In this document: positions 1 through 33,346 of the stretch, one piece after another | How the letters are laid out: each line of letters begins with the position of its first letter | Position numbering within the stretch: position 1 is the first letter of the stretch | NCBI GenBank assembly: GCA_003697065.1 | Contig: RFFY01000153.1 | Coordinates: 1 to 33,346, forward strand | Direction: 5' to 3' | Source: Actinomyces sp. | GTDB taxonomy: Bacteria > Actinomycetota > Acidimicrobiia > Acidimicrobiales > Aldehydirespiratoraceae | Length of the DNA stretch: 33,346 bases | The notes under the pieces: model-generated | The model's input: the letters and a program-made list of their open reading frames with translations, nothing else | The model's database searches: none | What the model was told of the DNA's origin: nothing | Translations under genes and position numbers: made by a program

Positions 1-9
1 CCGTTACGC
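1..9. repeat. Left copy of the 9-bp direct terminal repeat CCGTTACGC
   Basis: The first 9 nt are identical to the last 9 nt (33338-33346). This fits a complete phage genome, either as a circular-closure overlap or as a cohesive-end sequence present at both ends. Confidence 0.8.
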
Positions 10-13
10 TCAT

Positions 14-27
14 CCCCCCCCCTCCCC
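14..27. repeat. Homopyrimidine tract C9-T-C4, the mirror image of 33326-33339
   Basis: Read directly: ccccccccctcccc at 14-27 and cccctccccccccc at 33326-33339. The two flank the terminal 9-mer symmetrically. Confidence 0.85.
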
Positions 28-124
28 TCACACGGGTCCGGGCGGGCTGCACTCGATGCCCGTTCCCGGGCGACGAAATGACCCCTACGTGCCACTCGGG
101 GTCGGCGGACGGATGGCGATGGCG

Positions 125-144
125 CCAGGCGGGACCAGGCGGGA
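125..144. repeat. Tandem 10-bp repeat CCAGGCGGGA x2 in the non-coding left arm
   Basis: ccaggcggga occurs at 125-134 and again at 135-144. CGGGAC hexamers occur at 130, 140, 158 and 165. Confidence 0.7.
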
Positions 145-215
145 CCTCCGAAGATGACGGGACTCGGGACGGGCCGACATCATGGCACACGACCTCACCC
201 GGCCGCAAACAAGGA

Positions 216-241
216 ACCGGCCGGGGGCGCCCCCGGCCGGT
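216..241 (+). terminator. GC-rich hairpin with a 12-bp perfect stem; candidate intrinsic terminator or structural element
   Basis: accggccggggg (216-227) pairs with cccccggccggt (230-241). There is no U-tract. Its core GGGGGCGCCCCC resembles the hairpin at 6868-6901. Confidence 0.45.
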
Positions 242-245
242 CCGT

Positions 246-267
246 ACAAGGAGGTCCCGCTCCTTGT
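246..267 (+). promoter_or_regulatory. Hairpin that sequesters an AAGGAGGTCCCG Shine-Dalgarno-like element
   Basis: acaaggag (246-253) pairs with ctccttgt (260-267) around the loop gtcccg. The SD-like motif is about 27 nt from the first usable ATG (283), so it is not a normal RBS here. Confidence 0.4.
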
Positions 268-282
268 GGGGCGCAGCATAAC

Positions 283-666
283 ATGGCGGCGATGCATCCC
301 GTCGCTGCGAAGTGGGGATATCTGGTCGGGGTCGTCGCCCTCGGCACGGTGACCGTCGTCGCCGAGGTCGTGTCCGCCACCGAGGTCGCCGCGGTCGGAA
401 TCTCGATGTTGTCGGCACTCGTCGCCTTCAAGACGATGACGCTCCAGGCCCTCCGGCGAGCCCACGGCGACCGTCTCGACCGTCTCGAGGCGTCGACGGT
501 GGCCGCCTCGGCGATGGACCGTGTCGGCGTCCGCCTCGACCGGGTCCTCGTCCGCCTCGACCGGCTCGAGGCGGCCCAGTCACTCGCCGAGGCCCGGCAT
601 CTCGCCGTCGCCGAGCGTCTCGCCGCCCTCGAACGCCACCTCGACGACGGGGCGCCGGACCGATGA
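283..666 (+). CDS. Membrane protein with a C-terminal coiled coil; candidate holin or lysis-associated protein
   Basis: In-frame ATG inside ORF 154..666. Hydrophobic segments WGYLVGVVALGTVTVVAEVV and AAVGISMLSALVAF are followed by repeated RLDRLE/RLDRVLVRLDRLE heptad-like sequence. The stop overlaps the endolysin start (ATGA at 663-666). The start is uncertain (283 or 292) and there is no clear SD. Confidence 0.6.
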   Translation: MAAMHPVAAKWGYLVGVVALGTVTVVAEVVSATEVAAVGISMLSALVAFKTMTLQALRRAHGDRLDRLEASTVAASAMDRVGVRLDRVLVRLDRLEAAQSLAEARHLAVAERLAALERHLDDGAPDR

Positions 667-1544
667 CCGCCCCCGCCGATGTCATGCGCGCCGGCGCCGC
701 GAAACTCGGCGTCCCGTTCGAGACGGTCCCCGGATTCGCGACGCGCAACTCGAACCCGGCGGGCGCCTTCCATCCGGTCGCCTTCATGCTCCACCACACG
801 GCTTCGCCACGCGGCTCGGATGCCCGCGGCTACGTCACCCGCACCGCCGCCTCCCAGTTGTTCGTCGACCGGGCGGGGAAGTTGTGGCTCGTCGCCTCGG
901 GCCGGACCCGACACCCCGGCCGCGGGTCGTCGCGGGTGCTCGCCGACATCGCCGCCGGGCGACCGGTCGTCGAGGACGCCGCCGATCGTGGCCTCGTCGA
1001 CGACACCGACGGGTACGCCTTCTTCGTCGGGGTCGAGGTCGACAACGACGGGGTCGGGGAGCCCTACTCGGCGGAGGTCGTGTCGGCGACCGTCGCCGCC
1101 GCGGCGATCACGTGCGCCTGGCACGGATGGTCGCCGGACCGGGTCATCCACCACCGCCAGTGGACGCGCCGCAAGGTCGACATGTCCCTGCGGGACGACC
1201 TGCGACCTGCGATCGCCGCCGCCATCGCCGAACTCACCGATCACCAGGAGGCCCCGATGTCGACCCTCGCCGACCCCCAGCCCGCCTGGGCGCAGGACGC
1301 CGTGACGTGGGCGCTGGGGCACGGGATCACGACCGGGTCCCGGGACGCCGACGCCCCGGTGACCGCCCGCGAACTCGTCACGATGATGTACCGCGCCCAC
1401 AAGGTGACCCTCGCCGACGCCCAGGACGCGGTGAGGTCCGCCGTCGACGCCCTCCCCCCGACCCTCGCCCGCACCGACGTTGAACGGATCGCCACCGAGG
1501 TCGCCACGTCGACCGTCCTGCGGGCACGTCTCGCCCTGCCATGA
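663..1544 (+). CDS. Endolysin: N-acetylmuramoyl-L-alanine amidase (amidase_2/PGRP type) with an SLH-like C-terminal motif
   Basis: Begins at MTAPADVMRAG within ORF 312..1544. Contains FMLHHTASP, GYAFFVGVEVDNDG and VIHHRQWTRRKVD, which are typical of zinc amidase_2. The C-terminal PAWAQDAVTWALGHGITTG...PVTARELVTMMYRA resembles an S-layer-homology repeat. Confidence 0.8.
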   Translation: MTAPADVMRAGAAKLGVPFETVPGFATRNSNPAGAFHPVAFMLHHTASPRGSDARGYVTRTAASQLFVDRAGKLWLVASGRTRHPGRGSSRVLADIAAGRPVVEDAADRGLVDDTDGYAFFVGVEVDNDGVGEPYSAEVVSATVAAAAITCAWHGWSPDRVIHHRQWTRRKVDMSLRDDLRPAIAAAIAELTDHQEAPMSTLADPQPAWAQDAVTWALGHGITTGSRDADAPVTARELVTMMYRAHKVTLADAQDAVRSAVDALPPTLARTDVERIATEVATSTVLRARLALP

Positions 1545-1548
1545 TGAC

Positions 1549-1578
1549 GTGACTCGAGGACGTCCCGCGAGGTAGAAT
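1549..1578 (+). promoter_or_regulatory. Candidate early promoter (GTGACT-18 nt-TAGAAT)
   Basis: The -10-like TAGAAT lies at 1573-1578 in the 73-bp gap after the endolysin gene. The -35-like GTGACT lies at 1549-1554. It sits upstream of the strong RBS for the erf-like gene. Confidence 0.45.
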
Positions 1579-1617
1579 GACGGCCTGATCAAGGTCCCGT
1601 CATGATTGGAGGTCCCG

Positions 1618-2292
1618 ATGTCCGCCGCCGCGAAGGCCGCCGCCGTCCTCGCCGAGGTCGCCGCCATCCCCAAATCCCGTCTCGCCGACCCGGCGATGGG
1701 CGGATTCGCGTTCCGGGGGATCGACGACGTGCTCGCCGCCCTTCACCCCGTGTTCGCCCGGCACGGCCTGTTCCTGCGCCCGACCGTCACCGACACGTCC
1801 CGCACCGAGGTCGTCGTCGAGACCCGCGGCGGACGCCGGGTGCGTGTCGACGTGGCCGTGACCGTCGCCTTCGACGCCGTCGACGGCGAGACCGGCGAGG
1901 CCGTCAACATCGGCACCGTCGTCGGCGAGGGGTCCGCCTTCGACGACAAGGCGACCGCGAAGGCCATGTCATCCGCGCTCAAGACCCTCGCCTTCCAGGC
2001 GTTCCTAATCCCCACGGACGCCGCCGTCGACACCGAATCCGAGGACACCTCGGGTGACGAGTTCACCGCCGCCACCCGCGAGCAGGTCGCCGAACTCAAA
2101 CGGCTGGTCAAGGCGATCCGGGCCGCGGGCGGCGCGGGCGAATGGGACAAGTGGAAGCGGCGTCACAACTTCCGGGCGTCGGACGTCGCCGACGGGAAGG
2201 TCTCCGCGGAGACGATGGCCCACGCCATCGAGGCGGCCGCCGCCCTCGCCGACGTCCTCGAGACCGACAGTGGTGGGGGGGGCGACCAGTGA
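1618..2292 (+). CDS. erf: ERF-family single-strand annealing protein (recombinase)
   Basis: GGAGGTCCCG RBS with ATG at 1618. Motifs GGFAFRGIDDVLAALHPVFARHG and DDKATAKAMSSALKTLAFQAFLIPT match the ERF superfamily pattern as I recall it. Confidence 0.8.
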   Translation: MSAAAKAAAVLAEVAAIPKSRLADPAMGGFAFRGIDDVLAALHPVFARHGLFLRPTVTDTSRTEVVVETRGGRRVRVDVAVTVAFDAVDGETGEAVNIGTVVGEGSAFDDKATAKAMSSALKTLAFQAFLIPTDAAVDTESEDTSGDEFTAATREQVAELKRLVKAIRAAGGAGEWDKWKRRHNFRASDVADGKVSAETMAHAIEAAAALADVLETDSGGGGDQ

Positions 2293-2762
2293 ACGAACCG
2301 ACCGTGCTCGCCACACTCCGGGTCCGGCCCGGGTTCGACATGTTCGTCCGCGACATCGGTGTCGAACTCGGCGTGAGCCTCGTCGACGAGTGGGCCGAGG
2401 TCGTTGTGCGCCTCACCGAGTCCCAACTCGCCGAGATGCTGGCCCGCACCGGCGGGGTCGTGCGATCCCACCGGGTCCTCGGCCCGGCCGCCCGATCGAC
2501 CGACCCCGACACCTCCCATGAGGCGGTCCCGTCGACCGCTCAACGCGAGTCGATGCAACGCGCCATCGTCCGGACCCTCGCCGCCGCCGCCCGGCCCCTC
2601 ACCTGCGGCGAGATCGGTGAGCGTCTCGCCGACCCGCCCATCCCGGCATCGTCGGTCGCCCGCCGCATCTCCGAACTCGCCGACCTCGGCCGTGTCGTCG
2701 ACGCCGGGGTCGGCATCAACCCGCAATCCGGTCGCCGAGCCCGGAGGTGGAAACTCGCATGA
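2289..2762 (+). CDS. Winged-helix DNA-binding protein
   Basis: GTG start at 2289 with a GTGA overlap on the erf stop. The C-terminal QRAIVRTLAAAARPLTCGEIGERL...SSVARRISELADLGRVV...RRARRWKL looks like a MarR/wHTH fold. Confidence 0.65.
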   Translation: MNEPTVLATLRVRPGFDMFVRDIGVELGVSLVDEWAEVVVRLTESQLAEMLARTGGVVRSHRVLGPAARSTDPDTSHEAVPSTAQRESMQRAIVRTLAAAARPLTCGEIGERLADPPIPASSVARRISELADLGRVVDAGVGINPQSGRRARRWKLA

Positions 2763-3115
2763 GCGACGAGACGCGATGGTGGCACCGGGCCGCCTGCCGG
2801 GGCGTCGACCCCGACATCCGACGGCACTTCCACACGACCGCCGAGGGCGAGGGCGATCCGGGTTGGTACGCGCCGGCCTACGCCGTGTGCGGCCGCTGCC
2901 CGGTCGCCGACGAATGCCTCGAGGACGGCCTGTCGGAGCGCTGGCATGTGTGGGGCGGTCTCGCCGTCGGGCAGCGGCGGAGGGTCATTTGGCTGCGCCG
3001 CCGGGGGCGATGGGTCGAGGCGGACGAGGCGGTCGCCGAGTTCCGGCGCCGCAACGCCCGTCTCGCCCGCCGCGGGTGGCGGCCCCGTCGACGCGGCGAG
3101 GCGGTCGTGGCATGA
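2759..3115 (+). CDS. whiB: WhiB-family Fe-S transcription factor
   Basis: ATGA overlap at 2759-2762. Four Cys in the pattern C-x(n)-C-x2-C-x5-C (AACRGVDPD...VCGRCPVADEC), followed by WGG and a basic C-terminal tail. Confidence 0.9.
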   Translation: MSDETRWWHRAACRGVDPDIRRHFHTTAEGEGDPGWYAPAYAVCGRCPVADECLEDGLSERWHVWGGLAVGQRRRVIWLRRRGRWVEADEAVAEFRRRNARLARRGWRPRRRGEAVVA

Positions 3116-4188
3116 GGCGCCCACGTGTCGTGTGGGTCGCCGCCGACCGGCACGGATGCGGCAACTACCGGGTGCACCAGCCCGCGCAGCATCTCATCGC
3201 CGCGGGCGACATCGAGATTCCGCCATCGCCGCCGTCGACGGCCCTCGACGTGCGGGACCTGCAGTGGGCCGATGTCGTCGTCGTCCAGCGTCCGGTCAAC
3301 GACGAGATCGTCGACGTCATCGAGACGGTCACCTCGGCCCCGCCGCCCCGTCCCGCCGTCGTCGTCGAACTCGACGACGATCTCGAACGCATCCCGACCT
3401 CGTCGCCGATCGCCCGGGCCGCCCTGGGCCAACCGGACCGGGTCGCCGCCCTCCACCGGGCGATCCGGGCCGCGGACGCCGTGTGGGTGTCGACCCCGTT
3501 TCTCGCCGACCGGGTGCATGAGGTCGACCCGGACGCCCGTGTGGCCGTGCTCCCCAACGCCGTCCCGGACGCCGCCCTCGCCCCCCCACCGGTCGATGTC
3601 GCCGCGGCGCGTGTCATCGGTTACTCGTCGTCGGTGACGCACGCGGCTGACGTGGAACTGGTGGCGTGGGCGCTCAAGTCGGCCCTCCGGGAGGTGCCCG
3701 ACGCGGCCCTCGAAATGGTCGGGGTCGACTGGACCAGGGCGGTGCCGGGTGTCGCACCCCGGCCCGTGGTGCGTGGTGTCCCCCGGGACCGGGTCCGTTT
3801 CTCGCCGTGGGTGCACGACCTCGTCGGGCACGTCACCCGTCTCGGGTTCACGCTCGGGGTCGCTCCCCTCACCGGGTCGGCGTTCAACATGGCGAAGTCC
3901 GACATCAAGATTCGGGAACTCGCGGTGCGGGGAATCCCGGTCGTCGTGTCCCCGGTCGGACCATATGTCGATCACCCGTGTCCCGGTGTTGTCGAGGTCC
4001 GTGATAATTCGCCGCGGGGATGGCGGGACACGTTGGTCGACCTGCTCACCGATGATGACCGTCGTGCACGACTCGGCGCCCGGGCGCTGGAATGGGCGAT
4101 GAGCGACCCATTTGTCACGACCACCGATGCATGGCGTAGTCAGTACGTTGATGCAATCGCCGATGCGATCGCTATACTATGTGAGTAG
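3112..4188 (+). CDS. GT-B fold glycosyltransferase (family-1-like)
   Basis: ATGA overlap at 3112-3115. N-terminus RVVWVAADRHGCGNYRVHQPAQHL, two Rossmann-like halves, and the C-terminal KIRELAVRGIPVVVSP motif typical of GT-B enzymes. The first 708 nt of track ORF 2404..4188 are off-frame read-through. Confidence 0.7.
   Translation: MRRPRVVWVAADRHGCGNYRVHQPAQHLIAAGDIEIPPSPPSTALDVRDLQWADVVVVQRPVNDEIVDVIETVTSAPPPRPAVVVELDDDLERIPTSSPIARAALGQPDRVAALHRAIRAADAVWVSTPFLADRVHEVDPDARVAVLPNAVPDAALAPPPVDVAAARVIGYSSSVTHAADVELVAWALKSALREVPDAALEMVGVDWTRAVPGVAPRPVVRGVPRDRVRFSPWVHDLVGHVTRLGFTLGVAPLTGSAFNMAKSDIKIRELAVRGIPVVVSPVGPYVDHPCPGVVEVRDNSPRGWRDTLVDLLTDDDRRARLGARALEWAMSDPFVTTTDAWRSQYVDAIADAIAILCE
4148..4178 (+). 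promoter_or_regulatory. Candidate promoter in an AT-rich island (TTGATG-19 nt-TATACT)
   Basis: This is one of only three conspicuously AT-rich patches. It lies at the end of the glycosyltransferase gene, upstream of the ATAGGAGGTCCCGT RBS of gene 4218. The 19-nt spacer is longer than ideal. Confidence 0.4.
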
Positions 4189-4217
4189 ACAGTAAGACAA
4201 GACATAGGAGGTCCCGT

Positions 4218-4916
4218 ATGTCATCCCGCACCATCCTCGCCTCGAGTTTCGGGCTCGTCGACCCTCTGGTCCGGGACACCGAACTCGTGTGGGCGGTCTC
4301 CCAGTGGGACCGGCTCGGCCCGTCGGGGAACTACGTCACCGATCGCGCCGGCGCGATCGGCGCCTACATCGTCCGGGTCAACTGGCCGGCCGCCACCGTG
4401 TGGCACGGCGACGCCCGTGTCGGCGAACTCGACCTCGAGGCCGCCGTGCTCGCCTGCGGCACCGCCGACGACAGTCTCGTCATCGGGCCGCTGGCGTGGA
4501 CTATCGCCGTCGGCGACCGGACCGCCACCCCTCCCCACGAACTCGTCGCCGCCAACCGGGTCCGCTGCGTCACCGCCTGGGCGTCCCGCCAACTCGCCCG
4601 CCGGATCGACGACATCGAACCCACCCCGGCCGAGGTCGGCAGCGAGGTCCTCGCCCGCATCGACGACCTCGCCGAGATCATCGCCGGACTCGGATTCGAC
4701 GCCCACCTCAGCCTCGACGGCGACGACTACACCCCCGGCGACGAATGGACCCTCATCGGTCTCGTCCACGCCTGCGGCGACCTCACCGTCGTCGGCTGCG
4801 ACCGTGACGCCGAAGCGGTCCGGCTCGCCATGGCCGCCGACGGCGCCTTCGACGTGGTCGCCATGTCCCGCACCGTCGACGGCCGACCCCGCTGCCACCT
4901 CCACGTCGCCCACTGA
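4218..4916 (+). CDS. Hypothetical protein
   Basis: Strong RBS ataggaggtcccgtATG and protein-like composition with high GC3. No motif recognised. Confidence 0.8.
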   Translation: MSSRTILASSFGLVDPLVRDTELVWAVSQWDRLGPSGNYVTDRAGAIGAYIVRVNWPAATVWHGDARVGELDLEAAVLACGTADDSLVIGPLAWTIAVGDRTATPPHELVAANRVRCVTAWASRQLARRIDDIEPTPAEVGSEVLARIDDLAEIIAGLGFDAHLSLDGDDYTPGDEWTLIGLVHACGDLTVVGCDRDAEAVRLAMAADGAFDVVAMSRTVDGRPRCHLHVAH

Positions 4917-4957
4917 CCCCCACCACCAACCCAACCCACGACCCCAGGGAGGTCCAC

Positions 4958-5293
4958 ATGCCCATCACCCGCACCAAACCCTCGATCTTCGACGACCTCG
5001 CCACCGGCGAATCACTCGGACGTCTCGGCACCCGCCGGGTCCTCGCCGAGTTCTTCGCCGCGGGCGGCCGCCTCGAGTTGCTCAGCACCGCCGCCCACGG
5101 CGTCGACTTCATCGCCCCCGACGGGGCCGTCATCCGCACCGTCAAATCCAGCGTCCTGCGCGGCATCATCGACGAAATGATCGCCGCGGGCGATTTGGTC
5201 GAGGAACACATGGTCGTTCCGCCGTCCGGGCCGGGGCACCGCTTCCGGGTCCGTCGGTTCGTCACCACCGCCGACAAGGAGGACGAGTCATGA
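4958..5293 (+). CDS. Hypothetical protein
   Basis: RBS gggaggtccacATG and normal composition. No motif recognised. Confidence 0.8.
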   Translation: MPITRTKPSIFDDLATGESLGRLGTRRVLAEFFAAGGRLELLSTAAHGVDFIAPDGAVIRTVKSSVLRGIIDEMIAAGDLVEEHMVVPPSGPGHRFRVRRFVTTADKEDES

Positions 5294-5652
5294 GCATCGG
5301 TCACCGCCTCGGCGCCATCGCCGCCGCCGCCGTCATCGCCGCCACCGGGTGCACCGCCACCCTCGCCGACTTCGGCCCCCGGGGCGGACTCGACGCCGAG
5401 GTCGTCCCGGCGACCCTCGTCGGCGACCGGTGCACCCCGCCCCACGTGACGGTCGGCGCCGCCGACGGGGTCGACCCGGCGACGGTCGCCGACACCGTCA
5501 TCGTGGTCACCACCCCCGCCGGAGTCGAATCCGGTCCCGTCGGCCCGTCGGTCGGCGTCTACTGGATCGACACGCCCGGCGTGTTCACCGCCGCCGTCGA
5601 GGGCGGCGGGACCCTCGTCGTCGGCGCATGGGACGGCACCTGCGACGGGTGA
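5290..5652 (+). CDS. Putative secreted lipoprotein
   Basis: ATGA overlap at 5290-5293. The N-terminus MSIGHRLGAIAAAAVIAATGC has a basic n-region, a hydrophobic core and a lipobox-like A-T-G-C. It is the tail of track ORF 4417..5652. Confidence 0.65.
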   Translation: MSIGHRLGAIAAAAVIAATGCTATLADFGPRGGLDAEVVPATLVGDRCTPPHVTVGAADGVDPATVADTVIVVTTPAGVESGPVGPSVGVYWIDTPGVFTAAVEGGGTLVVGAWDGTCDG

Positions 5653-5660
5653 CGACGACC

Positions 5661-5666
5661 TAGCAT
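5661..5666 (+). promoter_or_regulatory. TAGCAT -10-like hexamer 7 nt upstream of ATG 5674 (candidate leaderless promoter)
   Basis: TAGCAT-cgatgcc-ATG with no SD. Matches the actinobacterial TANNNT -10 at the spacing expected when transcription starts at the start codon. Confidence 0.35.
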
Positions 5667-5673
5667 CGATGCC

Positions 5674-6135
5674 ATGGGCCGCATCGACTACCCGGACGCC
5701 GACCGGGCCGCCTTCGTCCGCCTCGCATCCGAGGTCGGGCTCGGCGAAGCCCGGCGGCGTCTCGGGTACCCGGCGTCGCACCACACGGCCCGCCGGTGGA
5801 TGGACGCGGCCGGGGTCCGCCCGGCCGACCCCATCGAATCCGCCAAACGCGCCGTCGAGGCGCGGGTGGCGTGGGACGTGGCCCGCCGGCGCGAACTTGT
5901 CGACCGGGTCCTCGACCGCCTCGCCGAACGTCTCGAGGCGCCGGTCGACCACCGGGGTCGTCCCGCCCAACTCCAGGCGACCGAACTCCGGGCCGCGGCG
6001 CGGGCGTTGGCGCTCCTCGACGAGGTCGCCGAGACCCTCGACCGTCGTCTCACCGAGGGCGGGTCCGGCCCGGTCGTCGAGGACGACGTTGAACGCGAGT
6101 TCCGCCGGATCGTCGCCCGCCTCACCCCGGAATAA
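5674..6135 (+). CDS. HTH DNA-binding protein; possible small terminase or regulator
   Basis: The N-terminus LGEARRRLGYPASHHTARRWMDAAGV is HTH-like and is followed by a long helical/coiled region. This resembles some actinophage TerS architectures, but the gene is distant from terL. Confidence 0.6.
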   Translation: MGRIDYPDADRAAFVRLASEVGLGEARRRLGYPASHHTARRWMDAAGVRPADPIESAKRAVEARVAWDVARRRELVDRVLDRLAERLEAPVDHRGRPAQLQATELRAAARALALLDEVAETLDRRLTEGGSGPVVEDDVEREFRRIVARLTPE

Positions 6136-6152
6136 TAGACGTAGCTAAAGTG

Positions 6153-6181
6153 TTGATATAAGTGAGCCGATAGGCTACAAT
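6153..6181 (+). promoter_or_regulatory. Strong sigma70-like promoter TTGATA-17 nt-TACAAT
   Basis: TTGATA at 6153-6158, a 17-nt spacer, then TACAAT at 6176-6181. It lies inside the most AT-rich intergenic region of the window, upstream of the aaggaggtcccacATG RBS. Confidence 0.65.
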
Positions 6182-6206
6182 AGGTGACAACACAAGGAGG
6201 TCCCAC

Positions 6207-6863
6207 ATGCGAGTGCGTGAGAACGAACGAATCGTCACCAGCGCTCACGGTCACGTCGACATCGTCGACGTCAACCCGGACGGGTCGGTGACCATCGAAG
6301 CGGTCGTGCCGCGGCCCCTGCCCACCTGCGGGTGCTACCACCCGTCGTGGTCTCGGCCGGGAATCGACGGCCGCTGCCCGGGCTGCTCCATGTCGGCTCG
6401 GACCACGTGGTTCCTCGTCGACCGTCGCACCATCACCGAGGACGACATCGACCACAACGGCATCGTCACCCTCGGGATGCGATTCCTGGGCGAGTGCCAG
6501 GAGCGGGTCGAGGAGGACGCCATCGTGACCGCCGAGTCGATCGTGGCGCCCATCAGCGAGGCCCTGCGCTCGGGCACCTGCCCGACGCTCGGCGGGGTGA
6601 CGATCACCAACGACGCCGGTCGCTTCGTGTCGCCCGAGTGCGACATGGGGTCGGTCGAGGTCGACCTCGTCCACGGCCGAGTGGCCGCCGAGGTGACCCT
6701 CGTCGACTTCGACGGCGAGGTCCGCACGGTCGACGCCTTCGGCGACGACCTCCACCCGACGTGGGTGGCCCGCTTCCGCCGCTTGCTCAACGGCGGGGTC
6801 GTCGACGACGACGACGTCTACTGCGAGCCGACCGAGGACGGCGACTGGTACTTCACCCTGTGA
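6207..6863 (+). CDS. Hypothetical Cys-rich protein (CxC...CxxC cluster)
   Basis: Strong RBS. Contains PTCGCYHPSWSRPGIDGRCPGC, a possible zinc-binding knuckle. Confidence 0.8.
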   Translation: MRVRENERIVTSAHGHVDIVDVNPDGSVTIEAVVPRPLPTCGCYHPSWSRPGIDGRCPGCSMSARTTWFLVDRRTITEDDIDHNGIVTLGMRFLGECQERVEEDAIVTAESIVAPISEALRSGTCPTLGGVTITNDAGRFVSPECDMGSVEVDLVHGRVAAEVTLVDFDGEVRTVDAFGDDLHPTWVARFRRLLNGGVVDDDDVYCEPTEDGDWYFTL

Positions 6864-6867
6864 TCCC

Positions 6868-6901
6868 GATGCCCGACGGGGGCGCCCCCCCGTCGGGCAT
6901 C
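6868..6901 (+). terminator. Intrinsic terminator-like hairpin with a 15-bp perfect stem
   Basis: gatgcccgacggggg (6868-6882) pairs with cccccgtcgggcatc (6887-6901) around the loop cgcc. It starts 5 nt after the stop of gene 6207..6863. No U-tract, which is common in high-GC actinobacteria. Confidence 0.7.
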
Positions 6902-6951
6902 ATCATCAATCCACTTCAACACAAACCCAAGACACCATAGGAGGTCCCGAT

Positions 6952-7650
6952 ATGACCAACGAACGACTCACCGAACTGATCAACGAGGGCCGCATCGCGC
7001 CCGACGACGTCGTCGGATGGGAGGACATCCCCGAGGACGTCGATCCCCTCGCCTGCGTGGTCGGCAAGACGACCAGCGACCTCGTCGGCGCCCGACTCGC
7101 CCGCCGTGAGATATCGGCCCGCCAGGTCGAGTCGCTGCGCCTCGCCGAGAAACTCATCGCCGCCGACCTCGACGTCATCCCCGACGAGGTCCGGTCCGCC
7201 ATCGCCAAGATGACCGCCCTCGACCCGACCGAGGCGGCCCGCCTGCTCGTCGACAGCATCGACGCCCGCGCCGCCGCCGAGGCCGTCGCCGGGGTCGTCG
7301 GCATGTTCGCGGCCGGGCTCGCCCATCGGGCCGCGGTCGTCGTGACCCGCATGATGGTCAACGGCGTCGACCGCGACACCATCGGCGACGGCGTCGTCGC
7401 CGTGAGCCTCGACCTCGACGACGACCTGCCCGCCGACATCGACGACTCCGTCCGTGAACTCATCGGGTCGGTCGCCGCGGCCTTCGTCGCCGCGGAGGTC
7501 ACCCGCCTGTCGAAGGCGGTCACCCGCACCCGATCCCGCATCGACGGCGGCGGGGGCGTCGACGCCGACGACGTCGACGCGATGACCCGCCTCGCCGAGG
7601 CCATCAACGAGGTGGTCGCCGACCTCGACGACGAGGACGACGACCGGTGA
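6952..7650 (+). CDS. Highly acidic hypothetical protein
   Basis: RBS ataggaggtcccgatATG. By hand count about 49 D/E against about 24 K/R. The C-terminus ends DLDDEDDDR. Confidence 0.8.
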   Translation: MTNERLTELINEGRIAPDDVVGWEDIPEDVDPLACVVGKTTSDLVGARLARREISARQVESLRLAEKLIAADLDVIPDEVRSAIAKMTALDPTEAARLLVDSIDARAAAEAVAGVVGMFAAGLAHRAAVVVTRMMVNGVDRDTIGDGVVAVSLDLDDDLPADIDDSVRELIGSVAAAFVAAEVTRLSKAVTRTRSRIDGGGGVDADDVDAMTRLAEAINEVVADLDDEDDDR

Positions 7651-8837
7651 CCGCCGCCAACGAGACCGCACCGGCGACCTCCGATGCGGTGTCACCACCT
7701 GCTGGTGCCGGGCCGACATGGCCCGGCGCCGGCGCGTCCGGCCGCTGGATCGTCGGCGACGCCATCGACGGTATCCGCCGCCTCGCCGCCGAGGGCGTCA
7801 CCGTCGACCTCGTCCTCACCTCCCCCCCGTTTCTAGGATTGCGGTCATACATACCCGGCTCCGATCCCCGTGAGATCGGCCGGGAAACGTCACCAGCCGA
7901 GTTCGTCACCCGGATTCTCGATGTCGTCGCCGCCGCCGCCGACATCCTCGCCCCGACCGGCACCATCGCCGTCGAACTGGGCGACACCTACTCCGGGTCG
8001 GGGGGCGCGGGCGGCGACTATGACACCGACGGGTTGTTCGCCGGTCGGCCCCACTGGAAGCAGCGTCGCGGGGACGACCCCGACGCCTGGCCCCTCCCGA
8101 AGTCGCTCGCCATGGTGCCCGAACTGGTCCGGGTCGCCCTCGCCTACGGCGTCCACCCGCTCACCGGGGAGCCATCCCCGGCGGGACGGTGGCGGGTCCG
8201 CAACGTCGTCCGGTGGGTGCGCCCGAACCCGGTCCCGCGTGCCCTCGGCGACAAGTTCAAGCCCGCGACGTCGGACATGCTCATCGCCACCCGTGCCGCG
8301 GACCGGTGGTGGGACGACATCCCGGTCCGGGACCCCGCCACCGGCACGGCGATGACCGACGCCATGATCGTCGCCCCCGAAGGCCACCGCGACCATCCCG
8401 CCGCGTGGCCGCCGAAACTCATCGCCCCGATCGTGGTCGCCGCCTGCCCGCGCCACGTGTGCCGAATCTGCGGGACACCCTCGAGACGCATCGTCGAACG
8501 CGTCCGCCGGGACCGCCGCACCGGCGAGCCCGTGACCGTCGACATGAACTCGCGCTGCGGCGACCCGACCGGCCGCTACTCGACCGGCTTCGACGTCGAG
8601 GTCGAACGGCGCACCGTCGGATGGTCGACATGTGAGCATTCGGACGACTTGGCCGACCCCGACGTGTGGCGTCCCGGGATCGTGCTCGACCCGTTCGCCG
8701 GGTCGGGGACGACGGTCGCCGTCGCCGTCGGCAACGCCCGCGCCGGGGTCGGCATCGACCTCGACCCCCGCAACGAGGCCCACGCCGCCGACCGTCTCGG
8801 CATGTTCCTCGTCGACACCGTGAGGCTCGACCCGTGA
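7647..8837 (+). CDS. Beta-class amino DNA methyltransferase, SPPF type (probably N4-cytosine)
   Basis: GTGA overlap at the start. Motif IV DLVLTSPPF precedes motif I VLDPFAGSGTT (beta-class order). SPPF/SPPY is characteristic of m4C enzymes such as M.PvuII. A Cys-rich insertion (CPRHVCRICG...C...C) is present. Confidence 0.85.
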   Translation: MTAANETAPATSDAVSPPAGAGPTWPGAGASGRWIVGDAIDGIRRLAAEGVTVDLVLTSPPFLGLRSYIPGSDPREIGRETSPAEFVTRILDVVAAAADILAPTGTIAVELGDTYSGSGGAGGDYDTDGLFAGRPHWKQRRGDDPDAWPLPKSLAMVPELVRVALAYGVHPLTGEPSPAGRWRVRNVVRWVRPNPVPRALGDKFKPATSDMLIATRAADRWWDDIPVRDPATGTAMTDAMIVAPEGHRDHPAAWPPKLIAPIVVAACPRHVCRICGTPSRRIVERVRRDRRTGEPVTVDMNSRCGDPTGRYSTGFDVEVERRTVGWSTCEHSDDLADPDVWRPGIVLDPFAGSGTTVAVAVGNARAGVGIDLDPRNEAHAADRLGMFLVDTVRLDP

Positions 8838-9883
8838 CGCGGCCTCGGGTGGTGTCCCTGTGCACCGGGGTCGGCGGACTCGACCTCGCCCTCGACCCCG
8901 ACCGGGCCGATCTCGTCGCCCTCGCCGAGACCGACCCGAGACCGGCGTCGGTCCTCGCCGCACGCTTCCCCGACATCCCGAATGTCGGGGACTGGACCGA
9001 CGAGGCCACATGGGACGCCTTCGCCGACGCCGACATGATCATCGGCGGGCTGCCCTGCCAGCCCGTCTCACTCGCCGGGCAACGTAGGGGGACCCGTGAC
9101 GAACGATGGCTGTTCGACGACCTCATCCGACTCGTTCGCCGTCTTGATGCCGCGGGCACACGACCCGTCGTGTTCCTCGAGTCGGTGCCCGGGATGCTCA
9201 CCGCAGACAACGGACACGCTATGGCCCGAATATGTGGCGGCCTGGCCGCCCTCGGGTGGGTGGGCGAATGGACGGTTCTACCGGCGTCCGCCGTCGGTGC
9301 ACCCCATCGCCGCCGCCGATGGTGGCTCCTTGCTGCCCACCCCGACGGCCCGCGACCCGAAGGACAGTGGTGGCGGCCGCCGCGGGCGTCGAAGGCGCCG
9401 ACTCATTCTCACGCTGCGCGATATGGCGACGTTGCCGACGCCGTCGAACGATGGGAACGGATCACCGGCCGGGCCGCCCCCGCCGACATCCTCGCCGGGC
9501 AACGAGTGAACCCGCGGGTCGCCGAGTGGATGATGGGATTCCCCGACGGGTGGGTGACCGGCATCGACGACCTGTCGTTCGCCGCCCAACTGCGCGCCCT
9601 CGGCAACGCCGTCGTCCCCCACCAGGCCGCCGCCGCCGCCCAAATACTCGCCGCCCGCCTCGAGAACCGCGAGCCACCACCACTCCCGACACCGCCGACC
9701 GGGCCGCTCATCCCCACCCCCGTCGCCACCGACGCCGCCGGAACCCGGAACCTAACCGCCCGCCGCCGACCCGGTAGCACCGGCCGACCCGGCCGGACAC
9801 TCACCGACTGGGCATGGATCACCACCGGGCTCGCCGACACCCACCCCGCATCCAACCGGACACCCACCCCGACATCACCATGA
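8834..9883 (+). CDS. C5-cytosine DNA methyltransferase
   Basis: GTGA overlap at 8834. Motif I SLCTGVGGLDLA, motif IV GGLPCQPVS, motif VI FLESVPG, motif VIII APHRRRRWWLLA, then RWE...EWMMGFPDGWVT and motif X LGNAVVP. The C-terminus carries LIPTPVATD...TLTDWA. Confidence 0.9.
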   Translation: MTRPRVVSLCTGVGGLDLALDPDRADLVALAETDPRPASVLAARFPDIPNVGDWTDEATWDAFADADMIIGGLPCQPVSLAGQRRGTRDERWLFDDLIRLVRRLDAAGTRPVVFLESVPGMLTADNGHAMARICGGLAALGWVGEWTVLPASAVGAPHRRRRWWLLAAHPDGPRPEGQWWRPPRASKAPTHSHAARYGDVADAVERWERITGRAAPADILAGQRVNPRVAEWMMGFPDGWVTGIDDLSFAAQLRALGNAVVPHQAAAAAQILAARLENREPPPLPTPPTGPLIPTPVATDAAGTRNLTARRRPGSTGRPGRTLTDWAWITTGLADTHPASNRTPTPTSP

Positions 9884-10092
9884 CCACCGACCACCGCGAC
9901 CACCACCGCGACTCCGACCCGGTCCTCGACGGGATCATCACCGGGATCGGGTGCGCCGCCCTCGTCCTCGCCTCATGGGTCACCTTCGGCGTGATCTTCG
10001 CCGCCGTGACCGCCGGCGCGATCCCCCACCTCGAGGTCGTCGCCGCCGTCCTCGCCGCCGCCGCCGTCATCGCCGCCACCCGCCCGCACTAG
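9880..10092 (+). CDS. Small membrane protein (2 predicted TM segments)
   Basis: ATGA overlap at 9880-9883. Hydrophobic GIITGIGCAALVLASWVTFGVIFAAV and VVAAVLAAAAVIAA. Confidence 0.65.
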   Translation: MTTDHRDHHRDSDPVLDGIITGIGCAALVLASWVTFGVIFAAVTAGAIPHLEVVAAVLAAAAVIAATRPH

Positions 10093-10095
10093 GAT
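10090..10095 (+). promoter_or_regulatory. TAGGAT -10-like hexamer 7 nt upstream of ATG 10103
   Basis: TAGGAT-cggcgcc-ATG with no SD. Same arrangement as at 5661, 11911, 16455 and 22712. Confidence 0.3.
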
Positions 10096-10102
10096 CGGCG
10101 CC

Positions 10103-10369
10103 ATGACGGCCGTCTACCTCGCCGCCGGGGGCGTCCTCCTCGCCGCCGAACTCATCGCCGTGTTCAACCGGCGCCGCGGCGACACCATCACCGAACTCAC
10201 CAAACGCCGGGCCGTCACACACGCCCTCGCCGCCGGGGGCGCCGCCTGGCTCCTCTGGCACTTCGCCGGCGCGGACATCACCGGCCTCCACGCCGCCCCG
10301 GCCGCCGACATCGGCGCCGCCGTCATCGGCGCCGCCGCCGGATGGGCCGGACACCACCGCCGGGGGTGA
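10103..10369 (+). CDS. Small membrane protein (about 3 predicted TM segments)
   Basis: Hydrophobic segments VYLAAGGVLLAAELIAVF, ALAAGGAAWLLWHFA and IGAAVIGAAAGWA. Confidence 0.65.
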   Translation: MTAVYLAAGGVLLAAELIAVFNRRRGDTITELTKRRAVTHALAAGGAAWLLWHFAGADITGLHAAPAADIGAAVIGAAAGWAGHHRRG

Positions 10370-11913
10370 CGACGACCCCAGCGGATCGACTCGCCCGGTC
10401 GGTCGGTCTCATCGCCGCTGTCGCCGACACCGACCCGGCCCTGCGCCCGGCGCTCCGCCGCCGGGTCACCCGCCAGGACCCCCTCGCCTTCGCCCTCACC
10501 TACCTAGCGCACCACTTCACCACCGCCGAGGTCGGCGACCGGGTCACCCTCGGTTGGCCGCACCTCATGATCCTCGACATCATCGAGGACTGGTGGCGGC
10601 CCCGGTCCGGCGAACCTCGAGCCGACCGGCACGCCATCTTCGCACCCCGAGGGTCGGGCAAATCCACGTGGGCATTTCTCGCGGTCCCCCTCTGGATGGC
10701 GGCCCACGGTCACGCCCGCTTCGCCGTGTGTTTCTCATCCACCGGCCCGCAGGCCAAGACCCACCTCGAGACCCTCCGCCGAGAAATGGACGGCCGCAAC
10801 GAACTACTCGCCGCCGACTTCCCCGACCTATGCCGCCCGGCGATGCGCCCCACCAAACGCCTGTCGATCGCCGACCGCACCGACATGATCGAACGCGCCA
10901 ACGGCGCCGTGTTCGTCGCCCGAGGCGCCGACTCCGACACCCTCGGCCTCAAACTCGGAAACCTCCGCCCGGACCTCATCATCCTCGACGACCTCGAGCC
11001 CCAGGAAGCGACCTACTCCCCCTTCCAGGCGGAGAAACGCCGGTCCACCCTCATCGACACCATCCTCCCCCTCAACGAGGCGGCCCGGGTCCTCCTCGTC
11101 GGCACCGTCACCATGCCCGGGTCGATCGCCCACCAACTCGTCCAATTCCACGACGCGGGTGGCCCTTCGGAGGACGCGGACAACACATGGGTCGCCGAGC
11201 AGCGCTTCGACGTGCACGTCGCCGACCCCATCATCGACGGCCCCGATGGCCGAGACTCGTGTTGGCCCGAGAAATGGCCGATCGAGTACCTCCTCGAGAT
11301 CGAGGGCACCCGGGACTTCGCCAAGAACTTCGCGAACCGGCCGGTCCCCCCCGAATCGGCGTTCTGGCGGCCCGAACTACTCGCCCCCCCACCCGAACCG
11401 CCCGACCCGGAAACCTTCGGGACCACGGTCCTCGCCGTCGACCCGGCGGTCACTGGTCGCACCATCTCGGACTTCACCGGGTGGGCGGTCGCCACCCGCA
11501 CCGCCGACCGGTCCGGAATCTGGGTGCGGGCCGCGGGCCGAACGAAACGGGTCGGGGTCGGCCTCATCCCGGTCCTGGCCCGGGTCGTCGCCGATTACGA
11601 CGTCGACGTGGTCCTCGTCGAATCGAACCAGGGCGGCGACCTATGGCGCGACCTTCTCGCCGACCTCGGCGTCCCCGTCCGCCTCGAGACCGTCTCCGCC
11701 CCCAAACCCGTCCGGTGGGAACGAGCCCTGCGCCTCTACGAGCGGGGCGTCGTCCGCCACGCCAACCGCATCCCGGCAGCCGACGCCGAAATGCTGGCCG
11801 TCCCCAACGTCCGCCACGACGACGTGGTCGACGCCGTCACCCTCGCCGTTCTCGCCCTCGCCAACAAACTCGACCGTCGCACCCAACCGGTCCGACGGTC
11901 GAGCTACGTCTAG
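10366..11913 (+). CDS. terL: Terminase large subunit
   Basis: Walker A FAPRGSGKST, Walker B DLIILDDLE, and a C-terminal RNaseH-like nuclease region (VLAVDPA..., VLVESNQGG, HDDVVDA). The GTG at 10366 gives the usual GTGA overlap; ATG 10342 is an alternative start. Confidence 0.95.
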   Translation: MTTTPADRLARSVGLIAAVADTDPALRPALRRRVTRQDPLAFALTYLAHHFTTAEVGDRVTLGWPHLMILDIIEDWWRPRSGEPRADRHAIFAPRGSGKSTWAFLAVPLWMAAHGHARFAVCFSSTGPQAKTHLETLRREMDGRNELLAADFPDLCRPAMRPTKRLSIADRTDMIERANGAVFVARGADSDTLGLKLGNLRPDLIILDDLEPQEATYSPFQAEKRRSTLIDTILPLNEAARVLLVGTVTMPGSIAHQLVQFHDAGGPSEDADNTWVAEQRFDVHVADPIIDGPDGRDSCWPEKWPIEYLLEIEGTRDFAKNFANRPVPPESAFWRPELLAPPPEPPDPETFGTTVLAVDPAVTGRTISDFTGWAVATRTADRSGIWVRAAGRTKRVGVGLIPVLARVVADYDVDVVLVESNQGGDLWRDLLADLGVPVRLETVSAPKPVRWERALRLYERGVVRHANRIPAADAEMLAVPNVRHDDVVDAVTLAVLALANKLDRRTQPVRRSSYV

Positions 11914-11916
11914 CAT
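11911..11916 (+). promoter_or_regulatory. TAGCAT -10-like hexamer 6 nt upstream of the portal ATG 11923
   Basis: TAGCAT-cgcggc-ATG. Its TAG is the terL stop codon. No SD. Confidence 0.35.
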
Positions 11917-11922
11917 CGCGGC

Positions 11923-13401
11923 ATGAGCCGCGACACATGGGTCGACGTCGTCGTCGACGACCTCGAGGCGTCCGCATCCGAGGCGGACCACTACGGCGCC
12001 ATCTACTCGGGCGACCTCGACGAGATTTGGTCATCGGCCCGTCTCGCCCGGGCCGCCGCCCGCGCCGGCGCCGAACTCGAACTCAACCTCGCCGCCCGGA
12101 TCGTCGACGCCGCCCTCAACCGCCTCACCATCACCGGGGTCGGCGACGACGAGGTGATCGGCGCCCTATGGGACCGGAACGACCTCCGATTCGAGCACAT
12201 TGAGGCCCACCGGTGGACCCTCGTCCACGGTCACGGCGCCCTCGTCGTGTGGCCCGCCGACCCCGACGGCCCCGCCGACGAGGTCGACATCGTGTTCCAT
12301 CCGGCGACCGAACTCGTCGTCCACCGCGACCCCGAGGACGCCCGGATCGTCGACTGGGCGGCCCGGTCGTTTGTGGACCGGTCGGGCCGTGACCGTCTCG
12401 TCGTGTGGACCGACGCCGGGGTCGCCCGCCTCGCCCGCCAGGGCGTCGACGCCCCGTGGGTCCCGGTCGACGCCGCCGGAACCGAACTCGCCGGACCACT
12501 CACCACCATCGGCGCTATGGGCGTCGACCCGGTCGAGGGCGTCGACCGTCTCATCGAGGCGGACCTCGCCGACCCCCACGACCTCGCCCGGGTGCCCGTG
12601 TTCGAGTTGCGGACCCGCCACCCACGGGGCGTCTCCGATCTCGCCACCGCCGCCGGACCCCAGGCCCTCATCGCGAAACTCGTCGCCGCCGACGCCGCCG
12701 TCATCGAGTTCGCCTCATTCCCACAACGCTACTTCCTGCTCGACCCGGCGACCGCGTCCGGGGACTTCGGCGACTTCGACGACATCTCCGACCCGGTCAC
12801 CCCGGGCGCCACCGCCGGGTCCGGCTCCGAACTCACCTCGCTCACCGCCGGACCGGGCGAGTTGTGGACCGTCACCGCCCGCGAGGCGGGACAATTCGAC
12901 CCGGCGCGGGCGGCCGAGTTTATCGAACGCCTCGAGTTCTACGCCCGCCACATGGCCGCCGCCTCGTCGACCCCGGTCCATGAACTCCGCGGGCAGCCAC
13001 CGTCGGGTGAGGCACTCCGCGCCGCCGACGAGCCACTGGTGCGCCGGGTCCGGGACCGGCAGGCCCGGTTCGAGGCGACATGGCGGGACGCCCTCACCTT
13101 CGCCGCCGACCTCGTCGACCCCGGCGCCGACCACCCGGTCGAGATCACATGGTCGCCCGCCGAGTTCGTCGACCGGGCCGAAGCCCTCGACGAGGCCGAA
13201 CGCAAGGTCCGTCTCGGCGTCCCACCGGCCGAGGTTCTCGTCGAACTCGGATACGAGCGGGAAACGGTCGAGGGGTGGATCGCGGCCGCGTCGCAGGGCG
13301 ACACCCGGGACATCGCCCTCACCCTCGCCGCCATGTCCGACCAGCCACCGGTCGACACGGCGGAACTCCGGGCGATGCTCGGGCTCGCCACCGGGGGGTG
13401 A
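11923..13401 (+). CDS. Portal protein
   Basis: 492 aa immediately after terL, with composition and length typical of SPP1/HK97-type portals. Confidence 0.85.
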   Translation: MSRDTWVDVVVDDLEASASEADHYGAIYSGDLDEIWSSARLARAAARAGAELELNLAARIVDAALNRLTITGVGDDEVIGALWDRNDLRFEHIEAHRWTLVHGHGALVVWPADPDGPADEVDIVFHPATELVVHRDPEDARIVDWAARSFVDRSGRDRLVVWTDAGVARLARQGVDAPWVPVDAAGTELAGPLTTIGAMGVDPVEGVDRLIEADLADPHDLARVPVFELRTRHPRGVSDLATAAGPQALIAKLVAADAAVIEFASFPQRYFLLDPATASGDFGDFDDISDPVTPGATAGSGSELTSLTAGPGELWTVTAREAGQFDPARAAEFIERLEFYARHMAAASSTPVHELRGQPPSGEALRAADEPLVRRVRDRQARFEATWRDALTFAADLVDPGADHPVEITWSPAEFVDRAEALDEAERKVRLGVPPAEVLVELGYERETVEGWIAAASQGDTRDIALTLAAMSDQPPVDTAELRAMLGLATGG

Positions 13402-13402
13402 C

Positions 13403-13882
13403 GTGGCGGACCGGGTCATCCGTCGTCTCGACGACCTCATGGCGGGTCCACCCGCGATCCACCGGGCCGGACTCCCCCAACTTGCCCTCGACCCGACCCT
13501 CAACGCCATCGTCGAAGGTCCCGGCGACGAACTCGGACGTGTCCTCGAGACCGGCGACGCCCGCATCGACCGGGCGGTCCGACGATGGGCGGTAGCCGCG
13601 TTCGGTGAACTCCGCCGCCGACTCCGCGAACACGCGGACACCACCGGCCGTGTCACCCCCGACCTGCTCGAGGTCGCCCTCGACCGATGGGGCGAATGGC
13701 TCGCCGGTCCGGGTCTCGCCCTCTACCGGCGGCTCGTTCTCGAGGCACGCCGTGAGGCGATGGGCGACACCCGGACCCGGGCGGAGGCGACGACATCGGC
13801 GGTCATGGCGGCGGTCGTTGCCCGATTTACGAACCGCCCGCTGACCGACACCATCGCCGCCACCCCCGACGGGGGCGAGTAA
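13403..13882 (+). CDS. Hypothetical helical protein between the portal and MuF genes
   Basis: In-frame GTG at 13403 in the tail of track ORF 12200..13882. Protein-like Ala/Leu/Arg-rich helical sequence. May be a detached N-terminal part of the head-morphogenesis module. Confidence 0.6.
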   Translation: MADRVIRRLDDLMAGPPAIHRAGLPQLALDPTLNAIVEGPGDELGRVLETGDARIDRAVRRWAVAAFGELRRRLREHADTTGRVTPDLLEVALDRWGEWLAGPGLALYRRLVLEARREAMGDTRTRAEATTSAVMAAVVARFTNRPLTDTIAATPDGGE

Positions 13883-13891
13883 GTAGGGACG

Positions 13892-20230: not shown

Positions 20231-22728
20231 CGGTCACCCTCGTCGGAACGCCGACATCGACCGGTCTCAAGGAAGTCACGTCGTTCACGTTCTCGCACAC
20301 GGTCCCGGCCGGGCAGGCCGACACCGTTCTCGTCGTCGACGTCGGCGCCCGCGCCGCGCACGCCACCGCCGTCACCTTCGCCGGGCAGTCCCTCACCAAG
20401 GTCGTCGGTGACACGACCGGCACGGCCCGCATGTCGACATGGGTGCTCGTCAATCCACCGACCGGGGCGGGCACCGTGTCGGTCACCCTGTCCGCGTTGG
20501 CCGGGTTCGTCGTCGCCGGTGCACGGACCTTCGCCGGTGTCGACCAGTCCACCCCGGCGCCGACCTCGGCGTCGAACGCGGGGACGTCGAACGCCCCGTC
20601 CGTCGACGTGGCCTTCGGCGAACTCGAGGGTGGTCTCGTCGTCGACGCCGTCTACCTCAACGCCCAAACGAACACACTCACCCCGACCTCGGGCACCACC
20701 GACTGGTCCGCCACGATCGAGACCCAACCGGGTCGGGGCGCCCACCGGACCCCGACCACCACCGGGACGTTCACCGCCGGGTGGACCGCCGGTAAATCGG
20801 GGTCGTGGTCCTGCACCGCGATCGTGCTGCGTCCATCCGCGGCGCATCTCGCCGAGGTCGCCGTCGCCGGGTCCGACACCGCCGTCGGGTCGGTGACGGC
20901 GAACCTCGCCGCCCCCCTTGAGGTCGGGGACGTCCTCCTCGTCGCCGGGACGGTCACCGGGTCCGACGAGGCCCTCCTCGTCGCCACCGCCACCGGGGTG
21001 ACGTTCACCGTCCAGGCGGGGGCCGGGCAGTCCACCTTCGAGACCGGCATCCGCTTGTTCTCGGGTGAGGTCACGTCGGGAGGGGCGACATCGGTGACCC
21101 TCACCCGGTTCGCCGGGTCGGCACCGCTGGGTCTCGTCGTCGCCGTCTACCGCGGCTACGGGTCGTCGCCGACGTTCTCGGCGACCGCGACCGCGTCGGC
21201 CGACGCGACCGGGACCATCCAGTCCGTCACCCACACGGCGACCGCGGACAATGACCCCCTTCTCGGCGCCGGGGTCGGGGCGGGTGCCGGGTCGGCGCTC
21301 ATCATCGTCAACCCGGACGGGTCGATCGCCGAGACCAAATCGTCCGGTGGCGTCAACATCGACACGGTCGGTCGGGCGACGAACGACGCCGGTCGCACCG
21401 CGGGCACCACCGTGTCCCTGTCGCTCACGTCGGCGACATGGCGGTCCGCGGGCGCGGTCTCGTTCAACGTCGGCGGCGGCGGCACGAACTACACCCGCAC
21501 CGCGGCGGAGACGGTCACCCCCGCCGACGCCGGGCCGCAGGTGGCGACGACCGGCCGGGCCGGCGCGGAGACGACCGCCCCCACCGACTCGGGGTCGCAG
21601 GCGGCGACCAGTGTCCGCGCCGGCGCGGAGACGACCACCCCCGCCGACGCCGCGGCGGCGACCCTCATCATTGCCGCTACCGCATCGGAGACGGTCACCC
21701 CGACTGACGCCGTGTCGGGGAGCGGTTCGTCGGCGCGGTCCGCCGCCGAGACGGTGACCCCCACCGACGCGGGATCGACCACGTCGACGACCGCCCGGTC
21801 GGGCGCGGAGACGGTCACCCCCACCGACGCCACGGGCGGCGCCCACACGGCCTCGAGAACCTCGACCGAGACGGTCGCACCGGCGGACACCGGGTCCACC
21901 ACCGTTACCGGCGGCGGCACCCTCACCCGCACCGCGGCGGAGACGGTCACCCCGACCGACACCGTGACCGGAGTGTCGACGACCGCCCGGTCGGGCGCGG
22001 AGACGGTCACCCCCACCGACACCGGGTCGCAGGTGGCGACGACCACCCGCGCCGGCGCCGAGTCGGTCGCCCCCGCCGATGGGGTGGTCCCAGTTTCGGG
22101 GACCGTTAGGTCGGGCGCGGAGACGGTCACCCCCGCCGACGCCGGGTCGCGGGCGGCGGCCGCCTCGAGAACGACGGCGGAGACCGTCGGCCCGACGGAC
22201 GGGGCGTCGACTGTCCTGGGGGGCGGCACGAATCACGTCCGCACGGCGGCGGAGACGGTCGGCCCGACCGACACCGGGTCGGTGGTCCGTCAGTCGGCCC
22301 GCACCGCCGTCGAGTCGGTCACCCCGACCGACGTGGGATCGGGCACGTCGACGGTCTCGAGGTCGACCGGGCCGGAGTCGGTCACCCCGACCGACACGGC
22401 GACCCCGCAGGTCTCGACCCGCACCACCCGGACAGCGGCGGAGTCGGTCACCCCGACCGACACGGCACCGGTGTCGGCGACGTCGACCCGCCTCGCCGCC
22501 GAGTCGGTCGCCCCCGCCGATGGGGCGTCGGTGTCGGCGGCGATGGTCGTCCTGGCGGCCGAGACCCTCACCCCGGCCGACATCCTGCGGGTCGGCGGGT
22601 CGGTCGCCGCGGACGTGTCCGCCCCCGGATGGGTCACGGCCCGGTCCCGGGCGCGGGTCGTCGGCGTATCCGCCCCGGTCATCGTCCAGGTCCGTCGTCG
22701 TGCGGGCGTAGTAGGCTCCCCGTCATGA
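20227..22728 (+). CDS. Large repeat protein: two beta-sandwich-like N-terminal domains plus 18 tandem 20-aa Thr/Pro-rich repeats
   Basis: ATGA overlap at 20227. Residues about 1-205 and 206-425 look like duplicated lectin/LamG-like modules. From residue about 428 there are 18 units with the consensus AETVTPTD-x-GS-x(3)-TT-x-R-x-G. Confidence 0.85.
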   Translation: MTVTLVGTPTSTGLKEVTSFTFSHTVPAGQADTVLVVDVGARAAHATAVTFAGQSLTKVVGDTTGTARMSTWVLVNPPTGAGTVSVTLSALAGFVVAGARTFAGVDQSTPAPTSASNAGTSNAPSVDVAFGELEGGLVVDAVYLNAQTNTLTPTSGTTDWSATIETQPGRGAHRTPTTTGTFTAGWTAGKSGSWSCTAIVLRPSAAHLAEVAVAGSDTAVGSVTANLAAPLEVGDVLLVAGTVTGSDEALLVATATGVTFTVQAGAGQSTFETGIRLFSGEVTSGGATSVTLTRFAGSAPLGLVVAVYRGYGSSPTFSATATASADATGTIQSVTHTATADNDPLLGAGVGAGAGSALIIVNPDGSIAETKSSGGVNIDTVGRATNDAGRTAGTTVSLSLTSATWRSAGAVSFNVGGGGTNYTRTAAETVTPADAGPQVATTGRAGAETTAPTDSGSQAATSVRAGAETTTPADAAAATLIIAATASETVTPTDAVSGSGSSARSAAETVTPTDAGSTTSTTARSGAETVTPTDATGGAHTASRTSTETVAPADTGSTTVTGGGTLTRTAAETVTPTDTVTGVSTTARSGAETVTPTDTGSQVATTTRAGAESVAPADGVVPVSGTVRSGAETVTPADAGSRAAAASRTTAETVGPTDGASTVLGGGTNHVRTAAETVGPTDTGSVVRQSARTAVESVTPTDVGSGTSTVSRSTGPESVTPTDTATPQVSTRTTRTAAESVTPTDTAPVSATSTRLAAESVAPADGASVSAAMVVLAAETLTPADILRVGGSVAADVSAPGWVTARSRARVVGVSAPVIVQVRRRAGVVGSPS
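21508..22592 (+). repeat. In-frame tandem repeat array, 18 units of mostly 60 nt
   Basis: The GAG (Glu) codon of successive units lies at 21508, 21568, 21628, 21688, 21748, 21808, 21868, 21940, 22000, 22060, 22120, 22180, 22252, 22312, 22375, 22441, 22501 and 22561. The three blocks are each led by GGG-T-x(2-3)-RTA. Confidence 0.95.
22712..22717 (+). promoter_or_regulatory. TAGGCT -10-like hexamer 7 nt upstream of ATG 22725
   Basis: TAGGCT-ccccgtc-ATG, lying inside the 3' end of the repeat-protein gene. Confidence 0.3.
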
Positions 22729-23063
22729 GCGTCGCCGCAGTCCCGATCCCGTCGGTGTCCGCCGAACAACTCGAGGTCACATGGGGCGATACCGTCGACC
22801 CGACCGCTGGGAACGCCGAATACGCCGTCGTCGCCAATGGGACGACTCCGTCGTCGGGGGACTGGAGGTCGGCGACATTCGGGACATGGGACCCGTCCGC
22901 GAGCCAGGTCACGATCACGACCGGGGTGGTCGGGTCGCCGTCGTCGGGCGCGACCGTCGACGTGGACATCTCGGGCGCGACCGTGTGGGACCTGTGGGTG
23001 CGGGTCGTGGGGTCGTCCGAGCGACCGGCCCGGCTCGCCGCCACCCTCGTCGTCACCCCCTAG
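22725..23063 (+). CDS. Hypothetical Ig/FN3-like small protein
   Basis: ATGA overlap. Beta-rich sequence LEVTWGD...YAVVANGTTPSSGDW...VTITTG...WDLWVRVVG. Confidence 0.65.
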   Translation: MSVAAVPIPSVSAEQLEVTWGDTVDPTAGNAEYAVVANGTTPSSGDWRSATFGTWDPSASQVTITTGVVGSPSSGATVDVDISGATVWDLWVRVVGSSERPARLAATLVVTP

Positions 23064-23090
23064 GTCCGCGCCGGCGGCGCCGCCGGGGAC
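23064..23090 (+). terminator. Intrinsic terminator-like hairpin after the accessory island
   Basis: The palindrome ccggcggc/gccgccgg (23071-23086) is extended by gtcc/ggac with a 3-nt bulge and followed by TATTGT. It starts 1 nt after the TAG stop. Confidence 0.55.
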
Positions 23091-23154
23091 TATTGTCGGG
23101 GTCGCCACCCGGACCGTCTCGGGCGAAGGCACCAACCATCATCTCCCTCGGGGC

Positions 23155-23210
23155 GTCACCCGCCCCGACCGGCCGTAAGGGGAAGGCGACCCATGGTCGG
23201 GGCGGGTGAC
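23155..23210 (+). promoter_or_regulatory. 16-bp perfect stem with a 24-nt loop that displays an SD-like sequence and ATG 23193
   Basis: gtcacccgccccgacc (23155-23170) pairs perfectly with ggtcggggcgggtgac (23195-23210). The loop is ggccgtaaggggaaggcgacccat. Confidence 0.6.
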
Positions 23211-23693
23211 AACTCGAGGGGGGAACATCTCGAGGACATGTCCCGGGCCGCACGACCCGCACCCGTCGAGGGTGGACCCCGGACCCGGGACCCCCAAGGT
23301 CGACGCGGGGAGCGAGTCGTGCGGATCGTCAAGGCCGAGGTCCACCTGAAGGAACGGGACCTTGAGCGCGCCGCCGCCGGGGACCTGACCGAATATCTCG
23401 CCCGGGTCGGTCGCCGATGGGTCGACATCGCCGGTCGGATCGTCCCCGTCGACACCGGCGACCTCCGCTCGACGCTCCGCTATGACGTCAAGACCAAGGG
23501 CTCGGAGCCGGTCCTCACGTGCCGGGCCGGGGGCGTCAAGGGCGCCGTGACCGGCCGGGTCGTCGACTACGCCGTCTACGTCGAGAACGGCACGTCCCGC
23601 CAGCGAGCCCAACCCTACATGCGCACCTCGTTGCGCTACGTCGCCACGGTGTTGGGCGTCCGCATCGAATGGAAGGCGGGGATGGGGAGGTGA
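23193..23693 (+). CDS. HK97 gp10-like tail completion / neck protein
   Basis: VPVDTGDLRSTL...VDYAVYVENGTSRQRAQPYMR matches the HK97 gp10 family pattern. The start is uncertain (ATG 23193 or the downstream GTG near 23319). Confidence 0.75.
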   Translation: MVGAGDNSRGEHLEDMSRAARPAPVEGGPRTRDPQGRRGERVVRIVKAEVHLKERDLERAAAGDLTEYLARVGRRWVDIAGRIVPVDTGDLRSTLRYDVKTKGSEPVLTCRAGGVKGAVTGRVVDYAVYVENGTSRQRAQPYMRTSLRYVATVLGVRIEWKAGMGR

Positions 23694-23696
23694 GAC

Positions 23697-24137
23697 ATGG
23701 TGCTCGTCACCGGTGAGCAGGTCGCCGTCGAATGGGTCCGGGCCGTGGGCGCCCCGGTCGACTCGTCCCTCGTCGCCACCCGCCTCCCGCGGACATGGGA
23801 CAACGACACGTTCGGCGCGTCCGGGTTCGTGACCGTCTGGTCCGTCGACTCCGGGCACCGGCACGACACGACCCGCAGGGTGACCCTCGCCGACGTGTCC
23901 ACATGGGCGTACCGCCCCGGCGGGGCCGATGTCCGCCCCAACTGGGGTCTCGCCTCGCAACTCGCCACCGCCGTCGAGGCGGCCGCCCTCGACAATCCAC
24001 GCCGCACGGTCTCCCCGCCGGGCGGGACCGTGCTCGTCGAGGACGTCCACGTCGTCACCGGTCCCCGGCGGATGTCCGACCCGTCGGGTCTCGCCCGGTT
24101 CGTCGTCGGACTCATGTTCACCTGGCACGCCGCATAG
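23697..24137 (+). CDS. Tail terminator protein
   Basis: 146 aa between the gp10-like protein and the tail tube gene. Pattern V..WL.....V.T..P......FV.V typical of siphovirus tail terminators. Confidence 0.65.
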   Translation: MVLVTGEQVAVEWVRAVGAPVDSSLVATRLPRTWDNDTFGASGFVTVWSVDSGHRHDTTRRVTLADVSTWAYRPGGADVRPNWGLASQLATAVEAAALDNPRRTVSPPGGTVLVEDVHVVTGPRRMSDPSGLARFVVGLMFTWHAA

Positions 24138-24146
24138 GAGGTCACC

Positions 24147-24311
24147 ATGCCTGTCGATATCGACTCGATCCCGCCCGACGAACTCGCCGAACTCGCCGCC
24201 CGCGGCCATGCCGCCGCCCTCGCCCGTCTCGAGGGCGGCGCGAAGCGCACCAAGTCCACGGCCCACAAACGCGCCGCCGCCGAGGACGTCACCCCCGGCG
24301 ACGACACGTGA
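24147..24311 (+). CDS. Small ORF (54 aa) absent from the supplied track
   Basis: Strong RBS ataggaggtcaccATG. Translates MPVDIDSIPPDELAELAARGHAAALARLEGGAKRTKSTAHKRAAAEDVTPGDDT and fills the gap before the tube gene. Confidence 0.55.
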   Translation: MPVDIDSIPPDELAELAARGHAAALARLEGGAKRTKSTAHKRAAAEDVTPGDDT

Positions 24312-24344
24312 CCCAACCCGAACACCTGACCCAGGAGGCCACCG

Positions 24345-24905
24345 ATGGCTGTGACCGTTTCCAACCTCGTCCAAGGCCCGGCGACAATGTACGTCGGGGC
24401 GTTCGGGGCCGCCGAACCCGCCCCGTCCGCGGTCGGCACCGCGCCCGACTCGAACACGTGGACCGACGTGGGGGCGACCCGGGGCGGAGTCATGCTGCGC
24501 TTCGCGCCCTCGTTCTCCGAGTTCGAGGTCGACCAGTTGGTCGACAAGGCGGGCGCCCGACTGGTGTCCCGCGAGTTCACGCTCGTCACCGAACTCGCCG
24601 AGGCGACACTGGCGAACCTCGACATCGCCTTCAACGACACGGTATCGGCGTCCGGGTCGGGCTACGACTCGCGTGAACCGGCGGACCCGTCCGCCGCTGT
24701 CGACCCGACCTACCGGGCGTTCATCGTCGACGGGTGGGCGCCGGGCGCCGGGAAGATGCGGCGCATCATCGTCCGCCGTGCCCTCCAGGTCGCCCAGTTC
24801 GAGGCCGCCTACCGGCGAGACGACGAGACCGTGTTCCCGGTCGAGTTGCGCGCCTACTACGTGTCCGCCTCGATCCGGCCCCTCGAGATCATCGACCAGT
24901 TGTGA
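24345..24905 (+). CDS. Major tail (tube) protein
   Basis: RBS caggaggccaccgATG, 186 aa, positioned before the chaperone pair. Sequence pattern GPATMYVGAFG...W.DVGAT.GGV...EFEVDQL typical of actinophage tail tube proteins. Confidence 0.8.
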   Translation: MAVTVSNLVQGPATMYVGAFGAAEPAPSAVGTAPDSNTWTDVGATRGGVMLRFAPSFSEFEVDQLVDKAGARLVSREFTLVTELAEATLANLDIAFNDTVSASGSGYDSREPADPSAAVDPTYRAFIVDGWAPGAGKMRRIIVRRALQVAQFEAAYRRDDETVFPVELRAYYVSASIRPLEIIDQL

Positions 24906-24943
24906 CCTGACCAACCGACCCCGGTCCCAAGCGGAGCCCTGAC

Positions 24944-25279
24944 ATGTCAGACACCAAGAACACCGCCACGCCGCGTCTCGTGCGGCGACCCACCCGCAAC
25001 GAACCCGATGAGCGCATCATCGTCGAAGTGGTCACCGACCCGGACACCGACCCCCCGGCGACGACCCCCATCGTCGTCGATGTCGCCAACGTCCCGGTGT
25101 CGGCCCTCATGCGGTTCATGCGGGCGGTCGGGCGCAACGAACTCGAGGCCGTCGCCCACCTCCTCGACGACCTCCTCGGCGAGGAACAAATGCGGCTCGT
25201 CGAGGAGGCGGCGACATCGTTCGCCGACATCCGCCTCGTCGCCAACCGCCTCCTCGATGTCCTCCTCAGCGTCCGATGA
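24944..25279 (+). CDS. Tail assembly chaperone (G-like)
   Basis: 111 aa between the tube and tape measure genes, with an acidic helical C-terminus. Confidence 0.75.
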   Translation: MSDTKNTATPRLVRRPTRNEPDERIIVEVVTDPDTDPPATTPIVVDVANVPVSALMRFMRAVGRNELEAVAHLLDDLLGEEQMRLVEEAATSFADIRLVANRLLDVLLSVR

Positions 25280-25280
25280 C

Positions 25281-25616
25281 CGGGGCCTGATCCTCGATGC
25301 CGACATCGTGCGTCGGGTGGCGCGGGTGGCGTGGCTCGCGGACGACGACGAACTACGCCGGGCGCACGAGGCGGACCTCGCCGTGTGGGGCGTCGCCGGT
25401 GGCCTCCGGGTCTCCACCGGGTGGGCGGTCGCCGAGTTCGCCGGCGCGTGGGACGGCGCCGTCCGCCGCCTCCTCGCCGCCCGCGTCCGGGGTCGTGACA
25501 TGACGACGCCTCGGCGTCCACCCGACGCCCCGGTGACGGTCGACGCCGCCGCGCTCCCCGCCCTCACCGGTGGCATGGTCGCCTACCGTCGTGTCGACAC
25601 TGGAGACATCCCATGA
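25281..25616 (+). CDS. Tail assembly chaperone extension (T-like), in the +1 frame relative to 24944..25279
   Basis: This frame is open from 25008 and has protein-like sequence with high GC3 from about 25281. It ends with an ATGA overlap on the tape measure start. No good independent start or RBS. The site and mechanism of any frameshift are unresolved. Confidence 0.5.
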   Translation, partial: RGLILDADIVRRVARVAWLADDDELRRAHEADLAVWGVAGGLRVSTGWAVAEFAGAWDGAVRRLLAARVRGRDMTTPRRPPDAPVTVDAAALPALTGGMVAYRRVDTGDIP

Positions 25617-28183
25617 GCAACACCGTCGGCGAAGCCAAACTCATCATCGTCCCCGAGTTCGACCGGAAGCGCACCAAGGAACTCGGCACGGTGATCAAGG
25701 ACGAGTTCTCGGACGCCTGGCGGAACTCCGGCATCCGCCGCCAGGGCCGCCGCCTCATCGGCGAGATGCGGGACGGCATCATCGACGAATCATCCAAGAT
25801 TCTCGCCGGGGGTGTCCTATCGTCGGTCGGGTTGTCGTTCGTCGAGGAACTCGGCGCACCGCTGGAGCAAATCGAGACCAAGGTCGCGACCGTGTTCGGC
25901 GACACCCGCGACGAGATCGAGGCGTGGGCCGCCAACAATGCTCACTCGTTCGGGCTGACCCGCCGCGAGTTGCTCAAGGTGTCGGCCGACTTCGCCGACC
26001 TCATCGTCCCGATGGGCGCCACCCGCGAGCAGGCCGAGTCGATGACCGAGCAGGTGGTCGGTCTCGCCGGGGCGCTGTCGGAGTGGACCGGCGGGGAACG
26101 CTCGGCGGCCGAGGTCGCCCACATTCTGTCGTCGGCGATGCTCGGCGAACGCGAGGCACTCAAGGGACTCGGCATTTCGATCCGGGAGGCCGAGGTCCAA
26201 CAACGGGCGCTCGCGATCGCCCAGGCGGACGGCCGGGACCAGGTCACCCAACTCGACCGGGCGCTCGCCACCCAGCAACTGATCTTCGCCAAATCGAAGG
26301 ACGCTCAACGGGCGTTCGCCGAGGGGTCCGACACCCTCGCCCGCCGCCAGGCCGAAGCGAGGGCCAAACTCGCCGAGACCCGCGAGGAACTCACCGAAGC
26401 CCTCGTCCCGGCCGTGTCCGTCATGGCGGACCAGTTGTCGAAGTTCGCCGGGGGGGTCAACACGGCGACCCAGTTCCTCACCCACCATGTCGAAACCCTA
26501 ATGGTGCTGGGCGCCACCGTCGGCGGCGGGTTCCTGACCGCCAAACTGGGTCTCGCCGCCGCGTCGATGAGCCGATTCGTGGTCGAAATGAAACAGGCGA
26601 TCGAAGCGGCCGGTGGTCTCCGCTCCGCCATCTCGCAAATGTCGAAGTTCAACTTCGCCGCCGCCGGGGTCGGCGCCGCCCTCGGTGTCGCCACCTTCGC
26701 CGTCATCAAATGGCGCAAGGCCCAGCAGCAAGCCCGGGAACGGGTCGAACGCCTCACCGAGTCGCTGCGCACCCAGGCGGGCACCATCTCCGTCCTCGCC
26801 GACGGATGGGAGGACTACATCGCCCAGCAATCCGAGTTCGCGAAGAACAATCAAATCGACGACCTTCGCCGACTCAACATGACGTTCGGCGACCTCCAGG
26901 ATGTTGTGACCGGCGGGACCGACGGGCTGCGCCGCTTCATCAAGGCGGCCGTCGACGCCGGTGAAATCAGCCTCAAATCCGGGGTCACCGTCGACCAGCT
27001 AGCCGAGAACTTCGACAACCTCGAGATCACCGCCGACGGGGTCCGCGACGGATGGGTTCGGCTCGCCGACGGCAACACCGACCTCCTCGACTCGTTGGAG
27101 CAAACGATCGAGGCGACCGCCGAGGCGACCCGGAAGGACCTCGAACGGATCGCCGTGATGGACGGCATCCCGGGCGTCATCCGTCAGCAGGTCGACGAGT
27201 TGCTCGCCGCGAAGATGTCGACCGTCGACTTCGTAGCCGCCTGGGAACAACTGCGCCCGACCGTCGAGAAATACACGTCGGCCGCCGATGACGCCACCGG
27301 CTCGACCGGCGACATGGCGGACACGATGGGCGACGCCGCCGACGAGACCGCATCCCTGTCCGACGAGGTCGACCAGTTGCGCGACGCCCTCGACGACTTG
27401 TTCGGCGCCCAGCAGGACGTCGACGAGGCGACCTTGGACCTCCTCGACAAGTTCGACAAACTCACCGAGGCGGCCGCCGAAGCCGAAGGCCAAACGTCGA
27501 TCTACACCGAGTCCGGTCGGCGGCTCACCGAACGCGCCCGGGACGCGGCGTCCGCCATGCGGGACCTCACCCTCGCCGAACTCGCCAACGGCGAATCCCT
27601 CGACATGGTCCGCGAGAAACAGGACCGGCGAATCGACCGGCTCCGCCGCGAACTCGAGCAGGCCGGGTTCACCCGGTCCGAGATCGAGGACCTGATCGAC
27701 ACCTACGCCCTCGTCCCCGACGAGGTCGCCACGGACATCATCGCCAATCACGAGGACGCCGACACGGCGGTCAGCGAGTTCCGGCGCCGACTCGACGAAC
27801 TCGACGGGCGGACCGTCGCCGTTAGTATCGCCATGCAACCCGGGCACGGTCACCCGTCGGGGGTCGCGACCGACATCGCCCCGTCGTCGACCGTGGTGCT
27901 CCCACCCCCACCGGACACGCTGCGACGCCGTGCCCGTGGCGGTCTCGTCCGGGGCGGGCACCCGGCGATCGTCGGCGAGGTCCCCGGACAGGACGAACTC
28001 GTCCTCCCGATCGCCCGCCCCGCCGACCTCATGGCCCTCGTCAAGGCGTTCGGCGGCGACGACCGGCCCCGCATCCAGGTCGGCGACATCAACGTCACGG
28101 TCACCGGCGGCGACGTCGACCCGTGGCAGGTCGCCCGCGAGGTGCGGGACACCATCGTGAGACTGGAGGCCGCGCACCGATGA
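25613..28183 (+). CDS. Tape measure protein
   Basis: 856 aa, largely helical, with central hydrophobic segments (MVLGATVGGGFLTAKLGLAAA, AAAGVGAALGVATFAVI). Canonical position. Confidence 0.9.
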   Translation: MSNTVGEAKLIIVPEFDRKRTKELGTVIKDEFSDAWRNSGIRRQGRRLIGEMRDGIIDESSKILAGGVLSSVGLSFVEELGAPLEQIETKVATVFGDTRDEIEAWAANNAHSFGLTRRELLKVSADFADLIVPMGATREQAESMTEQVVGLAGALSEWTGGERSAAEVAHILSSAMLGEREALKGLGISIREAEVQQRALAIAQADGRDQVTQLDRALATQQLIFAKSKDAQRAFAEGSDTLARRQAEARAKLAETREELTEALVPAVSVMADQLSKFAGGVNTATQFLTHHVETLMVLGATVGGGFLTAKLGLAAASMSRFVVEMKQAIEAAGGLRSAISQMSKFNFAAAGVGAALGVATFAVIKWRKAQQQARERVERLTESLRTQAGTISVLADGWEDYIAQQSEFAKNNQIDDLRRLNMTFGDLQDVVTGGTDGLRRFIKAAVDAGEISLKSGVTVDQLAENFDNLEITADGVRDGWVRLADGNTDLLDSLEQTIEATAEATRKDLERIAVMDGIPGVIRQQVDELLAAKMSTVDFVAAWEQLRPTVEKYTSAADDATGSTGDMADTMGDAADETASLSDEVDQLRDALDDLFGAQQDVDEATLDLLDKFDKLTEAAAEAEGQTSIYTESGRRLTERARDAASAMRDLTLAELANGESLDMVREKQDRRIDRLRRELEQAGFTRSEIEDLIDTYALVPDEVATDIIANHEDADTAVSEFRRRLDELDGRTVAVSIAMQPGHGHPSGVATDIAPSSTVVLPPPPDTLRRRARGGLVRGGHPAIVGEVPGQDELVLPIARPADLMALVKAFGGDDRPRIQVGDINVTVTGGDVDPWQVAREVRDTIVRLEAAHR

Positions 28184-33346: not shown

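Follow-up and report, generated by a model that had tools for sequence, protein, structure and literature searches.

The window analysed here is the whole of a 33,346-nt metagenomic contig, and among its structural genes it carries an 833-aa open reading frame with 18 tandem repeat units in its second half. What is such an array for? Is it a folded stalk, a disordered spacer that becomes glycosylated, part of an adhesin that never enters the virion, or simply a product of misassembly? The initial annotation had offered a fibre, a beta-solenoid, an adhesin and an O-glycosylation scaffold as possible roles. On balance, the array probably serves an actinobacterial siphophage as the stalk of an accessory fibre or adhesin protein, a reading that fits the first three of these suggestions. 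The features of the gene and of its upstream neighbours are listed in Table 1.

Table 1. Features of the repeat gene and the two genes upstream of it, in window coordinates
Feature	Coordinates	Strand	Basis or remark
173-aa partner gene, PHROG 5417 (function unknown)	19333-19854	+	373 nt upstream of repeat gene
SNase-like endonuclease gene	19865-20230 (alternative start 19772)	+	PHROG 452, E 4e-29; Pfam SNase; junctions checked
833-aa repeat protein ORF	20227-22728	+	GC3; start and stop overlaps with flanking genes
N-terminal domain 1 (aa 1-205), all-beta sandwich	20227-20841	+	AF2 pLDDT mostly >90; uncurated widespread family
N-terminal domain 2 (aa 206-415), diverged copy of domain 1	20842-21471	+	blastp; AF2 confidence low
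Cap 1, GGGGTNYTRTA (aa 416-426), start motif of block 1	21472-21504	+	GG..R/E-T motif recurs in family
Block 1, units 1-7 (aa 427-570)	21505-21936	+	cap 2, GGGTLTRTA, at 21910-21936 inside unit 7
Block 2, units 8-12 (aa 571-674)	21937-22248	+	cap 3, GGGTNHVRTA, at 22219-22248 inside unit 12
Block 3, units 13-18 (aa 675-797), most degenerate	22249-22617	+	intervals 20, 21, 22, 20, 20 aa
Basic C-terminal tail	22615-22725	+	17-aa duplication VSAPGWVTARSRARVVG / VSAPVIVQVRRRAGVVG, then SPS

The motif E-[ST]-x-x-P-[TA]-D is present 18 times in the 833-aa protein, its Glu running from residue 428 to residue 779, and at most once in any of 2000 shuffled versions of the protein, which bears out the 18 in-frame repeats first noticed. 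The interval from one Glu to the next is 20 aa in 13 of the 17 cases and otherwise 24, 24, 21 or 22 aa; in the DNA this is 60 nt thirteen times and then 72, 72, 63 and 66 nt, exactly the spacing that had been claimed. Framed from the Ala before each Glu, the units span residues 427-797, or 21505-22617. The array had been placed at 21469-22592, but the end given falls inside unit 18. Sequences of the form GGG(G)T-x(2-3)-RTA cap the array directly before unit 1 and recur at the ends of units 7 and 12, and because of these positions the array divides into blocks of 7, 5 and 6 units, as the annotation had proposed. Tandem Repeats Finder, one of the checks it had suggested, returned three period-60 sub-arrays (21505-21652, 21937-22150 and 22435-22582). 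The cap and first two units of block 1 (21477-21647) share 80% DNA identity over 171 nt with those of block 2 (21909-22079). Duplication of entire blocks was considered and rejected, since the correspondence between blocks 1 and 2 is confined to this part. Pairwise DNA identity between units is 45-90%, the upper value being reached by units 1 and 9 only.

Comparison of the units supports the described alternation of a conserved part with a variable one, the variable half of each unit being rich in Ser, Thr and Gly. The Glu at position 3 (E3) and the Asp at position 9 (D9) are present in all 18 units, and an Arg follows D9 by 10 to 13 residues in 15 of them, the exceptions being units 3, 17 and 18. 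Residues 426-800 are 22.9% Thr, 19.2% Ala, 10.9% Ser, 10.9% Val and 6.4% Pro. Over the array Pro is about 6% (6.2-6.4%), Ser plus Thr 34%, and Pro, Thr and Ser together 40%. The description 'Thr/Pro-rich, mucin-like' is not supported for a Thr/Ala-rich array of this kind with a conserved register and conserved charged positions.

The gene itself sits in a structural operon, with capsid and adaptor genes on one side and Neck1, tail terminator and tail tube genes on the other. It begins within an ATGA that also contains the stop of the nuclease gene before it, and a second ATGA joins its own stop to the start of a downstream 112-aa ORF. Judged from this arrangement, it is translationally coupled to its neighbours within the late structural operon. 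A gene for an SNase-like endonuclease separates the 173-aa partner gene from the repeat gene and has probably entered the cassette as a mobile insertion. The nearest portal proteins are those of Streptomyces phages, at no more than 32% identity, and megablast of 17000-29000 against phage genomes gave no match.

Is the repeat peculiar to this protein? An exhaustive HMMER search gave 1546 matches at E <= 1e-3, among them array-to-array matches to P0003 (E 7e-54), P0004 (E 2e-34) and P0006 (E 1e-28). Among the top 150 matches, 28 other proteins have five motifs or more, for the most part 20 aa apart; across the family, arrays range from about 5 to more than 40 units. The family consensus is a-a-[ED]-T-V-T-h-S-D-a-v-t-R-v-x-t-h-h-R-T, in which D9 is conserved in 89% of cases, R19 in 87% and R13 in 61%. 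A profile built from members outside the window gave the array in the window a score of 147.5 bits (E 4.5e-48; 8 domains, aa 421-786), and any of 200 composition-preserving shuffles of the array that matched it had a negative whole-sequence score. The 20-residue register is conserved together with E3, D9 and R19 across hundreds of proteins, in phages with 33-71% GC, and this points to a folded repeat.

With P0003, P0004, P0006, P0009 and PHROG 23524, the window array shares the 20-aa period, an acidic residue (E or D) at position 3, D9, R19 and the GG..R-T caps; in 9 of 24 other members of the family the array begins with, or is punctuated by, a GG..R/E-T motif. One part of the family is covered by PHROG 23524 (function unknown), which matched the array of a relative but not the window protein itself. 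The window protein is also like its relatives in having fused globular domains, a short C-terminal tail and a neighbouring gene of the 173-aa partner family. Unlike typical members, which are hydrophobic and Arg-rich, not Ser/Thr-rich, it has Ser, Thr, Ala or Gly in place of R13 and the hydrophobic residues at positions 14, 17 and 18, and carries Pro at position 7. Because R13 is only 61% conserved, we treat the array as a divergent member of the family and do not exclude it. With R13 and most of the hydrophobic positions lost, the stalk is acidic to an unusual degree, with a net charge of -17, as well as unusually hydrophilic, and its flexibility may exceed that of typical members. The units surpass the family consensus in hydrophilicity by a wide margin, so that this copy of the array could be partly disordered.

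The globular domains fused to these arrays in phage proteins are varied. The arrays are apparently also present in cell-surface proteins, to judge from beta-propeller-like N-termini and a C-terminal hydrophobic segment: P0009 has both features, and P0014 has a propeller-like N-terminus. The family of the window protein's N-terminal domain is found with DUF11, Ig and CARDB domains in P0008. Metagenomes are the source of P0003, P0004, P0006 and P0009, and the recorded source names of family members are all 'hypothetical protein'.

The annotation had known of no characterised phage protein with this repeat, and we found no curated or characterised family that contains it in Pfam, PHROGs, NCBIfam or the PDB. 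The whole 833-aa protein matched no family in Pfam (E <= 1), PHROGs (E <= 0.1) or NCBIfam (E <= 0.01), and gave no match against PDB sequences or, by tblastn, against INPHARED. In Pfam, the repeat-bearing homologues matched no repeat-family model, P0010 giving one sub-threshold, unrelated match. P0004 gave no tblastn match among phages, possibly through low-complexity masking. In a word-indexed search of 5.8 billion proteins the whole protein matched only itself, and a 60-column repeat profile gave no match; because the exhaustive search returned so many homologues, these nulls are put down to the word index. Searches of the literature on the repeat returned nothing relevant, a cryo-EM paper on HFTV1 and a preprint on a type IV pilus tail fibre being off-topic. 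The HMM search that had been suggested thus led to a large, uncurated family of 20-residue repeats, for which neither Pfam nor NCBIfam has a model and no structure is solved, and to no known family with an established role.

Structure prediction, also suggested at the outset, gave a strand per unit but no confident fold. AF2, run on the array as a monomer with a 27-row alignment, modelled each unit as one strand of 12-13 residues and a loop of about 7 residues. The pLDDT was about 60-70 in blocks 1 and 2 and below 40 in block 3, with a mean of 52.8, and four of the five array models were below 35. Foldseek found no credible fold match for the array model in the PDB or BFVD: the best PDB hit, Pontibacter CsgA (8c50_A), was non-significant (E 0.77, TM-score about 0.2), and the best BFVD hit, a protein of Caulobacter phage Ccr34 (E 1e-4), had a TM-score of 0.25 and an rmsd of 27 A. 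As modelled, the array is probably beta-stranded.

What does the array carry at its ends? The protein had been said to begin with two lectin-like beta-sandwich domains. Two related domains of about 205 aa are present (26% identity between aa 1-215 and aa 206-426 in a 215-column blastp alignment, E 3e-6) and the first is modelled as all-beta, but the fold search gave no support to the likeness to lectins: the best Foldseek hits of the N-terminal model in the PDB are assorted jelly rolls, none significant (E 0.03-0.1, all >0.02). The domain had no match in Pfam, in NCBIfam or, by profile search, among PDB sequences, and a search of IMG/VR with the N-terminal half found no relatives. Among the other top HMMER matches, 119 of 149 contain the domain 1 family, 53 of them in two or more copies. 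Across proteins this family co-occurs with Laminin_G_3, Spherulin4, fn3, DUF2341 and InlB B-repeat domains, a set of extracellular or carbohydrate-associated modules; the pairing with Laminin_G_3 and Spherulin4 is only suggestive of carbohydrate binding. The protein starts MTVTLVGTPTST, and neither a hydrophobic leader (by eye) nor an anchor motif was seen. At the other end, residues 801-833 have a net charge of +6, and this basic tail would be the end by which the protein is attached.

The partner gene has at least 2819 homologues, and those beside repeat-array proteins encode 150-190 aa. A repeat-array protein is encoded on the same strand within a few kb of the partner in L011, L004/L005, L014/L016 and L017, and in 28 of 80 IMG/VR partner loci an array protein was detectable, often directly adjacent. 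In L019 a related repeat of about 18-20 aa was seen by eye near the partner, for which the A1 profile gave no match. In L011, P0003 comes after capsid and MuF genes and is followed by a run of small genes; in L017 the repeat protein lies upstream of a tail tube gene. In L023 the pair follows a Tal protein, and the tail tube protein of that locus matches the one in the window at E 2e-36. In Burkholderia phage BcepGomr (gp17-gp18-gp19) the partner has a degenerate-repeat protein on one side and a tail-fibre protein on the other, as it also does in Aeromonas phage phiA008. In the Nitrososphaera provirus Pro-Nvie1 it comes after a baseplate gene, and the repeat profile has a weak match to Nvie_25, a small neighbour. 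Read from gene order, a genetic link joins the partner to repeat-array proteins in many phages, often amid tail-fibre genes. The cassette is between head and neck genes in the window and among tail-tip or tail-fibre genes in most other phages, and because of this difference the virion site of the 833-aa protein cannot be inferred from gene order.

PDB entries 26la and 44nx contain a 171-aa 'Structural protein' to which the partner has a weak match, limited to 38 N-terminal residues (hmmsearch E 0.09; probability 81% by hhalign); we regard the match as a lead and not as evidence. Over the 67 residues tested, that protein is identical to one from Pseudomonas phage KPP25/phiR18.

Could the array instead be an artefact, either of repeat collapse or expansion during assembly or of a chance open frame in high-GC DNA? 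Tandem repeats misassemble easily, the contig is metagenomic, and long spurious ORFs do arise in such DNA: a 783-aa antisense ORF at 19885-22236 is one example. That ORF has a GC3 of only 0.66, however, and is taken to be a high-GC artefact for that reason, whereas GC at the third codon position is 0.92 in the repeat ORF and 0.94 in the array. The units differ from one another at 10-55% of DNA positions, and even the best long pair is only 80% identical, so that reads could be placed unambiguously; divergence of this order argues against easy slippage or collapse, though the number of units does vary widely from one family member to another. Given also the strong protein-level matches to independent sequences, we regard an artefact as very improbable. 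Rather less remote, though still unlikely, is a secreted or cell-surface adhesin from a phage or prophage that stays outside the virion and shares a cellular stalk repeat. The cellular-looking P0009 and P0014 would agree with this, as would the domains that accompany the N-terminal domain family (DUF11, Ig and CARDB in P0008; Laminin_G_3, Spherulin4 and InlB B-repeat) and the adjoining nuclease gene, which suggests a mobile insertion. Against it are the lack of a visible leader or anchor motif, the coupling of the gene to its neighbours in the late structural operon, and the Tal, baseplate and tail-fibre genes beside the cassette in other phages.

Only slightly more weight can be given to a mucin-like spacer, disordered, rich in Ser and Thr and O-glycosylated by phage- or host-encoded glycosyltransferases. 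Glycosylated C-terminal extensions on mycobacteriophage capsid and tail-tube proteins were reportedly described by Freeman et al. in 2023, and the window array resembles these and mucin-like PTS domains in being Ser/Thr-rich tandem sequence in a phage structural protein. The Ser plus Thr content, the make-up of the variable half and the low AF2 confidence, lowest in block 3, would suit a spacer of this kind. So would a Methyltransf_24 protein (Pfam) encoded at 32557-33297 and, in L019, a cluster of glycosyltransferase, epimerase and methyltransferase genes directly upstream of the partner homologue. The array differs from PTS domains, however, in its low Pro content and in the register and charged positions that it shares with hundreds of relatives, of which the typical ones are not Ser/Thr-rich at all, and the non-window profile separates it from its own shuffles. 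Pfam scans of the 31 window ORFs taken as coding revealed no glycosyltransferase, so the phage enzyme that an O-glycosylation scaffold would serve was not found; a folded stalk could nevertheless be glycosylated, and a host enzyme could serve.

How, then, might a stalk of an accessory fibre or adhesin be built? Each unit would form one long beta-strand and a turn, and the units would stack into an elongated beta-rich rod with its register held by the charged positions. At two points the Gly-rich GGGT..RTA caps would start the rod anew and so divide it into three segments, possibly hinged. The two N-terminal beta-sandwich domains, as the company they keep in other proteins suggests, may bind something on the host envelope, and the short, basic, duplicated tail, perhaps together with the 173-aa partner, would anchor the protein to the virion. 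The result would be a jointed acidic stalk presenting binding domains on a virion fibre.

Several known systems resemble parts of this arrangement. Viral fibre shafts include the adenovirus triple beta-spiral with its 15-residue repeats, the beta-helices of T4 gp5 and gp12, and the phi29 gp8.5 head fibre. In these, as in the window protein, short tandem units make an elongated shaft with a globular binding domain, and the genes belong to structural modules. The window protein differs in its 20-aa period with one predicted strand per unit and in having its globular domains at the N-terminus, not the C-terminus; it matches no Pfam fibre family, and its model, a monomer only, has no significant Foldseek match. 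The repeats of curli CsgA are likewise about 20 residues long and rich in Ser, Thr, Ala and Gly, but they contain two strands and a Gln/Asn ladder where the window array has one predicted strand and an acid-base ladder. Neck or collar fibres are known as the whiskers of T4 and the neck passage structure of lactococcal phages. The window gene is like them by position only, as a large accessory gene between head-completion and neck or tail-completion genes; there is no relation in sequence.

A broader and more speculative reading, which we hold only tentatively, is that the array and the 173-aa gene form an undescribed mobile two-gene fibre cassette. It would consist of a conserved adaptor-like protein and a variable, charge-laddered 20-residue beta-repeat protein with one strand per unit and a fold absent from the PDB. 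Such a cassette would be common to tailed viruses of Actinobacteria, Proteobacteria and Archaea, and could be sited at the tail tip or else at the neck or head.

In this window the array is a genuine and fairly ordinary structural feature, not a glycosylation system. Little is understood of the proteins by which actinobacterial phages recognise their hosts. The repeat and its partner are common, their homologues numbering in the hundreds to thousands, but for neither is there a curated model, a structure or a named function. Should the array prove to be a modular stalk of adjustable length for varied binding domains, many 'hypothetical' phage proteins could be annotated and their receptor-binding modules predicted, and the stalk might serve as an engineering scaffold with which to retarget phages.

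The repeat gene encodes a protein of 833 aa. Its third codon positions have a GC fraction of 0.92 over the whole ORF and 0.94 over the array, against 0.66 for those of the long antisense ORF, which is a GC artefact. The motif E-[ST]-x-x-P-[TA]-D is found 18 times, with at most one occurrence in 2000 shuffles, and so bears out the 18 units of the initial annotation. The spacing, 20 aa in 13 intervals and then 24, 24, 21, and 22, agrees exactly with that reported, and Tandem Repeats Finder returned three period-60 sub-arrays. The division into blocks of 7, 5, and 6 units also holds, with GGG(G)T..RTA caps before unit 1 and at the ends of units 7 and 12. The array was not, as had been claimed, Thr/Pro-rich; it is instead Thr/Ala-rich and acidic (T 22.9%, A 19.2%, P 6.4%, net charge -17).

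Does this repeat belong to a wider family? The 833-aa protein had no match in Pfam, PHROGs, NCBIfam, PDB sequences, or INPHARED. HMMER, run exhaustively over 1.84 billion representative proteins, returned 1546 matches (E ≤ 1e-3) of two kinds, either to the array itself or to the N-terminal domain. Array matches include the proteins P0003 (E 7e-54), P0004 (2e-34), P0005 (8e-30), and P0006 (1e-28). Another 28 proteins among the top 150 matches contain five or more motifs, the overwhelming majority spaced 20 aa apart; their arrays range from about 5 units to more than 40. Pooling the units gives the consensus a-a-[ED]-T-V-T-h-S-D-a-v-t-R-v-x-t-h-h-R-T, with conservation of 89% at D9, 87% at R19, and 61% at R13. 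Against a profile made from non-window members only, the window array scores 147.5 bits (8 domains, aa 421–786), and any of 200 composition-preserving shuffles that matched this profile had negative whole-sequence scores; the match is therefore not an effect of composition. A GG..R-T cap heads or punctuates the arrays of 9 of 24 other members, and the block structure is a feature of the repeat family. The window units retain E3, D9, and R19, whereas R13 and the hydrophobic positions are gone; the window copy is a hydrophilic, acidic variant. Canonical members matched no repeat model in Pfam or NCBIfam, their sole match being PHROG 23524 (function not assigned). AlphaFold2, run on aa 415–833 with a 27-row family alignment, assigned to each unit one strand of 12–13 residues and a loop of about 7. 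With a mean pLDDT of 52.8, the model reaches about 60–70 in blocks 1 and 2 but stays under 40 in block 3; it had no credible match in PDB or BFVD. The array is thus predicted to be a beta-rich repeat.

Ahead of the array, one domain occurs twice, in diverged copies at aa 1–205 and aa 206–415 (26% identity); it is also present, often in tandem, in 119 of 149 other top HMMER matches. The two copies had been described as lectin-like beta sandwiches. A sandwich is supported for domain 1, modelled as all-beta with pLDDT above 90. Foldseek returned only weak jelly-roll matches, and a profile of the domain found nothing in PDB. Its family co-occurs with Laminin_G_3, Spherulin4, fn3, DUF2341, and InlB B-repeats, which suggests a putative extracellular binding role. 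At the other end, aa 801–833 carry a net charge of +6 and a duplicated motif; short duplicated motifs also close the C-termini of other family members. The closest relative, P0002 (locus L001; GCA_003695295.1, contig RFIJ01001040.1), is 68% identical, or about 70% when domain 1 is taken by itself. In place of the second domain it has a Gly/Ser/Ala-rich region, roughly periodic by eye at 20 aa, and upstream of it lies a gene other than the partner or the nuclease. These differences point to modular shuffling.

Features of the window
Feature	Coordinates	Strand	Remarks
9-nt sequence at both contig ends	1–9, 33338–33346		CCGTTACGC, beside poly-C runs
Amidase	312–1544		
ERF	1606–2292		
WhiB	2747–3115		
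N6/N4 DNA methylase, C5 cytosine methylase, Methyltransf_24 protein	7647–8837, 8666–9883, 32557–33297		
Siphophage structural module		+	in order, TerL, portal, MuF-like protein, scaffold, major capsid protein, adaptor, Neck1, tail terminator, tail tube, tape measure, Tal-like protein with Peptidase_S74 end
Partner	19333–19854	+	173 aa; PHROG 5417 (no assigned function)
SNase-like endonuclease	19772/19865–20230		PHROG 452, E 4e-29; between partner and repeat gene
Repeat-array ORF	20227–22728	+	833 aa
ATGA start/stop overlaps	20227–20230, 22725–22728		link nuclease gene, repeat ORF, and 112-aa ORF
C-terminal tail, basic 17-aa duplication	22615–22716		VSAPGWVTARSRARVVG / VSAPVIVQVRRRAGVVG; 11/17 residues identical
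112-aa ORF	22725–23063		no Pfam or NCBIfam match
Tal-like protein	29382–32396		1004 aa; Fn3-like stretch (below Pfam's cutoff), C-terminal Peptidase_S74 intramolecular chaperone domain

The partner's family numbers at least 2819 members, most of the best matches listed being 53–76% identical to the window's copy. A homologue of 51% identity lies directly upstream of P0003 in locus L011; those in L004 and L005 are 32% identical and come immediately after the repeat protein. In L014/L016 and L017, repeat-array proteins are on the same strand as the partner within a few kb. In L019, a protein neighbouring the partner has, by eye, a related repeat of about 18–20 aa, without a match to the repeat profile. 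Among IMG/VR loci fetched with the partner, 28 of 80 (GC 36–69%) have a same-strand repeat array within a few kb, often directly adjacent; the background frequency of such arrays, from the exhaustive search, is about one per million proteins. This repeated adjacency (L011, L004/L005, L014–L017, L019, L020–L099) suggests a conserved two-gene cassette. A 171-aa 'Structural protein' (PDB 26la, 44nx, chain U), identical to a Pseudomonas phage KPP25/phiR18 protein (L102 7980–8495) in the 67 residues that were tested, marginally resembles the N-terminal 38 residues of the partner family (hmmsearch E 0.09, hhalign probability 81%).

The position of the cassette differs among phages. It lies between capsid and connector genes in the window, L011, and L017, after Tal in L023 (whose tail tube protein matches the window's, E 2e-36), and beside tail-fibre genes in L005, BcepGomr (gp17-gp18-gp19), and Aeromonas phiA008. 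In the Nitrososphaera provirus Pro-Nvie1 the site follows the baseplate gene. Halovirus HHTV-1 has a partner homologue, gp39, next to which no array was detected. An HNH gene adjoins P0004 in L010; both this gene and the SNase-like one may encode cassette-associated endonucleases of a mobile or homing type.

The window (71% GC) contains a complete siphophage structural module which, with its WhiB and ERF genes, all of them encoded on the + strand, identifies it as an actinobacterial phage. The nearest portal proteins are those of Streptomyces phages, at no more than 32% identity. Three methyltransferases are also encoded. A second fibre-like protein, the Tal-like one, belongs to the tail tip; over part of its length it shares 39% identity with the repeat-bearing protein found in L023. 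The window spans the entire 33,346-nt contig, and the sequence shared by its two ends may mark the termini of the genome or a circular closure.

What, then, is the 833-aa protein? We consider it reasonably probable that it is an accessory virion fibre or adhesin. Its putative N-terminal binding domains would be displayed on a jointed, acidic, beta-rich stalk, and it would be attached through the basic C-terminal tail, possibly with help from the partner. That it is instead an adhesin outside the virion is unlikely. An artefact of assembly is also unlikely: the cap and first two units of block 1 share 80% identity with those of block 2 over 171 nt, and the remaining unit pairs have only 45–90% DNA identity, a divergence that argues against collapse.

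The initial annotation had also offered the array as a mucin-like O-glycosylation scaffold. The sole hint tying the cassette to glycosylation is in L019 (1374–8976), a WhiB-carrying phage contig, where a glycosyltransferase/methyltransferase/epimerase cluster is directly upstream of the partner homologue. The mucin-like reading is weak because Pro is low, the 20-residue register is conserved, and no glycosyltransferase was found in the window. A folded stalk may nevertheless be glycosylated.

Fibre stalks built from repeats are of a kind already known; this 20-residue repeat, its caps, and its partner are undescribed. The window copy is a divergent family member in an unusual genomic position. 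Some members look cellular, with beta-propeller-like N-termini and, in one, a C-terminal hydrophobic segment, and the repeat unit seems to be a general extracellular stalk module.
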